A stretch of DNA of 63,238 nt, filler included, from Candidatus Rokuibacteriota bacterium (lineage in GTDB: Bacteria > JAUVQV01 > DATDCY01): the NCBI GenBank assembly GCA_031406795.1. It is 10 parts of 10 records of this genome, joined end to end, with 100 filler letters (N's around TTAATTAATTAA, not from the genome) between each part and the next. Parts side by side here need not be neighbours in the genome. Positions count along the whole stretch, not along the records: positions 25,107 to 41,957 come from JANOHV010000214.1; 9 more parts are not named here. One strand, written 5' to 3'. Shown here in pieces: positions 1-63,238 of the stretch. How positions within the stretch are numbered: position 1 is the stretch's first letter; each line of letters begins with the position of its first letter. The notes beneath the pieces were generated by a model. The model had not been told where the DNA came from, made no database searches, and saw only the letters and a program-made list of their open reading frames with translations. Made by a program: the position numbers and the translations under genes.

Positions 1-1
1 G

Positions 2-2311
2 CTGCAGGCGCTCGGGGCGGATGCCGAGCCGCTCCATGCGCTTCCAGACCTTTTCGACGCGCTTCTTCGTCCAGTGGTTGGCGTCGATGTAGTGGCAGTC
101 GCCGAAGTGGCAGCCCGAGACGAGCACGACCGGCGCGCCGAGCCGGAACGCGCGCCAGATGAAGCTCTCGTCGACGCGCCCCGAGCACATCGTGCGGATC
201 AGCCGCGCGTTCGGCGGGTACTGCAGCCGCGAGACGCCGGCGAAGTCGGCGCCGGCGTAGGAGCACCAGTTGCAGGCGAACGTCACGATCTTTTCAGCGG
301 GGTTCTCCTCGAGAATCGCGTCGATCTGCCCGGTGATCTGGCGGTCGGCGTAGTGGTTCATGTCGATCGCGCCGAACGGGCACTCGGCCGAGCAGGTGCC
401 GCAGCCGGCGCACGCCGCCTCGATCACCGTCGCCTTGGTCTTCGTCTTCGCGTCGGCGCGGATCGCCTTGTACGGGCAGACCTTGGCGCAGATCCCGCAG
501 GCGGTGCAGCGCGCCTGGTCGACCTGGGCGGTCAGCGCTTCGATACGCAGCTTCCCGCGCGACATCAGGCGCATCGAGCGCGCCGCCGCCGCCGAGGCCT
601 GCGTCACGGCCTCCTTGATGTCCTTCGGCCCTTCGGCGCACCCAGCGAAGAAGACGCCGCGGGTCGCCGAGTCCACCGGCATCAGCTTGGAGTGCGCCTC
701 GAGAAAGAAGCCGTCGGCGGTCTTCTGCAGCGCGAGCATCTCCTGCAGGTGCTTGTTGTCCGAGCGCGGTAGGATGCCGACGGAGAGCACCGCGAGGTCG
801 AAGCGCTGCCGCTCGAGCTTCCCGGTCGACGTGTTCTCGACGTCGATCAGCAGATCCCCGGTCGCTTCGTCCTGCTCGATCAGCCCGGGCAACCCGCGCA
901 GGTAGCGCACGCCGGCCTCGCGGCTGCGGGTGTAGAGGTCCTCGAAACCCTTGCCGAAGGCGCGGATGTCCAGGTAGAAGACCGCGACCTCCATCTCCGG
1001 GTAGTGCTCCTTGAGCATCAGCGTGTCCTTGATCGTCACCATGCAGCAGACGTTGCTGCAGTACGGCTTGCAGCCGGCGCTGCCGCTGGTGCTGCGCGAG
1101 CCGACGCACTGGACGAACGCGACCGATTTCGGCACCCTGCGGTCGCCGGGGCGCACGACCTCGCCGAGCGTCGGGCCGCCGGCGTTGATCAGCCGCTCGA
1201 ACTCCAGGCTCGTGACGACGTTCGGGAAGCGCCCGTACCCGTACTCCTCCATCGCGGTCGGGTCGAAGACGTCCATGCCGGTGGCGACGACGATCGTGCC
1301 GACCTCGAAGTCGTGGACGGTCTCGGTCATGTCGAAGTCGATGCACTTTTTCTTGCAGGCCTTGATGCACTTGCCGCAGACCAGCGGGTCGTGGCCGAGG
1401 CAGGTCGCGGGGTCGACGAGGTACGCCGACGGGACCGCCTGCGCGAACGGCGAATAGATCGCCTTGCGCGTGGCCAAGCCGACCTCGAACTCGTTTGGCG
1501 TCGCCTGCGGGCAGACCTTCGCGCAGTCGCCGCAGGCCGTGCACTCCTTCTCGCGCACGTAGCGCGGGCGCTGCTTGACGCGGACCTTGAAGTTGCCGAC
1601 GTAGCCGCTGATCTGCTCGATGTCCGCCAGCGTCAGCAGCTTGATGTTTGGATGCCGACCGGCATCCGTCATTTTAGGACCGAGAATTCATATCGAACAG
1701 TCCATGGTGGGGTAGGTCTTGTCGAGCTGGGCCATGACGCCGCCGATGCTCGACTGCTTCTCCACCAGGATCACCTCGTAGCCCGAGTCCGCCAGATCCA
1801 GCGCCGCCTGGATGCCGGCCACGCCGCCGCCGACGACCAGCGAGCGCTTCGTGACGGGGACCTCCATCTCGTTCAGCGACTTGAGCGCGCTGGCGCGGCG
1901 CACGGCCATCTTCACCAGGTCGGTCGCCTTGGCGGTTGCCGCCGGCCGGTCGTGGCTGTGCACCCAGCTGACCTGCTCGCGCAGGTTGGCCATCTCCATC
2001 AGGTACGGGTTGAGGCCGGCATCGGCGACCATCGCGCGGAAGGTCGGCTCGTGCAGGCGCGGCGAGCAGGAGGCGATCACGACGCGGTTGAGGCCGCGCT
2101 TGCGGATCTCCTCCTTCATGCCGACCTGGCCGGGCTCGGAGCAGGAGTAGGGCTGGTCGGTCGCGAAGGCGACGCCGGGGAGCTTCGCGGCGACTTCGGC
2201 GACGGCCTTGGTGTCGACAGCGGCCGCGATGTTCGCGCCGCACTGGCAGACGAAGACGCCGATCCGCAGCTCCTCGCCGTCGGGTGACTTCGCCGGTTCG
2301 CGTTCAGTCAT
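2..2311 (-). CDS. hdrA: Heterodisulfide reductase subunit A (selenocysteine at codon 208) with C-terminal MvhD-like [2Fe-2S] domain; 3' end runs off the contig
   Basis: N-terminus IGVFVCQCGANIA...CSPRLHE...VGGGVAGIQAAL (HdrA, FAD-binding). After YPTMDCSI-TGA(1688-1690) the frame continues ILGPKMTDAGRHPNIKLL...CTACGDCAKVCP...KIVTFACNWCSYAGADFAG (MvhD motif) without another stop. RBS AAGGAGG upstream. Confidence 0.93.
1650..1667 (-). promoter_or_regulatory. Bacterial SECIS hairpin of hdrA
   Basis: On the minus strand GGATGCC-GGTC-GGCATCC, a perfect 7-bp stem with a G-first loop starting 27 nt after the UGA. Codons around it are unusually AT-rich for this gene. Confidence 0.85.
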
Positions 2312-2365
2312 GACGATCCTCCTTGATGAACCATGAATCGCTGCGGGGTCCTGTCGCTATCCTGG

Positions 2366-3574
2366 TCATGTCTTGGCATCCGCCGGAGCAAGGGATTGCG
2401 CGAGGATTTCAGTTATGTCGGCGAGAGCCAATGATTTCCTTGGGCCGGCCGGCAGATCGGCCTGGGCGCAGCGCAGGTGGATGACGCACTTGGGGCAGGC
2501 CGTGGCGAGCACCTCGCTCCCCGTGGCCGCGGCCTCGCCGAGGCGGGCGAGCTGAATCGCCTTGTTCGTCGCGCCGCAGCGCACCCAGGCCGATGTGCCG
2601 CAGCAGAGCGCTTTCGCGCCGTGATGGCGCATCTCGGCCAGCTCGAGGCCGGGGATGCGGGCGAGCAGGCGTCGGGGAGCATCGACCACGCCGGACATCC
2701 GGCCGAGGCGGCAGGGGTCGTGGTAGGTCACCCGGCCCGGGACGGCCGCGAACTCGACCGTGCGCCCGGACAGTTCGCGCTCGAGGAAGGTCGCGAAGTG
2801 CTCCACGTCGAGCGAGAACTCCGGAACGGCGCCGCGGTAGTGGAAGGCCATGACGTGGTAGCTCTCGGCGCAGGTCGTGACGATCCGTCTGACGCCGGCG
2901 GCGCGCATCGCGTCGGCGTTGAGCTGCGCGAGGCGGCGGAAGCCCGCGACGTCGCCGGCGAAGAGCAGATCGTGGCCGCTCGAGCGCTCCTTCTCGAGCA
3001 GCACCGGCGTGATGCCGATGCGGTTCATGATCCGCAGCGCGGCGGCGGGCGCCGCGGTTGTGGTGGCGCCGAGGTAGTCGAAGTAGCGGTCGTAGTAGGG
3101 CGCGGATCCGGTGAAGAGCAGCGTCTCGCCCTCGCACGCACAGGAGGCCCCCGCGGGGATCCAGCCCAGCCGCCGCTGCTGTCGCGCGGGCTCGGCGGTC
3201 AGGCGCTGGATCGTCTGCAGCGCCCCGCCGTGGCTGCACTCGCGCATGATCGCGTCACCGGGCAGCAGCGCGCGCGCGTCGCGCACGAACCCGGGGAAAT
3301 CAACGCCGACCGGACAGATCTCGCGGCAGGCGCCGCAGGTCAGGCAGTCCCAGAGGGCGGATTGCAGCGCCGGCCCCGGATCCTCCAGCGCCATCTGCCC
3401 CAGCCGGCGCGGCGAATAGAGCGCGCCGCCGAGATTCACGGGGCAGACCGACGTGCACTTGCCGCAGTCGTAGCAGCGGCGCAGCGAGCGAGCGCGCGCC
3501 AAATCGGCGAGGTCGCGGCGCAGCGCACTCGAGTCGTCGGCAGGGGGCCGTGCCGCCTCCGGCGCGCGGCTCAT
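2366..3574 (-). CDS. HdrD-like Fe-S oxidoreductase (4Fe-4S dicluster plus CCG domains)
   Basis: CYDCGKCTSVCP, CLTCGACREICP, TYHDPCRLGR, LCCG, TACPKC motifs. ATG at 3574 overlaps the upstream stop. Confidence 0.88.
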   Translation of the reverse strand: MSRAPEAARPPADDSSALRRDLADLARARSLRRCYDCGKCTSVCPVNLGGALYSPRRLGQMALEDPGPALQSALWDCLTCGACREICPVGVDFPGFVRDARALLPGDAIMRECSHGGALQTIQRLTAEPARQQRRLGWIPAGASCACEGETLLFTGSAPYYDRYFDYLGATTTAAPAAALRIMNRIGITPVLLEKERSSGHDLLFAGDVAGFRRLAQLNADAMRAAGVRRIVTTCAESYHVMAFHYRGAVPEFSLDVEHFATFLERELSGRTVEFAAVPGRVTYHDPCRLGRMSGVVDAPRRLLARIPGLELAEMRHHGAKALCCGTSAWVRCGATNKAIQLARLGEAAATGSEVLATACPKCVIHLRCAQADLPAGPRKSLALADITEILAQSLAPADAKT

Positions 3575-3969
3575 GGCGCCGGCTCCGGCGGCGCCTCGAG
3601 CGACGCGGCGAACGCTTCCAGACACGCGGAGAGTTGCTCGCCCTCGTGGGGGTGGAACGCGGCGACCAGCAGGCGCTCAGCGGGAATGCCGAGGGTCTCG
3701 ATGATCGCGCGCAACGTCTCCACGCGCGCGTGGAAACGATCCAGGTCCAGTCCGTGTCGGCAGAGCTCTCGCGGGCAGCCGAGCACGGCGACCCCCTCGG
3801 CGCCCTGGCGGAAGGCTTCGAGAACGACATCCTCGCCGACGCGGCCGACGCAGGCGGCCAGCACGCGCACCGCGTCGCCCTCGCCGCGCCGGCCGCGGCG
3901 ATAGAGGCTCTGGAGGGCGTAATGCGGCGCCCACTGGCAGGAGAAAACCACGATCCGCGGGGAGGTCAT
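3571..3969 (-). CDS. MvhD/FlpD-like hydrogenase iron-sulfur subunit (divergent)
   Basis: MTSPRIVVFSCQW...CVGRV...EAFRQGAEGVAVLGCPRELCRH...LGIPAERL; ATGA-type overlaps at both ends. Confidence 0.8.
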   Translation of the reverse strand: MTSPRIVVFSCQWAPHYALQSLYRRGRRGEGDAVRVLAACVGRVGEDVVLEAFRQGAEGVAVLGCPRELCRHGLDLDRFHARVETLRAIIETLGIPAERLLVAAFHPHEGEQLSACLEAFAASLEAPPEPAP

Positions 3970-5228
3970 GGTCGCTCTCCGGCGAACGCCGCGGCGAGGG
4001 CTGCCCGGAGTTGGCGGTGCCCGGCCAGCGGGGCGTCCGGCGCGCCGGTGGGGCAGACTGCCAGGCAGCGGCCGCACAGGGTGCACGCGCCGGGTTCGAC
4101 CTGCGCCAGCGGGATGCCCGTAGCGCGCGGCTGTAGCTGGATGGCTTCCTGAGGGCAGTTCCTGACGCAGGTCCCGCAGCCGCGGCAGAGCGCGGCGTCG
4201 ATCCGCGCCGCGGTGGTGACGCATCCTGGCAGCGGGAGCGGGGCAGGGCGGTCGTCGCGTCGCGCCGGCGCGCTGTCGCCGCCCGGCACTGCGGCAGTCC
4301 CGGAGTCTGTCGTCGGCCCGGTCCGTGTGGCGGCCGCGACGCCGGCGAGCGCGCGGGCAACGCCGGCGGCAAGCGAGCGGCGGGCCAGCCTCAGCGCCGC
4401 ATCGCGGTCCAGGCCGCGCTGGTTGAGCACTTCGTCGCGCAGGTTGATGGTCTCGACGAACTGGAGCGGAATCCCCTCCCCGGAGAAGAGGAAGCCCTTG
4501 GCCCGGGCGCGCTGGTGGGTGCAGCTGCCGCAGAGGATTTCGAGCGGACAGCAGAGGCAGGCGGCGAGCAGGATGCGCCCGTGCTCCCCCGCGATCAGGC
4601 CCGCGGCGAGCGTGCGCCCGCCATCCGGCTGGCACGCGGCATTGACGATTGTCGCGCCGGTCACGCCGGGCAGCGCGCGGACCTCGGCGGCCAGCGGCTC
4701 GTCCAGGTCGCGATGGTGCACTGAGTCGTTGCAGGTGCAGAGATAGACGTGGACCCCGGGCGCCGCGGCGATCGCAGCGCGCCGCGCCGGGTGCGCCGCG
4801 TGCGCTGCCTCGCGCAGCCGCTCGAGCAGGGTGCCCGCGTCCGTCGCCGGGGCGTCGGACATCAGCAGGCCGGCGCCGGTCGCAACCGGTTCGGCGGCAT
4901 CCGTGCGCACGGCGGCCAGCAGCGGCAGGGTGAACGTCGCCGCCCTCCCGGCATGGTCGATCGCGCGCGCCTCGCCGCAGGCCGCGACGCACGCGCCGCA
5001 TTCGCAGCAGATCCCGCACTGCAGGCAGCGCGAGGCTTCGGCGACGGCGTCCTTCTCCCGGAAACGCGCCTCGACCTCGGTGAAGCCGGCGCGCCGGCGC
5101 CCCGGCGCGCTGTGCGGCGACGTGCGGCGCGCGGCCGTGACGCCCCCCCCGCGCAGCGCCGACGCCCCGGCGTAGTCGGTGGGCGGCCAGTCGGGCCGTG
5201 CGACGGTCACGCCGCAGACCGCTGCCTG
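3966..5228 (-). CDS. Divergent HdrA/HdrL-like Fe-S protein, C-terminal part (5' truncated by the contig end)
   Basis: FTEVE...EASRCLQCGICCECGACVAAC (GltD/HdrL-type), VHVYLCTCN and ETINLRDEV (resemble the HdrA N-terminal module), and a terminal ferredoxin CRGCGTCVRNCP/CTLCGRCLAVCP. Confidence 0.65.
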   Translation of the reverse strand, partial: QAAVCGVTVARPDWPPTDYAGASALRGGGVTAARRTSPHSAPGRRRAGFTEVEARFREKDAVAEASRCLQCGICCECGACVAACGEARAIDHAGRAATFTLPLLAAVRTDAAEPVATGAGLLMSDAPATDAGTLLERLREAAHAAHPARRAAIAAAPGVHVYLCTCNDSVHHRDLDEPLAAEVRALPGVTGATIVNAACQPDGGRTLAAGLIAGEHGRILLAACLCCPLEILCGSCTHQRARAKGFLFSGEGIPLQFVETINLRDEVLNQRGLDRDAALRLARRSLAAGVARALAGVAAATRTGPTTDSGTAAVPGGDSAPARRDDRPAPLPLPGCVTTAARIDAALCRGCGTCVRNCPQEAIQLQPRATGIPLAQVEPGACTLCGRCLAVCPTGAPDAPLAGHRQLRAALAAAFAGERP

Positions 5229-5328
5229 NNNNNNNNNNNNNNNNNNNNNNNNNNNNNNNNNNNNNNNNNNNNTTAATTAATTAANNNNNNNNNNNNNNNN
5301 NNNNNNNNNNNNNNNNNNNNNNNNNNNN
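5229..5328. other. Artificial contig spacer (also at 14241-14340, 17609-17708, 25007-25106, 41958-42057, 48970-49069, 52751-52850, 58015-58114, 61007-61106)
   Basis: Identical 100-nt N-TTAATTAATTAA-N blocks with stops in all six frames; genes are truncated at their edges. Confidence 0.98.
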
Positions 5329-5439
5329 GATCCGGGCCGGCGGCGCAGACGCACGACCGAAGGGACGCCCCCGCCGCCTCGCGCACGGGAACAGCCGTCT
5401 TGCTCTTTGCACGGTGGTCGGGGATACTTCCGCACTACC

Positions 5440-7236
5440 ATGACGAGCTCTGAAAACCTGCCCGAGGACGAACGCAAACGCCGGACCTACCGGCGCCTCC
5501 TCGTCTATCTGCGCCCCTACAAGGCGCGCATGAGCCTCGCCGTCTTCTCGATGATGCTCTTCGGCGCCCTCGACGGCGCCATCCCGCTGCTGCTCAAACA
5601 CATCTTCGACGACATCTTCCACGACCACAACCGGCGGATGCTCTGGGTGCTCGTCGGCCTCATCGTCGGCCTCGCCCTGCTGCGCGCCCCCTTCGGCTTT
5701 TTGCACCGCTACCTCTCGGCCTCGGTCGGCCTGCGCGTCGTGCGCGATCTGCGCAACGACGTGCACCGCCACCTGCTGACGCTCTCGGACTCCTTCTTTG
5801 CGCGGCGTTCCAGCGGCGATCTGATGTCGGGCGTCGCCGCCGACACCCTGTTCGTGCGCAACGCCCTCGTCGAGGCCTCCGTCACCATCGTGCGCGGCGG
5901 CTTTCGCGTCATCGCCCTGACCGCGGCGGCGTTCTACCTCGACCCGCCGCTCGCCGCCGTGAGCCTCGTCGGGCTCCCGCTCTCGCTCTACCCGCTCTGG
6001 CGCTTCGGCATCAAGGTCCGGCGCTACAGCCGCACCGGCCAGGCCCAGACCGGCGGGCTCACCGCGCTGTTGCAGGAGAGCATCCTCGGCCACCGGGTCG
6101 TGCAGGCCTTCGGCCGCGAGGCGCACGAGCAACAGCGCTTCGAAGGCGAGAACGAGCGGTTGACCCGCACCTGGGAGAAGGCCGAGAAGTATGCTTCGCT
6201 GGCGTTTCCGACGACCGAGGTCTGCGCGAGCGCGGCGATCGCGCTGGTGGTGATCTACGGCGGCCTCTCGGTGATCACGGGAGCCCGCCAGCAGGGCGAT
6301 TTTCTGGCCTTCATCACCGGGATGTTCCTGCTCTACGACCCGCTCAAGAACCTCGGGCGGGTCCACAGCACGATCCAGATGGGCGTCGCGGCCGGCGAGC
6401 GGCTGTTCGACCTGCTGGACGCGACACCCGACATCGTCGATCGGCCGGGGGCGGTCGAGTTCCGCGCCGACAAGCCGGGGGGCTCCCGCATCGAGTATCG
6501 CGACGTCGGCTTCCATTACCCGGTCGCGCCCGGCGCAGGCGGCGAAGAGGCGGCGCCCGCGCTCGAGGGTGTCTCGTTGAGCGTCGAACCGGGACGCACG
6601 CTCGCGCTCGTCGGGATGTCCGGGGGCGGCAAGACCACGCTCGTGCATCTGCTGCCGCGCTTCTTCGATCCGACCGAGGGGGCGGTGCTTCTCGGCGGCG
6701 TCGACCTGCGCGACTACCGCGTCGCGTCGCTGCGGGCGGCGATCGCACTGGTCGGCCAGAACGCGTTTCTCTTCAACGACACGGTACGCGCCAACATCCG
6801 CTACGGGCGGCTCGAGGCGAGCGACGCCGAGGTCGAGGCGGCGGCGCGCAGCGCCAACGCCCACGAGTTCATCCTCGGGCTGCCGCAGGGCTACGACACC
6901 GGACTCGGCGAGCAGGGCCTGCGGCTCTCCGGCGGCGAGCGCGCGCGGATCGCGATCGCGCGGGCGCTGCTGAAGAATGCCCCGATCCTGATCCTCGACG
7001 AGGCGACCGCGGCGCTCGACAGCACCTCGGAGCAACTGGTCCAGGCGGCGATCGAGCGGCTGGTGCAGGGACGCACGACGCTGGTGATCGCGCACCGGCT
7101 CTCCACGGTGCGCCGCGCCGACGCCATCGCGGTGATCGAACACGGCCGGGTGGTCGAACGTGGGACCCACGAGGAGTTGATTGCGCGCTGCGGCGCCTAC
7201 GAGCGTCTGCACCGCATCCAGTTCGCAGACCGCTGA
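5440..7236 (+). CDS. msbA: MsbA-like lipid ABC exporter (TMD+NBD)
   Basis: Hydrophobic N-terminal half, Walker A GMSGGGKTT, LSGGERARIAIARA, ILILDEATAALD, IAHRLSTV. Confidence 0.8.
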   Translation: MTSSENLPEDERKRRTYRRLLVYLRPYKARMSLAVFSMMLFGALDGAIPLLLKHIFDDIFHDHNRRMLWVLVGLIVGLALLRAPFGFLHRYLSASVGLRVVRDLRNDVHRHLLTLSDSFFARRSSGDLMSGVAADTLFVRNALVEASVTIVRGGFRVIALTAAAFYLDPPLAAVSLVGLPLSLYPLWRFGIKVRRYSRTGQAQTGGLTALLQESILGHRVVQAFGREAHEQQRFEGENERLTRTWEKAEKYASLAFPTTEVCASAAIALVVIYGGLSVITGARQQGDFLAFITGMFLLYDPLKNLGRVHSTIQMGVAAGERLFDLLDATPDIVDRPGAVEFRADKPGGSRIEYRDVGFHYPVAPGAGGEEAAPALEGVSLSVEPGRTLALVGMSGGGKTTLVHLLPRFFDPTEGAVLLGGVDLRDYRVASLRAAIALVGQNAFLFNDTVRANIRYGRLEASDAEVEAAARSANAHEFILGLPQGYDTGLGEQGLRLSGGERARIAIARALLKNAPILILDEATAALDSTSEQLVQAAIERLVQGRTTLVIAHRLSTVRRADAIAVIEHGRVVERGTHEELIARCGAYERLHRIQFADR

Positions 7237-7255
7237 ACAGGGCCCGCCTGCGACG

Positions 7256-7609
7256 TCAGGCGTCGCCCTCGTCGTCCGCGGGCATCTCGCCGGCTTCCAT
7301 GCGATCGAGCATATCCGCGTCCTCTCCCTCGAGCGGCTCTCCGGTCTGCTCGCTCATCTTGCGCATCAGCCGCGCCATCCCGCGCGGGTCGTTCTCGTCC
7401 AGCCCCCCCAGCGACGAGTCGTCCGCAAGCGATTCCAGGCGCCGCTCCTCGGATTTCGGGCTGGAGAAGCGCGACATCAACCGGGCCAGGCCCGTCGCCC
7501 CGCAGGCCGGACAGGCCAGCGAGTGCTCCTCGGCGGCGGCGGGAAGGCGCAGCCAGATGTGGCTGGTTTTTCTCTGGCAGGCGGTGCAGCGGTATTCGTA
7601 GATCGGCAT
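7256..7609 (-). CDS. FmdB-family zinc-ribbon protein
   Basis: MPIYEYRCTACQ...CPACGATGLARLMSRF followed by an acidic DENDPRGMAR tail. Confidence 0.85.
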   Translation of the reverse strand: MPIYEYRCTACQRKTSHIWLRLPAAAEEHSLACPACGATGLARLMSRFSSPKSEERRLESLADDSSLGGLDENDPRGMARLMRKMSEQTGEPLEGEDADMLDRMEAGEMPADDEGDA

Positions 7610-7742
7610 CGTGCCCTCCGTTCCCGTTCAGGCTGCGGGGTCCTGACGCTTCAGCAGGGCAATTCTACGCCAGAAGCCGCGCACGGTGTCAATCGCGGGC
7701 CGTTTCTGTTTCAATGGCCGTCCACCGAGGGCGAGGAGCGCG

Positions 7743-8732
7743 ATGATGACTGGGGCAAAGGCGGTGCGCGGGCTCGGCCTGATCAGCGGCGGGCTCGACA
7801 GCATGCTCGCGGCGCGGCTGCTCATGGAACAGGGCGTGGCCGTCACCGGCATCGCGTTCGTCACCCCGTTCTTCGGCTCCAGGAACGCCGAACTCGCGGC
7901 CGCCCGGGTCGGCTTCCCGCTGCTCGTGCGCGACATCACCGCGCCGCACCTGGCGATGGTCAAGAACCCGCCGAGCGGCTACGGATCGCGGATGAACCCC
8001 TGCATCGACTGCCACGCGCTGATGCTCGTCAGCGCCGGAACGATCATGGACGCCGAGGGGTTCGACTTTCTCTTCACCGGGGAGGTGCTCAATGAGCGGC
8101 CGATGTCGCAGAGCCTGCGCTCGCTCAACCGCGTGGCGAACCTCTCCGGCCGCCCGGGCCACGTCCTGCGCCCGCTGTCGGCGCGGCGCTTGAAGGAGAC
8201 GATCGTCGAGCGCGAAGGCAAGGTCGACCGGACGCGGCTGCTCAACCTGGAGGGGCGCTCGCGCCGCCGCCAGTTCGAACTGGCGCGGCAGTGGGGGATC
8301 ACCGACTACCCGAACCCGGCCGGCGGGTGTCTGCTCACCGACCCGGGGTTCTCGCGCCGCCTCAAGGACCTGCTCGACCACGGCCCCGACGCCGACCCGC
8401 ACGACCTGGAGCTGCTGAAAATCGGCCGACAGTTCCGCATCAGGGAGGGGGTGAAGGCCGCCGCGGGGCGCAACGTCGCGGACAACCAGGCGCTCACCGC
8501 GCTGCGCGGCCCCGGCGATCTGCTGCTGCGCACCGGGGGCGTCCCCGGCCCGGTGATGATCATCTCGGGGGCCGCCAACGAGGCCGACGTCGCGCTCGCC
8601 GCCGGCATCTGCGCGCGCTACAGCGACGGGCGGGCCGGCCGCGTGCGGATCATCGTCGAGAGCGACGCCGGCACCCGCGAATTGCTCACTGAGCCCATCG
8701 CCCAGACCGAGCTGGTCGCACGACGAATCTGA
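7743..8732 (+). CDS. ThiI/MnmA-like tRNA thiolation PP-loop protein (DUF814-type C-terminus)
   Basis: PP-loop SGGLDS, NPCIDCH, TGEVLNERPMSQ, PAGGCLLTDPGF. Confidence 0.8.
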   Translation: MMTGAKAVRGLGLISGGLDSMLAARLLMEQGVAVTGIAFVTPFFGSRNAELAAARVGFPLLVRDITAPHLAMVKNPPSGYGSRMNPCIDCHALMLVSAGTIMDAEGFDFLFTGEVLNERPMSQSLRSLNRVANLSGRPGHVLRPLSARRLKETIVEREGKVDRTRLLNLEGRSRRRQFELARQWGITDYPNPAGGCLLTDPGFSRRLKDLLDHGPDADPHDLELLKIGRQFRIREGVKAAAGRNVADNQALTALRGPGDLLLRTGGVPGPVMIISGAANEADVALAAGICARYSDGRAGRVRIIVESDAGTRELLTEPIAQTELVARRI

Positions 8733-8775
8733 CAGACCGCTTTCACCGAGTAGTTCGTCCCCGACAACGTACTTG

Positions 8776-8868
8776 GCGGAGGGGTGGCGCGGAGGGGAGG
8801 TCTCCATCGGCGGAACGAAGTGAGCACGATGGAGGTCCGCAGCGTCAGGACCCCGCAGCCAGAACGGG
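8776..8868 (+). repeat. Dispersed intergenic repeat family B (full copies here and at 59440-59524; partial copies at 7619-7650 and 2340-2358)
   Basis: The reverse complement GGCTGCGGGGTCCTGACGCTGCGGACCTCCATCGTGCTCACTTCGTTCCGCCGATGGAGACCTCCCCTCCGCGCCACCCCTCCGC aligns without gaps to 59440-59524. Confidence 0.8.
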
Positions 8869-8978
8869 GCAAGCCGGGCCGATCCTTGACAGGCTCCGCG
8901 GCGGAGTGCATCATTTTAAGCGACGTTGAAACAATTTTCTCCCGCGAATCAACGGGTTAACGACGAGAAGGAGAAGGC

Positions 8979-9824
8979 GTGAGAGAACTCGACGCCGCAG
9001 TGGTCACTGAAAACGTCGCCCGCCTGTTCGTCGAGGCCAACACGTTGCTCGGCGACGACATCGTCTCGACGTTCAGGAGTTGCCTGAAGTCCGAAACCTC
9101 GCCCACCGGGCGTGACGTCATCAGTCAGTTGCTCGAGAACGCCGAACTGGCCCGCGATTCCGGCGTGCCGCTCTGCCAGGACACCGGGCTGGCCGTCGTC
9201 TTCCTGGAGATCGGCCAGGACCTGCACATCACCGGCGGCGACCTGTACGAAGGGGTCCACGAAGGCGTCCGCAAGGGGTGCGCCGAGGGGTATCTGCGCG
9301 CCTCAGTCGTCTCCCCGCCGCTCGGCAGGCGCGTCAACACCGGCGACAACACGCCGGCGATCATCCACACGAGCATCGTGCCCGGGGACCGGCTGCGGAT
9401 CGTGGTCGCGCCCAAGGGCGGCGGCAGCGAGAACACGAGCGCCGTGCGGATGCTCCGGCCGGCCGACGGGCGCGAGGGGGTGAAGCAGTTCATCCTCGAC
9501 ACCGTCGCCAAGGCCGGGCCGAACCCCTGCCCGCCGATCGTGGTCGGCGTCGGCATCGGGGGCACCTTCGAGCTGTGCGCGCTGTTGGCCAAGAAGGCGC
9601 TGCTGCGCCGGCTCGGCGAATCCCACCCCGAACCCGATTTTGCCGCGCTCGAGGGCGAACTGCTCGAGGCCGTCAACCGCCTCGGGACCGGCCCGGCCGG
9701 GCTCGGCGGCAATGTCACGGCCCTGGCGGTGCACGTGGAGACCCACCCCTGCCACATCGCGAGCCTGCCGGTCGCCGTGAACATCAACTGTCACTCGCAT
9801 CGACACAAGGAGGCGCTGCTGTGA
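8979..9824 (+). CDS. Fe-S hydro-lyase (class I fumarate hydratase) alpha subunit
   Basis: PLCQDTG, NTGDNTPA, PKGGGSEN, PNPCPP, HIASLPVAVNINCH. Confidence 0.92.
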   Translation: MRELDAAVVTENVARLFVEANTLLGDDIVSTFRSCLKSETSPTGRDVISQLLENAELARDSGVPLCQDTGLAVVFLEIGQDLHITGGDLYEGVHEGVRKGCAEGYLRASVVSPPLGRRVNTGDNTPAIIHTSIVPGDRLRIVVAPKGGGSENTSAVRMLRPADGREGVKQFILDTVAKAGPNPCPPIVVGVGIGGTFELCALLAKKALLRRLGESHPEPDFAALEGELLEAVNRLGTGPAGLGGNVTALAVHVETHPCHIASLPVAVNINCHSHRHKEALL

Positions 9825-10396
9825 GCCGCGGCCACGACATTCCCGTGCGCCTCACGACGCCGCTATCGCGCTGGGACACGGAGTCCCTGCACGCCGGCGA
9901 CCGCGTCCTGCTCTCGGGGGTCGTCTACACAGCCCGCGACGCCGCCCATGCGCGATTGATCGCGCTCCTCGAGCAGGGCGAGCCGTTGCCGTTCCCCACC
10001 GAGGGTCAGGTGCTCTATTACGTCGGGCCGACTCCCCCGCGGCCCGGCATGCCGATCGGCTCGGCCGGCCCGACGACCAGCGGCCGGATGGACCCCTACA
10101 CGCCCGCGCTGCTCGCCGCGGGCATCAAGGGGTTGATCGGCAAGGGCAGGCGCTCGGCGGAAGTCCGCGACGCGCTGGCGAAACACCACGCCATCTACTT
10201 CGCGGCCACCGGGGGCGCGGGCGCGCTGCTCGCGCTGAAGATCAAGAGCGCGGAGGTGGTGGCCTGGGAGGATCTCGGCGCCGAGGCCGTGCGCCGGCTC
10301 GTCCTCGAGGAGTTCCCCCTCGTGGTGATCAACGATGTCTTCGGCAACGATCTTTACGAGGAAGGCGCGGCCCGTTACCGCGTGGACAACCGCTGA
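9821..10396 (+). CDS. Fe-S hydro-lyase (class I fumarate hydratase) beta subunit
   Basis: YTARDAAH, YYVGP, GPTTSGRMD, IGKG; GTGA overlap with the alpha subunit. Confidence 0.92.
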   Translation: MSRGHDIPVRLTTPLSRWDTESLHAGDRVLLSGVVYTARDAAHARLIALLEQGEPLPFPTEGQVLYYVGPTPPRPGMPIGSAGPTTSGRMDPYTPALLAAGIKGLIGKGRRSAEVRDALAKHHAIYFAATGGAGALLALKIKSAEVVAWEDLGAEAVRRLVLEEFPLVVINDVFGNDLYEEGAARYRVDNR

Positions 10397-10450
10397 CGGG
10401 GGGACGGCGGATCCCCGGTCCGCCCCCGCCGTGACAGGAGACGACCAACC

Positions 10451-12658
10451 ATGACCCGAACTGCCGATCCGCTTGCCCCCACGGGAAAGGAACTGCGGCA
10501 GCTGCTGGCCCGTCGCCTTCACGACCCGCACAGCGTGCTCGGCGTCCATCCCGTCCCCGGGCGCCCCGCGACCTGGGTGCTGCGCGCTTTCCACCCCGGC
10601 GCCGACAGCGCCGAGGCGCTCCTGCCCGGCGGCGCGCTCCCGCTGCGGCGCCTGCACCACACCGGTCTTTTCGCGGTGCTGCTCGGGGAGCGCGCGGAGC
10701 CCCCGTCCTACCGGGTGCGCTTCTACTTCGCCGGGGGCGGCGTCGTCGAGCGCGACGACCCCTACCGCTTTCTCCCGACGCTCGGCGACCTGGATCTGCA
10801 CCTGATCGGCGAGGGGTCGCACCAGCGGCTCTGGGAGGTCCTCGGATCGCACCTGCGGGTCGTGGACGGCGTCGCGGGCGTCGCCTTCGCCGTCTGGGCG
10901 CCGAACGCCGCGCGCGTCAACGTCGTCGGCGATTTCAACGCCTGGGACGGGCGCGTCCACCCGATGCGGCCGCTCGGCAGTTCCGGCGTCTGGGAGCTGT
11001 TCATCCCCGAGTTGGCCGAATGGGCGATCTACCGCTATGAAATCGTCGCCCGGGACGGCTCGCTCTGCCTCAAGACCGACCCGCTGGCGTTCACCTCCGA
11101 GCTGCGCCCGAAGACCGCCGGACTCGTCTTCGACCACGATCGCTACGCCTGGGGCGACGCCGACTGGCTGGCGGCGCGCGCCGGACGCGTACCGCGCCAG
11201 GAGCCGCACGCGGTGTACGAGGTGCACATCGGCTCGTGGATGCGCTCGGGAGGCGAGAGCGGCGAGTGGCTCACCTACCGCGAGATCGCCCCGCTGCTCG
11301 TCGCTCACGTGCGCCGCCTCGGCTTCACCCACGTCGAACTGCTCCCCGTGGCCGAGCACCCCTTCGATCCCTCCTGGGGTTATCAGGTGACCGGTTTCTT
11401 CGCGCCGACGAGCCGTTTCGGCAGCCCGGACGATTTCAAGTTCTTCGTCGACACCCTGCACCAGGCCGGCATCGGCGTGATCCTCGACTGGGTCCCCGGC
11501 CACTTCCCCCGCGACGAGTACAGCCTGCGCCGCTTCGACGGCACGGCGTTGTACGAGCACGAGGACCCGCGGCTCGGCGAGCACCCGGACTGGGGGACGA
11601 TGATCTTCAACTTCGGACGCAGCGAAGTGCGCAACTTCCTGCTCGCCAACGCGCTGTTCTGGCTGGAGGTCTTCCACATCGACGGACTGCGCGTCGACGC
11701 CGTGGCCTCGATGCTCTATCTCGATTACAGCCGCAACGACGGAGAGTGGATCCCCAATCGCTACGGGGGGCGCGAGAACCTCGAGGCGGTGGCCTTTCTG
11801 CGCCGGCTCAACGAGCTGGTCTACGGCCTGCACCCCGGGTGCTTCACGATCGCCGAGGAGTCGACGGCCTGGCCCGCGGTCTCGCAGCCGGTCTGGCTCG
11901 GCGGCCTCGGCTTCGGCTTCAAGTGGAACATGGGCTGGATGCACGACACGCTGTCCTACTTCGCCCGCGACCCCGTGCACCGCGTCCACCACCACAACGA
12001 GCTGACCTTCTCGATGCTCTACGCCTACACCGAGAACTTCGTGCTGCCGCTCTCGCACGACGAAGTCGTCCACGGCAAAGGCTCGCTGCTCGGCAAAATG
12101 CCCGGGGACCGCTGGCAGCAGTTCGCCAACCTGCGCCTGCTGCTGGGGTTCTTCTGGACGCACCCCGGCAAGAAACTGCTGTTCATGGGCAGCGAACTCG
12201 CCCCGGACCAGGAGTGGAACCACGACCGCGGGCTGCCGTGGCACCTCGCCCAGGACCCGCCGCGGGCCGGCGTGCTGCGTCTGATGGAAGACATCGGGCG
12301 GCTCTACCACGGCGCGCCGGCGCTCTGGGAACTCGATCACTCGCCGGAGGGGTTCTGCTGGATCGACTGCCAGGATGCCGCACAGGGGGTCGTCTCTTTC
12401 GTGCGTCGCGGCAAGCGCGACCACCTCGTCGTGATCCTGAATCTCACGCCGGTGCCGCGACTCGGGTATCGGGTCGGGCTCCCCGAATTGCGGCGCTACC
12501 GCGAAGCGATCAACACCGATGCCGCGATCTACGGCGGCGGCAACCTGGGCAACGGCGGGGCGGTCCGTGCCGAGCCGCTCCCGATGCACGGCTACGCCCA
12601 GTCCGCCGCGTTCACGCTGCCGCCGCTCGCCGCGCTCATCCTGCAGCCGGCCGACTGA
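10451..12658 (+). CDS. glgB: 1,4-alpha-glucan branching enzyme
   Basis: FAVWAPNA, YEVHIGSW, SWGYQ, DGLRVDAVASMLY, AEEST, LPLSHDEVVHGK. Confidence 0.97.
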   Translation: MTRTADPLAPTGKELRQLLARRLHDPHSVLGVHPVPGRPATWVLRAFHPGADSAEALLPGGALPLRRLHHTGLFAVLLGERAEPPSYRVRFYFAGGGVVERDDPYRFLPTLGDLDLHLIGEGSHQRLWEVLGSHLRVVDGVAGVAFAVWAPNAARVNVVGDFNAWDGRVHPMRPLGSSGVWELFIPELAEWAIYRYEIVARDGSLCLKTDPLAFTSELRPKTAGLVFDHDRYAWGDADWLAARAGRVPRQEPHAVYEVHIGSWMRSGGESGEWLTYREIAPLLVAHVRRLGFTHVELLPVAEHPFDPSWGYQVTGFFAPTSRFGSPDDFKFFVDTLHQAGIGVILDWVPGHFPRDEYSLRRFDGTALYEHEDPRLGEHPDWGTMIFNFGRSEVRNFLLANALFWLEVFHIDGLRVDAVASMLYLDYSRNDGEWIPNRYGGRENLEAVAFLRRLNELVYGLHPGCFTIAEESTAWPAVSQPVWLGGLGFGFKWNMGWMHDTLSYFARDPVHRVHHHNELTFSMLYAYTENFVLPLSHDEVVHGKGSLLGKMPGDRWQQFANLRLLLGFFWTHPGKKLLFMGSELAPDQEWNHDRGLPWHLAQDPPRAGVLRLMEDIGRLYHGAPALWELDHSPEGFCWIDCQDAAQGVVSFVRRGKRDHLVVILNLTPVPRLGYRVGLPELRRYREAINTDAAIYGGGNLGNGGAVRAEPLPMHGYAQSAAFTLPPLAALILQPAD

Positions 12659-12678
12659 CGCGAGGTCCTGGCGCTCCG

Positions 12679-14240
12679 ATGGGCGAAAGCCGGATGACCC
12701 CGCTCGAGCGACTCGCCGCCGCGAACGGCATCGAGCCCTTGTGGCGCGACAACTGGGGGGGCGTCCATCCCACCAGCCCGAAGACCAACGCCGGTTTGCT
12801 CGCGGCGATGGGCATCGGCGCCGCATCGGCCGCCGAAGCCCGACGCTCGCTGGCCGCGCAACAGCAGGCCGCGTGGTGCGAACCCGCCCCGCCGGTGCTC
12901 GTCGTGCGCACCAACACGCCGCCCGCGCGCTTCTCGATCGCCCTGCCCCGCCCCAGCGGCACCGCCCGGCGGGGGCAGCCGCAGGTCTCGCTCGAGACCG
13001 TCGAGGAGACGGGCAGCCGGCGGCTCGTCAACCTCGCCGCCGGCGCGGTCGCCCACCTGGGCACCCGAACGTACGGGGACCGCGACTGGGATCGGTACGA
13101 GATCCCGCTGCCCGGCCCCTTGATGCCCGGTTACCACGAGCTGCTGGTCGTGGTCCGGCGGGACCAGGTCGTGCTCCAACAGGCGGTAGCGCTGATCGTC
13201 TGCCCGGAGCGGGCCTACGAAGCGCCTGAAGCCGATGGGGGGGCGCGCTCGGCGGGCCTGGGCGTGGCCCTCTACGGCGTGCGTTCCGACCGCAACGCGG
13301 GCGTCGGCGACTTCGGCGACCTGCGGCGTCTGACCCGCTGGGCCGTACGAGCGCTCGGCGCACGCTTCATCGGGCTCAACCCGCTGCACGCCATCCGCAA
13401 CCGCTACCCCTTCAACCACAGCCCGTATCTGCCGCTGAGCAGCCGCTTCGCCAACCACCTCTACCTGGAACTCGAGGCAATACCCGAGTTCGCCGCCAGC
13501 GACGCGGCCCAGCAGCAGCTGGCCGCCGCCGCGCCGCTGCTCGCGCGTCTGCGCGCGACCCCGCACGTCCCCTACGACGAGGCGGACGAATTCAAGCTGC
13601 GCGTGCTGCGCACCCTGTTCGCGGAATTCCTCGCCGGCTGCTGGAATCGCGCCGGGGACAGCCCGCGGCGCAAGCGCTTCGAAGACTTCCTCGCACGCGA
13701 AGGTCGGGCCCTCGAACAGTTCGCGCTGTTCCAGGCAATCGACGCCCAGCTGATCGCGGCCGGCGAGTGCGGCTGGTCGTGGCGCCTCTGGCCGGAGGGG
13801 TTCCGGCGCCCCGACGGCCCGGACGCGCGGGCGTTTCTCGAACAGCGGCGCGAAGAGGTCCTCTTCCGGCAATACGTGCAGTGGCAGCTCGACGAGCAGC
13901 TCGGCCAGCTCAATCGCGACGCGAGCCAGGCCGGGCTGAGCCTCGGGTACTACCACGACCTGGCGCTGGCCGTGGACGGGCAGGGCGCCGACACCTGGGC
14001 GCAGCAGGAGCTCTTCGCCGCGGGGGCCCGGGTCGGGGCGCCGCCGGATGACTTCAACGCCGCGGGCCAGGATTGGGGCTTTCCGCCCCCGCATCCGCAG
14101 CGCGACCGCGCGGCGGGTTACCGGACGTTCGCCGCGCAGATCCGCTGCGCCTGCCGGCACGCCGGCCTGCTGCGCATCGACCACGTCATGCGCCTCGCGC
14201 GCCTGTTCTGGATTCCCGACGCGATGCCGGCGTCCGCCGG
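12679..14240 (+). CDS. malQ: 4-alpha-glucanotransferase (3' truncated)
   Basis: GVGDFGDL, GLNPLHA, SPYLPLS, YHDLALAV, GAPPDDFNAAGQDWGFPP, LRIDHVM. Confidence 0.93.
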
Positions 14241-14340
14241 NNNNNNNNNNNNNNNNNNNNNNNNNNNNNNNNNNNNNNNNNNNNTTAATTAATTAANNNN
14301 NNNNNNNNNNNNNNNNNNNNNNNNNNNNNNNNNNNNNNNN

Positions 14341-15993
<1,653 letters not shown>

Positions 15994-16008
15994 TCCTTAC
16001 GGTGATCG

Positions 16009-16054
16009 GGCGGAGTCGAGGGGGTTCGAACCGTGACCCCCTGACTTCCATCCA
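16009..16054 (-). other. Degenerate tRNA 3'-half remnant (possible att scar)
   Basis: The minus strand contains GGTTCGAACCCCCTCGACTCCGCC (T-loop plus acceptor-stem-like end); no D-arm or 5' half is recognisable. Confidence 0.4.
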
Positions 16055-16160
16055 TGCGCGGCGGAGTCGGCGGCCCTCGCGGCGAGATGCAGTGTCCGTC
16101 TCGCCGTGATGGTTCCGCCCGGTGCCGGCAAGCCGCCCCTCGCTCGCGGTATCCTCCGGC

Positions 16161-16727
16161 ATGATCGAACCGCTACCGCCGCCGCGCCACTACTCTGCGG
16201 ACGAGCTCGCCCAGGTACTCACGATCGAGCGCCCGCACCGCGCTCTCCTGCGATACTACGCGCTCGGGCTCGTGTTGTACCTGCCGGTCTTCCCCGTCCT
16301 CCCTTTTGTCGCCCTGCTGCTGTACTTCCGATATCACACGATGCGCTATCGGTTCGACCAGCAGGGCGTGATGATGCGTTGGGGGATCCTCTTCCGCCGC
16401 GAGATCGTGCTCGCCTACGCCCGCATCCAGGACATCCATCTCACGAGCAACGTCGTCGAACGCTGGTTCGGCCTGTCGCGCATCCAGATCTCCACGGCCA
16501 GCGGCTCGGCGGCGGCGGAGATGACGATCGAAGGACTGCGCGAGTTCGAGCTCGTGCGCGACTTCCTCTACACGCAGATGCGCGGGGCGGGGGCGACGGC
16601 GACGGTGGGCGCCGTTCCCCTGGAGGGCGCGGCCATGGCGACCTTGTGCGACGCCCTCCATCAGGTGAGCGAGGATCTGCGCGCCGTGCGCGTGGCCTTC
16701 GAGACCTCGCGCGGGAAGACGTCATGA
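16161..16727 (+). CDS. Bacterial PH-domain (bPH_2/YdbS-like) membrane protein
   Basis: TM helix, then YRFDQQGV...YARIQDIHL...ERWFGL...ISTASGS. Confidence 0.8.
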   Translation: MIEPLPPPRHYSADELAQVLTIERPHRALLRYYALGLVLYLPVFPVLPFVALLLYFRYHTMRYRFDQQGVMMRWGILFRREIVLAYARIQDIHLTSNVVERWFGLSRIQISTASGSAAAEMTIEGLREFELVRDFLYTQMRGAGATATVGAVPLEGAAMATLCDALHQVSEDLRAVRVAFETSRGKTS

Positions 16728-17575
16728 TCGGCCTCGGCCTCGCCTTCTTCAAGGCCCTGACGCTGTCCCTCATGCGCGTGCCCGCCGAGCCACACCTGCC
16801 GGCCGGCGACCCCGGATCGGCCCGGGTGTTCCGCGCCGGGCTCAACTATTGGCGGCTGCGGTGGCTCTGGTGGATCGTCCATCAGGCGTTCACCTTCGTC
16901 GTCTTCATCCTGATGCTAACCCTCCTTCACAACGTGCCCGACACCCTCCACGTCAAGCAGGGAAAGGGCGAGAACCGGCGCACGGTGCCCGTTTCCATCG
17001 GCGGCGCCGTCGTCGCCGCCCGCGTCGTCGAGAGCGTGAGCTGGGTGCTGTGGCTCGTGCAGATGCCCCTCACCTTCGCCCTGGCTCGGCTCGACTACGA
17101 GATGCGGTGGTACATCGTGACGGATCGCGCGGCCCGGCTGCGCGACGGCATCCTGAAGGTCAACGAGATGACGCTCACCCTGGCGAACGTGCAGGACATA
17201 CGCATCAATCAGGGGCCGCTCCAGCGGCTCCTCGGATTGGCGGACGTCGAGCTGCGCACGGCCGGCGGATCGGAGACCTCGCCCAATCCTCACACCGGAC
17301 AGGGGATGGGGCCGAACCTGCACCTGGCCCGCTTCCGGGGCGTGGACAACGCTCCCGAGATCCGCGACCTCGTGCGCGAGCGCATGAAACACGCCCGCGG
17401 CGCGGGCCTGGGAGACCCCGACGACAGTGTCCACGAGGAGAGGGCACCGGGCTCGACGGAAGCGCTGACGCTCGCCATCGACGCGATCACGCGGGAGGCA
17501 GCCGCGCTGCGGCAGGCCGTGGACACTCCCCCTTCCCGCAGTGGCGAGACAGAGGGCGACGCCGGTGCCTATTGA
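16724..17575 (+). CDS. Bacterial PH-domain (bPH_2) membrane protein
   Basis: Two TM helices, WYIVTDRA...NVQDIRINQGPLQRLLGLADVELRTAGG; ATGA coupling to the previous gene. Confidence 0.8.
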   Translation: MIGLGLAFFKALTLSLMRVPAEPHLPAGDPGSARVFRAGLNYWRLRWLWWIVHQAFTFVVFILMLTLLHNVPDTLHVKQGKGENRRTVPVSIGGAVVAARVVESVSWVLWLVQMPLTFALARLDYEMRWYIVTDRAARLRDGILKVNEMTLTLANVQDIRINQGPLQRLLGLADVELRTAGGSETSPNPHTGQGMGPNLHLARFRGVDNAPEIRDLVRERMKHARGAGLGDPDDSVHEERAPGSTEALTLAIDAITREAAALRQAVDTPPSRSGETEGDAGAY

Positions 17576-17708
17576 GGCACGATCAGGAATCGGAGCGGTC
17601 GCGGTCGTNNNNNNNNNNNNNNNNNNNNNNNNNNNNNNNNNNNNNNNNNNNNTTAATTAATTAANNNNNNNNNNNNNNNNNNNNNNNNNNNNNNNNNNNN
17701 NNNNNNNN

Positions 17709-18714
17709 CGACCAGCAGCGGGACGCGTGCGGCCAGCTCGCGCACCACCTTCTCCGGGAAGGGCCAGGCGGTTATCAGCTTGAGCAGGCCGACGCGGATC
17801 CCCTCGCGGCGCGCCAGCGCCATCGCCTCCAGCGCGGGCCGCACCGTGATGCCGTAGGCGACGATCACCGCCTCGGCATCCTGCGTGTCGCGCTCCTCGA
17901 CCATGACGATCTCGTCGACGTTGTGCCGGATCTTGTTGACGAGCCGCTCGACCATTTCGCGCTGAATCTCCGGCGTGAGCACCGGGTAGCCGCGCCGGTC
18001 GTGCGTGAGCCCGGTGACGTGCATGCGATAACCGGTTCCGGCCGCCGGCATCTCCGGAATTCCGTCGGCGCCGGGCTGATAGAGCAGGAATTCCCCCGGC
18101 GGCTTCGTCGGCGCGCGCCGCGGCGTGACGGCGATCTGCTCGACGGCCGGGATGACGACCTTCTCGGACATGTGGCCGATCACCTCGTCGGTCATCACGA
18201 GCACCGGCAGCCGGAAGCGCTCCGAGAGGTTGAACGCGTGCACCGTCAGGTCGAACAGCTCCTGCGGCGACGAGGGGCAGAGCGCGATGATCTCGTAGGG
18301 GCCGTGCGAGCCCCAGCGCGCCTGCATCATGTCCCCCTGCCCGGCGGCGGTCGGCAGCCCGGTCGAAGGCCCGGCGCGCTGGACGTCGACCACGACGCAG
18401 GGGGTCTCGGTGACGATGCCGAGCCCGAGGTTCTCCATCATCAGCGAGAAGCCCGGCCCGGAGGTCGAAGTCATGGTCTTCGCCCCGCCCCACGCGGCGC
18501 CGAGGATTGCGGCCATCGAGGCGATCTCGTCCTCCATCTGGATGTAGATCCCGCCGATCTTCGGCAGGCGCTCCGCCATGCGCTCGGCGATTTCGGTGGC
18601 GGGGGTGATCGGGTAGCCGGCGAAGAAGCGGCAGCCGACGGCGATCGCGCCCTCGGCGCAGGCCGTGTCGCCGTTCATGAACCAGGTGCCGGTGAGCGCG
18701 TGCGGCGTCGTCAC
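17709..18714 (-). CDS. korA: 2-oxoacid:ferredoxin oxidoreductase alpha subunit (3' truncated)
   Basis: FFAGYPITPATE, QMEDEIAS, TSGPGFSLM, QRAGPSTGLPT; lies downstream of sucCD. Confidence 0.88.
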
Positions 18715-19013
18715 GGCTTCGCCCCCCCGTTCGCGGGCGGCGGCTCTTTCCCCGGCGGGACGATTTCGGTGGAGTGGATCGCGAAATCCGGGCAGAGCAC
18801 CTCGCAGAAGTGGCAGTTCACGCACCAGGCGCCGGCCTTGACCTCCGGCGGGTAGTAGCCCTTGGCGTTGAACTGACTCGAGCGCTCGAGCACCTGCTTG
18901 GGGCAGAACTCGATGCAGATGCCGCAGCCCTTGCAGCGCTCGCTGTTGATCCGCACCGCGCCGCGCGGGACGTGGACCTGCCCCGCGTCGAGCGGCGTGC
19001 GCCAGTATTTCAC
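18711..19013 (-). CDS. 4Fe-4S dicluster ferredoxin (oxidoreductase delta subunit)
   Basis: [12 protein letters not shown] and [19 protein letters not shown] at 19013 overlaps the sucD stop. Confidence 0.88.
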
Positions 19014-19948
19014 GCGCTCCCTCGTTTTCTGCCCCCGGGCTTCTTCCCGGGCGTCGTCGGGCCCGCCGCGCGCCGCGCCTCGAACCACGCGGCGACCGTC
19101 TCGCCCATGCGCGCCGGGTTCTCGATGACGGTGACCCCGGCGGCGGCGAGCGCCGCGGCCTTGCCCGGCCAGCCCCCCTGGCCGTGGGAGATCACGGCGC
19201 CGGCGTGGCCCATGCGCTTGCCCGGCGGCGCGGTGCGCCCGGCGATGAACGAGAAGACCGGCTTGGTCACGTTCTCCTTGATGAACGCCGCGGCCTCTTC
19301 CTCGGCGCTGCCGCCGATCTCGCCGAGCAGCACGATCGCCTCGGTCTCGGGGTCCTCCTCGAACAGGCCGAGGCAATCGACGAAGGTCGTCCCGATGACC
19401 GGGTCGCCGCCGATTCCGACGCAGGTCGACTGGCCCAGGCCGCGGCCGGTGAGCTGGTGCACGACCTCGTAGGTCAGCGTGCCGCTGCGCGAGATCACAC
19501 CGACAGTGCCGGGCTTGTGGATCGAGCCGGGCATGATGCCGACCTTCGCGGCGGCCGCCGGGGTGATCAGCCCCGGACAGTTCGGTCCGATCAGGCGCAC
19601 CCCGTGCGCGTTGACTTCGCCGACCGCCAGCAGCGTGTCGCGCACCGGGATCCCCTCGGTGATGCAGACGATCAGCGCCACGCCCGCCGAGGCGGCCTCG
19701 CAGATCGCATCGGCGGCCCAGGGGGGCGGCACGAAGATCAGCGAGACGTCCGCGCCGGTCTCGCGCACCGCCTCGGCGACGGAGCCGAACACCGGGAAAC
19801 CCTCGTGGGTCGTGCCGCCCTTGCCGGGGGTGACGCCGCCGACCACGCGCGTCCCGTACTCGCGCATCTGGGCGGCGTGGAAACTCCCCTCCTTGCCGGT
19901 GATCCCCTGGACGATGACGCGCGCGGTGCGATTCAGCAAGATTCCCAC
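19010..19948 (-). CDS. sucD: Succinyl-CoA synthetase alpha subunit
   Basis: [35 protein letters not shown]. Confidence 0.95.
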
Positions 19949-19950
19949 GG

Positions 19951-21113
<1,163 letters not shown>

Positions 21114-21117
<4 letters not shown>

Positions 21118-23042
21118 GACACCACCCCCTTGCCGCGCACGTGCCGCAGCGCCCCGCCGGCCCGCACGACCTCCAGGTCGCGCGCGCCGAGCTGGTGCTT
21201 GAGCGCAATCTGGTCGCCGTTCCCGTTCACCAGCGTCGCCAGGCCCAGGTCGAGGTCGGCCAGGTCGAGGCGCACGCGTTCGCCCTGCTCGATGCGGTCG
21301 TAGTCCTCCTCCCGCACGAACGTCAGCGGCAGGATGCCGAAGTTCACCAGGTTCGCCATGTGGATGCGCGCGAACGACTTGGTGACCACGGCCCGCACCC
21401 CGAGGTGCATCGGGGCGAGCGCCGCGTGTTCGCGGCTCGAACCCTGCCCGTAGTTGCGCCCGCCGACGACGAACCCGGTGCCCGCCCGCTTCGCGCGCGC
21501 CGGGAACTCCGGGTCGACCGCGGCGAAGACGAATTCGGCGATCGCCGGGATGTTCGAGCGCAGCGGCAGCACCTTCGCGCCCGCGGGCATGATGTGGTCG
21601 GTCGTGATGTCGTCGCCGACCTTGATCAGCACCTCCCCCTCGAGGCCGTCGCCGAGCGGGGTGCCTTCGGGCAGCGGCTTGATGTTCGGGCCGCGGACGA
21701 TCTCGACGCGTTCGGGCTCAGTCGACGGCGGCAGAATCATGCCGTCGTCGACCAGGAACGCGCCCGGCGCCTTGACGCGCGGCGCGGCGCCGAGGGCGCG
21801 CGGGTCGGCGATCGTCCCGGCGATGGCCGAGGCCGCGGCGACCTCGGGGCTCACGAGATAGACCGCGGCGTCCTTCGTGCCGCTGCGCCCCTTGAAGTTG
21901 CGATTGAACGTGCGCAGCGAGACCGCGCCGGTCGGCGGCGCCTGACCCATGCCGATGCAGGGGCCGCAGGTCGATTCGAGGATCCGGGCGCCGGCGCCGA
22001 CCAGATCGGCGAGCGCGCCGTTGGCGGCGATCATCGCGAGCACCTGGCGCGACCCGGGGGAGATCGTCAGGCTGACCTCGGGGTGGACGCGCCGGCCCTT
22101 CATGATCGCGGCGACGGTCATCAGGTCGCGGTACGAGGAGTTCGTGCAGGAGCCGATGCAGACCTGCTGGACCGCGGTCCCGGCCAGCGACTCGACGGTC
22201 CGGACCGCGTCCGGGCTGTGCGGCGCGGCCGCCAGCGGCACGAGCCCGGCCAGATCGATTTCCTCGATGCGGGCGAAGCTCGCGCTCACCCCCGGCTCCA
22301 ACTCGCGCCAGGACCCGCCGCGCCCCTGCGCATCGAAGAACTTCTGTGTCACGCGGTCGCTCGGAAAGATCGACGTGGTGGCCCCCAGTTCCGCCCCCAT
22401 GTTCGTGATCGTGGCGCGCTCGGGCACCGCGAGGGAGCGCACGCCGCCGCCGAAGTACTCGAAGATCTTGCCCACGCCCCCCTTGACGGTGAGACGGCGC
22501 AGCAGCTCGAGGATCACGTCCTTCGCCGAGACCCACGCGGGCAGCTCGCCCAGCAGGCGGACGCCGACGACCTCCGGGGCGGTCAGCGTGAAAGGCTCGC
22601 CGGCCATCGCCAGCGCCACGTCCAGGCCGCCGGCGCCCATCGCCAGCATCCCGAGGCCGCCGGCCGTCGGGGTGTGGCTGTCCGAGCCGAGCAGGGTCTT
22701 GCCCGGCACGCCGAAGCGCTCGAGGTGCACCTGGTGGCAGATGCCGTTGCCGGCCCGCGAGAAGAGCAGGCCGTATTTCGCGGCCACCGACTGCAGATAG
22801 CGGTGGTCGTCGGCGTTCATGAAATCCGTCTGGAGCGTGTTGTGGTCGACGTAACTCACCGAGAGTTCGGTGCGCACCCGCGGCACGCCGAGGGCCTCGA
22901 ACTGCAGGTAGGCCATGGTGCCGGTGGCGTCCTGGGTCAGGGTCTGATCGATCCGGACGGAGATCTTCTGCCCGGGCTCGAGGTCCCCGGAGACCAGGTG
23001 CTCCCGAAGAATCCGGTACGTCAACGATTCCCGCTTCGCCAT
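21114..23042 (-). CDS. Aconitate hydratase (small ~640 aa type)
   Basis: [50 protein letters not shown]. Confidence 0.93.
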
Positions 23043-23151
23043 CTTCCGTTCCCGCTCCCCGTCCAGCGTTGGCACCGTTGCCAAAACAGCAAAAAATGAT
23101 ACCGTGAGCGCGGCTGAAATCAAAGAGAAAAGGGAGGGCGGGGGCGGAGAG

Positions 23152-23712
23152 ATGGGGAAGCTCCGGGAAGCGCCGCCGGCCAGGCTCTTCGTGGCCGTCA
23201 TGCACCGCCCCGAATTCGATCCGGAGGCGTTGCTTGCGGAACTCGCCGGCAGGTATGGAGCCGTGGACTCCCGCTGCGCTCCGTACCCGTTCGGGTCGAG
23301 CTACTACGAGGCGGAGATGGGGCCGGGCCTGGCCAAGTTCTTCGTCTCCTTCGGGCCGCTAATCGCCCAGGATCGCCTGGCGGGCGTGAAACGGGAGACG
23401 AACAGCCTCGAGGAGCTCGGGGCCGACTCCCGGGGGCGACTCTGCAATCTCGATCCCGGGATCATCACCCACTATTCGGTCATCCTGGCCACGACCAAGG
23501 GCTACGCCCACCGCATCTATCTCGGGGAGGGGATCTACGCGGAGCCGACGCTGCTGTTCCGGCGCGGCGGCCTGGAGGCGCTGCCCTGGAGCTACCCGGA
23601 CTACCAGACCCCCGCGGCGCACGCCTTCTTCAGGGCGGCGCGGCGAAGCCTGCTGGAAGAGACCTCCCCGACAATCCCTTCACACACGCTATGCGGCGGC
23701 GGGCACGACTGA
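23152..23712 (+). CDS. DUF4416-family protein
   Basis: SSYYEAEMG...KRETNSLE...NLDPG...LATTK...HRIYLGEGIYAE...PWSYPDY. Confidence 0.75.
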   Translation: MGKLREAPPARLFVAVMHRPEFDPEALLAELAGRYGAVDSRCAPYPFGSSYYEAEMGPGLAKFFVSFGPLIAQDRLAGVKRETNSLEELGADSRGRLCNLDPGIITHYSVILATTKGYAHRIYLGEGIYAEPTLLFRRGGLEALPWSYPDYQTPAAHAFFRAARRSLLEETSPTIPSHTLCGGGHD

Positions 23713-23913
23713 AGTTGACTGCGCGGCACTATCCAGTCGTGGTGGTGGCGGGTAAGACTGGATAAGGCCGCGGCGTTCTAATCACATGTTGCGAAAAGAG
23801 AAAGAGCAACAAGGCTAGCTGCACTCCGATTGCCTCTGTGATCGACCTTGAGTATTATGATCGTGAAGCCCTAAATCAGTGGGGGCAGCCTGGCGAGGCA
23901 CTGGGAGGAAGTC

Positions 23914-24132
23914 ATGACGAAGTTACTAGAAAGAGCATTCAAGAGAGCGTCCCGCCTTCCCGTGGTTGAGCAGAATGCTCTCGCCAAATGGCTGATTGAT
24001 GAGCTCGAAGCTGAACGGGCCTGGGACGCTAGGTTTGCGGAGTCTGAGGACATTCTCGAGTCACTAGCAGATGAAGCCATCGAACTCCGGAAGAAAGGCA
24101 AAGTCAAATCCCTTGACCTGAGCAGGCTGTGA
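23914..24132 (+). CDS. Type II antitoxin
   Basis: 72 aa MTKLLERAF...LPVVEQNALAKWLIDELEAERAWDARF; lower GC; GTGA overlap with the toxin. Confidence 0.75.
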   Translation: MTKLLERAFKRASRLPVVEQNALAKWLIDELEAERAWDARFAESEDILESLADEAIELRKKGKVKSLDLSRL

Positions 24133-24407
24133 ACTCCAAAGTCCATTGACAGGTTTTGGAAACTCTACGCGGCGCTGCCGTCAGACATCAAAAGGCAAGC
24201 TCGCGCTGCATTTCACCGGTTCCAATCAGATCCATATCATCCCGGCCTGCACTTCAAGCGCGTTCATTCCACCAAGCCAATCTATTCGGTCAGGGTATCA
24301 CGTGACTATCGAGCCGTCGGCTTGTTCAGGAAGATGACATCACTTGGTTCTGGATTGGTTCTCACGAGGACTACGACAGGCTGATCAAGGTCAAGAAGCA
24401 CGCATAA
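24129..24407 (+). pseudogene. RelE/ParE-like toxin with two frameshifts
   Basis: Joining frames gives ...DRFWKLYAALPSDIKRQARAAFHRFQSDPYHPGLHFKRVH...YSVRVSRDYRAVG / QEDDITWFWIGSHEDYDRL; shifts near 24140 and 24325. Confidence 0.75.
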
Positions 24408-24469
24408 CCAGACGTTGTAGCCGGCACGCTTGCAACAAATTCAAGTCGGGTACAAACGGGGGGAGGCAC

Positions 24470-24877
24470 ATGGCGAAACAGATCTTCGTGAACCTGCCGG
24501 TGAAGGACCTGGCCCGGTCGAAAGCGTTCTTCATTGCCCTGGGGTACGGGTTCGACCCGAGGTTCACCGACGAGAAGGCCGCCTGCCTCGTGATCGGCGA
24601 AAACATCTACGCCATGCTCCTGGTCGAGAATTTCTTCAAGACTTTCACGAAGAAGGAGATCGCCGACGCGACGCGAAGCACGGAGGCGATCATGGCCCTG
24701 GCCTACGAAAGCCGGGCGAAGGTCGACGAGATCGTCGGCAAGGCGCTCGCCAACGGCGGGTCCCCCTCCAACGAACCGAACGACTTGGGCTGGATGTACG
24801 GGAAGAGCTTCCAGGACCCGGACGGCCACCTCTGGGAGGCCTTCTGGATGGACCCGGCCGGGCCGCCGCCGGCGTGA
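24470..24877 (+). CDS. VOC/glyoxalase-family protein
   Basis: IFVNLPVKDLARSKAFF...MYGKSFQDPDGHLWE; GGAGG RBS. Confidence 0.9.
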   Translation: MAKQIFVNLPVKDLARSKAFFIALGYGFDPRFTDEKAACLVIGENIYAMLLVENFFKTFTKKEIADATRSTEAIMALAYESRAKVDEIVGKALANGGSPSNEPNDLGWMYGKSFQDPDGHLWEAFWMDPAGPPPA

Positions 24878-24914
24878 TTTCAGCGCTACGGTACTGACGG
24901 AGTCAGGGCGCTCA

Positions 24915-24986
24915 ATGGGGATGCTGCGTGAGGCGCCGCCAGCCAGACTCTTCACGGCTGTCATGCACCGCCCCGGGTTCGACCCC
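24915..24986 (+). repeat. Diverged duplicate of the 5' end of the DUF4416 gene
   Basis: MGMLREAPPARLFTAVMHRPGFDP versus MGKLREAPPARLFVAVMHRPEFDP at 23152. Confidence 0.85.
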
Positions 24987-25106
24987 GCGCCAGCAGCGGC
25001 GTGGGGNNNNNNNNNNNNNNNNNNNNNNNNNNNNNNNNNNNNNNNNNNNNTTAATTAATTAANNNNNNNNNNNNNNNNNNNNNNNNNNNNNNNNNNNNNN
25101 NNNNNN

Positions 25107-25832
25107 CAGGATGATCCCCGACGCGGTGCCGAGGTTGAACGAGTCGATGACCCCGGTCGAGGGGATCCGCACCAACTGGTCGCACAACTCCCGCGTCAGA
25201 CGGCGCAACCCCTCGTGTTCCTCACCCAGAACGATGACCGCGCGCCCGGCGAATTCCACCCGGAAGAGATCCTCAGCGCCGGCTTCGCCGGCGGCGCCGT
25301 AGATCCAGAAGCCCTCCTCCTTGAGCTTGCGCAGCGCCTGGGCGATGTTGCCTGCGCGAACGACCCGCACGTGCTCCAACCCGCCCGCGGCGACCTTCTC
25401 GACCACGGGCGTCACCCCGGCCGAGCGGTCATTCGGGATCAGCACGGCCGCCGCGCCGGTCAGCGCCGCGTTGCGGACCACGGCGCCGAGATTGTGCGGG
25501 TCCTGCACGCCGTCGAGAACCACGACGACGGCCTGCTCCTGCCCGGCGAGCTCGGCGAGGAGCTCGTCGAGGTCGAGGCTCGGCCGGGCATCGGCCTCGA
25601 CGACAACGCCCTGGTGGACGGCGCCGCCGACCATGCGGTCGAGCGTGCGAACGTCGGTGCGCCGGACCTTGAGCCCCCGGGTGCGCGCCAGCTCCTCGAT
25701 CTCGCGCAGACGCCCGCCCCGGGCGCCCTCGGCAAGATAGAGCACCCCGACGGAGCGGGAACCGGAGCGCAGGGCCTCCTCGACGGGGTGGACCCCGTAG
25801 AGAACCCCTTTCAAGCCTTTTTGAGCCGCCAT
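25107..25832 (-). CDS. rlmB: 23S rRNA Gm2251 methyltransferase (SpoU/TrmH family; 3' truncated)
   Basis: YGVHPVEEAL, HQGVV, LDGVQDPHNLGAVVR, VLGEEHEGL, SFNL; follows cysS. Confidence 0.9.
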
Positions 25833-27265
25833 GTCGTCCCCCCGGGATTGTCCTCGAGGGTGACCCCCCGTTCGAGCAACTCCTGGCGGACCCGGTCGGC
25901 GGCCGCGAAGTCGCGCGCCGCGCGGGCTGCCGCACGCTCGGCGATCTTGCCCTCGACCCAGGCCGCATCGACGTCTGCGGCGAGGCCGGCCTGCTCGAGC
26001 GAGCGCAGGCGCGCGGCCCATTCCGGAGGGGCGCTCGTGAAGAGTCCGAGCACCTCGCCGATCCGGCGCACTGCGCCGACGAATCCCGCAAGCGTCGCGC
26101 GGTCCAGGCCGCCCCCGCGGGCCAGAGCCCCGGAGACGGCGCGCATCGCCTTGAAGACCTCGCCGATCGCGCCGGCGGTATTGAAATCGTCGTCCATCGC
26201 CTCGCGGAAACTCTCGTCGAGCCGCGCGACCGCGGCGGCTGCCTCCGCATCGCGCGGTCCGTCCGCGTCCGCGGCGGCGAGCGCGTCCGCCTCCTCGATG
26301 AGCCGGTAGATCCGGTCGAGCGTCCGCGTCGCGTCCGTAAGCTGCTGGTCGGAAAAATCGATCGGCGAGCGGTAGTGCGTCCCGAGCAGGAAGAAACGCA
26401 GCGCTTCGGCGTCGAATTTCTTCAGCACGTCGCGGATCGTGAAGAAGTTGCCGAGGGACTTGGACATCTTCTCGTGGTTCACGTTCACGAACCCGTTGTG
26501 CATCCAGATCCGGACGAATGGCCGGCCGGTGAGCGCCTCGGTCTGGGCGATCTCGTTCTCGTGGTGCGGGAAGGCCAGATCCTTGCCGCCGCCGTGCAGG
26601 TCGAGCTCGGGCCCGAGGTGCTTCATCGCCATCGCGGAACACTCGATGTGCCACCCCGGCCGCCCCGGACCCCACGGGCTCTCCCACCAGGGCTCGCCGG
26701 GCTTGGAGGACTTCCAGAGGGCGAAGTCCATCGGGTCCTCCTTGCGCTGGTCGACCTCGACGCGGGCGCCGGCGAGCATCTCCTCGAGGTCGCGGTGCCC
26801 GAGCTCCCCGTAGGCGGGAAACGACTTGACCCGGAAGTAGACGTCGCCATCGACGGCGTAGGCCTTGCCCTTTTCCACGAGGGCGGCAACCAGCGCGACG
26901 ATCTCGGCGATGTGGTCGGTGGCCTTGGGCTCGACATCGGCCGGCCGCACGCCAAGCGCGGTCATGTCGACGACGTACTCGCGGATGTAGGTCTCCGCCA
27001 GCTCCTGCCAGGGCAGGCCGCGCTCCGCCGCGCGCTTGATGATCTTGTCGTCGATGTCGGTGTAGTTGCGCACGTAGTTCACCTGGAACCCGGCGTAGGC
27101 GAGGTACCGGCGCACGACGTCGAAGACCAGCGCACCGCGGCCGTGGCCGAGATGGCTCAGGTCGTACACGGTCACGCCGCAGACGTACATGCCGACGCGC
27201 GGGGGGGCAATCGGGACGAAGTCCTCCTTGCGGCCGGTCCGGGTATTGAAGATGCGCAGCGTCAT
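25811..27265 (-). CDS. cysS: Cysteine--tRNA ligase
   Basis: MYVCGVTVYD, HLGH, PGWHIECSAM, FPHHENE, KMSKS. Confidence 0.98.
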   Translation of the reverse strand: MTLRIFNTRTGRKEDFVPIAPPRVGMYVCGVTVYDLSHLGHGRGALVFDVVRRYLAYAGFQVNYVRNYTDIDDKIIKRAAERGLPWQELAETYIREYVVDMTALGVRPADVEPKATDHIAEIVALVAALVEKGKAYAVDGDVYFRVKSFPAYGELGHRDLEEMLAGARVEVDQRKEDPMDFALWKSSKPGEPWWESPWGPGRPGWHIECSAMAMKHLGPELDLHGGGKDLAFPHHENEIAQTEALTGRPFVRIWMHNGFVNVNHEKMSKSLGNFFTIRDVLKKFDAEALRFFLLGTHYRSPIDFSDQQLTDATRTLDRIYRLIEEADALAAADADGPRDAEAAAAVARLDESFREAMDDDFNTAGAIGEVFKAMRAVSGALARGGGLDRATLAGFVGAVRRIGEVLGLFTSAPPEWAARLRSLEQAGLAADVDAAWVEGKIAERAAARAARDFAAADRVRQELLERGVTLEDNPGGTTWRLKKA

Positions 27266-27292
27266 GATAGGGTGGTTATCATACCCGAGGGG

Positions 27293-27347
27293 CGAAAAAG
27301 GGGACAGATTTATTTTTCCTACAAAAATAAATCTGTCCCCTTTTTCG
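27293..27347. repeat. AT-rich REP-like palindrome (family C)
   Basis: Perfect 25-bp arms CGAAAAAGGGGACAGATTTATTTTT with a 5-nt loop; related copy at 33029-33080 and a half copy at 60985-61006. Confidence 0.9.
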
Positions 27348-27396
27348 GTGCCCCTCGCGATTTACTCCTTGCCTCCGCGGCGCCTGTGGCCTGACA

Positions 27397-27903
27397 ATGC
27401 GCGCAATGCGTCACTGGTATGTGGTTCAGAGCAAGCCCCAGCAGGCGGATCGGGTCGCGGTTCAACTCGAGGAACTCCTCGCCATCGAGGTCTACAACCC
27501 GAGGATCGAGGTGCGCGTCGTGCGGGGCATCCACAAGACGACGCAGATCAAGCCGCTGTTCCCGAACTACCTCTTCGCCCGGCTCGAGCTGCCGGGGGAA
27601 TGGAAGACGATCACGTTCACCCGCGGCGTGGCCCGCGTGCTCGGCGGCTGGGAGGACCCGCGCTCCGTCGACGACGCGGTCGTCGCCGCCATCCGCACCC
27701 AGGAGCGCCGCAAGGATCGCCTGATCGCCTACTACCGTTTCAAGCCCCGGGAGCGGGTCGTGGTGCGCTCGGGGCCCTTCAAGGACATCCACGGCATCTT
27801 CGAGCGGTACGTCGACGAAGGGGAGCGGGTGCGCATCTTGCTGTCGCTGATCGGTTACGACGCCTCGGTTGAACTTGAGTCCGAGCAGGTGGCGAAACTG
27901 TGA
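27397..27903 (+). CDS. NusG paralog (RfaH/UpxY/LoaP-like antiterminator)
   Basis: WYVVQSKP, PLFPNYLF (NGN domain), SGPFKDIHG (KOW); not in the secE-nusG-rplK context. Confidence 0.85.
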   Translation: MRAMRHWYVVQSKPQQADRVAVQLEELLAIEVYNPRIEVRVVRGIHKTTQIKPLFPNYLFARLELPGEWKTITFTRGVARVLGGWEDPRSVDDAVVAAIRTQERRKDRLIAYYRFKPRERVVVRSGPFKDIHGIFERYVDEGERVRILLSLIGYDASVELESEQVAKL

Positions 27904-28778
27904 CGACGGCGGTCGCGATCCTCAGGAGCACGCGTCCGGCCCAGTGGCTGAAGAACGTCCTGGTCTTCGCGCCGCTGATCTTCGCGCACCAGGCGCTCGA
28001 ACGCCACGCCCTGCTGCGCTCGCTGGCGGTCTTCGGCCTCTTCTGCCTCGCCTCGGGAGCGGTGTACCTCGTCAACGACCTGCTCGACCGCGCCAGCGAC
28101 CGCGGGCACCCCGTGAAGCGCCGCAGGCCAATCGCCTGCGGCGAGCTGTCCCCGGTCGCAGCGGGGGCGGCCGCGGCACTGCTCGGCTTCGGGGCGATCG
28201 CCGTCGCGGCGCTGCTGGACCGGCGCGTCGCGTTCGTCCTCGGGGTCTACCTGCTCGTCAACCTGCTCTACTCGCGCGTGCTCAAACACCTGGTCATCCT
28301 CGACGTCATGACGATCGCCGCCGGCTTCGTGCTGCGGGTGGTCGCCGGGGGCATCGCCGTCGGCGTCGCGCTCTCCTCGTGGCTGCTGCTGTGCACCTCG
28401 CTGCTGGCGCTGTTTCTCGGTTTCGGCAAGCGCCGCCACGAACTGGTGCTGCTTGAGGTCAACGCCTCCACCCACCGGCCGATCCTCTCCGAGTACAGCC
28501 CCTATTTCCTGGACCAGCTGATCGCGGTGGTCACGACCTCCACGCTCGTGACCTACGCGCTCTACACGATGGATCCGCTCGTGCAGCAGAAGCTCGGCAC
28601 GCCCTACCTGCCGCTGACCATCCCGTTCGTGCTCTACGGGATCTTCCGCTACCTCTATCTCGTGCACCAGAAGCAGGAGGGCGGCGACCCGTCGCAGATC
28701 ATCTTCAACGACAAGCCGCTGCTGCTGAACGTCCTCCTCTGGGCCGCCACGGTCTTCTTCATCCTGTATTTCAGTTAG
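27900..28778 (+). CDS. UbiA-family decaprenyl-phosphate phosphoribosyltransferase-like protein
   Basis: RPAQWLKN, YLVNDLLD...HPVKRRRPIA, KRRHEL; multi-TM. Confidence 0.88.
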   Translation: MTTAVAILRSTRPAQWLKNVLVFAPLIFAHQALERHALLRSLAVFGLFCLASGAVYLVNDLLDRASDRGHPVKRRRPIACGELSPVAAGAAAALLGFGAIAVAALLDRRVAFVLGVYLLVNLLYSRVLKHLVILDVMTIAAGFVLRVVAGGIAVGVALSSWLLLCTSLLALFLGFGKRRHELVLLEVNASTHRPILSEYSPYFLDQLIAVVTTSTLVTYALYTMDPLVQQKLGTPYLPLTIPFVLYGIFRYLYLVHQKQEGGDPSQIIFNDKPLLLNVLLWAATVFFILYFS

Positions 28779-29317
28779 CCCGGGTCGGCTGGGAGGCCCT
28801 GACGCGCCCTGGCGGCGTTGCGGACCGGGTTGCTTGTGCGGCGGGCACGAGCCCTCCTCCGCGCACCCTTCCCGCTGCCTTGCCAGGACGCGTCAGGACG
28901 CTCCCAGCCGACTCGGGCAGCACGTGAACGGGAACGCCCGGGAACGTTACCGGGACGTTGACGTTGCCCTCGCTTCGCTGGGCGATGCCGCCGGGCCGAT
29001 CGTCTTCCGTGGCCAGTTCCATTGCCCAGCGAAGCGCGGGCGATGAGACGCCGCACGGGAATTGCGACCTCGCGACATTGCCCGGCGAAGCGAGGACGAC
29101 GACCCCGAAGTCATCGCCCAGCGAAGCGAGGCAACGCCCCCGACATGGCCCCAGTCCATCGGCAATTGACTGCCCGAGTCGGCCGGGAGCGTCCTGATGC
29201 GTCCTGGCAAGGCAGCGCCGAGCGCGCGCGGAGGCGCACTCGTGTGCGCCGCACAAGCGACGCGAGAAGCAACGCGGCCAGGGCGCATCAGGGCCTCCCC
29301 GCCGACCCGGGCTGACG
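28776..29317. repeat. Composite repeat: inverted ~145-bp structured units (28776-28921, 29170-29317) flanking four ~22-nt GCCCAGCGAAGCG units
   Basis: Direct alignment of left unit with the reverse complement of the right unit; short units at about 28963, 29021, 29077 and 29113. Confidence 0.85.
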
Positions 29318-29318
29318 G

Positions 29319-30884
29319 TTAACGGTTGACGCGGCGGCGCGCTAGGGCGAGGACAGAGGTGAGTTCTTCGCTGCCGAGCAGGCGGCTGGCGCCGCAGTAG
29401 ATTGCAATGCAGAGCGACGCGGTCCCGGCGAAGAGCGCCGTCTTCAGCGCGGTGTGGCCGCCGGCCTCCCAGAGTTGCCCGCGCAGCAGCGCCCAGCCGA
29501 CCAGACCCATCAGCGCCGCGGCGGCCGCGGTGCGCAGCAGCGAGCGCGCGATCCTCCCGGTCTCGATGCGGCCGAGCCGTCGACGCAGCAGGAGAAAGAG
29601 CGCCGTGAAGTTCGCCATGGAGGCGCAGGCGTTCGCGAGGGCCAGCCCGGCGTGGGCCAGCGGCCCCATCAGCGCCAGGCTCAGCGCGAGGTTCACGAGC
29701 ATCGTCGCCATGCCGACGCGCACCGGCGTCCGCGTGTCCTGCAGCGCGTAGAAGGTCGCCGTGACCACCCGCACGCCGACCACGGCCCAGATGCCGAACG
29801 CGTAGCAGAGCAACGCCTGGGCCGTCCCCGCGGCGGCGGCCTCGTCGAAGCGTCCGCGCAGGAACAGCAGGTTGACGATCGGCCCCCGCAGCGCGATGAG
29901 CCCCGCCATCGCCGGGACGGTGATGAAGAAGAGCAGCCGCAGCGCGTACGAGAAATCCTCCCGCAGCCGCTCGGTCTCGCCGCGCGCCGCGTGCTCGGAG
30001 AGCGCGGGGAGCACCGCCATGCCCATGGCCACGCCGAAGATGCCGATCGGGAATTGAATCAGCCGCATCGAGTAGTACAGGTACGTGATGCTCCCCTGCG
30101 CCAGGTACGAGGCGAGGATGTTGCTGACGAAGATATTGACCTGCGCGACTGCCATCCCCAGCGTCGCGGGCAGCAACAGCACGCCCATGCGCCTGAGGCC
30201 CGGGTGCCCGAAGCGGAACGACGGCACGAGCGAGTAGCCGGCGCGGAGAAAGGAGGGGAGCTGGAAGGCCAGTTGCGCGCCCCCGCCGATCGCGACGCCC
30301 ACCGCGACCGCGGCGATGGCGGGACTCACCCGGCCGGCGAGCAGGGGCACCGCGGCGATCCAGACCGCGTTGAACACGGCCGACGCCAGCGCCGGCACGA
30401 AGAAAACCCGACGCGTGTTGAGGGCCCCCATGACGAGCGCCGCGAGACTGACAAACAGCAGAAAAGGGAACATGATCCGCGTCATCAGCACCGTCAACGC
30501 GAGTTTCTCCGGGTCGGCGCGAAAGCCCGGCGCGATCGCGACCACGATCTCGGGGGCGAAGAGCACGCCGAGTGCGCAGACTGTGCCGACGAGCAGGAAC
30601 ATGAAGGTCAGCGCCGCGCGCACGAGTCGGGTCGCCTCCGCCTTCCCCTCCGCCGCCTCGACCCGGGAGAGCACCGGCACGAAGGCCGAGGACATGGACC
30701 CCTCCGCGAAGAGTTCGCGCAGCAGGTTCGGAATCCGGAAGGCGACGAAGAAGGTATCCGAGGCCCCCGCCGCGCCGAAGAAGCTCGCGAGCGTCATGTC
30801 CCGGACAAAACCGAGAATCCGGCTGATGAGCGTAGCGGCCGACATCACGCCGGCGGCCTTCGCGATCCGACCCTGGCTCCCCAT
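29319..30884 (-). CDS. murJ: Lipid II flippase MurJ (MviN)
   Basis: SRILGFVRD, AFRIPNLLRELFAEG, RLIQFPIGIFGVA, FYALQDTRTP. Confidence 0.96.
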   Translation of the reverse strand: MGSQGRIAKAAGVMSAATLISRILGFVRDMTLASFFGAAGASDTFFVAFRIPNLLRELFAEGSMSSAFVPVLSRVEAAEGKAEATRLVRAALTFMFLLVGTVCALGVLFAPEIVVAIAPGFRADPEKLALTVLMTRIMFPFLLFVSLAALVMGALNTRRVFFVPALASAVFNAVWIAAVPLLAGRVSPAIAAVAVGVAIGGGAQLAFQLPSFLRAGYSLVPSFRFGHPGLRRMGVLLLPATLGMAVAQVNIFVSNILASYLAQGSITYLYYSMRLIQFPIGIFGVAMGMAVLPALSEHAARGETERLREDFSYALRLLFFITVPAMAGLIALRGPIVNLLFLRGRFDEAAAAGTAQALLCYAFGIWAVVGVRVVTATFYALQDTRTPVRVGMATMLVNLALSLALMGPLAHAGLALANACASMANFTALFLLLRRRLGRIETGRIARSLLRTAAAAALMGLVGWALLRGQLWEAGGHTALKTALFAGTASLCIAIYCGASRLLGSEELTSVLALARRRVNR

Positions 30885-30943
30885 GGGGCGCGATTCTAGC
30901 ACGCGCGATTGACTCGCCGCCGCGCTGCAGGTAGGAATACCTC

Positions 30944-33028
30944 ATGGTTCCCCACGCCGCGGCGATCTTCCTTTCGGCCTTCCTGCTGTTTCAAGTCCAG
31001 CCGCTGGCCGGCAAGGAACTCCTCCCCTGGTTCGGCGGCAGCGCCGCGGTCTGGTCGGCCTGCCTGCTCTTCTTCCAGGCCGTGCTCTTTCTCGGCTATC
31101 TCTACGCGCACCTTATCGGGACGCGCCTTGCGCCGCGCCGCCAGGGGATCGTGCACCTGGCGCTGCTCGCGATCGCCCTCGCCTTCCTGCCGATCGCCGC
31201 CGGCGCGGCCTGGAAGCCCCCCGACCAGTCGCTGCCCGTCCCGAGGATCCTGGCCTTTCTCGCCGCGACGCTCGGCCTGCCGTATTTCCTGCTCTCGGCG
31301 AACGGGCCGCTGCTCCAGCGCTGGTACACGCTGCGCTCTCCCGGCGCTCCGTGGCGCCTGTACGCGCTGTCGAACGCCGGTTCGCTGCTCGGGCTGCTCT
31401 CCTACCCCGTCCTCGTCGAACCGTTCCTCTCGCTCGGCGCCCAGCGGCTGCTCTGGTCCGCCGGGTACGCGGCGTTCGTGGCCGCCGCCGCCGCCTGCGC
31501 CTTCGGACTCGTCCGCGCCGCCCCGCCGCTGCCGCCGGCACCGCCCGATCAGCGCGGATCGCCCGGGAGCCGCGACTCCGGCGCGGGCTGGACGGCTCTC
31601 GTGCTGGCGCTGTCGCTCACCGGCTCGCTGCTGATGGCCGCGACGACGCACTACCTGTGCCAGCACGTCGCGGTCATCCCGCTGCTCTGGATTCTCCCCC
31701 TCGCACTCTACCTGGTGAGCTTCATCGTCGTGTTCGCCGGCGATCGCTGGTACCGGCGCGGCCTGATGATCCCGCTCCTCGCCACAGCCACGATCGCCGC
31801 GACCGCGACGCTGTTCCTCGGTTTTCGCATCAGCCTCCCCGCACGCATCCTGGTGCTGCTCGCGCACCTCTTCGTCGGCTGCCTGGTGTTGCACGGCGAA
31901 ATGGCGCGCCTCAAGCCGGCGCCGCGACGGCTCACCGGCTACTATCTGCTGCTCTCGGCCGGCGGGGCGCTCGGGACGGCGTTCGTGACCTTCCTGGCGC
32001 CGGCGCTCTTCTCGGGGTACTGGGAGTACCACGTCGCGCTCGCCACCTGCTGGGGATTGACGCTGGTCGCGGTGCTGCGGGACGCCCGCGCGGCGCGGCA
32101 GCCGGGGCGTTCGAAGGCCGCACTGGTCGCCGGCCTCGCCAGCCTCCTGGCGCTCGTCGTCACGCTGCGCTGGGACACACTCGTCGTCATGGCTCAGACC
32201 GTGCACGCCGAGCGCAATTTCTACGGGGCGCTCCAGGTGATCGAGCGCGACGCCGACGATCCGGGCCGGCACCGCTTCGAGCTGACCAACGGGGGCATCC
32301 TGCACGGCGCGCAGTTCACCGACCCGCGGCTGCGGCGCCGCCCGACGGTCTACTTCGGGCCGTCGAGCGGGCTGGCCGCGGGCCTGCGCTCCGCCCGGGA
32401 GACGGCGCGCGCCGGCGGCGGGACGGGCGGGCTGCGCATCGGCTGCATCGGCCTGGGAGTCGGCGTGATCGCCGCGCACACGATCCCCGGCGACGAGTTG
32501 CGCTACTACGAGCTGAACCCGGACGTGGAGCGCGTGGCGCGAAGATACTTCAGCTTTCTCGCCGATGCCCCGGGAGCCACCACGGTCATCCTCGGGGACG
32601 CTCGCCTCTCGCTGGAGCGGGAGCTGGCCGCGGGCGGCCCGCGCCGTTTCGACGTCTTCGTCGTGGATGCCTTCACCGGCGACGCCATCCCCGCCCACCT
32701 GCTGACGCGCGAATGCCTCCAACTCTACCTGGCGCACCTCGCGCCGGGCGGACGGCTGCTGCTGCACATCAGCAACCGTTACCTGGACTTGCGCCCGGTC
32801 GTGCTCGCTCTGGCGCGCGACGCCGGCCTCGAGGCGATCGTCATGGACAGCCGTCCGGCCGACGTCTCCGAATTGCCCGCCACCTGGGCCGCCATCGCGC
32901 GAAGCGGCTTCTTCTCCGCCGAGGAACGCGCGATGGCCGCGGCGTCGCGGCCGCCATTCACCGGCCGGCTGGCGCTCTGGACGGACGAATACAGCACCCT
33001 CTTCAACCTGCTCTTCCGAGGTGAGTGA
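30944..33028 (+). CDS. Multi-TM membrane protein fused to a spermidine-synthase-like SAM-binding domain
   Basis: FLSAFLLFQVQP...LYALSNAGSLLGL; RNFYG, LHGAQ, IGLGVG, YELNP, GDARLSL, DAFTGDAIP, WTDEYS. Confidence 0.85.
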   Translation: MVPHAAAIFLSAFLLFQVQPLAGKELLPWFGGSAAVWSACLLFFQAVLFLGYLYAHLIGTRLAPRRQGIVHLALLAIALAFLPIAAGAAWKPPDQSLPVPRILAFLAATLGLPYFLLSANGPLLQRWYTLRSPGAPWRLYALSNAGSLLGLLSYPVLVEPFLSLGAQRLLWSAGYAAFVAAAAACAFGLVRAAPPLPPAPPDQRGSPGSRDSGAGWTALVLALSLTGSLLMAATTHYLCQHVAVIPLLWILPLALYLVSFIVVFAGDRWYRRGLMIPLLATATIAATATLFLGFRISLPARILVLLAHLFVGCLVLHGEMARLKPAPRRLTGYYLLLSAGGALGTAFVTFLAPALFSGYWEYHVALATCWGLTLVAVLRDARAARQPGRSKAALVAGLASLLALVVTLRWDTLVVMAQTVHAERNFYGALQVIERDADDPGRHRFELTNGGILHGAQFTDPRLRRRPTVYFGPSSGLAAGLRSARETARAGGGTGGLRIGCIGLGVGVIAAHTIPGDELRYYELNPDVERVARRYFSFLADAPGATTVILGDARLSLERELAAGGPRRFDVFVVDAFTGDAIPAHLLTRECLQLYLAHLAPGGRLLLHISNRYLDLRPVVLALARDAGLEAIVMDSRPADVSELPATWAAIARSGFFSAEERAMAAASRPPFTGRLALWTDEYSTLFNLLFRGE

Positions 33029-33080
33029 GAAATGGGGACAGATTTATTTTTGCGTTTGAAAATAAATCTGTCCCCATTTC
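33029..33080. repeat. REP-like palindrome (family C) overlapping a CDS start
   Basis: 22-bp arms GAAATGGGGACAGATTTATTTT with an 8-nt loop. Confidence 0.9.
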
Positions 33081-33982
33081 TGTTCCTTGCAACCGCCCTG
33101 CCGGTTCTGGCCGTCCTCACGCTGTCGCCTCGGCCGGCACGGTGCACGGAGGAGTACTCGGCCTGCACCGGTCGGCCCTGTGCGCACTGCCACCAGAGCC
33201 CCGCCGGCGGCGGCGAGCTCACGGCGCGCGGCGCCTCCTTCGAGCAGGCCGTCGCGGCGGAGCGCGGCGCCGTGCCCGCCGCCGCGCTCCGCCGTTACGG
33301 CCGGGCTGCTGTTCTCTTCGTCCACATCGTGACCGCCTTCTTCTGGTTCGGGACGATCCTGTACGTCCATCTGATCCTCAAGCCGGCCTACGCCGCGCAA
33401 GGTCTGCCCCGTGGCGAACTGCGCCTCGGCTGGGCCGGTATCATCTCGATCGCCGTCACCGGCACCATCCTCACGCTGCTGCGGGTGGACTCCTGGCAGA
33501 CGCTTTTCCATTCCCGTTTCGGCGTGCTGCTCTGCATCAAGATCGCTCTCTTCCTGGTCATGGCGGCCACGGCCTTGCTGGTGACCTTTGTCATCGGGCC
33601 GCGGCTGGGCAGGCCCCGGGCCCGCAAGGCCCACCCCGGCCGAGGCGAATTCACGCCGGAGGAACTCGCCCTCTTCGACGGCCGCGAGGGACGGCAGGCA
33701 TTTGTCGGGTACCGCGGCAAAGTCTACGATCTCTCGGCGAGCGGGATGTGGGGGGGAGGCGCGCACATGCAGCGGCACGCGGCGGGGAACGACCTGACGC
33801 CGGCGATCACTCAGGCGCCGCACGGCGAGGAGAAACTCGCGGCCTTCCCGATGGTCGGTGCGCTCGTTCCCTCCCTCGGCGAACAGCACCCCCCGATCGT
33901 GCGTCGCTTCTTCTTCATGGCCTATCTGAACCTGGGGATCGTCGTCGCCGTCCTGCTCGTCATCACCCTCTGGCGCATGTAA
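33032..33982 (+). CDS. Membrane protein with a c-type heme motif, CopD-like TM region and cytochrome b5-like domain
   Basis: Signal-like N-terminus, CAHCH, TM helices with HIVTAFFWFG, and FTPEELALFDG...KVYDLS...HMQRHAAGNDLT. Confidence 0.75.
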   Translation: MGTDLFLRLKINLSPFLFLATALPVLAVLTLSPRPARCTEEYSACTGRPCAHCHQSPAGGGELTARGASFEQAVAAERGAVPAAALRRYGRAAVLFVHIVTAFFWFGTILYVHLILKPAYAAQGLPRGELRLGWAGIISIAVTGTILTLLRVDSWQTLFHSRFGVLLCIKIALFLVMAATALLVTFVIGPRLGRPRARKAHPGRGEFTPEELALFDGREGRQAFVGYRGKVYDLSASGMWGGGAHMQRHAAGNDLTPAITQAPHGEEKLAAFPMVGALVPSLGEQHPPIVRRFFFMAYLNLGIVVAVLLVITLWRM

Positions 33983-33983
33983 C

Positions 33984-34235
33984 GGGCGCTGAAAAGGGCC
34001 CAGCTGCGGCGTTGGGCGAATCCCTCCTCACTGCGGCGCACCGAGTGCGCCTCATTCGTCGGGTCTTCGCCCGCCTTGCACCTGGACCCTTTTGAGCACC
34101 CTCTCCGCGACTGTTACGGGCGCTGAAAAGGGCCCATCTGCGGCGTTGCCCTCCTCCCGACTCACTGCGGCGGCCACCAGGCCGCCTCATTCGCCGGTCG
34201 TCAGGCGCCTTGCACCTGGACCCTTTTGAGCACCC
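33984..34235 (+). repeat. Two tandem copies of structured MITE-like family A (33984-34101, 34118-34235)
   Basis: Terminal inverted repeats GGGCGCTGAAAAGGGCCCA...TGGACCCTTTTGAGCACCC with nested internal stems. Confidence 0.88.
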
Positions 34236-34362
34236 TCTCCGTCCCGGGCGGGCTCACGAAACTCGCTCGTCGTTGTGGAAATCCGCATGCAGATGATGCG
34301 CTGCCGGCTGTCTGCATCCGGAACCAACTCGAAAGAACGCGTAGACGGCTAACGCGAGTCTG

Positions 34363-34490
34363 AATCGTCGCGGCGAGATTTTTCGTTCCGGCAAGGCGCC
34401 GCCGGAGTGAGCGCGGAGGCGTACTGCAGTACGCCGCACAAGCGAACGAGGTGGCAACGCCGCCGGGGCGGAAAAGATCCCGCGACGATC
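34363..34490 (-). repeat. Family A-related element in inverted orientation with different termini
   Basis: Core GCAAGGCG...GAGGCGTACTGCAGTACGCCGCA...CAACGCCGC enclosed by ATCGTCGCGG...CCGCGACGAT. Confidence 0.7.
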
Positions 34491-34827
34491 AGACTCGGCC
34501 GAAGTCGTCGGCGAGGCGCTCGATGTCGTCTTCGCCGAAATAGTCCCCGCGCTGCACCTCGATGAAGACCACGGCGAGCTCGCCCGAGTTGTGAACGCGG
34601 TGCGTGGCCCCGCAGTGGATGTTCACCGAATCGCCGGGGCCCAGCTCGACGTCCTGGCCGTCCACGCTGACCACCGCCTGACCGGCGACCATGTGCCAGT
34701 GCTCACTGCGGCGACGGTGGCGCTGCAGCGATAGTCGCTTGCCGGGATGGACGGTGATCCGCTTGACCTTGTGGTCGGGGGCATCCGCGAGAATTTCGTA
34801 GAAGCCCCACGGACGGTGTTCTTCCAT
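34489..34827 (-). CDS. Cupin, mannose-6-phosphate isomerase type II C-terminal-like
   Basis: RPWGFY, KRLSLQRHRRRSEHW, IEVQRGDYFGEDDIERLADD. Confidence 0.88.
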   Translation of the reverse strand: MEEHRPWGFYEILADAPDHKVKRITVHPGKRLSLQRHRRRSEHWHMVAGQAVVSVDGQDVELGPGDSVNIHCGATHRVHNSGELAVVFIEVQRGDYFGEDDIERLADDFGRV

Positions 34828-34866
34828 GTCCGACACGGTAGCACGGCAGCGCGCAAACAGACAAGA

Positions 34867-35074
34867 CCCAGATCCGCGCGTAACGCGCGGATCCAGCAGC
34901 AGAGGAGGCATTTCAACCGCCGAAATGCAGGATTTCTTGCAGGAAGCATGGTGTGACAGAGGTCAAGCATCGCTTGAAGCATGCATTGCGATCAGATATG
35001 AGCAACGACTTGGATAATCCGGACCAGGTGACAAGCCTGACTCTCCTGATCCGCGCGTTACGCGCGGATTTGGG
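34867..35074. repeat. Inverted pair of GATCCGCGCG-TAA-CGCGCGGAT palindromes (REP doublet-like)
   Basis: Palindromes at 34871-34893 and 35048-35069 in opposite orientations, with an AT-richer spacer of about 150 nt. Confidence 0.75.
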
Positions 35075-35089
35075 ACAAGATGCCCGGTC

Positions 35090-35119
35090 TTGACATACGG
35101 TAGGGGGGTACCCTATATT
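35090..35119 (+). promoter_or_regulatory. Sigma70 promoter with an embedded CsoR-type operator
   Basis: TTGACA-18 nt-TATATT; the spacer holds TACGGTAGGGGGGTA (TAC...G-tract...GTA), directly upstream of csoR. Confidence 0.7.
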
Positions 35120-35131
35120 CGTGGCGCGACT

Positions 35132-35416
35132 ATGGCGACGACAGAAGACGAGGTACGCGAGGGGGCGCTGGCCCGGCTCAACCGGATCGAGGGACAGGTC
35201 CGCGGCGTCCGGCGCATGATCGAGGAGGGCCGCGCCTGCGCCGAGGTCCTCCCGCAGCTGCGCTCGGTCATCAACGCCCTGTGTCGCGTCCAGGACCACG
35301 TGCTGCATCAGCACCTGCGCCGCTGCGTGCGCGAGAGCTTCGAGGCCGGCGTCGAGGAGCGCGACCGCAAGACCGACGAGATCTTTCTGTTGTTGAACCG
35401 CTACCGGGAACCCTAG
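35132..35416 (+). CDS. csoR: Copper-sensing repressor CsoR
   Basis: RLNRIEGQVRGVRRMIEEGRACAEV...HLRRC (Cys-His-Cys Cu(I) ligands); upstream of a Cu ATPase. Confidence 0.9.
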   Translation: MATTEDEVREGALARLNRIEGQVRGVRRMIEEGRACAEVLPQLRSVINALCRVQDHVLHQHLRRCVRESFEAGVEERDRKTDEIFLLLNRYREP

Positions 35417-35424
35417 GAGGAGTC

Positions 35425-35595
35425 ATGGAAAATTACGGTTGGATCGCCCTGCTCGCCGTCTGGGTCGTTTTCACGCTCGTGCGCGGCGGCAGCGGCGGCG
35501 GCTGAGGCGCCGCGCCCCGGGACCCCGGTCGGGGTCCGGCAACAGGATCGGCCGCGGCGAAGAAGTGCGGGAAGCGAGGCGGTGACGGTGCCTGA
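35425..35595 (+). CDS. Predicted 56-aa single-TM selenoprotein (Sec27); 26-aa peptide if UGA terminates
   Basis: AGGAGG RBS overlapping the csoR stop; [66 protein letters not shown]-like hairpin after the first TGA; second stop overlaps the copA start. Confidence 0.7.
35520..35537 (+). promoter_or_regulatory. SECIS-like hairpin
   Basis: GGACCCC-GGTC-GGGGTCC, loop starting 21 nt after the UGA at 35503-35505; same stem length and loop as the hdrA SECIS; no U-tract. Confidence 0.7.
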
Positions 35596-37870
35596 TCGGG
35601 AGGCAGCCGGCGCGCCGCAGCCCGTCCCCGCCGGCGGCCTGACCATCGCCGTCGGGGGGATGCACTGCGCGGCCTGCGTGGCCGCCGTCGAGCGCGCGCT
35701 GGAAAAGGTCGATGGCGTCAGCGATGCCCGGGTGAACTTCGCCTCGGGCAAGGCGAGCGTGGATTTCGACCCGCAGGCGGTCACCCTCGCCAGTCTGGAG
35801 GCGGCGATCCGCGACGCCGGCTACGAACCTCTGATCGAAGCTGCGGGCGCACCCGCCGGCGAGACCGCCGACCGCGAGCAGCAGACACGCCGGCGCGAGA
35901 TGGCCGCGCTTCGTTTTCAGTTCCTCGTCTCGGCCGTTCTCGGCCTGCCGCTGCTCTGGCTGGGCATGGGATCTCATCTGCAACTGCCGCTGCCGCAGCT
36001 CTCCAACGCCACGATGGCGCTGCTTCAGTTCCTGCTGGCGACGCCGATCCTCGCCGTCAACTACCAGTTTTACACCCGCGGCATCCTCGCCGTCGTCAAG
36101 ACCCGCACGTCGACCATGGACACGCTGGTCGCGCTCGGCACCGGCGTGGCCTGGCTCGATAGCGTCGTCGTCTCGGTCTTCATCTGGACGGGCCGGGCGG
36201 GCTATCACGCCCACCAGCTCTACTTCGAGACCGCCGGGGTCCTGCTGGCGTTCATCGTGCTCGGCAAGTGGCTCGAAGCGATCGCCCGCGGCAAGACCTC
36301 CGAGGCGATCCGCGCGCTGATGGGACTGGCGGCGCGCACCGCCGTCGTCGTGCGCGACGGCCTCGAAATCGAGATCCCCGTCGAGCAGGTGGCCGTCGGC
36401 GACATCGTGCTCGTCCGCCCCGGCCAGAAAGTGCCGGTCGACGGCACCGTGGTCGAGGGGCACTCCAGCATCGACGAGTCGATGCTCACCGGGGAGAGCA
36501 TCCCGATCGAGAAAAGCGTCGGCGACCGCGTGACCGGCGCCACGTTGAACAAGAGCGGCGCGTTCCGTTTCCGCGCCGAGCGCATCGGCCGCGACACCGC
36601 GCTCGCGCAGATCGTCCGGCTCGTCGAGCAGGCGCAGGGCTCGAAGGCGCCGATTCAGGCGCTGGCCGACCGGGTCGCCGCTGTCTTCGTCCCGGTCGTC
36701 GTCACGACGGCCTTTCTGGCCTTCGGCTTCTGGATGCTCGCGGGCTTCGGTTTCGCCTTCGCGTTCAAGATCCTGATCGCCGTGCTCGTCATCGCCTGTC
36801 CCTGCGCGCTCGGACTGGCGACGCCGACGGCGGTCATGGTCGGCACCGGCCTCGGCGCGAAGAACGGCATCCTGATCAAGAGCGCCGAGGCGCTGCAGCG
36901 CGCACACGCGGTGACGACCGTCGTCTTCGACAAGACCGGCACGCTGACCCGCGGCGCTCCCGAACTGACCGACGTGGTGGCCCTCGGCGACGTCGGCGAG
37001 GACGACCTGCTGCGCTTCGCCGCGGGCGTCGAGAAGCTCTCCGAACACCCGCTCGCGGATGCCGTGGTCCGGGGCGCGACGGCGCGCGGCCACGCGATCC
37101 CGGCGGCCGCGCACTTCAAGTCGGTCGCCGGCAAGGGGGTACGCGCGATGATCGAGGGGCGCGAGGTGGTCCTCGGCAACCGCGCGCTGATGAGCGAACT
37201 CAACTTCGACGTCGCGGCGGCCGAGACGCGGCTCGCGGCGCTCGAGGAGGCGGGACGTACGGCGGTTCTGGTCGGCGTCGCGGGGCGGCTCGCGGGGCTC
37301 GTCGCCGTCGCCGACACCGTCAAGCCTCACGCCCGCGAGGCCATCGACGCGCTGCGGCGACTCGGCAAGGCGGTCGTGATGATCACCGGCGACAACCGGC
37401 GTACCGGCGAGGCGATCGGCCGGTTGCTCGGCATCGACCGCGTGCTCGCCGAGGTGCGCCCCGAGGGGAAGGCCGCCGAGATCAAGGCGCTGCAAGCCGC
37501 CGGCGAGCGCGTGGCGATGGTCGGCGACGGCATCAACGACGCGCCGGCGCTGAGCCAGGCCGACATCGGCATCGCGATCGGGACCGGCACCGACGTGGCG
37601 ATCGAGTCCGGAGACATCGTGCTGATCCGCGACGACCTGCGCGACGTGGTGACGGCGATCGACCTCTCGCGCGCCACGATGCGCACCATCAAGCAGAACC
37701 TTTTCTGGGCTTTCTTCTACAACAGCATCGGCATTCCGATCGCGGCGGGCGCCCTCTACAAGCTCGGCTTCCTGCTCAACCCGATGATCGGCGGGGCCGC
37801 CATGGCCTTCTCCTCGGTCAGCGTCGTGACCAACTCGCTGCTGCTGCGGAGGTACCGCCGGCCGCTGTAG
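35582..37870 (+). CDS. copA: P1B-1 Cu(I)-exporting ATPase
   Basis: [44 protein letters not shown] and MAFSS motifs. Alternative GTG start at 35588. Confidence 0.93.
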
Positions 37871-37894
37871 CCGGGGGAGCGCGGAGATCTCCTG

Positions 37895-38473
37895 ATGCAG
37901 CGCGCGCACCGAAGTTCGCTCGCCGCCGGGGCGCTGCTGATCCTGCTCGCGTGCGGCGGCGGCGCGTCGGCCACGGAACGTCCCGCAACGTGGGCGCAGC
38001 CGGTGCCCCTCGCCGGCGCCCCGAACCTCCACAAGGTCAGCGACACCCTGTATCGCAGCGCGCAGCCGACTGCCGCGGGGATGCTGAATCTCAGGCGGCT
38101 CGGCGTCAAGACCGTGGTCAGCCTGCGCGCCTTTCACTCGGATCGCGCCGACACGCAGAAGGCCGGCCTCGGGTACGAGCACATCTTCATGAAGACCTGG
38201 CACCCGGAGGCGGAAGATGTCGTGCGCTTCCTGAAGATCGCGACGGACCCGGCCCGCTCGCCGGTGCTCGTGCACTGCCAGCACGGCGCGGACCGCACGG
38301 GCACCCTGGTGGCGATCTACCGCGTCGTCGTGCAGGGCTGGACGAAGCGCGCGGCTATCGACGAGATGACCGGCGGCGGGTTCGGCTTCCACACGGTCTG
38401 GAAAAACCTGCCCCCCTGGATCGAGAAGCTCGACATCGCGGCGCTCAAGACCCAACTCGCGACAAGACAATGA
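37895..38473 (+). CDS. Exported tyrosine/dual-specificity phosphatase-like protein
   Basis: LYRSAQP, HCQHGADRTG (CX5R); signal/lipoprotein-like N-terminus LLILLAC. Confidence 0.85.
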   Translation: MQRAHRSSLAAGALLILLACGGGASATERPATWAQPVPLAGAPNLHKVSDTLYRSAQPTAAGMLNLRRLGVKTVVSLRAFHSDRADTQKAGLGYEHIFMKTWHPEAEDVVRFLKIATDPARSPVLVHCQHGADRTGTLVAIYRVVVQGWTKRAAIDEMTGGGFGFHTVWKNLPPWIEKLDIAALKTQLATRQ

Positions 38474-39312
38474 CCGTGAACGCCCGTCGCGCCTGGTCGT
38501 CCTTGTTCTTCGCACTGTGCGCCGTCACCGGCGCGCTGGCGCTCGCATTCACCGGGCGCGAGACGATCCACTGGCAGGAGTTGAGCACGCCGCTTCTGCT
38601 CGGCACCATCGCGCTCGCCGCAGCGGTGCTTCTGCACGCCTGGTTGACCACTTCGGCGAGGAACGCGCTGCTCTTTTTCCTGCTGGCGACCGGCATCTCG
38701 CTGGCGGCCGAATACGCAGGGATTCGCTGGGGTTTCCCCTTCGGCGCGCGATTCCGGTATCACCCGGACCTGCGCCTCCGGCTGTTCGGCCTCGTGCCGC
38801 TCTTCATCCCCCTCGCGTGGATGGTGCTCGCGTACATCCCCATCGTGCAGCTGCGGCAGTGGCCTCGGGAGAACCAGCGCCCGCGCCTGTCCATGGCGCT
38901 GAAGGCCGTCACGGCGGCCGCGATGCTGTGCGTTGCCGACCTCACGCTCGATCCTCTCGCCGTTGCGGTGGGGGCCTGGACCTGGGAGCAACCAGGCGCC
39001 TATTACGGCATCCCCGCGGGCAATTTCCTGGGCTGGCTTCTCGTCGGGTTCGTCATCTTTGGCTGTTATTTCGCGCTGGAGCGACCGACGGCCTCCCGCT
39101 CCGCGAGCGCCACCTTCGTCTACGACCGGCACCTCATCGCCGTGTCTCTGTACCTGATCGGCGTCGGGCAGCTCGCGCTGCTGCGGCACGTGCCCGGCGC
39201 GCACTGGATCACGTTGATCACCGTGGTGACGGTCGCCCCGGGCTTGTACTTCTGGGTGTCGCGTCGGCGCCAGGGGCCTCCCGAGCTTGACAGTCCGTCA
39301 CCCGACCCCTAA
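38470..39312 (+). CDS. CruF/DUF422 'carotenoid biosynthesis' family membrane protein
   Basis: AEYAGIRWGFPFG...GLVPLFIPLAW...DLTLDPLAV...WTW...YYGIPAGNFLGW. Confidence 0.75.
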   Translation: MTVNARRAWSSLFFALCAVTGALALAFTGRETIHWQELSTPLLLGTIALAAAVLLHAWLTTSARNALLFFLLATGISLAAEYAGIRWGFPFGARFRYHPDLRLRLFGLVPLFIPLAWMVLAYIPIVQLRQWPRENQRPRLSMALKAVTAAAMLCVADLTLDPLAVAVGAWTWEQPGAYYGIPAGNFLGWLLVGFVIFGCYFALERPTASRSASATFVYDRHLIAVSLYLIGVGQLALLRHVPGAHWITLITVVTVAPGLYFWVSRRRQGPPELDSPSPDP

Positions 39313-39405
39313 GGTTCGTCGGTGGAGAGCTCCGGATCGTCACGTCGCACCGACAGGGAGGCCGTTCATGACACCCACCCGCCCCATCGTGCGCGTGAAT
39401 CGGTA

Positions 39406-41646
39406 ATGGCCGCGGCGCGCGAACCCCTCGCCTTCTTCGCCACCTGCCCCAAAGGCCTCGAGGGGCTGCTTGCCGCCGAACTCGCCGGCTTCGACGCCGC
39501 GGAGATCAAGGAGACCGTGGCCGGGGTCGCCTTCACCGCCACCCTCGAGATCGCCTACCGGGCCTGCCTCTGGTCGCGGCTGGCGTCGCGGATCCTGATG
39601 ACCGTGCGCGTCGTGCCCGCGGCGGACGCCGCCACCCTGTACGCCGGGGTCCACGAGATCCCCTGGGAGCAGCACCTGGGCCCGGACGGCACGCTGGCCG
39701 TGGACTTCACCGGCACCAGCGAGCAGATCACCCATACGCTCTTCGGGGCGCAGAAGGTCAAGGACGCGGTCGTCGACCGCTTTCGCGAGCGCGACGGACG
39801 GCGGCCTTCCGTCGACTTGAGGAACCCCGACGCGCGCATCAACGTGCACCTGGCCGGCGCCGAAGCCCGCGTCTCGCTCGACCTCTCGGGCGAGAGCCTG
39901 CACAAGCGCGGCTACCGCGACGAGAGCGTCGAGGCGCCGCTGAAGGAGAACCTGGCGGCCGCGATACTGATCCGCGCCGGCTGGCCGGCGATCGCGGCGG
40001 CGGGCGGCCCCCTGCTCGACCCGATGTGCGGTTCGGGGACGATCACGATCGAGGCGGCGCTGATCGCGGGCGACATCGCCCCCGGTTTGCTGCGCGAATC
40101 CTTCGGCTTTCTGCGCTGGCCGCGGCACAACGCCCCTCTCTGGGAGCGGCTGCTCACCGAGGCCGGCGCTCGCCGCGAGGCGGGGCTGCGGCAGTTCCCC
40201 GCCATCGTCGGCACCGACCGCGACCCGTCGGCGGTGCGCGCCGCCCTCGCCAACGTCGCGCGCGCCGGCCTCACGGGCCGCATCCACATCGAGAGACGCG
40301 AACTCGCCGACACTGTGCCGCCCAAGAGCCGCTCCGGCGCCGCGGGCCTCCTCGCGACCAACCCGCCGTACGGCCAGCGCCTCGGCTCCGAGACGGAGCT
40401 GCGCCCGCTCTACGAGACGATCGGCGTCGTGCTGCGGGAGCGCTTCGCGGGCTGGAAGGCCGCGCTTCTCACCGGCAACCCGGGACTCGCGCTGCGCACC
40501 GGCATCCGCGCGACGAAGTCCTACACGCTGTTCAACGGCGCGCTCGAGTGCCGCCTGTTCATCCTGGAGGTGACGCCCGAGCGCTTCATGCGCGCCTCGA
40601 AACCGAAGACGCCCGCCGTCCCCGAGGCGGTGAGCGCGCACTCCGTGGGCGTGGATTCGAGCCCCGCAGCTCCTCTGAGCGGCGAAATCGCCGAGTCCCT
40701 CGCCAACCGCCTGCGCAAGAACCTCAAGTCCCTCGGGTCGTGGGCGCGTCGCGAGGGGATCAGCTGCTACCGGCTCTACGACGCGGACATGCCGGAGTAT
40801 GCGGTCGCGGTCGATCTCTACCGCGTGGATGATGAAGCTCCCGGTACACTCTGGGCCGTCGTGCAGGAGTACGAGGCGCCGAAGACGGTCGACCCGGAGA
40901 AGGCGCGCACCCGGCTCGCCGGCGCCGTGGCGGCGGTCGGCGCCACGCTCGAATTGCCGCCCGAGCGGGTCGTGCTGAAGATTCGCCGGCAGCGCCGGGG
41001 CCGGGAGCAGCACGAGAAGCTCGGCGACGAGCGCGAATTCCATCGCGTCGGGGAAGCCGGCCTCGCCTTGCAGGTGAACTTCACGGACTATCTCGACACC
41101 GGGCTCTTCCTCGACACGCGGCCGGTGCGCGCGCTGCTGCGCACGCTGGCCGCGGAGAAGGATTTCCTGAACCTCTTCTGCTACACCGGGACCGCGAGCG
41201 TCGCCGCCGCAGCCGGCGGCGCGCGCTCGACGGTTTCGGTCGATCTCTCGCAGACCTACCTCGGCTGGGCGGAGCGCAACCTGAAGCTCAACGGCTTCGG
41301 CGGCCGGGCGCACGAACTGGCCCGCGGCGACTGCCGGGAGTGGCTGCGCCGGGAGCGCCGCCGCTTCGGGCTGATCTATCTCGACCCGCCGGCATTTTCG
41401 ACCTCCAACGCGATGCGCGGGACGCTCGACATCCAGCGCGACCACGTGCCGCTGCTGCTCGACGCCGCCGGCCTGCTCGAACCGGGCGGCACGCTGATCT
41501 TCTGCACCAACCTGCGCCGCTTCAAGCTCGACGCCGCGGCGATGCCGGCCCTCGCCTTCGAGGACATCACCCGCGCGACGATCCCGAAGGACTTTGCCGG
41601 CAACCCCCGCATCCACGCCTGCTGGTCCGTCCGCGGAAGGTCCTGA
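39406..41646 (+). CDS. rlmKL: Bifunctional 23S rRNA m2G2445/m7G2069 methyltransferase
   Basis: THUMP region, SLHKRGYR, DPMCGSGT, NPPYG, DYLDTGLFLD, LNLFCYTG, DPPAFS. Confidence 0.95.
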   Translation: MAAAREPLAFFATCPKGLEGLLAAELAGFDAAEIKETVAGVAFTATLEIAYRACLWSRLASRILMTVRVVPAADAATLYAGVHEIPWEQHLGPDGTLAVDFTGTSEQITHTLFGAQKVKDAVVDRFRERDGRRPSVDLRNPDARINVHLAGAEARVSLDLSGESLHKRGYRDESVEAPLKENLAAAILIRAGWPAIAAAGGPLLDPMCGSGTITIEAALIAGDIAPGLLRESFGFLRWPRHNAPLWERLLTEAGARREAGLRQFPAIVGTDRDPSAVRAALANVARAGLTGRIHIERRELADTVPPKSRSGAAGLLATNPPYGQRLGSETELRPLYETIGVVLRERFAGWKAALLTGNPGLALRTGIRATKSYTLFNGALECRLFILEVTPERFMRASKPKTPAVPEAVSAHSVGVDSSPAAPLSGEIAESLANRLRKNLKSLGSWARREGISCYRLYDADMPEYAVAVDLYRVDDEAPGTLWAVVQEYEAPKTVDPEKARTRLAGAVAAVGATLELPPERVVLKIRRQRRGREQHEKLGDEREFHRVGEAGLALQVNFTDYLDTGLFLDTRPVRALLRTLAAEKDFLNLFCYTGTASVAAAAGGARSTVSVDLSQTYLGWAERNLKLNGFGGRAHELARGDCREWLRRERRRFGLIYLDPPAFSTSNAMRGTLDIQRDHVPLLLDAAGLLEPGGTLIFCTNLRRFKLDAAAMPALAFEDITRATIPKDFAGNPRIHACWSVRGRS

Positions 41647-41682
41647 GAAGGCCGCTTGATTCCGGTTTTCCGAAGAATTTAC

Positions 41683-41711
41683 TTGACGATCCTGCCGAGT
41701 CTCCCTATGAT
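41683..41711 (+). promoter_or_regulatory. Sigma70 promoter of the tRNA pair
   Basis: TTGACG-17 nt-TATGAT, ending 14 nt before tRNA-Val. Confidence 0.75.
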
Positions 41712-41725
41712 CCGCTGCGTGACTG

Positions 41726-41801
41726 GGGCGGTTAGCTCAGCTGGGAGAGCATCTGTCTTACACACAGAAGGTCACAAGTTCGAGCCTTGTACCGCCCACC
41801 A
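41726..41801 (+). tRNA. tRNA-Val(TAC)
   Basis: GGGCGGT/ACCGCCC acceptor stem, anticodon arm TCTGT-CTTACAC-ACAGA, GTTCGAG T-loop, encoded CCA. Confidence 0.97.
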
Positions 41802-41818
41802 GCTCGAGGGAAGAATGC

Positions 41819-41895
41819 GGGGCCGTAGTTAAGTTGGTTATAACGCCGGCCTGTCAAGCCGGAGGGCGCGGGTTCGAGTCCCGTCGGCCCCGCCA
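41819..41895 (+). tRNA. tRNA-Asp(GTC)
   Basis: GGGGCCG/CGGCCCC acceptor stem, CCGGC-CTGTCAA-GCCGG anticodon arm, GTTCGAG T-loop, encoded CCA. Confidence 0.97.
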
Positions 41896-42057
41896 ATCTT
41901 CCCGTGCGATGACAAGCACTTACGAGCGATGACGGAACGCCTGTAACCAAATGGCCANNNNNNNNNNNNNNNNNNNNNNNNNNNNNNNNNNNNNNNNNNN
42001 NTTAATTAATTAANNNNNNNNNNNNNNNNNNNNNNNNNNNNNNNNNNNNNNNNNNNN

Positions 42058-43382
42058 CCCGCTTTCTCGAAGACCTGAAACGTGCACCTACAGATCCCCG
42101 TACGCGCACTATTAATGCGATGTTCAAACACGTCATGTTGACGGCACAGGAAATCAGCGACCTCGGACAGGAGCAGGCGGCGCAGGCGCGCATTCAGAAT
42201 CAACAAGTAACAGCCGAGATGATTGCGAGGGACCAGGAGCGCAAGGAGGCGCGGGCCATCAAGCTCAATTCGGCCTCGATAGATATTAGTAAGCGGTTCT
42301 CCGACTGGTGGTCGCAGCGCCGTCATAAAATTCGGTATCACGCTGACGGCGACTACTTCCGAATATGGGTTGCGGACGATAAGCGGCCAGACGTGGAAAT
42401 CGAACTTGAATCTCGCAGCAAGGGCTTTCAGTGGTTTTTTTCGTTCTACCTTCTGTTCCTTGTAGAATCCGAAGGTGGACACAAGGACGCAATTCTATTA
42501 CTCGACGAGCCGGGTCTGGACCTGCATCCAACCGCGCAACAGGAGCTAATCGCGTTTTTCGAGAAGATCGCCGGTGCCAACCAACTTGCATATACAACGC
42601 ATTCGCCGTTTCTCATTGATGGCGAACACCTGCACCGTGTCCGGCCCGTCACTGAAGATGAAACCGGTCATTCGCACGTCAATACCGAGACATGGCCTAA
42701 AGACCGTGAAACCATCTTCCCCCTGCAGGCCGCCGCCGGCTACGCCATGGTGAGGGGGCTGTTCCAGCACAAAAACAATGTCCTCGTTGAAGGCATGAGC
42801 GATTACTATTATCTGCACGCGCTTTCACATCAGTGCCAGACGACTGGCCGCACCGGGCTTCCTGATGACATTTACATCACGCCCTGCGGTGGAACGAAGT
42901 ATGTAGGCCACATCGCTTCACTGTTCTTGGGCCAGGAGGTTCGGCCCTTGGTGTTTCTCGATGGTGACCAGGCGGCTCGCGCGCGACGCGACGCCCTCAT
43001 CAAGGAGCTTTACGCAGAGCATCGGACTTCGATCCTGATGCTCGATGACGCCCTCGGCCAAACGGGCGCACACGTTGAAATCGAAGATATCCTTGGCGAA
43101 ACGATTTTGCTCCCCGCCGTCAACACCGTCTTGGACAAAGAATTGAAACTCTCCGACGCCGACCGAAAGGACGGAAGTTTACCAGCCCAGATCAAGGCAG
43201 CCGCGAAGCGCCAGGCAATAGAACTGCCGGAAGGGTGGAAGGCTTCCGTTGCTATTCACCTTGTGTCTGCATGGGCTGAGAACAAGACCATCTTGCCCCC
43301 TGATGTTCTTGACCGCGCGGCAGCTGTGCTGACCGCTATACGCCAGAAATTCGACATCGTGTCAAAACGACTTCGCGATTAA
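42058..43382 (+). CDS. OLD-family ABC-ATPase/Toprim nuclease (5' truncated)
   Basis: SKGFQW signature-like motif, LLLDEPGLDLHP (Walker B), TTHSPF, Toprim LVEGMSD and FLDGD; markedly lower GC than the rest of the window. Confidence 0.8.
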
Positions 43383-43840
43383 TGTGAAGATCGAAAGCTA
43401 AATTATTCTGCCGCCAAGAACGTTTGGGCAGAAAACACAGGGAATCATGATCTCGTGTCCATTGTGTGGGTTAGCCGAGTATGTTAAATAACACGAAGGC
43501 ACTGAACCCGCCCGAGACCTGAGAGAACCGCGAATGCCACCCTCGTCAGCAAGTCAGCCCGGGAACAAGAGCGCTCCCGGCGATGTCGTGACAGGGTGAG
43601 ATGCCGGTTCGCGGCCTGCCTGCCATCTCTGCGGGGGGAGGAACGCCATGAACCTGTCGGAGCCCCGGCGGCAGGCCTTGACAGGCTCCCGCCCCGGCCC
43701 GAGAATCGCGCTGAACGGTGTCCGGCCGCAGCATCAGCGCCGCGGTCGCCCGAGACACCGTCCGAGGGGGATGCGCGCCCCTTTGCGAAGAGGCCGCGAT
43801 CCATCTGTTCCGAGTCGCCAATCGACAAGGAGGAACCGGG

Positions 43841-44296
43841 ATGATTGCGCTCGTGGTGAACGGCAAGCGGTACGAGGCGGACGTCGAACCTGAAGCTTCG
43901 CTGCTCTGGGTCCTGCGCGAGCACCTCGGCCTGACCGGCACGAAGTTCGGCTGCGGCAAAGGGATTTGCGGATCCTGCACGGTCCACATCGACGGACGGG
44001 CGACGCGCTCCTGTCAGACCTCGGTCGGCGCGGTCGCCGGCAAGGCCATCACCACCATCGAGGGCCTCCCCGCCGACCACCCGGTGAAGAAGGCCTGGTT
44101 CACCGGCGAGGTCGTGCAGTGCGGGTACTGCCAGCCGGGCCAGATCATGCAGGCGGCGGCCCTCTTCGCCGAGGATCCCCGCCCCTCCGAGGAGAAGATC
44201 GTCAAAACCATGGACCACAATCTCTGCCGCTGCGGCACCTATCCGCGCATCCGCGCCGCGCTCGTCAAGCTCGCCAGGGAAGGAGGCGCGCCGTGA
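43841..44296 (+). CDS. (2Fe-2S) small subunit, IorA/CoxS family
   Basis: GTKFGCGKGICGSCTV, QCGYCQPG, NLCRCGTY; AAGGAGG RBS. Confidence 0.93.
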   Translation: MIALVVNGKRYEADVEPEASLLWVLREHLGLTGTKFGCGKGICGSCTVHIDGRATRSCQTSVGAVAGKAITTIEGLPADHPVKKAWFTGEVVQCGYCQPGQIMQAAALFAEDPRPSEEKIVKTMDHNLCRCGTYPRIRAALVKLAREGGAP

Positions 44297-46428
44297 GCAA
44301 CGGGCTGACGCGACGCGAGTTTCTGCAGTACTCCGGCGCCGGGCTCACGCTGGCGGTCGTCTTCGCGCCTTTCGGCCTGCGCCTCGCCGGGGCCGAAACC
44401 GCGGCCGATTTCCGGCCGAACGCCTGGCTGACCATCCATCCCGACGACCGCGTGACCATCATCGTCGCCAAGTCCGAGATGGGACAGGGAGTTTACACCT
44501 CGCTGCCGATGCTCGTAGCCGATGAACTCGAGGCGGACTGGGCGCGGGTCGCCATCGCGGTCGCACCGGCGCGCGACGAGTACAAGGACCCGCTGTTCGG
44601 CATGCAGGCCACGGGGGGCAGCACCAGCGTCAGGCACCTGTACGAGCCCCTGCGGCAGGCTGGTGCAGCGGCGCGGTTCATGCTCGTCGCGGCCGCAGCA
44701 AAGCGCTGGGGGGCACCGGCGGGCGAATGCATTGCCGCGCGAGGGGTCATCACCCACAAGCCGAGCGGCCGCATGGCAAGCTACGGCGAGTTGTCCGCCG
44801 AAGCCGCGGCCATCCCGGTCCCCGCGGACCCGCCGCTGAAGAAGAAGGGAGAGTTCCGCCTGATCGGGTCGCCGCTGCCACGCGTCGACACCGCCTCGAA
44901 AGTGAGCGGCTCGGCCGTCTTCGGCCTTGATGTCCGCGTGCCGGGGATGCGCTATGCCGTTCTCGCTCGTCCGCCGGCCTACGGCGCCAAAGCGCTGTCC
45001 TCGAACCATGAGGCGGCGCTGAAGGTCCCCGGCGTGGAGGGCGTCCTGCCGATCGACCGCGGCGTGGCGGTCTGGGCGCGCACGATCGAAGCCGCCTGGA
45101 AGGGGCGCGAAGCACTGGCCGTACAATGGGACAAGGGCGTCGACCCCGCGCTGAGCGACAAGTCCCTGCGCGAGATTTTCGCCGCGCACCTCGGCAAGGA
45201 AGGCCTCGTCGCCCGCACGGAGGGCGACACGAAGGCCGCCCTCGCCGGAGCGGCGAAGAAGATCGAGGCGCGCTATTTCCTCCCGTATCTCGCCCACGCC
45301 ACGATGGAGCCGATGAACGCCACGGCATCGGTGACGAAAGAGCGCTGCGAACTCTGGCTGCCCACCCAGAACCAGACCGGCGCCCAGGGCCTGGCCATCA
45401 AGATCAGCGGCTTGCCCGCCGACAAGATCACCGTCAACACCACGTTCCTCGGCGGCGGCTTCGGTCGGCGCTTCGAGATGGACACCGTCGAGGAGGCGCT
45501 GCTGATCGCCAAGGCCGCGGGCGTCCCGATCAAAGTCGTCTGGACCCGCGAGGAAGACCTGCAGTACGACTACTACCGGCCCGGCAACGCCGCCCTGCTC
45601 GAGGGCGGGCTCGACGGGCAGGGGCGCCTCGTCGCCTGGCGCATGAAGGTCGCGGTGCCACCGATCTTCGAACGGGTCTTCCCGGGGATGGTCAAGGACG
45701 GCATCGACCTGGCCGCCATCGACGGGCTCCGGGAGCTGGAGTACGAGATCCCGAACCTCGCGGTCGAATACGTCCGCGTCGACACGCCGGTGCCGGTCGG
45801 CTTCTGGCGTTCCGTGGGCAACTCGCACAACGCCTTCACCGTGGAGTGCTTCATCGACGAGTTGGCCGGCGCTGCCGGGAAGGACCCGCTCGAGTTCCGC
45901 CTCGGCCTGCTCAAGGAGCACCCGCGCGCGGCCCGCGTCCTCCGGCTGGCTGCGGAGAAGGCGGGCTGGGGAACCGCACGCCCCGCCGGACGGGCGCTCG
46001 GGCTTGCCTACTTCCACTCCTTCGACAGCCGCGTCGCGCAGGTGGCGGAGGTCTCGCTGCGCGATGCGACCCGCGAGATCGTCGTCCACCGCGTCGTCTG
46101 CGCCGTGGACTGCGGCGTCGTCGTGAACCCCGACACGGTACGGGCGCAGATGATGGGCGGGTGCCTGATGGGGCTGAGCGCCGCGCTGAAGGAAGCCGTC
46201 GCCTTCGCCGACGGCGGCAGCCGCTCTTCGAACTTCGGGGACTACCGGATCCTGCGCAACAGCGAGTCGCCCCCGGTCGAGGTGCACATCGTCGAGAGCG
46301 ACGAGAAGCCCTGCGGCATCGGCGAGCCGGGCGTTCCACCCATCGCGCCGGCCGTGGCCAACGCCCTCTTCGCGCTCTCCGGCGCCCGCCAGAGAGAACT
46401 GCCGCTGCGCATGGCCGCCCGGGGCTGA
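44293..46428 (+). CDS. Molybdopterin large subunit, IorB-like aldehyde/isoquinoline oxidoreductase (Tat-exported)
   Basis: TRREFL Tat motif, SEMGQG, TGGSTS, LGGGFGRR, FWRSV, GIGEPGVPP. Confidence 0.92.
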   Translation: MSNGLTRREFLQYSGAGLTLAVVFAPFGLRLAGAETAADFRPNAWLTIHPDDRVTIIVAKSEMGQGVYTSLPMLVADELEADWARVAIAVAPARDEYKDPLFGMQATGGSTSVRHLYEPLRQAGAAARFMLVAAAAKRWGAPAGECIAARGVITHKPSGRMASYGELSAEAAAIPVPADPPLKKKGEFRLIGSPLPRVDTASKVSGSAVFGLDVRVPGMRYAVLARPPAYGAKALSSNHEAALKVPGVEGVLPIDRGVAVWARTIEAAWKGREALAVQWDKGVDPALSDKSLREIFAAHLGKEGLVARTEGDTKAALAGAAKKIEARYFLPYLAHATMEPMNATASVTKERCELWLPTQNQTGAQGLAIKISGLPADKITVNTTFLGGGFGRRFEMDTVEEALLIAKAAGVPIKVVWTREEDLQYDYYRPGNAALLEGGLDGQGRLVAWRMKVAVPPIFERVFPGMVKDGIDLAAIDGLRELEYEIPNLAVEYVRVDTPVPVGFWRSVGNSHNAFTVECFIDELAGAAGKDPLEFRLGLLKEHPRAARVLRLAAEKAGWGTARPAGRALGLAYFHSFDSRVAQVAEVSLRDATREIVVHRVVCAVDCGVVVNPDTVRAQMMGGCLMGLSAALKEAVAFADGGSRSSNFGDYRILRNSESPPVEVHIVESDEKPCGIGEPGVPPIAPAVANALFALSGARQRELPLRMAARG

Positions 46429-46438
46429 GGCGGGGACG

Positions 46439-47284
46439 ATGCCGGTCTTCGAGGAACTCGTCCGCTCGCGGGCGGAGGGGAAAAAGTCGGCTCTGGCGCT
46501 CATCGTCGAGTGCGTGGGGTCCTCGCCGCAGAAGGAAGGCGCCAAGATGCTGGTGCGGGAGGACGGGACGATCGTCGGCACCCTCGGCGGGGGCTGCCTC
46601 GAGGAGGAAGTGCGCCAGGTCTGCCTCGCCGCGATCCAGGAGGGGACCCCGACGACGATCTCCGTCGAACTCACCGAGCGCGAAGGCGGCATGGTCTGCG
46701 GGGGGCGGGTCCTCGTCTACATCGAGCCGGTCCGCCCCGAGCCGCGGCTCGTCATTCTCGGGGCGGGGCACGTGGGCCGGTCGCTCGCGCGCTCGGCGGC
46801 CCACGCGGGCTTTCGCGTGACCGTCGTGGACGACCGCGCCGAGCATGCCGCCGCGGAGCTGTTTCCCGACGCCGAGCGGATTCTCGTCGCGCCCTTCGTC
46901 TCGGCTCTCGAGGGCGCGGGGATCGACGACAACACCTATCTGCTCGTCGCCACCCGGGGGCACCTCCAGGATTTCGACGCGGTCGCGGCCGCGCTGCGCA
47001 CCCCGGCCCGCTACGTCGGCCTCGTCGGCAGTCGGCGCAAGAAGAAGCTGCTCGCCGAGGAGCTGGAGCGGCGGGGCTTCGACGCGGCGGCACGCGCGCG
47101 GGTCGTCACGCCGGCGGGGCTCTCCATCGGTTCGGTCACGCCGGAGGAGATCGCGGTGAGCATCGTCGCCCAGATGATCGAAGCCAGGAGGTCCCATGAG
47201 CGGACGGATCGCGGCAGTGCTCCTCGCAGCGGGACGCTCGCGGCGGATGGGTGCCAGACTCAAGCAACTGCTCCCCTACGGTGA
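46439..47284 (+). CDS. xdhC: XdhC/CoxI Moco-insertion chaperone
   Basis: GSSPQKEGAKM, GTLGGGCLE, GMVCGG, GAGHVG, TPEEIAVSI. Confidence 0.88.
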   Translation: MPVFEELVRSRAEGKKSALALIVECVGSSPQKEGAKMLVREDGTIVGTLGGGCLEEEVRQVCLAAIQEGTPTTISVELTEREGGMVCGGRVLVYIEPVRPEPRLVILGAGHVGRSLARSAAHAGFRVTVVDDRAEHAAAELFPDAERILVAPFVSALEGAGIDDNTYLLVATRGHLQDFDAVAAALRTPARYVGLVGSRRKKKLLAEELERRGFDAAARARVVTPAGLSIGSVTPEEIAVSIVAQMIEARRSHERTDRGSAPRSGTLAADGCQTQATAPLR

Positions 47285-47804
47285 GCGCACGGCGGTCCGG
47301 CGCTGCGTGGAGACCATCCGGGAGGGCGGCATCGAGCGGATCGTGGCGGTCGTCTCGCCGCGCGAGGATCTGCGCGCCGCCTTCGCCGGGTTGCCGGTGC
47401 GTCTGGTCGTGAACGCCGACCCCGAGAGCGACATGCGGTCTTCCGTGCGCGTCGGCCTGGAGACGCTCGATGAGGACGCCGAGGCCGTGCTGATCTGCCT
47501 CGCCGACCACCCCCTGGTGCGCGCGGCGACGATCCGCGCGCTCGCCGCGGAACACGCCGCCCACCCCGCGGCCATTCTCGCACCGGCCTTTCGCGGCCGC
47601 CGCGGCCACCCGGTGCTCTTCCCGCGCAAGGCCCTCGACGGGATCGCCGCCGGCCTCACGCTGCGCGAGGCGCGGGATCTCTGGCCCGGCGGCGTGCGCG
47701 AGGTCCCCGTCGCCGACGAAGGGGTGAGCATCGACGTCGACACGCCCGAGGAGTATGCGCGGGCGAGGGCGTATGCGGAGCGGGAGGGAGGGGCGCATGG
47801 GTAA
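47196..47804 (+). CDS. MocA-like molybdenum cofactor cytidylyltransferase
   Basis: LLAAGRSRRMG, LADHP, GHPVLF, DVDTPEEY. Confidence 0.85.
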   Translation: MSGRIAAVLLAAGRSRRMGARLKQLLPYGERTAVRRCVETIREGGIERIVAVVSPREDLRAAFAGLPVRLVVNADPESDMRSSVRVGLETLDEDAEAVLICLADHPLVRAATIRALAAEHAAHPAAILAPAFRGRRGHPVLFPRKALDGIAAGLTLREARDLWPGGVREVPVADEGVSIDVDTPEEYARARAYAEREGGAHG

Positions 47805-48897
47805 AGCCCCCGAGGCCGCCGGCGCGCGCGGGCACGCCCGAGCCCACGGACGCGTGGGCACGAAGGCCGTGCCCGTCGCCCGGGCCGTCGGGCTGGCCCT
47901 CGCCCACGATCTCACCGAAGTGCGGGCGGATGGCGGGAAGGGCGCGGCGTTTCGCCGGGGACACATCATCCGCGAGGAGGACCTCCCCCGCCTGCTCCGC
48001 TGCGGCAAGGAGCACGTGTTCATCCTCGAGATCGCCCCGGACGAACTGCACGAGGACGAGGCCGCAGTGCGCCTCGCCGCCGCGCTCGGCGGCGTTGGCG
48101 TCTCGCCCTCGGGGGAGCCGCGCGAGGGCCGGGTCGACCTGGTCGCCTCCCGCGACGGACTGCTGAAGATCGACCGCGAAGCCCTCCTGTCCTTCAACCT
48201 CCTCGGAGAGGTGATGTGCGCCACGCTGCACACGAACACGCTGGTCCGCCAGGGACAGCGCGTGGCCGGAACCCGGGCGATCCCGCTGGTTGTCCGCAAA
48301 TCGCTTGTCAGCGAGGCGGTCCGCCGCGCCGCCAGCGCCGCGAACGGCGTGATCGCCGTGCTGCAGATCGCCCGGCCGCGCATCGGCGTCGTGGTCACGG
48401 GCAGCGAGGTCAGCCGCGGTCTCGTGCAGGACCGCTTCGGCCCGCTGCTGGAGCGCAAGGCCGCGGCCCTCGGTGGCGATGTCGTCGGCGTGCGGATCGC
48501 CCCCGACGACGAGGGAGAGATCGCGGCGCGCCTGCAGGAGCTGCTCGCGGCGGGGGCGAACCTGCTGGTCGCGACGGGCGGGATGTCCGTCGACCCCGAC
48601 GACCGCACCCGCTTCGCCGCGGACCGGCTCGGCGCGCGCGGGATCGTCTACGGAGCCGCCGTCCTGCCCGGATCGATGTGCCTGGTCGCGTACCTGCCCG
48701 GCGCCGAAGGAGAGATCCCGCTCGTCGGCCTGCCGGCCTGCGCGCTCGCCCACAAGGCGACGGTCTTCGACCTGATCCTGCCGCGGCTGCTCGCCGGGGA
48801 GCGCATCGGCCGCCGGGAACTCGCCGAACTGGGGCACGGCGGCCTCTGCCTGCGCTGCGAGCGCTGCGACTTCCCGCGCTGCCCCTTCGGAAAGTAA
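47797..48897 (+). CDS. MoeA-like molybdopterin-binding protein
   Basis: LAHDLTE, LHEDEAA, VTGSEV, TGGMSVDPDD, C-terminal CLRCERCDFPRCPFGK. Confidence 0.85.
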   Translation: MGKAPEAAGARGHARAHGRVGTKAVPVARAVGLALAHDLTEVRADGGKGAAFRRGHIIREEDLPRLLRCGKEHVFILEIAPDELHEDEAAVRLAAALGGVGVSPSGEPREGRVDLVASRDGLLKIDREALLSFNLLGEVMCATLHTNTLVRQGQRVAGTRAIPLVVRKSLVSEAVRRAASAANGVIAVLQIARPRIGVVVTGSEVSRGLVQDRFGPLLERKAAALGGDVVGVRIAPDDEGEIAARLQELLAAGANLLVATGGMSVDPDDRTRFAADRLGARGIVYGAAVLPGSMCLVAYLPGAEGEIPLVGLPACALAHKATVFDLILPRLLAGERIGRRELAELGHGGLCLRCERCDFPRCPFGK

Positions 48898-49076
48898 GGT
48901 CTTCCCGGATTGCATCGACTGCGCCTGCGCCCCGTCCGGCACCCCCCGCTAAAACAGCCGACCCAACAGNNNNNNNNNNNNNNNNNNNNNNNNNNNNNNN
49001 NNNNNNNNNNNNNTTAATTAATTAANNNNNNNNNNNNNNNNNNNNNNNNNNNNNNNNNNNNNNNNNNNNCGTTCGA

Positions 49077-49679
49077 TCAGCGGTAAACTGACAGCAGCAG
49101 TCCCTCGGGAACGAGGTCTTCCCGCAGAACCACGCGCGGCGAAAGCCGCTCCCGGGCGAAGCAGAGCAGGCGTCCGGGGTCGACATAGTGCAGCTCGACG
49201 TCGTGGTGCGGCGCGCGCGCCGTCAGGAAGTCCGCGTGGAGCGTCTCCCGGGCGCAGCCGAAGAGCAATGGCAGGATCGCCTCCAGGCTCTCCCCGATCC
49301 CGCCGACGCGGAGATTGAAGACGCCGCAGGCGATCACCACGTCGAAGGCGCGATCGAAGGGCTGCTCCTCGATGTCCCTCACGGCGAACTGCGCCTGCGG
49401 GTACTTGCTGCCCGCGAGCGCGACGAGCCCGGGGTGCAGGTCGACGCCGGTGTACGCGCAGGCGATTCCGCGCGCGCGCAGAAATCCGTAGAGATCCCCC
49501 TTGCCGCAGCCGAAATCGAGCACGGATTTTCCTTCCAGGCCCCCGCAGACCGCGAGGAAGGCCTCGAAGCGCCGCAGCTGCCCTGCGGCGGTCCAGCGCA
49601 CCGCCTGCGGCGTGTCCCCGTGCAGGCGCAGGTGCAGTCCGAAGAAGTCGAGTAGTTCGCGCTTGCCATAGGGGTCCAT
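49077..49679 (-). CDS. Class I SAM-dependent methyltransferase
   Basis: SVLDFGCGKGDL, YTGVD, FDVVIACGVFN. Confidence 0.85.
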   Translation of the reverse strand: MDPYGKRELLDFFGLHLRLHGDTPQAVRWTAAGQLRRFEAFLAVCGGLEGKSVLDFGCGKGDLYGFLRARGIACAYTGVDLHPGLVALAGSKYPQAQFAVRDIEEQPFDRAFDVVIACGVFNLRVGGIGESLEAILPLLFGCARETLHADFLTARAPHHDVELHYVDPGRLLCFARERLSPRVVLREDLVPEGLLLSVYR

Positions 49680-49707
49680 CGCTTCTGCGCTCCCGGCCCG
49701 CCGCGGG

Positions 49708-52700
49708 TTAATCAGCCGCGGCCCGGGAGGCGATCGCCGCCTCGATCGCCTGCAGCAGCGGCTCGGTGCGGCTCGATTTCTCGAGAATCCGGACCACCCC
49801 GAGCGGTTGCAGGACCGCCATATCTGCCGAGGCCGCATCGCCGGTCAGCACGATCGCGGGCGCGGCATGGCCGGCGGCGCGGATCTCCCGCAGGACGCGC
49901 TCCCCGTTCGTGCCCGGGAGGTTCATGTCGACCAGCAGCACGTCGAAGGACCGGCCGGCGAGAGCCTCGAGAGCCGCCGCCGCGGAGTCCACGCCGGTGA
50001 GGCGGCAGCCCTGTCTGGCGCAGAAGTGCCGTGCCAGTTCGCGGTACTGCTCGTCATCGTCGATCATCAGCACGCGCCTCTCCGGCAGCGCGGCGGCGGG
50101 GCTGCCGCCGAGCGTCTCCCGGACCTTCGCCGCCAGCGCGCGCTCCGTGAAGGGCTTCTGGATAAAGGGTGTCCCCGAATCGAGGATGCCGTGGGGGGCG
50201 ATGGCCTCGTCCGGGTAGCCGGACATGAAAAGCACCTTGAGCCGGGGGCGTCCGCTGCGAAGCCGGCGTGCCAGTTCAGCGCCGCTCATCCCCGGCATGA
50301 TCACGTCGGTGACGACGAGGTCGGGCTCCAGCCCCGCTTCTTGGACCAGCGCCAGAGCCTCGAGGGGGCTGCCGACGGAGTTGATCCGATAGCCGCGGCG
50401 CGCCAGGACGGTCTCGCACAACTCCCGCAGCGCGGGCTCGTCCTCCACCAGAAGGATCAGTTCGCCGTGGCCCCGCGGCGTCTCCCGCTCGCCCCCGGCG
50501 GCGTTCGTCTCCGCCTCCGCCTCGGTTCGGGGCAGGTAGATCCTGAAGGTCGTGCCTTGCTCGGGCTGCGAAGAGGCCCAGATGTACCCGCCGGATTGCT
50601 TTATGATCCCGTACACCGTGGCCAGCCCGAGGCCGGTGCCCCTGCCCCGCGGCTTGGTCGTGAAGAACGGTTCGAAGATCCGGGCCATGGTCGCCTTGTC
50701 CATGCCGCACCCGGTGTCCGTCAGCGCGAGCATGACGTAGGCCCCGGGGGCGAGGCCCTGGTGGCTCGACGCAAAAGGCTCGTCGCGTTCGACATTCGCC
50801 GTCTCGATCTTCAGGCTGCCGCCGAGGGGCATTGCGTCGCGGGCATTGACCGCGAGGTTCGTGACAACCTGTTCGATCTGCCCCGGATCGGCCTTGATGC
50901 GGCTGGTGTCGGGGGCGAGCATGAGCTTCAGCTCGATGTCCTCCCCGATCAGCCGCCCGAGCAGCTGATCGAGATTCCGCAGAAGCGCGTTGAGATCGAG
51001 CACCTGGGGCTGCAGCGTCTGCTTGCGGCTGAAGGCCAGCAGCTGGCGGGTCAGCGTCGCCGAGCGCTGTCCAGCCGCCACGATCTGCTCGGCGAACCGG
51101 CGCAGGGGGCCTTCCGGCGGCAGTTGCTCCTGTAACATCTCCCCGTAGCCGAGGATGATCGCCGTCAGGTTGTTGAAATCGTGTGCCACGCCACCCGCGA
51201 GCCGCCCGAGGGCCTCGACCTTCTGGGCCTGGCGCAGCTGATCTTCCAGCCCGGTCTTCTCCCGGGCGGCGCGAAGGTGCTCGGTGACATCGTGCGCGAC
51301 GGCCGAATAGTTGACGATCCGTCGCGCGGCGTCGCACACCGGCGAGATCGTCACGTCCACCGTGAACTGAGAGCCGTCCTTCTTCCGGTTGACGACCCGG
51401 CCCTCCCAGACCGCGCCCGCGGTGACGGTCTCGCGGAGCTTGCGGTAGAAGGCGTCGTCCTGCTCCTCGCTGCAGAGCACGAGCGCACTTCGCCCGAGGA
51501 TCTCGGCGCAACCGTAGCCGGTCAGCCGCTCGAAAGCCGGGTTGACGTAGCGGATGACACCTTCGGAGTCGCTGATGACCACCGCCTCGCCCGATTGCTC
51601 GATGGCCGCCGCCAGACGGTCGCGCTCGGACTCCGCCCGCTTGCGCTCGGTGATGTCGATGGTGTACCCGGCAAGATAGCGGGCCCTCCCCGCGACCATG
51701 ATCGGGAACTTGATCGTGGTGTAGGAGCGGCCGCCGAATTCCTCGTCGACCGTGATCGCCCGGCCCTCCTCCATGACGCGCAGGTCGTCCGCGACCATGC
51801 TTCGGGATAACTCCGAGGGGAAGAGTTCGTCCATGCTCTTGCCGAGAGCTTCGGACAGCGGTTTCCCGAGCAGCACTTCGTAGTTCCTGCTCAGGCGCAA
51901 GGCTCGGATGTTCTCGTCCTTGAAGAAAACGTAGATCGGGCTGTGCTCCATGAATTGTCCGAAAATCGCCTCGCTCTCCCGCAGCGCTTCGTCCGCCCGG
52001 ATCCGTTCGGTGAGATCCCGCGCAAACGTGAAGAAGCGTCCGCCCGACTCCTTGACGTACTGAACGCTGAACTCCACATCCATGATCGTTCCATCTTTTC
52101 GCCGCCAGCGGGACACAAAGCGGTCGCTGCCGGCAGCCATGATGGAATGCATGTGGGCGGCAATCATCGCCGGCGATTCGGCGGCCTCGATATCATTCAG
52201 ATTCAGCCGGAGCATTTCCTCCCGCGGGTACCCCGTCAACGCGCAGAGGGCGTCGTTGACGTCCTGAATCCGGCCCGTGCCGTCGATGATCAGGAAACCA
52301 TCGAGCGTCGTGCGGGTCAGGGCTTCGTACTCCTGTCTCTTGCTGCTGCGCAAGGTCTCGATCAGCTCTGCGGTCGTCCTCCGGCCCCTCAGATAGACCG
52401 CCATGAGCGCCATGATTACCAGCGAGGTGAACCCGGCGCCCACCATCATCATGGTGCGCTGCAGCGATGACTCGCGCAGCACCGTGCCGGGGAAGGACTC
52501 GACGAAAACAATCAGCGGCGTTCCTGCATGATGAATGTGCCGGTACGCGATGATGCGCTCGGCGCGCCCGGCGGTGGCGCGGCTCGCGAACACTCCCTCC
52601 GGCCCCTGGAGCATGGGCGCCAGCAGATCCTGCGGGAGCATCGTTCCCGGTTTCGTGGCGGGCTCGCCGGAGCGGTTGACCAGCACACCGTTTTCATTCA

Positions 52701-52750
52701 CAACATTGATCGTGGTCTCGCCCGATAGCTGCAGGCGGGTGATGAAGTTG
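49708..52750 (-). CDS. Hybrid sensor histidine kinase (TM, 3 PAS, HisKA/HATPase, 2 REC; 5' truncated)
   Basis: GGVAHDFNN, NLAVNARDAM, FEPFFTTK, GTGLGL; receiver domains LLVEDE...DVIMP and LMIDDD...DMNLP. Confidence 0.92.
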
Positions 52751-52865
52751 NNNNNNNNNNNNNNNNNNNNNNNNNNNNNNNNNNNNNNNNNNNNTTAATT
52801 AATTAANNNNNNNNNNNNNNNNNNNNNNNNNNNNNNNNNNNNNNNNNNNNGTGGCCCGATCAGTA

Positions 52866-52962
52866 CCGTTCGCCCTGAGCCCGTCGAAGGGCGCTTGTAT
52901 GAAGACTCTTTCCCGTTCGTGGTTCGACCGTTCGTCAAGCTCACGGCTCACCACGAACGGGA
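52866..52962. repeat. REP-like inverted pair (CCGTTCGCCCTGAGC...GCTCACCACGAACGG)
   Basis: Imperfect inverted units next to a contig edge. Confidence 0.6.
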
Positions 52963-53076
52963 GAAGTTACCGCACTTCATTGAACGCTTACTGGGTTCGT
53001 CCATATTGACTTGCGATTTCCTGAGAGTAGCATAGTAACCTTTGCGAATGCCTGCGAACCCCGGAGGATCACACCC

Positions 53077-54429
53077 ATGAGGAAACACACCGGATCGTGG
53101 CGGATGGCGGCGGCGGTTGCGGCCATCGTCTGCGGCCTGGCGGCCGGGCAGGTTCGGGCTCAGCCCCGGCCCCAGCCTTCGGTTGATCCCGCCCCGGTGC
53201 CCGATTCCGCGATGCCGGTCCGCTGGGGCCTCGGCGAGGTCGTCGTCACGGCCCTCGCCAGCCACCCGCTGATCGGTCAGGCCGATGCCGGGGCGCGCGC
53301 CGCCGCCGCACGTCGCGAACAGGCGACCTCGGTCAGACTGCCCCAGGTGGCCGCGACCGCTGCCTGGAACTGGGGGGAAGTGCGCTCGCCGACGAGCGGG
53401 GATCAACAGACCAGCAGTACGACGTCGGTCAGGGGCACCGTCTCCCAACTGTTGGCCGACTTCGGCCGCACCGGCGCCTCGTTGGCCCGGGCGGGCGACC
53501 TGGCCGCCGCCGCGGCGCAGAGCGCCCGCTCGACGCGCGTGGAGGTCATCTTCGCCGCGGAGGTCGCCTACTTCAATGTCCTGCGGGCCGTGAACCTGCA
53601 GGCTGTCCGCCGCGAGACCGTGCGCCAGCGCGAGGCGCTGCAGCGACAGGCGCAAGCCTTTTTCGACGCCGGCCTCAAGGCGCGGATCGACGTCGTGCGG
53701 GCCGAGGCCAATTTATTCCAGGCTCGGGCCGACGCCGCCCGCAGCGAGCACGACGTGCGCACCGCGCGCCTGATCCTGCTCAACCGGATGGGGGTGGACG
53801 GGCCGGTTGATTTCGAGCTCGCCGGGGCTCCCGCCATGGTCGAGGCGGCCGGCACGCGCGAGGACTGGCTGCGCGAAGCCGACGAGCAGCATCCCGACCT
53901 CGGGGATTTGCGACTGCAGCTGGCGGCGGCCCGCAACAACCGCCTTTTCGTTCGCCGCGGCGACAACCCCTCGATCACGGCGGGCGGGAGCCTCGGTTGG
54001 TCGGGCACCGACGAACTGCCTGCAGACCGGGCGTGGTCGGTCGGCGCGCAGCTGAGCGTGCCGGTGTTCAACGGCCGCCTCACCCGCCAGCAGACCGCCG
54101 AGGCGGAGGCGCAGATCATCGCCGCCGAGTTCGCGCTCGGGGATCGACGCCGGCAGATCCGTCTCGAGATCGAGCAGGCGGAGCAGGCGATGCAGGACGC
54201 CGCCGAGCAGCTTGCCGCGAGCGACAAGGCGCGCGAGGCCTTCGCGGAGAACCTGCGGCTGGCTACCGGGCGCTACGAGGCCGGCGCGGCCGACATCATC
54301 GAGATGATCGACGCGCAGGTCCAGATGACGACGGCCGAAACCAATCTGGTGCAGGCGCGTTTCGACCAGGGGACGGCGCTCGCGACACTCTACCGCGCCC
54401 TTGGCCGCCTCCCTCAGTCAAACCGCTGA
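53077..54429 (+). CDS. TolC-family outer membrane efflux protein
   Basis: Signal peptide, LPQV...SQLLADFG, LSVPVFNG, RYEAG...IIEMIDAQ...LYRALG. Confidence 0.88.
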   Translation: MRKHTGSWRMAAAVAAIVCGLAAGQVRAQPRPQPSVDPAPVPDSAMPVRWGLGEVVVTALASHPLIGQADAGARAAAARREQATSVRLPQVAATAAWNWGEVRSPTSGDQQTSSTTSVRGTVSQLLADFGRTGASLARAGDLAAAAAQSARSTRVEVIFAAEVAYFNVLRAVNLQAVRRETVRQREALQRQAQAFFDAGLKARIDVVRAEANLFQARADAARSEHDVRTARLILLNRMGVDGPVDFELAGAPAMVEAAGTREDWLREADEQHPDLGDLRLQLAAARNNRLFVRRGDNPSITAGGSLGWSGTDELPADRAWSVGAQLSVPVFNGRLTRQQTAEAEAQIIAAEFALGDRRRQIRLEIEQAEQAMQDAAEQLAASDKAREAFAENLRLATGRYEAGAADIIEMIDAQVQMTTAETNLVQARFDQGTALATLYRALGRLPQSNR

Positions 54430-54583
54430 AAAGGGCCCATCTGCGGCGTTGGGCTTCGCCCCTCGTCGCTGCGGCGTACTGTTCGTACGCCTCACTCCTC
54501 GGGACTCGCCCGCCTTGCACCTGGACCCTTTTGAGCGGTTTGACTCAGTCACCGTTCACTGAGAAGGGCCCATCTGCGGCGCG
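54417..54583 (+). repeat. Family A element (54417-54544) plus a partial left end (54559-54583)
   Basis: GCTGAAAAGGGCCCATCTGCGGCGTTG...CGCCTTGCACCTGGACCCTTTTGAGC; contains the TolC stop codon. Confidence 0.88.
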
Positions 54584-54585
54584 GG

Positions 54586-55623
54586 TCAGCAGTTGGCGGC
54601 GACGACGTTGCGGCCGGCGCCCTTGGCGACGTAGAGCTGGCGGTCCGCGGACCGGATCAGTGCTTCGAGTCCAGGCTCGACCCCCGCGGAAAATTGCGTG
54701 CAGGCCGCCCCGATGCTCACCGTCGCCGGTATCCGCCCCCGCGTACCCAGCTCGACCGCCCCGCGCACCTTCTCGCCGAGCGCCGCCACCGCCGTCGCGT
54801 CGGTCTGCGGCAGGAAGACGAGGAATTCCTCGCCGCCGTAGCGCCCGACGACATCACTCTTGCGCACGGAGCCGGATATCAGCTGTGCCACGTTGGCGAG
54901 AACCACGTCCCCGGCCGGGTGGCCGTGAGTGTCGTTGATCAGTTTGAAGTTGTCGATGTCGATCATCAGCGCCCCCGCGGTGAAGTCGTTGCGCCGGGAG
55001 AGGTACGCGAGCAACTTCATCTGGCTGAGCAGGCCGCGGCGGTTGAGCACCCGCGTGAGCAGGTCGACGGAAGCCTCGTGCGAGAGTTCGCGCATCTGGG
55101 TCCAGAGACGCAGCACCACATCCCCGAGCAGCCGCAACTCGGGACGCCCGGCGTCCCAGCGCTCCAGCGCGTTGAGGAACTTGCGCAGGTGGCTTTCGTA
55201 GTCGAGCGCGGGGCTGCGGCCGCTCTCGCGCAGGAGGTGGTAGAAGTGCCAGAGCCGTTCAAGCGCGGGGTGCAGCAGGTAGAACTCAAGACGGAAGGCG
55301 GAGAGGAACTGCGCGGGAACCTCCGCGAGCGTCAGATCGGCGGCGCTGGCGTTTCGCACCTGTTCGTGTTGCGCGGCAAGCTCCCGGAGCGTCCGCTCCG
55401 GGTTCTGGAAGAGGTTCGGGATCTCGCGGTCGAACATCAGGCCGAGCAGGTCCGTCCAGGCGGCGACGTGAGTCTCCTCCTCCGCCGACATCTCCCGCCA
55501 GAACTCCCCCAGCTCGCAGTCCGCGGCGTTGGCGGCGAAGTTTCGATAGACCGTCACCGCGAGCCGGTCCATCGCGAGGCAGCGCTCGACGATCGCGACC
55601 AGCGTTTCCCGGCTCTCGGTCAT
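54586..55623 (-). CDS. Diguanylate cyclase with an N-terminal ferritin/rubrerythrin-like helical domain
   Basis: DIDNFKLINDTHGH, RKSDVVGRYGGEEF; N-terminal FWREMSAEEETH. Confidence 0.85.
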   Translation of the reverse strand: MTESRETLVAIVERCLAMDRLAVTVYRNFAANAADCELGEFWREMSAEEETHVAAWTDLLGLMFDREIPNLFQNPERTLRELAAQHEQVRNASAADLTLAEVPAQFLSAFRLEFYLLHPALERLWHFYHLLRESGRSPALDYESHLRKFLNALERWDAGRPELRLLGDVVLRLWTQMRELSHEASVDLLTRVLNRRGLLSQMKLLAYLSRRNDFTAGALMIDIDNFKLINDTHGHPAGDVVLANVAQLISGSVRKSDVVGRYGGEEFLVFLPQTDATAVAALGEKVRGAVELGTRGRIPATVSIGAACTQFSAGVEPGLEALIRSADRQLYVAKGAGRNVVAANC

Positions 55624-55875
55624 GGGCGATTCTCCTCGCGCCCGAAGGGGCGGCGGCGGATATCTAAGTACGACAGCGGTGCTCCAGAGTCAAGAGGAAA
55701 CGGCAAATTTACGGGCAACTTCGGCGGTGTTGAGCTTACGACCCGCGGCCGATCTTGACAGGTCGCGAGGGGCGGCACTATCGTACGCGAGCGGGCTGTT
55801 GCGGATTTCGTTGCCCGCCGCGCCCGCCGACCCGCGCGGGCGCGACGGACTCGGTGACGGGGGGATGGCGGCCAG

Positions 55876-57057
55876 ATGGAACGCGCTGATCGGCAGCCGG
55901 AGTCCCTCGCGCCGTATTATCCGCCGGACTCCGTCGGGCTGGTCGCGCCCCGCTCGCTGACGCTCGGGCGGGAGCGTCCGCTGCGCCTGGAGTCGGGCGC
56001 GGTGCTGTCGCCGGTGACGGTCGCCTTCGAAACCTACGGCGAACTGAACGCGGCGCGCGACAATGCGATCCTGATCTGTCACGCCTTGTCGGGCAGCGCC
56101 CACGCCGCCGGGTACCACGGCACCGGCGCGCACGAGAAGCCCGGCTGGTGGGAGCTGATGATCGGTCCGGGCAAGGCGATCGACACCACGCGCTGGTTCG
56201 TCATCTCGAGCAACTTCCTCGGCAGCTGCTACGGGACGACGGGGCCGACAAGCATCGATCCGGCGACGGGGCGCCCCTGGGGCATTCGTTTCCCCATCTT
56301 CACGATCCGCGACATGGTGGAGCTGCAGCGCCTGCTCCTCGACGAGCTGGGAATCGGACGGCTGCTCGCCGTGATCGGCGGCTCGATGGGCGGGATGCAG
56401 GCGCTCCAGTGGGGGATCAGCTACCCCGAGCGCGTCGCCGGCGTCATCCCCGTCGCGACCGCGGCCGGCATGTCGGCGCAGGGGATCGCCTTCAACGAGG
56501 TCGGGCGCCGCGCAATCATCGGCGACCCGCTCTGGCGCGGCGGCGACTACGCGGAGGGCGAGCCGCCGGCGCACGGCCTGTCGCTGGCGCGGATGATCGG
56601 CCACATCACCTACCTCTCCGAGGAGGCGATGCACCGCAAGTTCGGCCGCCGCCGTCTTGCGGAGGGAGCGGGGGCCTCGTTCGGGCGGGAGTTCGAAGTC
56701 GAGGACTACCTGCGGGCGCAGGGCGACAAGTTCGTGCGGCGCTTCGATGCCAACACCTATCTCTACCTGACGCGCGCGATGGACTCCTTCGACCTGGTCG
56801 CCGACCACGGCTCGCTGCAGAATGCGTTCGCGACCTGCAGCGCGTCCTTTCTCGTGGTGTCGTTCCGCAGCGACTGGCTCTTCCCGCCGGTGCAGTCGCA
56901 GGCGATCGTGCAGGCGCTCAAGCGCAGCGGTCACGACGTGGCGTACGCCAACCTCGAGTGCGACCAGGGGCACGACGCGTTCCTGCTGCCCGGCAACCGC
57001 CTCGGCGACCTGCTCTCCGGGTTCCTGACCCGTCTGCACCAGCGGGGCCGCTCGTGA
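55876..57057 (+). CDS. metX: Homoserine O-acetyltransferase
   Basis: ICHALSG, LGSCYGTTGP, GGSMGG, RFDAN, GHDAFL. Confidence 0.93.
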   Translation: MERADRQPESLAPYYPPDSVGLVAPRSLTLGRERPLRLESGAVLSPVTVAFETYGELNAARDNAILICHALSGSAHAAGYHGTGAHEKPGWWELMIGPGKAIDTTRWFVISSNFLGSCYGTTGPTSIDPATGRPWGIRFPIFTIRDMVELQRLLLDELGIGRLLAVIGGSMGGMQALQWGISYPERVAGVIPVATAAGMSAQGIAFNEVGRRAIIGDPLWRGGDYAEGEPPAHGLSLARMIGHITYLSEEAMHRKFGRRRLAEGAGASFGREFEVEDYLRAQGDKFVRRFDANTYLYLTRAMDSFDLVADHGSLQNAFATCSASFLVVSFRSDWLFPPVQSQAIVQALKRSGHDVAYANLECDQGHDAFLLPGNRLGDLLSGFLTRLHQRGRS

Positions 57058-57704
57058 ACGACCAGGCCGCCGCGGCGCGCCCCGTCGACTGGGAGCTCAC
57101 GCACGGGCGCGATCGCGCGCTGGACGACGAAATCGTCTCGCTCGTGTGCCCCGGCGAACGCGTGCTCGACCTCGGGTGCGGGCGCGGCGATCTGTTGCTG
57201 CGCCTGCGCATGGAGAAGGGGATCGACGAGCGGGGGATCGAGCGCGACGGGTGCGCGGTCGCCGAGGCGATCGCGCGCGGCCTCGCGGTGGTCGAGGGGG
57301 AACTCGGCGAGTGGGTCGAGGACATGCCGGCGGGCTCCTACGACCTGGTGGTCCTCAACCAGGTGCTGCCGCTGATGGCGGACCCGGTCGCGGTCATCGA
57401 GGGGGCGCTGCGTGTCGGCAGGCGCGTCGCGGTGAGTTACCCGAACTTCGCGCACTGGCGCATCCGGCTGACCCTCGCGCTGGGCGGCCGGCTGCCGGTG
57501 AACCCGGCGCTCCCCTACCAGTGGTACGACACGCCGAACATCAGGCTGGTGACGGTGGCTGATTTCCGGCGGCTGTGCTGCGAGCGCGGCTGGCGCGTGA
57601 CGCGGGAGTCGTTCGTGTCGCAACGCGGAGCCGACCGCGCGGCGCCGGTGAGGACGTTCCCGAATCTGCGAGCCTCGCTGGCGCTCGCGGTACTGGAAAA
57701 ATAG
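57054..57704 (+). CDS. metW: Methionine biosynthesis protein MetW
   Basis: VLDLGCGRG, PNFAHWR, LPYQWYDTPNI; coupled to metX. Confidence 0.92.
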   Translation: MNDQAAAARPVDWELTHGRDRALDDEIVSLVCPGERVLDLGCGRGDLLLRLRMEKGIDERGIERDGCAVAEAIARGLAVVEGELGEWVEDMPAGSYDLVVLNQVLPLMADPVAVIEGALRVGRRVAVSYPNFAHWRIRLTLALGGRLPVNPALPYQWYDTPNIRLVTVADFRRLCCERGWRVTRESFVSQRGADRAAPVRTFPNLRASLALAVLEK

Positions 57705-57729
57705 ATCGAAACGGACGCGGTGTCTGCTC

Positions 57730-57755
57730 GTAGGGGAGGGGTTGATCCCCTCCCG
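57730..57755 (+). repeat. GTAG-type REP hairpin
   Basis: GTAG-GGGAGGGG-TTGAT-CCCCTCCC between convergent genes. Confidence 0.65.
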
Positions 57756-57775
57756 CCTGACCTGATGTGAACCGG

Positions 57776-58014
57776 CTAGGCCTGCCCGTACTTCTGCGAA
57801 AGGCTCAGCTGCATTCCCGGCGCATTCTCCGGGCGCGCGGCGAACCCGTGCTTCGCGAAGAAGGCTTCCGTCCCCGGCGCCGCCATCAGGCCGATGAACG
57901 CCCCCGGCTCGACCATCGTCTCCAGCTGCCCGAGAACGATTCCCATGATCTTCGAGCCGATCCCCTTGCGCTGATAGTTAGGCGCGACGAGCACGTCCTG
58001 AATATAGAAGGTCA
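57776..58014 (-). CDS. GNAT acetyltransferase, C-terminal fragment
   Basis: FYIQDVLVAPNYQRKGIG...FFAKHGF. Confidence 0.8.
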
Positions 58015-58114
58015 NNNNNNNNNNNNNNNNNNNNNNNNNNNNNNNNNNNNNNNNNNNNTTAATTAATTAANNNNNNNNNNNNNNNNNNNNNNNNNNNNNN
58101 NNNNNNNNNNNNNN

Positions 58115-58249
58115 CTCCCCGCGGAGTTGAAGAAGAACACCCTGCAGTAGACCGCCCGGCCGGACCGGCGCTCGACCGTGACCCGGCGGCCATCACGAAG
58201 ACGCCTGCCGACGAGGAAAATGTGCAGTCGGGGTAGGGCGAGGACTTAC
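58115..58249 (-). mobile_element. Probable IS end (IS66-like GTAAG terminus)
   Basis: Four-helix-bundle similarity stops abruptly at GTAAGTCCTCGCCCTACCCCGAC and the contig breaks 135 nt later. Confidence 0.4.
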
Positions 58250-58502
58250 GTTCGAGCAGCGGCGACATCTCCATCACGGCGCGCTTGGAAGCCGCGAAGT
58301 GGCTCGTCTTCCACTGCTTCTCCCAGAAGCCGAGGCCGGAGGCGAGATTGAGCACAAGCGCGAGCGTGTTCTCGCGGACGCGCTCGCCGACCGCGGAGTG
58401 CGCTTTGCCGTTGCCCGCTGCCAGATAGAGGCGGGTGCCGAGGGCGATTGACTTGCGGTACACGTCGAGGTTTTCGATGCGATAGGCGGTGTTCGTCGTC
58501 AT
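58250..58502 (-). pseudogene. Four-helix-bundle (23S rRNA IVP-like) protein, truncated
   Basis: YRIENLDVYRKSIAL...LVLNLASG...HFAASKRAVME resembles the LxVY...NIAEG...ARGSxxE pattern. Confidence 0.6.
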
Positions 58503-58695
58503 GAGTCCCCTCCCGTGGGTTGTTGTGCCGGGAGGGTGAGCATGAAGCGTGCCAGCGACGGCCCGTCGCCAGGAACTTCCAGAAACCGGCCGATCCTTGC
58601 GGTCTTCGCGCCGGTACGGCGGCCGCGTGGACCCCCGCAACCAACCGGGTGATCCCTCCAGGAACAGCTTCGCGGCGCGCGGCGCGCCCGCCGGA

Positions 58696-59415
58696 TCAAC
58701 CGCCGACGGCGAGGTCGCTGCCTCGTTTCTCGCTCACGAGCCGGCCGTCCACCAACTCGAGCACCCGGTCGCAGCGACTCGCCAGACGCGGGTCGTGCGT
58801 CACGACGAGAAAGCTCACACCGAGGTCGCGATTGAAAGCGCGCAACAGCGCGAAGACCTCCTCGGCGCTCGCGGAGTCGAGATTCCCGGTCGGCTCGTCG
58901 GCGAGCACGAGCGGCGGGCTCATCGCCAGCGCGCGCGCAACCGCGACCCGCTGCTGCTGCCCGCCGGAGAGCTTGCCGGGGCGACGCCCCAACAGCGCGC
59001 CGAGGCCGACTTTGCCCAGCAGTTCGGCCGCGCGGGCGCGCATCTGTTCGTCGGGTCGTCCGCGATCCACGAGGATCGGCATCATCACATTTTCGAGGGC
59101 CGTGAACGCCGGCATCAGATGATGAAACTGGAAGACAAACCCGATGCTCCGCCCGCGCAGGCGCGTCAGGCCGGCCTCGTCGAGGTCTGCGGTTTCCTCC
59201 CCGTTGATCCTGATGCGCCCGGAGGTCGGCCGCTCGAGCAGCCCCATGACGTTGAGGAAGGTGCTCTTGCCCGCGCCCGAGGGCCCCGTGAGCGCGACCA
59301 TCTCGGCGGCATCGAGCACCAGGTCGATCCCGTGAAGGATTTCGGTCTCGGTTTCGGTCCCGACGCCGTAGGACTTGCGCACGCCGGCCGCCTCGAGGAC
59401 CGGGCGCTGCGTCAC
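58696..59415 (-). CDS. LolD/MacB-type ABC ATP-binding protein
   Basis: [43 protein letters not shown]. Confidence 0.92.
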
Positions 59416-59439
59416 AACGCCGCCTCTCGTTCCCGCGCG

Positions 59440-59524
59440 GGCTGCGGAGTCCTGACGTCGCGGACCGCCGCCGTGCCCGCCACGTTCCGTCGATGGAGGG
59501 CTCCCCTTCGCCCCACCGCTCCGC
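59440..59524 (-). repeat. Repeat family B copy between the ABC permease and ATPase genes
   Basis: Aligns with 8776-8860. Confidence 0.8.
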
Positions 59525-59568
59525 AGAGCAGGTTTCCAGCGGCGAACCCTTGGGGCATGGTTGACCGG

Positions 59569-60774
59569 TCAGCCGCCAAAGCGGATTGCCGCGACGGGCT
59601 CGAGGTGCGCCGCGTGATATGCCGGCGCGAGCGCCGCGAGGACGCCGATGGCCGTGGCTCCCGCGATCGCGGCCGCATAGAGTTGCCAGCCGAGCCAGAC
59701 GTGAAACACCCCCTGCCAGGACTCGAAAGCGAGCGCCGCCCACGTCCCGAGCCCGCAGCCGAGCACGGCCCCGACCAGCGCCACGATGGCGCCTTGCACG
59801 AGAAAGATCGTCAGCACGGCGCGGCGCGAGGCGCCCATCGCGCGCAGAATGCCGATCTCGCGTGATTTCTGCACGACCGAGACCACGAGCACCGAGGAGA
59901 TGCCGAACGCCACCGCCACGGTCACGAAGAACTGGATCATCGCCGAGGAAGCGCTCTGCCCGCGCAGCCCGACGAGCAACTCGGCATTGGTCTTCATCCA
60001 GCTCTCGGCGGCGAGCCCCGTGCGGGCGGCGAGGGTCTTCGCGATCTGTTCGGCGCCGAAGAGATCGGCCACCGTGAGGTCGATGTTCGTCACGCCGCCC
60101 GCCAGATCGAGCAGGGTCTGCGCGGACCGCAGCGTGATGATGACCCACCGGCGGTTCAGATCCCGCAGCCCGAGATCGAAGATCCCGGCCACCGTGACCA
60201 CCTGCGTCCGCCCCCCCGCGGCCGCGAGGCGGACTTTGTCGCCGACCGAGGCACCGAGATCCTTCGCAAGATCCACCCCGATGACCGCCTCCTCGCCGGC
60301 CACGTGGAAGCGTCCGGCGACCAGTTTGCGATCCACCGGCACGATCTTCAGGTACTGCTCCGGTTCGATGCCGAGAAGCGCCACGGATTTTTGCGCATTC
60401 CCGCGCGCGGCAAATGCCGGCCCGGACGCCATCGGGGAGGCGGCCGTGACGCCCGGCGTCGCGGTGGCGTCAGCCAGGGCCCGCTGCCAGCCGTCGATCG
60501 AGCGCAGTCGCTGGGCGCGCTTCTCGACTTCGGCCGACACGGTTTCGCCGGCCGCCGGCCGGAGCACGGACCGCGCGACGTCATCCGGCGGGCGCAGAAC
60601 GATGTGCGGCTGGGTCCCGAGCGTCCGCGCGATGAGATCATCCTGGAGGCCGGTGATGAGGGCCACGAGAAAAACGATGACCGCCGCCCCGACGGCGACG
60701 CCGGAGAGGATCAGCACGGTTTGGAATCGTCCCTCGCGCAGGAAGCGCAATGCCACGATCAATTCAAAGGGCAT
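59569..60774 (-). CDS. LolC/E-FtsX-family ABC permease
   Basis: ALRFLR N-terminus with TM, periplasmic domain, KSREIGILRAMGA, PVAAIR end. Confidence 0.9.
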   Translation of the reverse strand: MPFELIVALRFLREGRFQTVLILSGVAVGAAVIVFLVALITGLQDDLIARTLGTQPHIVLRPPDDVARSVLRPAAGETVSAEVEKRAQRLRSIDGWQRALADATATPGVTAASPMASGPAFAARGNAQKSVALLGIEPEQYLKIVPVDRKLVAGRFHVAGEEAVIGVDLAKDLGASVGDKVRLAAAGGRTQVVTVAGIFDLGLRDLNRRWVIITLRSAQTLLDLAGGVTNIDLTVADLFGAEQIAKTLAARTGLAAESWMKTNAELLVGLRGQSASSAMIQFFVTVAVAFGISSVLVVSVVQKSREIGILRAMGASRRAVLTIFLVQGAIVALVGAVLGCGLGTWAALAFESWQGVFHVWLGWQLYAAAIAGATAIGVLAALAPAYHAAHLEPVAAIRFGG

Positions 60775-61106
60775 TGCGCTTCCTAGCGCGGGCGCCTCGC
60801 CCGCAAGACTACAGAGACTTCTGGACGGTTGCCCTTGTTACGATTCAAGTTTGACACCTGCTATTCCCCATCTGTTTTGGTAAACAAATCGTCGCGTCGC
60901 GCGATGATTTCTCAGAGTAGTAGATCAGGACCGTGTTGTTTTTCGCGCCTTGCCCGAAAGGGTTCGACAACAGTGCGAGTCAGGAAAAAAATCCGTCCCC
61001 TTTTTTNNNNNNNNNNNNNNNNNNNNNNNNNNNNNNNNNNNNNNNNNNNNTTAATTAATTAANNNNNNNNNNNNNNNNNNNNNNNNNNNNNNNNNNNNNN
61101 NNNNNN

Positions 61107-61411
61107 GCTACTTCCGCAAGTCCGCCGCCGAATTGAGCGCCTCGGAATCGGCCCTGCTGGCCGGTGCGATCGCCAATCCGCACATCATGAATCCCGCCAG
61201 CCCCAGCGCGAGGCTGCGCCGGCGGCAGCAGATGATCATGCGGCGGATGGGGGCCGTCAACCCGCCGCCGGTTGTGGCCGAGCCGGCCGTCGCCGAGCCG
61301 CCAGCGACACCCGCCCTCGTTCCCCTGCCAAATCAGGGCCTTCCCGGGGCCCTTCCCGGCACCCCCGTGCCGCCGATGCCCCCGAGAGGTTCGGGCGGAG
61401 CTGGGCAATAA
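61107..61411 (+). CDS. mtgA: Monofunctional peptidoglycan glycosyltransferase, C-terminal fragment
   Basis: YFRKSAAELSASESALLAGAIANP (GT51 motif) followed by a Pro-rich tail. Confidence 0.65.
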
Positions 61412-61430
61412 ACACCTGTCCCTGTTGACC

Positions 61431-61460
61431 TTGACAGGTTCGCACCGCAGTCCGTATAGT
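61431..61460 (+). promoter_or_regulatory. Sigma70 promoter
   Basis: TTGACA-18 nt-TATAGT. Confidence 0.6.
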
Positions 61461-61548
61461 CACATCTTCTCAGTTAAGCAGCTCCCAGCAGCAGGCACGG
61501 CCTAGAGTGCGGGCGGAAGCCCCTTCTCGAGTCCGAATGTGTGTCGCT

Positions 61549-62373
61549 ATGATCAATTACACGGAGCGCATTGCGCTCTTGATGAAGGACGTCGTGTCCC
61601 GTACGCCCGCGCTGGGTTTTATCGACCTGCGTGAAGTGCTGGTGTTCGGCCGCTTCGGCCGGCCCGAGGCGGAAGGCGCTTTCGCCACCTGTCATTGCCT
61701 GACCCTGCCTGAGACCGAGCCCGGCTACTACTTCTGGAAGGACCGCGAGACCGGCGAGCTGACCCGCCGTTCGGAATGGTTCGTCACGAAAACCCCGGAA
61801 GTGCGCGTCGGCAAGAATCGCATCAAGTACCTGATCTCGTTCGTGCTGCCCCGGTTCTGCGAGCAGACGCTCGAACGATCCTGGAAGGCTGAGATGTACG
61901 AGCAGGTCGAACCCTGGGTCGCCAAGCTCGACACCATCATCCACGAGCTCTACCACATCGATCCGGCCGCATCTGGTCTGCGGCAGTTTGCCCATGCCGA
62001 CGGCACGCGCGCGACGCGCACGCACGCACCCGAGTTCTACGACGATGTCGCCGCGATGACGCGCGACTATCTGGCGACCAGCCCGGATCCGGCGCTGTAC
62101 GAGTTTCTCAAGTGGGATTTCGCGACCCTGCAGGCGCGCTACGGCGGCGTGACGGCGACGACCTTCAAGAATTTTCCGTCGTTCCCGCAGCGCTACATGG
62201 AGCCGTGCACGGCGCTACCGGTGGAGTCGACGGCGGGAGTGAAAGTCGAGCCGTTGAAGCGGCCGCTGCAGCCCGCGCTCTACACCGAAGGCGATCTGCA
62301 CGTGCGGCAGTTCACCGGCGCGGCGGCGCGCCGTGTCGCTAGAGAACCCTTCGCGCTCCGACAAACCGCGTAG
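61549..62373 (+). CDS. Hypothetical protein, putative zinc metallopeptidase
   Basis: TIIHELYHIDP (HExxH) with a later His (HAPEF). Confidence 0.6.
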   Translation: MINYTERIALLMKDVVSRTPALGFIDLREVLVFGRFGRPEAEGAFATCHCLTLPETEPGYYFWKDRETGELTRRSEWFVTKTPEVRVGKNRIKYLISFVLPRFCEQTLERSWKAEMYEQVEPWVAKLDTIIHELYHIDPAASGLRQFAHADGTRATRTHAPEFYDDVAAMTRDYLATSPDPALYEFLKWDFATLQARYGGVTATTFKNFPSFPQRYMEPCTALPVESTAGVKVEPLKRPLQPALYTEGDLHVRQFTGAAARRVAREPFALRQTA

Positions 62374-62875
62374 CCCAGTACGACGCGCTCATCCGCTCGA
62401 CCCGCACCGCCCCCGCGCCGCTCGGCGCGTGGATGAACTCGTCGCCACCGATCGCGATCCCGACATGGGATGCCCCCTTGCTGACCGTGCTGAAAAACAC
62501 CAGGTCGCCGGGCTCGAGCTGCGGCCCGGTGACCTGCCGTCCGGCGCGGAACTGGTCGTTCACCGTCCGCGGCACCGCGACGCCGTTCTGTCCGAAGACG
62601 TAGGTCACGAACCCGCTGCAATCGAACCCGGCCGGATCGTTCCCGCCGTTGCGGTAGGGGGTACCGCGCAAGGAGAGAGCCGTGCCGGCGACGCCGTAGC
62701 CCATCGCCGGGCCCGCTGCGGGCCGTGATGGCGCTGGCGCACGGCTGCCGGCCGCAGGAGCCGGCGGAGAAGCCCGGCCAGGGGTCGGAAAGGGCCGGGG
62801 CGTCGCCCCCGTCGTGGCGCAGCCTGTGGAGGTCGCGGCCGCCGTTACAAAAATGAAAGCGGCCAGGCGACTCAT
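62339..62875 (-). CDS. NlpC/P60 (C40) peptidase, lipoprotein
   Basis: GTPYRNGG...GFDCSGFV, PGDLVFF, HVGI, FIHAP; lipobox-like TGC. Confidence 0.92.
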   Translation of the reverse strand: MSRLAAFIFVTAAATSTGCATTGATPRPFPTPGRASPPAPAAGSRAPAPSRPAAGPAMGYGVAGTALSLRGTPYRNGGNDPAGFDCSGFVTYVFGQNGVAVPRTVNDQFRAGRQVTGPQLEPGDLVFFSTVSKGASHVGIAIGGDEFIHAPSGAGAVRVERMSASYWATRFVGARRVL

Positions 62876-62914
62876 GGGGCTGATCTGATTATCGGCTAGA
62901 ATAACTCAAGCTTT

Positions 62915-63238
62915 ATGGAGCAGACGCTCCTTCTCAACGCCACGTACGAGCCGCTCAAGGTCGTCCACTGGCAGAAAGCAATCACCCTTTGGTGCCAGGG
63001 GAAGGTCGAAGTCATCTCTGTGTACGACCGGGAGGTCCGGTCGGTCTCGTTCAGCTTCAAGCTTCCATCGGTCATCCGCCTGCTCCGCTACATCAAGATC
63101 AAGCGGCAGATCGATTACGTCCCGTTCTCGCGCGCGAACATCTACGCGCGGGACGAGCATACGTGCCAGTACTGTGCGGATCTGCTCCCCAGCGCCGAGC
63201 TCACGTTCGATCATGTCGTGCCGGTCGCCCAGGGCGGC
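62915..63238 (+). CDS. HNH endonuclease (3' truncated; not in the ORF track)
   Basis: MEQTLLLNATYEPL...LPSVIRL...FSRANIYARDEHTCQYC...TFDHVVPVAQGG. Confidence 0.9.
   Translation, partial: MEQTLLLNATYEPLKVVHWQKAITLWCQGKVEVISVYDREVRSVSFSFKLPSVIRLLRYIKIKRQIDYVPFSRANIYARDEHTCQYCADLLPSAELTFDHVVPVAQGG

Follow-up and report, generated by a model that had tools for sequence, protein, structure and literature searches.

Does the DNA between csoR and copA carry a third gene of this copper-resistance operon and, if so, does that gene end at its in-frame TGA or continue through it? A preliminary description of the locus proposed that the interval conceals a small membrane selenoprotein. To address the proposal, we analyzed the surrounding window, by which we mean the entire stretch of DNA, 63,238 nucleotides in length and 68% GC. 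We consider it somewhat probable that UGA 35503 is read as selenocysteine (Sec) and that the resulting product is a membrane-anchored peptide found within one narrow clade of uncultured bacteria. The evidence for this reading, and for the explanations that compete with it, is presented below.

Organization of the csoR-copA operon

The operon contains the following features outside the small open reading frame (ORF):

35090..35119, plus strand: sigma-70-type promoter of the csoR-copA operon (TTGACA, 18 nt, TATATT; 11 of 12 hexamer matches)
35096-35110, plus strand: CsoR operator, TAC-N9-GTA with a G-tract, overlapping the promoter
35132..35416, plus strand: csoR, 94 aa (ATG 35132; stop TAG 35414-35416)
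35588..35595, plus strand: GTGCCTGA, where the copA GTG and the stop codon ending the read-through frame overlap
35588..37870, plus strand: copA, P1B-type ATPase for Cu(I) export, with a single HMA domain at its N-terminus

CsoR is identified by Pfam PF02583 (E 6.8e-23) and CopA by the Pfam families E1-E2_ATPase, Hydrolase, and HMA together with NCBIfam TIGR01511 (620 bits). Promoter-type sites occur in shuffled sequence with a mean of 0.1, and the operator fits the 5'-TACX9GTA-3' rule given in the available text of PMC3902906. A metagenome scan with an alignment of the N-terminal part of the small ORF yielded three relatives of the locus (L081-L083); none of the 597 stretches matched in a first metagenome scan with the 56-aa form was confirmed. 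L081, the one relative measured, encodes a CopA that is 92% identical and an RlmKL that is 85% identical to those of the window. These relatives and the window make up the four sequences compared throughout. All four keep the promoter site and GTGCCTGA. The csoR leader contains indels among them, and the last 80 codons of csoR show a pN/pS of 0.25. The ORF listing places the first candidate start of copA at GTG 35582, and only GTG 35588 is kept in all four sequences. The second codon of copA is CCT in every case, a codon used for only 15 of the 294 prolines encoded by 12 coding stretches of the window.

A small open reading frame that reaches an in-frame TGA

Three features lie at the beginning of the interval between the two genes:

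35415..35420, plus strand: AGGAGG ribosome-binding site of the small ORF, 4 nt before its ATG
35425..35502, plus strand: N-terminal part (26 codons from ATG 35425) of the small ORF, encoding a hydrophobic helix (about residues 4-19), then R, then 4-6 residues of Gly-rich linker
35503..35505, plus strand: in-frame TGA, the proposed Sec27

The preliminary description had placed an AGGAGG across the csoR stop, followed by a short ORF that encodes a membrane helix and runs into a TGA. Both elements are present as it described them: the AGGAGG overlaps TAG 35414-35416, and the hydrophobic frame of 26 codons leads directly into TGA 35503-35505. It is conceivable that nothing here is translated, in which case the 170 nt would merely separate the two cistrons as a structured spacer and the ORF would be a chance frame. 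Spurious ORFs are plentiful in this GC-rich window, and Pfam and NCBIfam scans of the peptide, with C substituted for U, revealed no family at E values up to 1. However, a consensus AGGAGG positioned 4 nt before the ATG is kept in all four sequences, and the short ORFs, which contain 26, 25, 24, and 25 codons, differ in length by whole codons. The hydrophobic helix is conserved among the relatives with conservative replacements, and the composition of the N-terminal part (GC3 0.85-0.92 vs 0.91 for the genome; GC2 0.46-0.50) is typical of genes in this DNA. Over the 20 N-terminal codons, pN/pS is 0.47. An untranslated spacer is therefore hardly credible.

The TGA is found in all four full sequences. 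It is likewise unchanged in the contigs of public runs X4, X5, and X6 that cover it, all of which are short and none of which spans the whole downstream extension. A contig of X4 that covers 35147-35529 derives from an RNA library, which does not constitute proof of transcription. Homologues that end at this position with TAA or TAG had been named in advance as evidence against Sec; in the three relatives, the short ORF ends with TGA in every case and never with TAA or TAG.

A different explanation is that the ORF truly ends at UGA 35503. The product would then be a single-helix micropeptide of 24-26 residues that might serve CopA as an accessory subunit or a regulator. The hairpin described in the next section would be a conserved RNA element unrelated to it, perhaps one that stabilizes the mRNA, directs its processing, or controls the initiation of copA. 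We regard this explanation as the strongest competitor of Sec read-through, though rather unlikely. A 25-aa product ending at the UGA (P0005) is exactly what public annotation called. Moreover, TGA is the commonest stop (7 of 10 complete genes sampled), so that its conservation in close relatives is expected. Conservation of the TGA together with the hairpin could also reflect mere recency, because the four sequences are drawn from a single shallow clade.

A conserved hairpin behind the TGA

35520..35537, plus strand: proposed SECIS element, GGACCCC-GGTC-GGGGTCC, with a 7-bp stem and a GGUC loop, starting 14 nt after the TGA (-13.7 kcal/mol)

The hairpin has the sequence and position originally reported, and its loop begins at 35527, which reproduces the reported distance of 21 nt from the TGA. 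The model for bacterial SECIS elements in the available text of PMC13188914 allows a loop of 3-9 nt with G within the first two places, a stem of 4-16 bp, a distance of 16-37 nt from the UGA, and a minimum free energy of -7.5 kcal/mol or lower. The hairpin (loop 4 nt, stem 7 bp, distance 21 nt, -13.7 kcal/mol) falls within all of these limits, which are themselves loose. Its fold energy alone is not exceptional in DNA that is 68% GC: the isolated hairpin has a z score of -2.2 (7 of 200 shuffles fold equally well), and the 76-nt context has a z score of -0.65 (47 of 200). A longer helix drawn by RNAfold around the hairpin of the window is not kept in the relatives, in which only the 7-bp stem persists.

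Loss of the hairpin in homologues had been named as another result that would weigh against Sec. In all three relatives, its sequence is identical to that of the window and lies at the same distance behind the UGA. There are no compensatory changes within the four-sequence family, because its members form a single shallow clade. Within the hairpin, 0 of 6 third codon positions vary, compared with 13 of 23 in the rest of the extension (Fisher p 0.017), a difference that fits an RNA constraint superimposed on coding sequence; if the calculation also takes in third positions of csoR and of the N-terminal part, six invariant sites have a probability of 0.088. No intrinsic terminator-like sites were detected within 34950-35750, and the hairpin has no T-run, so it is not terminator-like.

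Strict conservation without covariation is also the pattern of a protein-binding DNA site. The 18-bp palindrome might thus act as DNA, providing a second, internal CsoR operator that serves as a roadblock or looping site, and its core (ACCCC-N4-GGGGT) resembles the G-tract pseudopalindromes that the available text of PMC3902906 describes for CsoR operators. However, the same text reports that the 5'-TAC/GTA-3' dyad is essential. The palindrome reads GAC-N10-GTC and lacks this dyad, whereas the site at the promoter (35096-35110) has TAC-N9-GTA. An internal operator would also make the GGTC center, the GG/CC ends, and the place behind an in-frame TGA all coincidental. We give this possibility only the slightest chance.

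Selenocysteine use in the source organism

The window contains a second gene with an in-frame TGA, which provides a reference element:

1650..1690, minus strand: hdrA Sec codon (TGA 1690-1688) and SECIS hairpin (1667-1650)

Residue U208 of this hdrA product (...DCSIU...) aligns with the Cys of ...DCSIC... in the solved HdrA 5odc_A (E 5e-228). Judged from U208, which appears to mark a genuine Sec-HdrA, the organism from which the window derives decodes UGA as Sec. No tRNA-Sec is encoded in the window.

The hdrA element (GGATGCC-GGTC-GGCATCC) and the csoR-copA hairpin share a 7-bp stem, a GGUC loop, stem ends of the form GGA..CC/GG..UCC, the reading of GGU-CGG in equal codon phase, and an allowed position behind the UGA. 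They match at 14 of 18 bases, and termination at UGA 35503 would leave this match, including loop and phase, as coincidence. The two hairpins differ in their two central pairs (UG/CA in hdrA vs CC/GG here), at which both sides are changed in a compensatory manner, in UGA-to-loop spacing (27 nt vs 21 nt), and in their host genes, which are unrelated. The preliminary description correctly noted the common stem length, loop, and phase; its reference to a different stem sequence was overstated, inasmuch as 5 of 7 pairs are identical. The pattern GGANNCCGGTCGGNNTCC, which was derived after both sites had been seen, has two occurrences in the window, namely these two hairpins, and none in 100 shuffles; among 83 fetched loci, only the three relatives contain it. 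Six hairpins in the window combine a GGTC loop with a stem of at least 6 bp. Only these two follow a TGA that ends an open frame, the frame of the TGAs at the others having been judged by hand from coordinates. An Rfam gathering scan of the whole window returned two tRNAs and no SECIS, and E-value scans around both hairpins gave chance matches only. Rfam has no power here because the genuine hdrA SECIS was missed as well.

Resemblance to the organism's own SECIS also favors a regulatory explanation, in which the hairpin binds SelB without productive Sec insertion and thereby tunes the translation of copA or the fate of its mRNA to selenium. The hairpin sits 50 nt upstream of the copA start, and translation of the sel operon of E. 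coli is reportedly controlled by a SECIS-like element. However, the element lies at the proper SECIS distance behind an in-frame UGA, and the coding-type pattern and open, indel-free frame that continue past the hairpin would be left unexplained. We know of no biological reason for tying copper export to selenium, and consider such regulation highly improbable.

Evolution of the reading frame downstream of the TGA

35506..35592, plus strand: proposed extension of 29 codons gained by read-through, made up of 11 residues specified by the hairpin region, then a variable linker, then a conserved AKKCGK(K/R)GG tail that contains Cys48

Translation through the TGA produces precisely the 56 residues quoted in the preliminary description, and the next stop, TGA 35593-35595, falls within GTGCCTGA over the GTG of copA, as had been claimed. 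In all four sequences, the extension of 87 nt is free of indels, free of stops in frame, and ends in GTGCCTGA; the other two frames contain 2 and 1 stops. An open frame past a TGA is not rare at 68% GC, which is compatible with an ORF that ends at UGA 35503. Yet termination there would leave several features as coincidence: the 87 nt change rapidly and still lack indels, although the csoR leader has acquired them in the same sequences, and the frame stops exactly on the copA start, next to a rare CCT codon that is kept in all four sequences.

The substitution pattern of the extension is specific to the read-through frame, in which pN/pS is 0.42 compared with 1.57 and 1.54 in the other frames; the last 13 codons of the read-through frame have a value of 0.24. 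Of 2000 column shuffles in each test, 30 reached the observed value for the 87 nt, 75 for the 54 nt that follow the hairpin, and 22 for the last 39 nt. The contrast between frames (0.42 vs 1.5) and the shuffle tests would likewise have to be coincidental if the ORF ended at the UGA. These statistics draw on 87 nt in only four related sequences, and they indicate with moderate strength that the downstream frame evolves like coding sequence.

No ATG, GTG, or TTG codon follows the TGA in frame, so the extension can be translated by read-through only. The tail is of low complexity (G/A/P/K/R) and, because its GC3 of 0.62-0.76 is below the genome value of 0.91, does not have the usual coding composition. 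Normal composition in the N-terminal part and its absence from the tail argue for an ORF that stops at the UGA. In AAKKCGK, the third-position changes number four, all of which are G/A transitions in a purine-rich tract; this tract could also serve the initiation of copA.

Searches for homologues and related contexts

A phmmer search of 1.84 billion representatives with the C-for-U form of the peptide matched only the 25-aa P0005, and word-indexed searches of proteins of 29-98 aa, conducted with the single sequence and with the four-sequence alignment, gave no match. The Cys homologues anticipated by the preliminary description were thus not encountered: neither type of search produced a homologue with Cys or any other residue at the position of the UGA. 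This result favors an ORF that stops at the UGA. The proposal of Sec recoding finds partial support, having come through the majority of the checks named for it beforehand; conservation of the TGA, the hairpin, and the frame, together with the Sec-HdrA of the window, suggests that it is correct, whereas the expected Cys form did not appear. The peptide shows no sign of the HMA fold with MxCxxC that marks CopZ/HMA metallochaperones: at E values up to 1 it matches neither Pfam PF00403 nor NCBIfam CopZ, in scans that match the N-terminus of CopA to HMA (2e-18).

Genomes collected on the basis of CsoR provided at least 80 loci, the best among the matches listed being 51-56% identical. A tblastn search of these csoR loci (at least 80) with the peptide returned low-complexity noise only, all of it in one GC-rich locus. 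Ten of the 80 loci listed contain a hydrophobic-run ORF of 15-90 aa that starts no more than 100 nt after csoR, and none of these ten resembles the small-ORF peptide. In a search with RlmKL, the best match among 401 genomes of one class, a tally that includes two unpublished genomes (G044 and G301) on which no conclusion depends, was 59% identical over the full length; the best matches in an order represented by 12 genomes and in a 151-genome sample of another order were 58-59% identical. A blastn search of a plasmid collection gave 2 short, irrelevant matches. A scan of the window for further in-frame TGAs listed 193 candidates, which are uninformative in GC-rich DNA.

A model for expression and function of the peptide

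If UGA 35503 is read as Sec, the csoR-copA operon would host a third, hidden gene with a peptide product of 53-56 residues. In the model that we propose, ribosomes start at ATG 35425 on the strong AGGAGG and synthesize the membrane anchor and Gly-rich linker. At UGA 35503, the hairpin located 14 nt downstream would recruit SelB and Sec-tRNA(Sec), leading to the insertion of selenocysteine. Translation would then proceed for 29 more codons and terminate at the UGA inside GTGCCTGA, from which the terminating ribosome could re-start on the GTG of copA.

The positive-inside rule, applied to the acidic N-terminal end and the R/K-rich tail, predicts that the helix resides in the membrane and that the tail is cytoplasmic. 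Flexible segments of the tail would present Sec27 and Cys48, of which the latter is invariant. Our best guess is that the two residues act as soft ligands that bind Cu(I) at the membrane surface beside CopA, making the peptide a tethered chaperone or buffer. The functions suggested in the preliminary description, a Cu(I) chaperone or sink or a coupling of copA translation to selenium, are likewise conjecture. A more elaborate version supposes that the family has no Cys forms, that Sec27 and Cys48 capture Cu(I) and hand it to CopA, and that SelB-dependent read-through feeds ribosomes to the copA start and renders the output of the copper pump partly dependent on selenium; we put this version forward as speculation and think it unlikely.

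Significance and comparison with known systems

Full-text searches of the literature and the family tables in the available text of the 2026 review PMC13188914 revealed no membrane-anchored selenopeptide in a csoR-copA operon, and the supplementary lists of PMC12013277 and PMC13188914 may hold one. If the UGA encodes Sec, the peptide would rank among the smallest bacterial selenoproteins and, within the literature just delimited, would be the first membrane-anchored selenopeptide found described within a csoR-copA copper-efflux operon. To judge from the same sources and the searches above, it would also be a rare selenoprotein without Cys homologues, and strategies that look for Cys/Sec pairs are blind to such genes. 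Sec would then be known as a metal ligand in a micropeptide that partners a P-type ATPase as well, and the locus would supply a natural UGA-SECIS cassette whose compact size, about 35 nt, suits it to testing. If the ORF instead stops at the UGA, what precedes the copper pump is a conserved one-helix peptide of 24-26 residues, a more ordinary accessory gene that is still uncharacterized.

Small single-helix subunits accompany several P-type ATPases; examples include KdpF of KdpFABC and the SERCA partners sarcolipin and phospholamban. The product described here is likewise a one-helix peptide (25-56 residues), and its gene, like that of KdpF, lies directly upstream of the gene for a P-type ATPase. 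It has no sequence relation to these subunits, which function without Sec or Cys ligands and without recoding.

SaoC and KCU-star/DUF466, as presented in the available text of 10.1101/2022.07.06.499078, provide a second comparison. These selenoproteins are also very small, are adjacent to transporters, and are cut at the UGA in databases, and they were accepted mainly because the UGA is followed by a 7-bp stem whose loop contains G. They differ in having Cys-Cys homologues and a CU motif whose Sec is the C-terminal residue or its neighbor, whereas the small-ORF peptide shows no sequence similarity to them, extends 29 residues past Sec, and has a membrane anchor.

A third comparison is with selenoproteins of metal handling. 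The available text of PMC13188914 describes Sec forms of CopZ-family proteins, E1-E2 cation ATPases, MerT, and SO_0444 Cu/Zn exporters, and NCBIfam NF041115 ('UxxU_metal_bind') comprises HMA-type selenoproteins. All of these families have recognizable folds, U/C-x-x-C/U motifs, and abundant Cys homologues. The small-ORF peptide, in contrast, matches none of them, consists of one helix and a disordered-looking tail, places Sec and Cys 21 residues apart, and has no Cys-form relatives. With both sets, it would share the use of Sec, established or predicted, as a soft ligand, and it shares with them a metal-resistance gene context and a bacterial SECIS-type element after the UGA.

Organization of the csoR–copA operon

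The ribosome-binding site, small ORF, TGA, hairpin and overlap of the final stop with copA all lie where the preliminary description had placed them.

Features of the csoR–copA operon (window positions)
35090-35119 (+): promoter TTGACA-18 nt-TATATT, 11 of 12 matches
35096-35110 (+): TAC-N9-GTA with G-tract, putative CsoR operator, overlapped by the promoter
35132 to TAG 35414-35416 (+): csoR (Pfam PF02583, E 6.8e-23)
35415-35420 (+): AGGAGG, sharing bases with the csoR stop
ATG 35425 to TGA 35503-35505 (+): small ORF, 26 codons, read from the sequence
35520-35537 (+): hairpin GGACCCC-GGTC-GGGGTCC, beginning 14 nt past the TGA, -13.7 kcal/mol
Up to TGA 35593-35595 inside GTGCCTGA (+): proposed read-through extension, 29 codons, from translation through TGA 35503
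From GTG 35588 (+): copA, encoding a P1B ATPase of the Cu type that has a single HMA domain

The site at 35096-35110 agrees with the CsoR operator rule 5'-TACX9GTA-3' given in excerpts of PMC3902906. The hairpin palindrome is itself reminiscent of an internal CsoR operator, which its core ACCCC-N4-GGGGT resembles; however, it carries GAC/GTC at N10 spacing instead of the TAC/GTA dyad that was indispensable in that S. lividans study (PMC3902906, excerpts), whereas the promoter site obeys the rule. No terminator-like site was found between csoR and copA. GTG 35588 is the sole copA start common to all relatives, and its own Shine-Dalgarno-like sequence, read from the alignment of four sequences, is weak (AGG or AAGG about 10–12 nt upstream). 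The metagenome contig L081 has an additional ATG in the copA frame (position 2826, preceding the conserved GTG by 36 nt and giving a listed CopA of 772 aa), which is absent from the other three sequences. csoR and copA share one reading frame that is stop-free from the csoR TAG to copA (35417-35587, +) and lacks ATG, GTG or TTG before 35582; this openness probably just reflects GC richness.

Two genes upstream of csoR, 33032-33982 (+) encodes a membrane domain that resembles CopD weakly (42.5 bits vs a 195-bit cut-off) and is preceded by a CxxCH-like N-terminal part; this gene, too, may be copper-related. A very stable AT-rich hairpin at 33022-33080 (+; about 23 bp, -32.7 kcal/mol), conspicuous in a 68% GC window, sits where the 30944-33028 ORF ends and this gene starts. 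Two ORFs (37895-39320), one phosphatase-like with an HCxxGxxR motif and the other for a membrane protein, separate copA from rlmKL; in L081, rlmKL directly follows copA with a stop/start overlap (position 5141). N runs break the window at about 17609 and about 41958.

Relatives of the small ORF

A phmmer search of 1.84 billion representatives with the read-through peptide, Cys written for Sec, returned a single match, a 25-aa protein from public metagenome annotation (P0005), and none of the Cys homologues that had been sought. Word-indexed protein searches with the single sequence and a four-sequence alignment gave no match of 29–98 aa. A metagenome scan with the full peptide yielded zero confirmed relatives; one with the N-terminal alignment yielded three contigs (L081–L083), and these supplied the anticipated UGA homologues beside csoR and copA. 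One of them, L081, is a near relative, with CopA and RlmKL 92% and 85% identical to those of the window.

Together with the window, these contigs make four sequences, which are close kin and few in number. All four keep the short ORF (24–26 codons, with whole-codon length differences inside the Gly run) and its terminal TGA, followed after 14 nt by an identical hairpin. In all four the extension is exactly 87 nt, free of indels and of stops in the ORF's frame, and ends inside GTGCCTGA. In three additional public runs, contigs have the TGA unchanged over coverage that stops short of the whole extension. RNAalifold retained only the 7-bp stem and found no compensatory changes within the family. 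A complete lack of translation of the small ORF conflicts with its conserved AGGAGG, with length changes in whole codons and with an N-terminal part whose coding composition is normal.

Selenocysteine use and the hdrA SECIS

Features of hdrA (window positions)
2311..2 (-): hdrA, carrying a fused C-terminal MvhD-like domain (residues 673-769, matching MvhD chains from solved complexes)
1690-1688 (-): in-frame TGA, U208, within ...TMDCSIU ILGPKM...
1667-1650 (-): SECIS hairpin GGATGCC-GGTC-GGCATCC behind the hdrA TGA

The hdrA TGA faces a Cys of solved HdrA 5odc_A (phmmer alignment, E 5e-228). Judged from sequence, HdrA is a predicted selenoprotein (U208) and the organism a predicted user of selenocysteine. 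The adjacent ORF (2366-3625, -) has 4Fe-4S and CCG domains and is HdrC/B-like.

The small-ORF hairpin shares loop, stem length and an in-frame GGU-CGG with the hdrA hairpin, as proposed. The claim of a different stem sequence did not hold: five of seven pairs are common, and the other two are changed on both sides. Within the window, the pattern GGANNCCGGTCGGNNTCC is confined to these two sites, and it occurs 0 times in 100 shuffles, a significance overstated because the pattern was defined after both hairpins were known. The window has six hairpins with a GGTC loop and a stem of at least 6 bp, of which the others have a nearby TGA that is out of frame with the local long ORF (hand check from coordinates). 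The small-ORF hairpin satisfies the bacterial SECIS model in excerpts of the 2026 review PMC13188914, a loose model, and its fold energy in context is ordinary for GC-rich DNA (z -0.65).

Coding-type signals behind the TGA

Frame comparison among the four sequences (pN/pS of the whole extension summed over six pairs)
Stops: read-through frame 0; other frames 2 and 1
pN/pS, whole extension: read-through frame 0.42; other frames 1.57 and 1.54
pN/pS, last 13 codons: read-through frame 0.24; other frames 4.25 and 1.37

The stretch behind the UGA shows a coding-type substitution pattern. For comparison, pN/pS is 0.25 in csoR and 0.47 in the N-terminal 20 codons of the small ORF. When alignment columns were shuffled, the observed value was attained in 30 of 2000 cases across the full 87 nt, in 75 of 2000 across the 54 nt past the hairpin and in 22 of 2000 across the final 39 nt. 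In AAKKCGK, all four variable columns are third positions. Variable third positions number 0 of 6 inside the hairpin vs 13 of 23 in the rest of the extension (Fisher p 0.017), as expected where a coding frame also has to hold an RNA structure; with csoR and N-terminal third positions pooled, the chance of six invariant hairpin sites is 0.088. All four sequences have CCT as second codon of copA, although only 15 of 294 Pro codons are CCT (12 coding stretches), which is consistent with selection for retention of the overlapping TGA. Against a coding extension, its GC3 is 0.62–0.76 vs 0.91 for the genome and 0.85–0.92 for the N-terminal part, and its third-position changes are all G/A transitions within a purine-rich tract. 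This tract might be important for copA initiation too.

A regulatory hairpin that binds SelB without Sec insertion does not explain the frame-specific constraint. The main alternative is a plain micropeptide of 24–26 residues that stops at the UGA, the hairpin behind it being unrelated. The missing Cys homologues of the read-through form and the odd tail composition favor such a micropeptide, which nevertheless requires several moderate coincidences, namely an hdrA-SECIS-like hairpin and coding-type signals in the extension. Read-through as first proposed gains from the conserved UGA and hairpin, the frame-specific constraint and the Sec-containing HdrA, and loses from the Cys homologue search. 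On balance, we lean toward decoding of UGA 35503 as selenocysteine.

Proposed model and comparison with known selenoproteins

In the read-through model, SelB and the hairpin would direct Sec insertion at codon 27. The hydrophobic stretch at about residues 4–19 would serve as a membrane anchor, with the tail predicted to be cytoplasmic from the acidic N-terminal end, the R/K-rich tail and the positive-inside rule. Sec27 and the invariant Cys48, carried on flexible Gly/Ala/Lys-rich segments, could bind Cu(I) near the pump, and a ribosome terminating at GTGCCTGA would start anew on copA. A copper-binding role of the peptide is plausible. An unrelated Rhodospirillaceae MAG carries behind csoR (locus L079, 4309-4476, +) a 55-aa ORF with one hydrophobic helix, a GGGG run and a His-rich tail (…HLFGGGGLAHMIDHSGLEQHHASP). 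It has the same build as the small ORF without sequence likeness, and may by analogy be a tethered metal-binding micropeptide.

Pfam and NCBIfam scans of the peptide gave no match to the NF041115, CopZ, E1-E2 ATPase, MerT, SO_0444, SaoC or KCU-star models. In published full texts on selenoproteins, SECIS elements and copper or heavy metals the family was not found; supplementary lists may name it. The "hypothetical protein DG/DW/DF" families in excerpts of PMC12013277 differ in coming from other organisms and in all having Cys homologues. For proteins that handle metals, the use of Sec is an established prediction (PMC13188914, excerpts); cases include UxxU HMA proteins (NF041115) and Sec forms of CopZ-family proteins, E1-E2 ATPases, MerT and SO_0444 exporters. 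Proposals also exist for small selenoproteins encoded next to transporters, namely SaoC and KCU-star (preprint 10.1101/2022.07.06.499078, excerpts). The csoR–copA peptide is a candidate for a new selenoprotein family that uses a known recoding mechanism.
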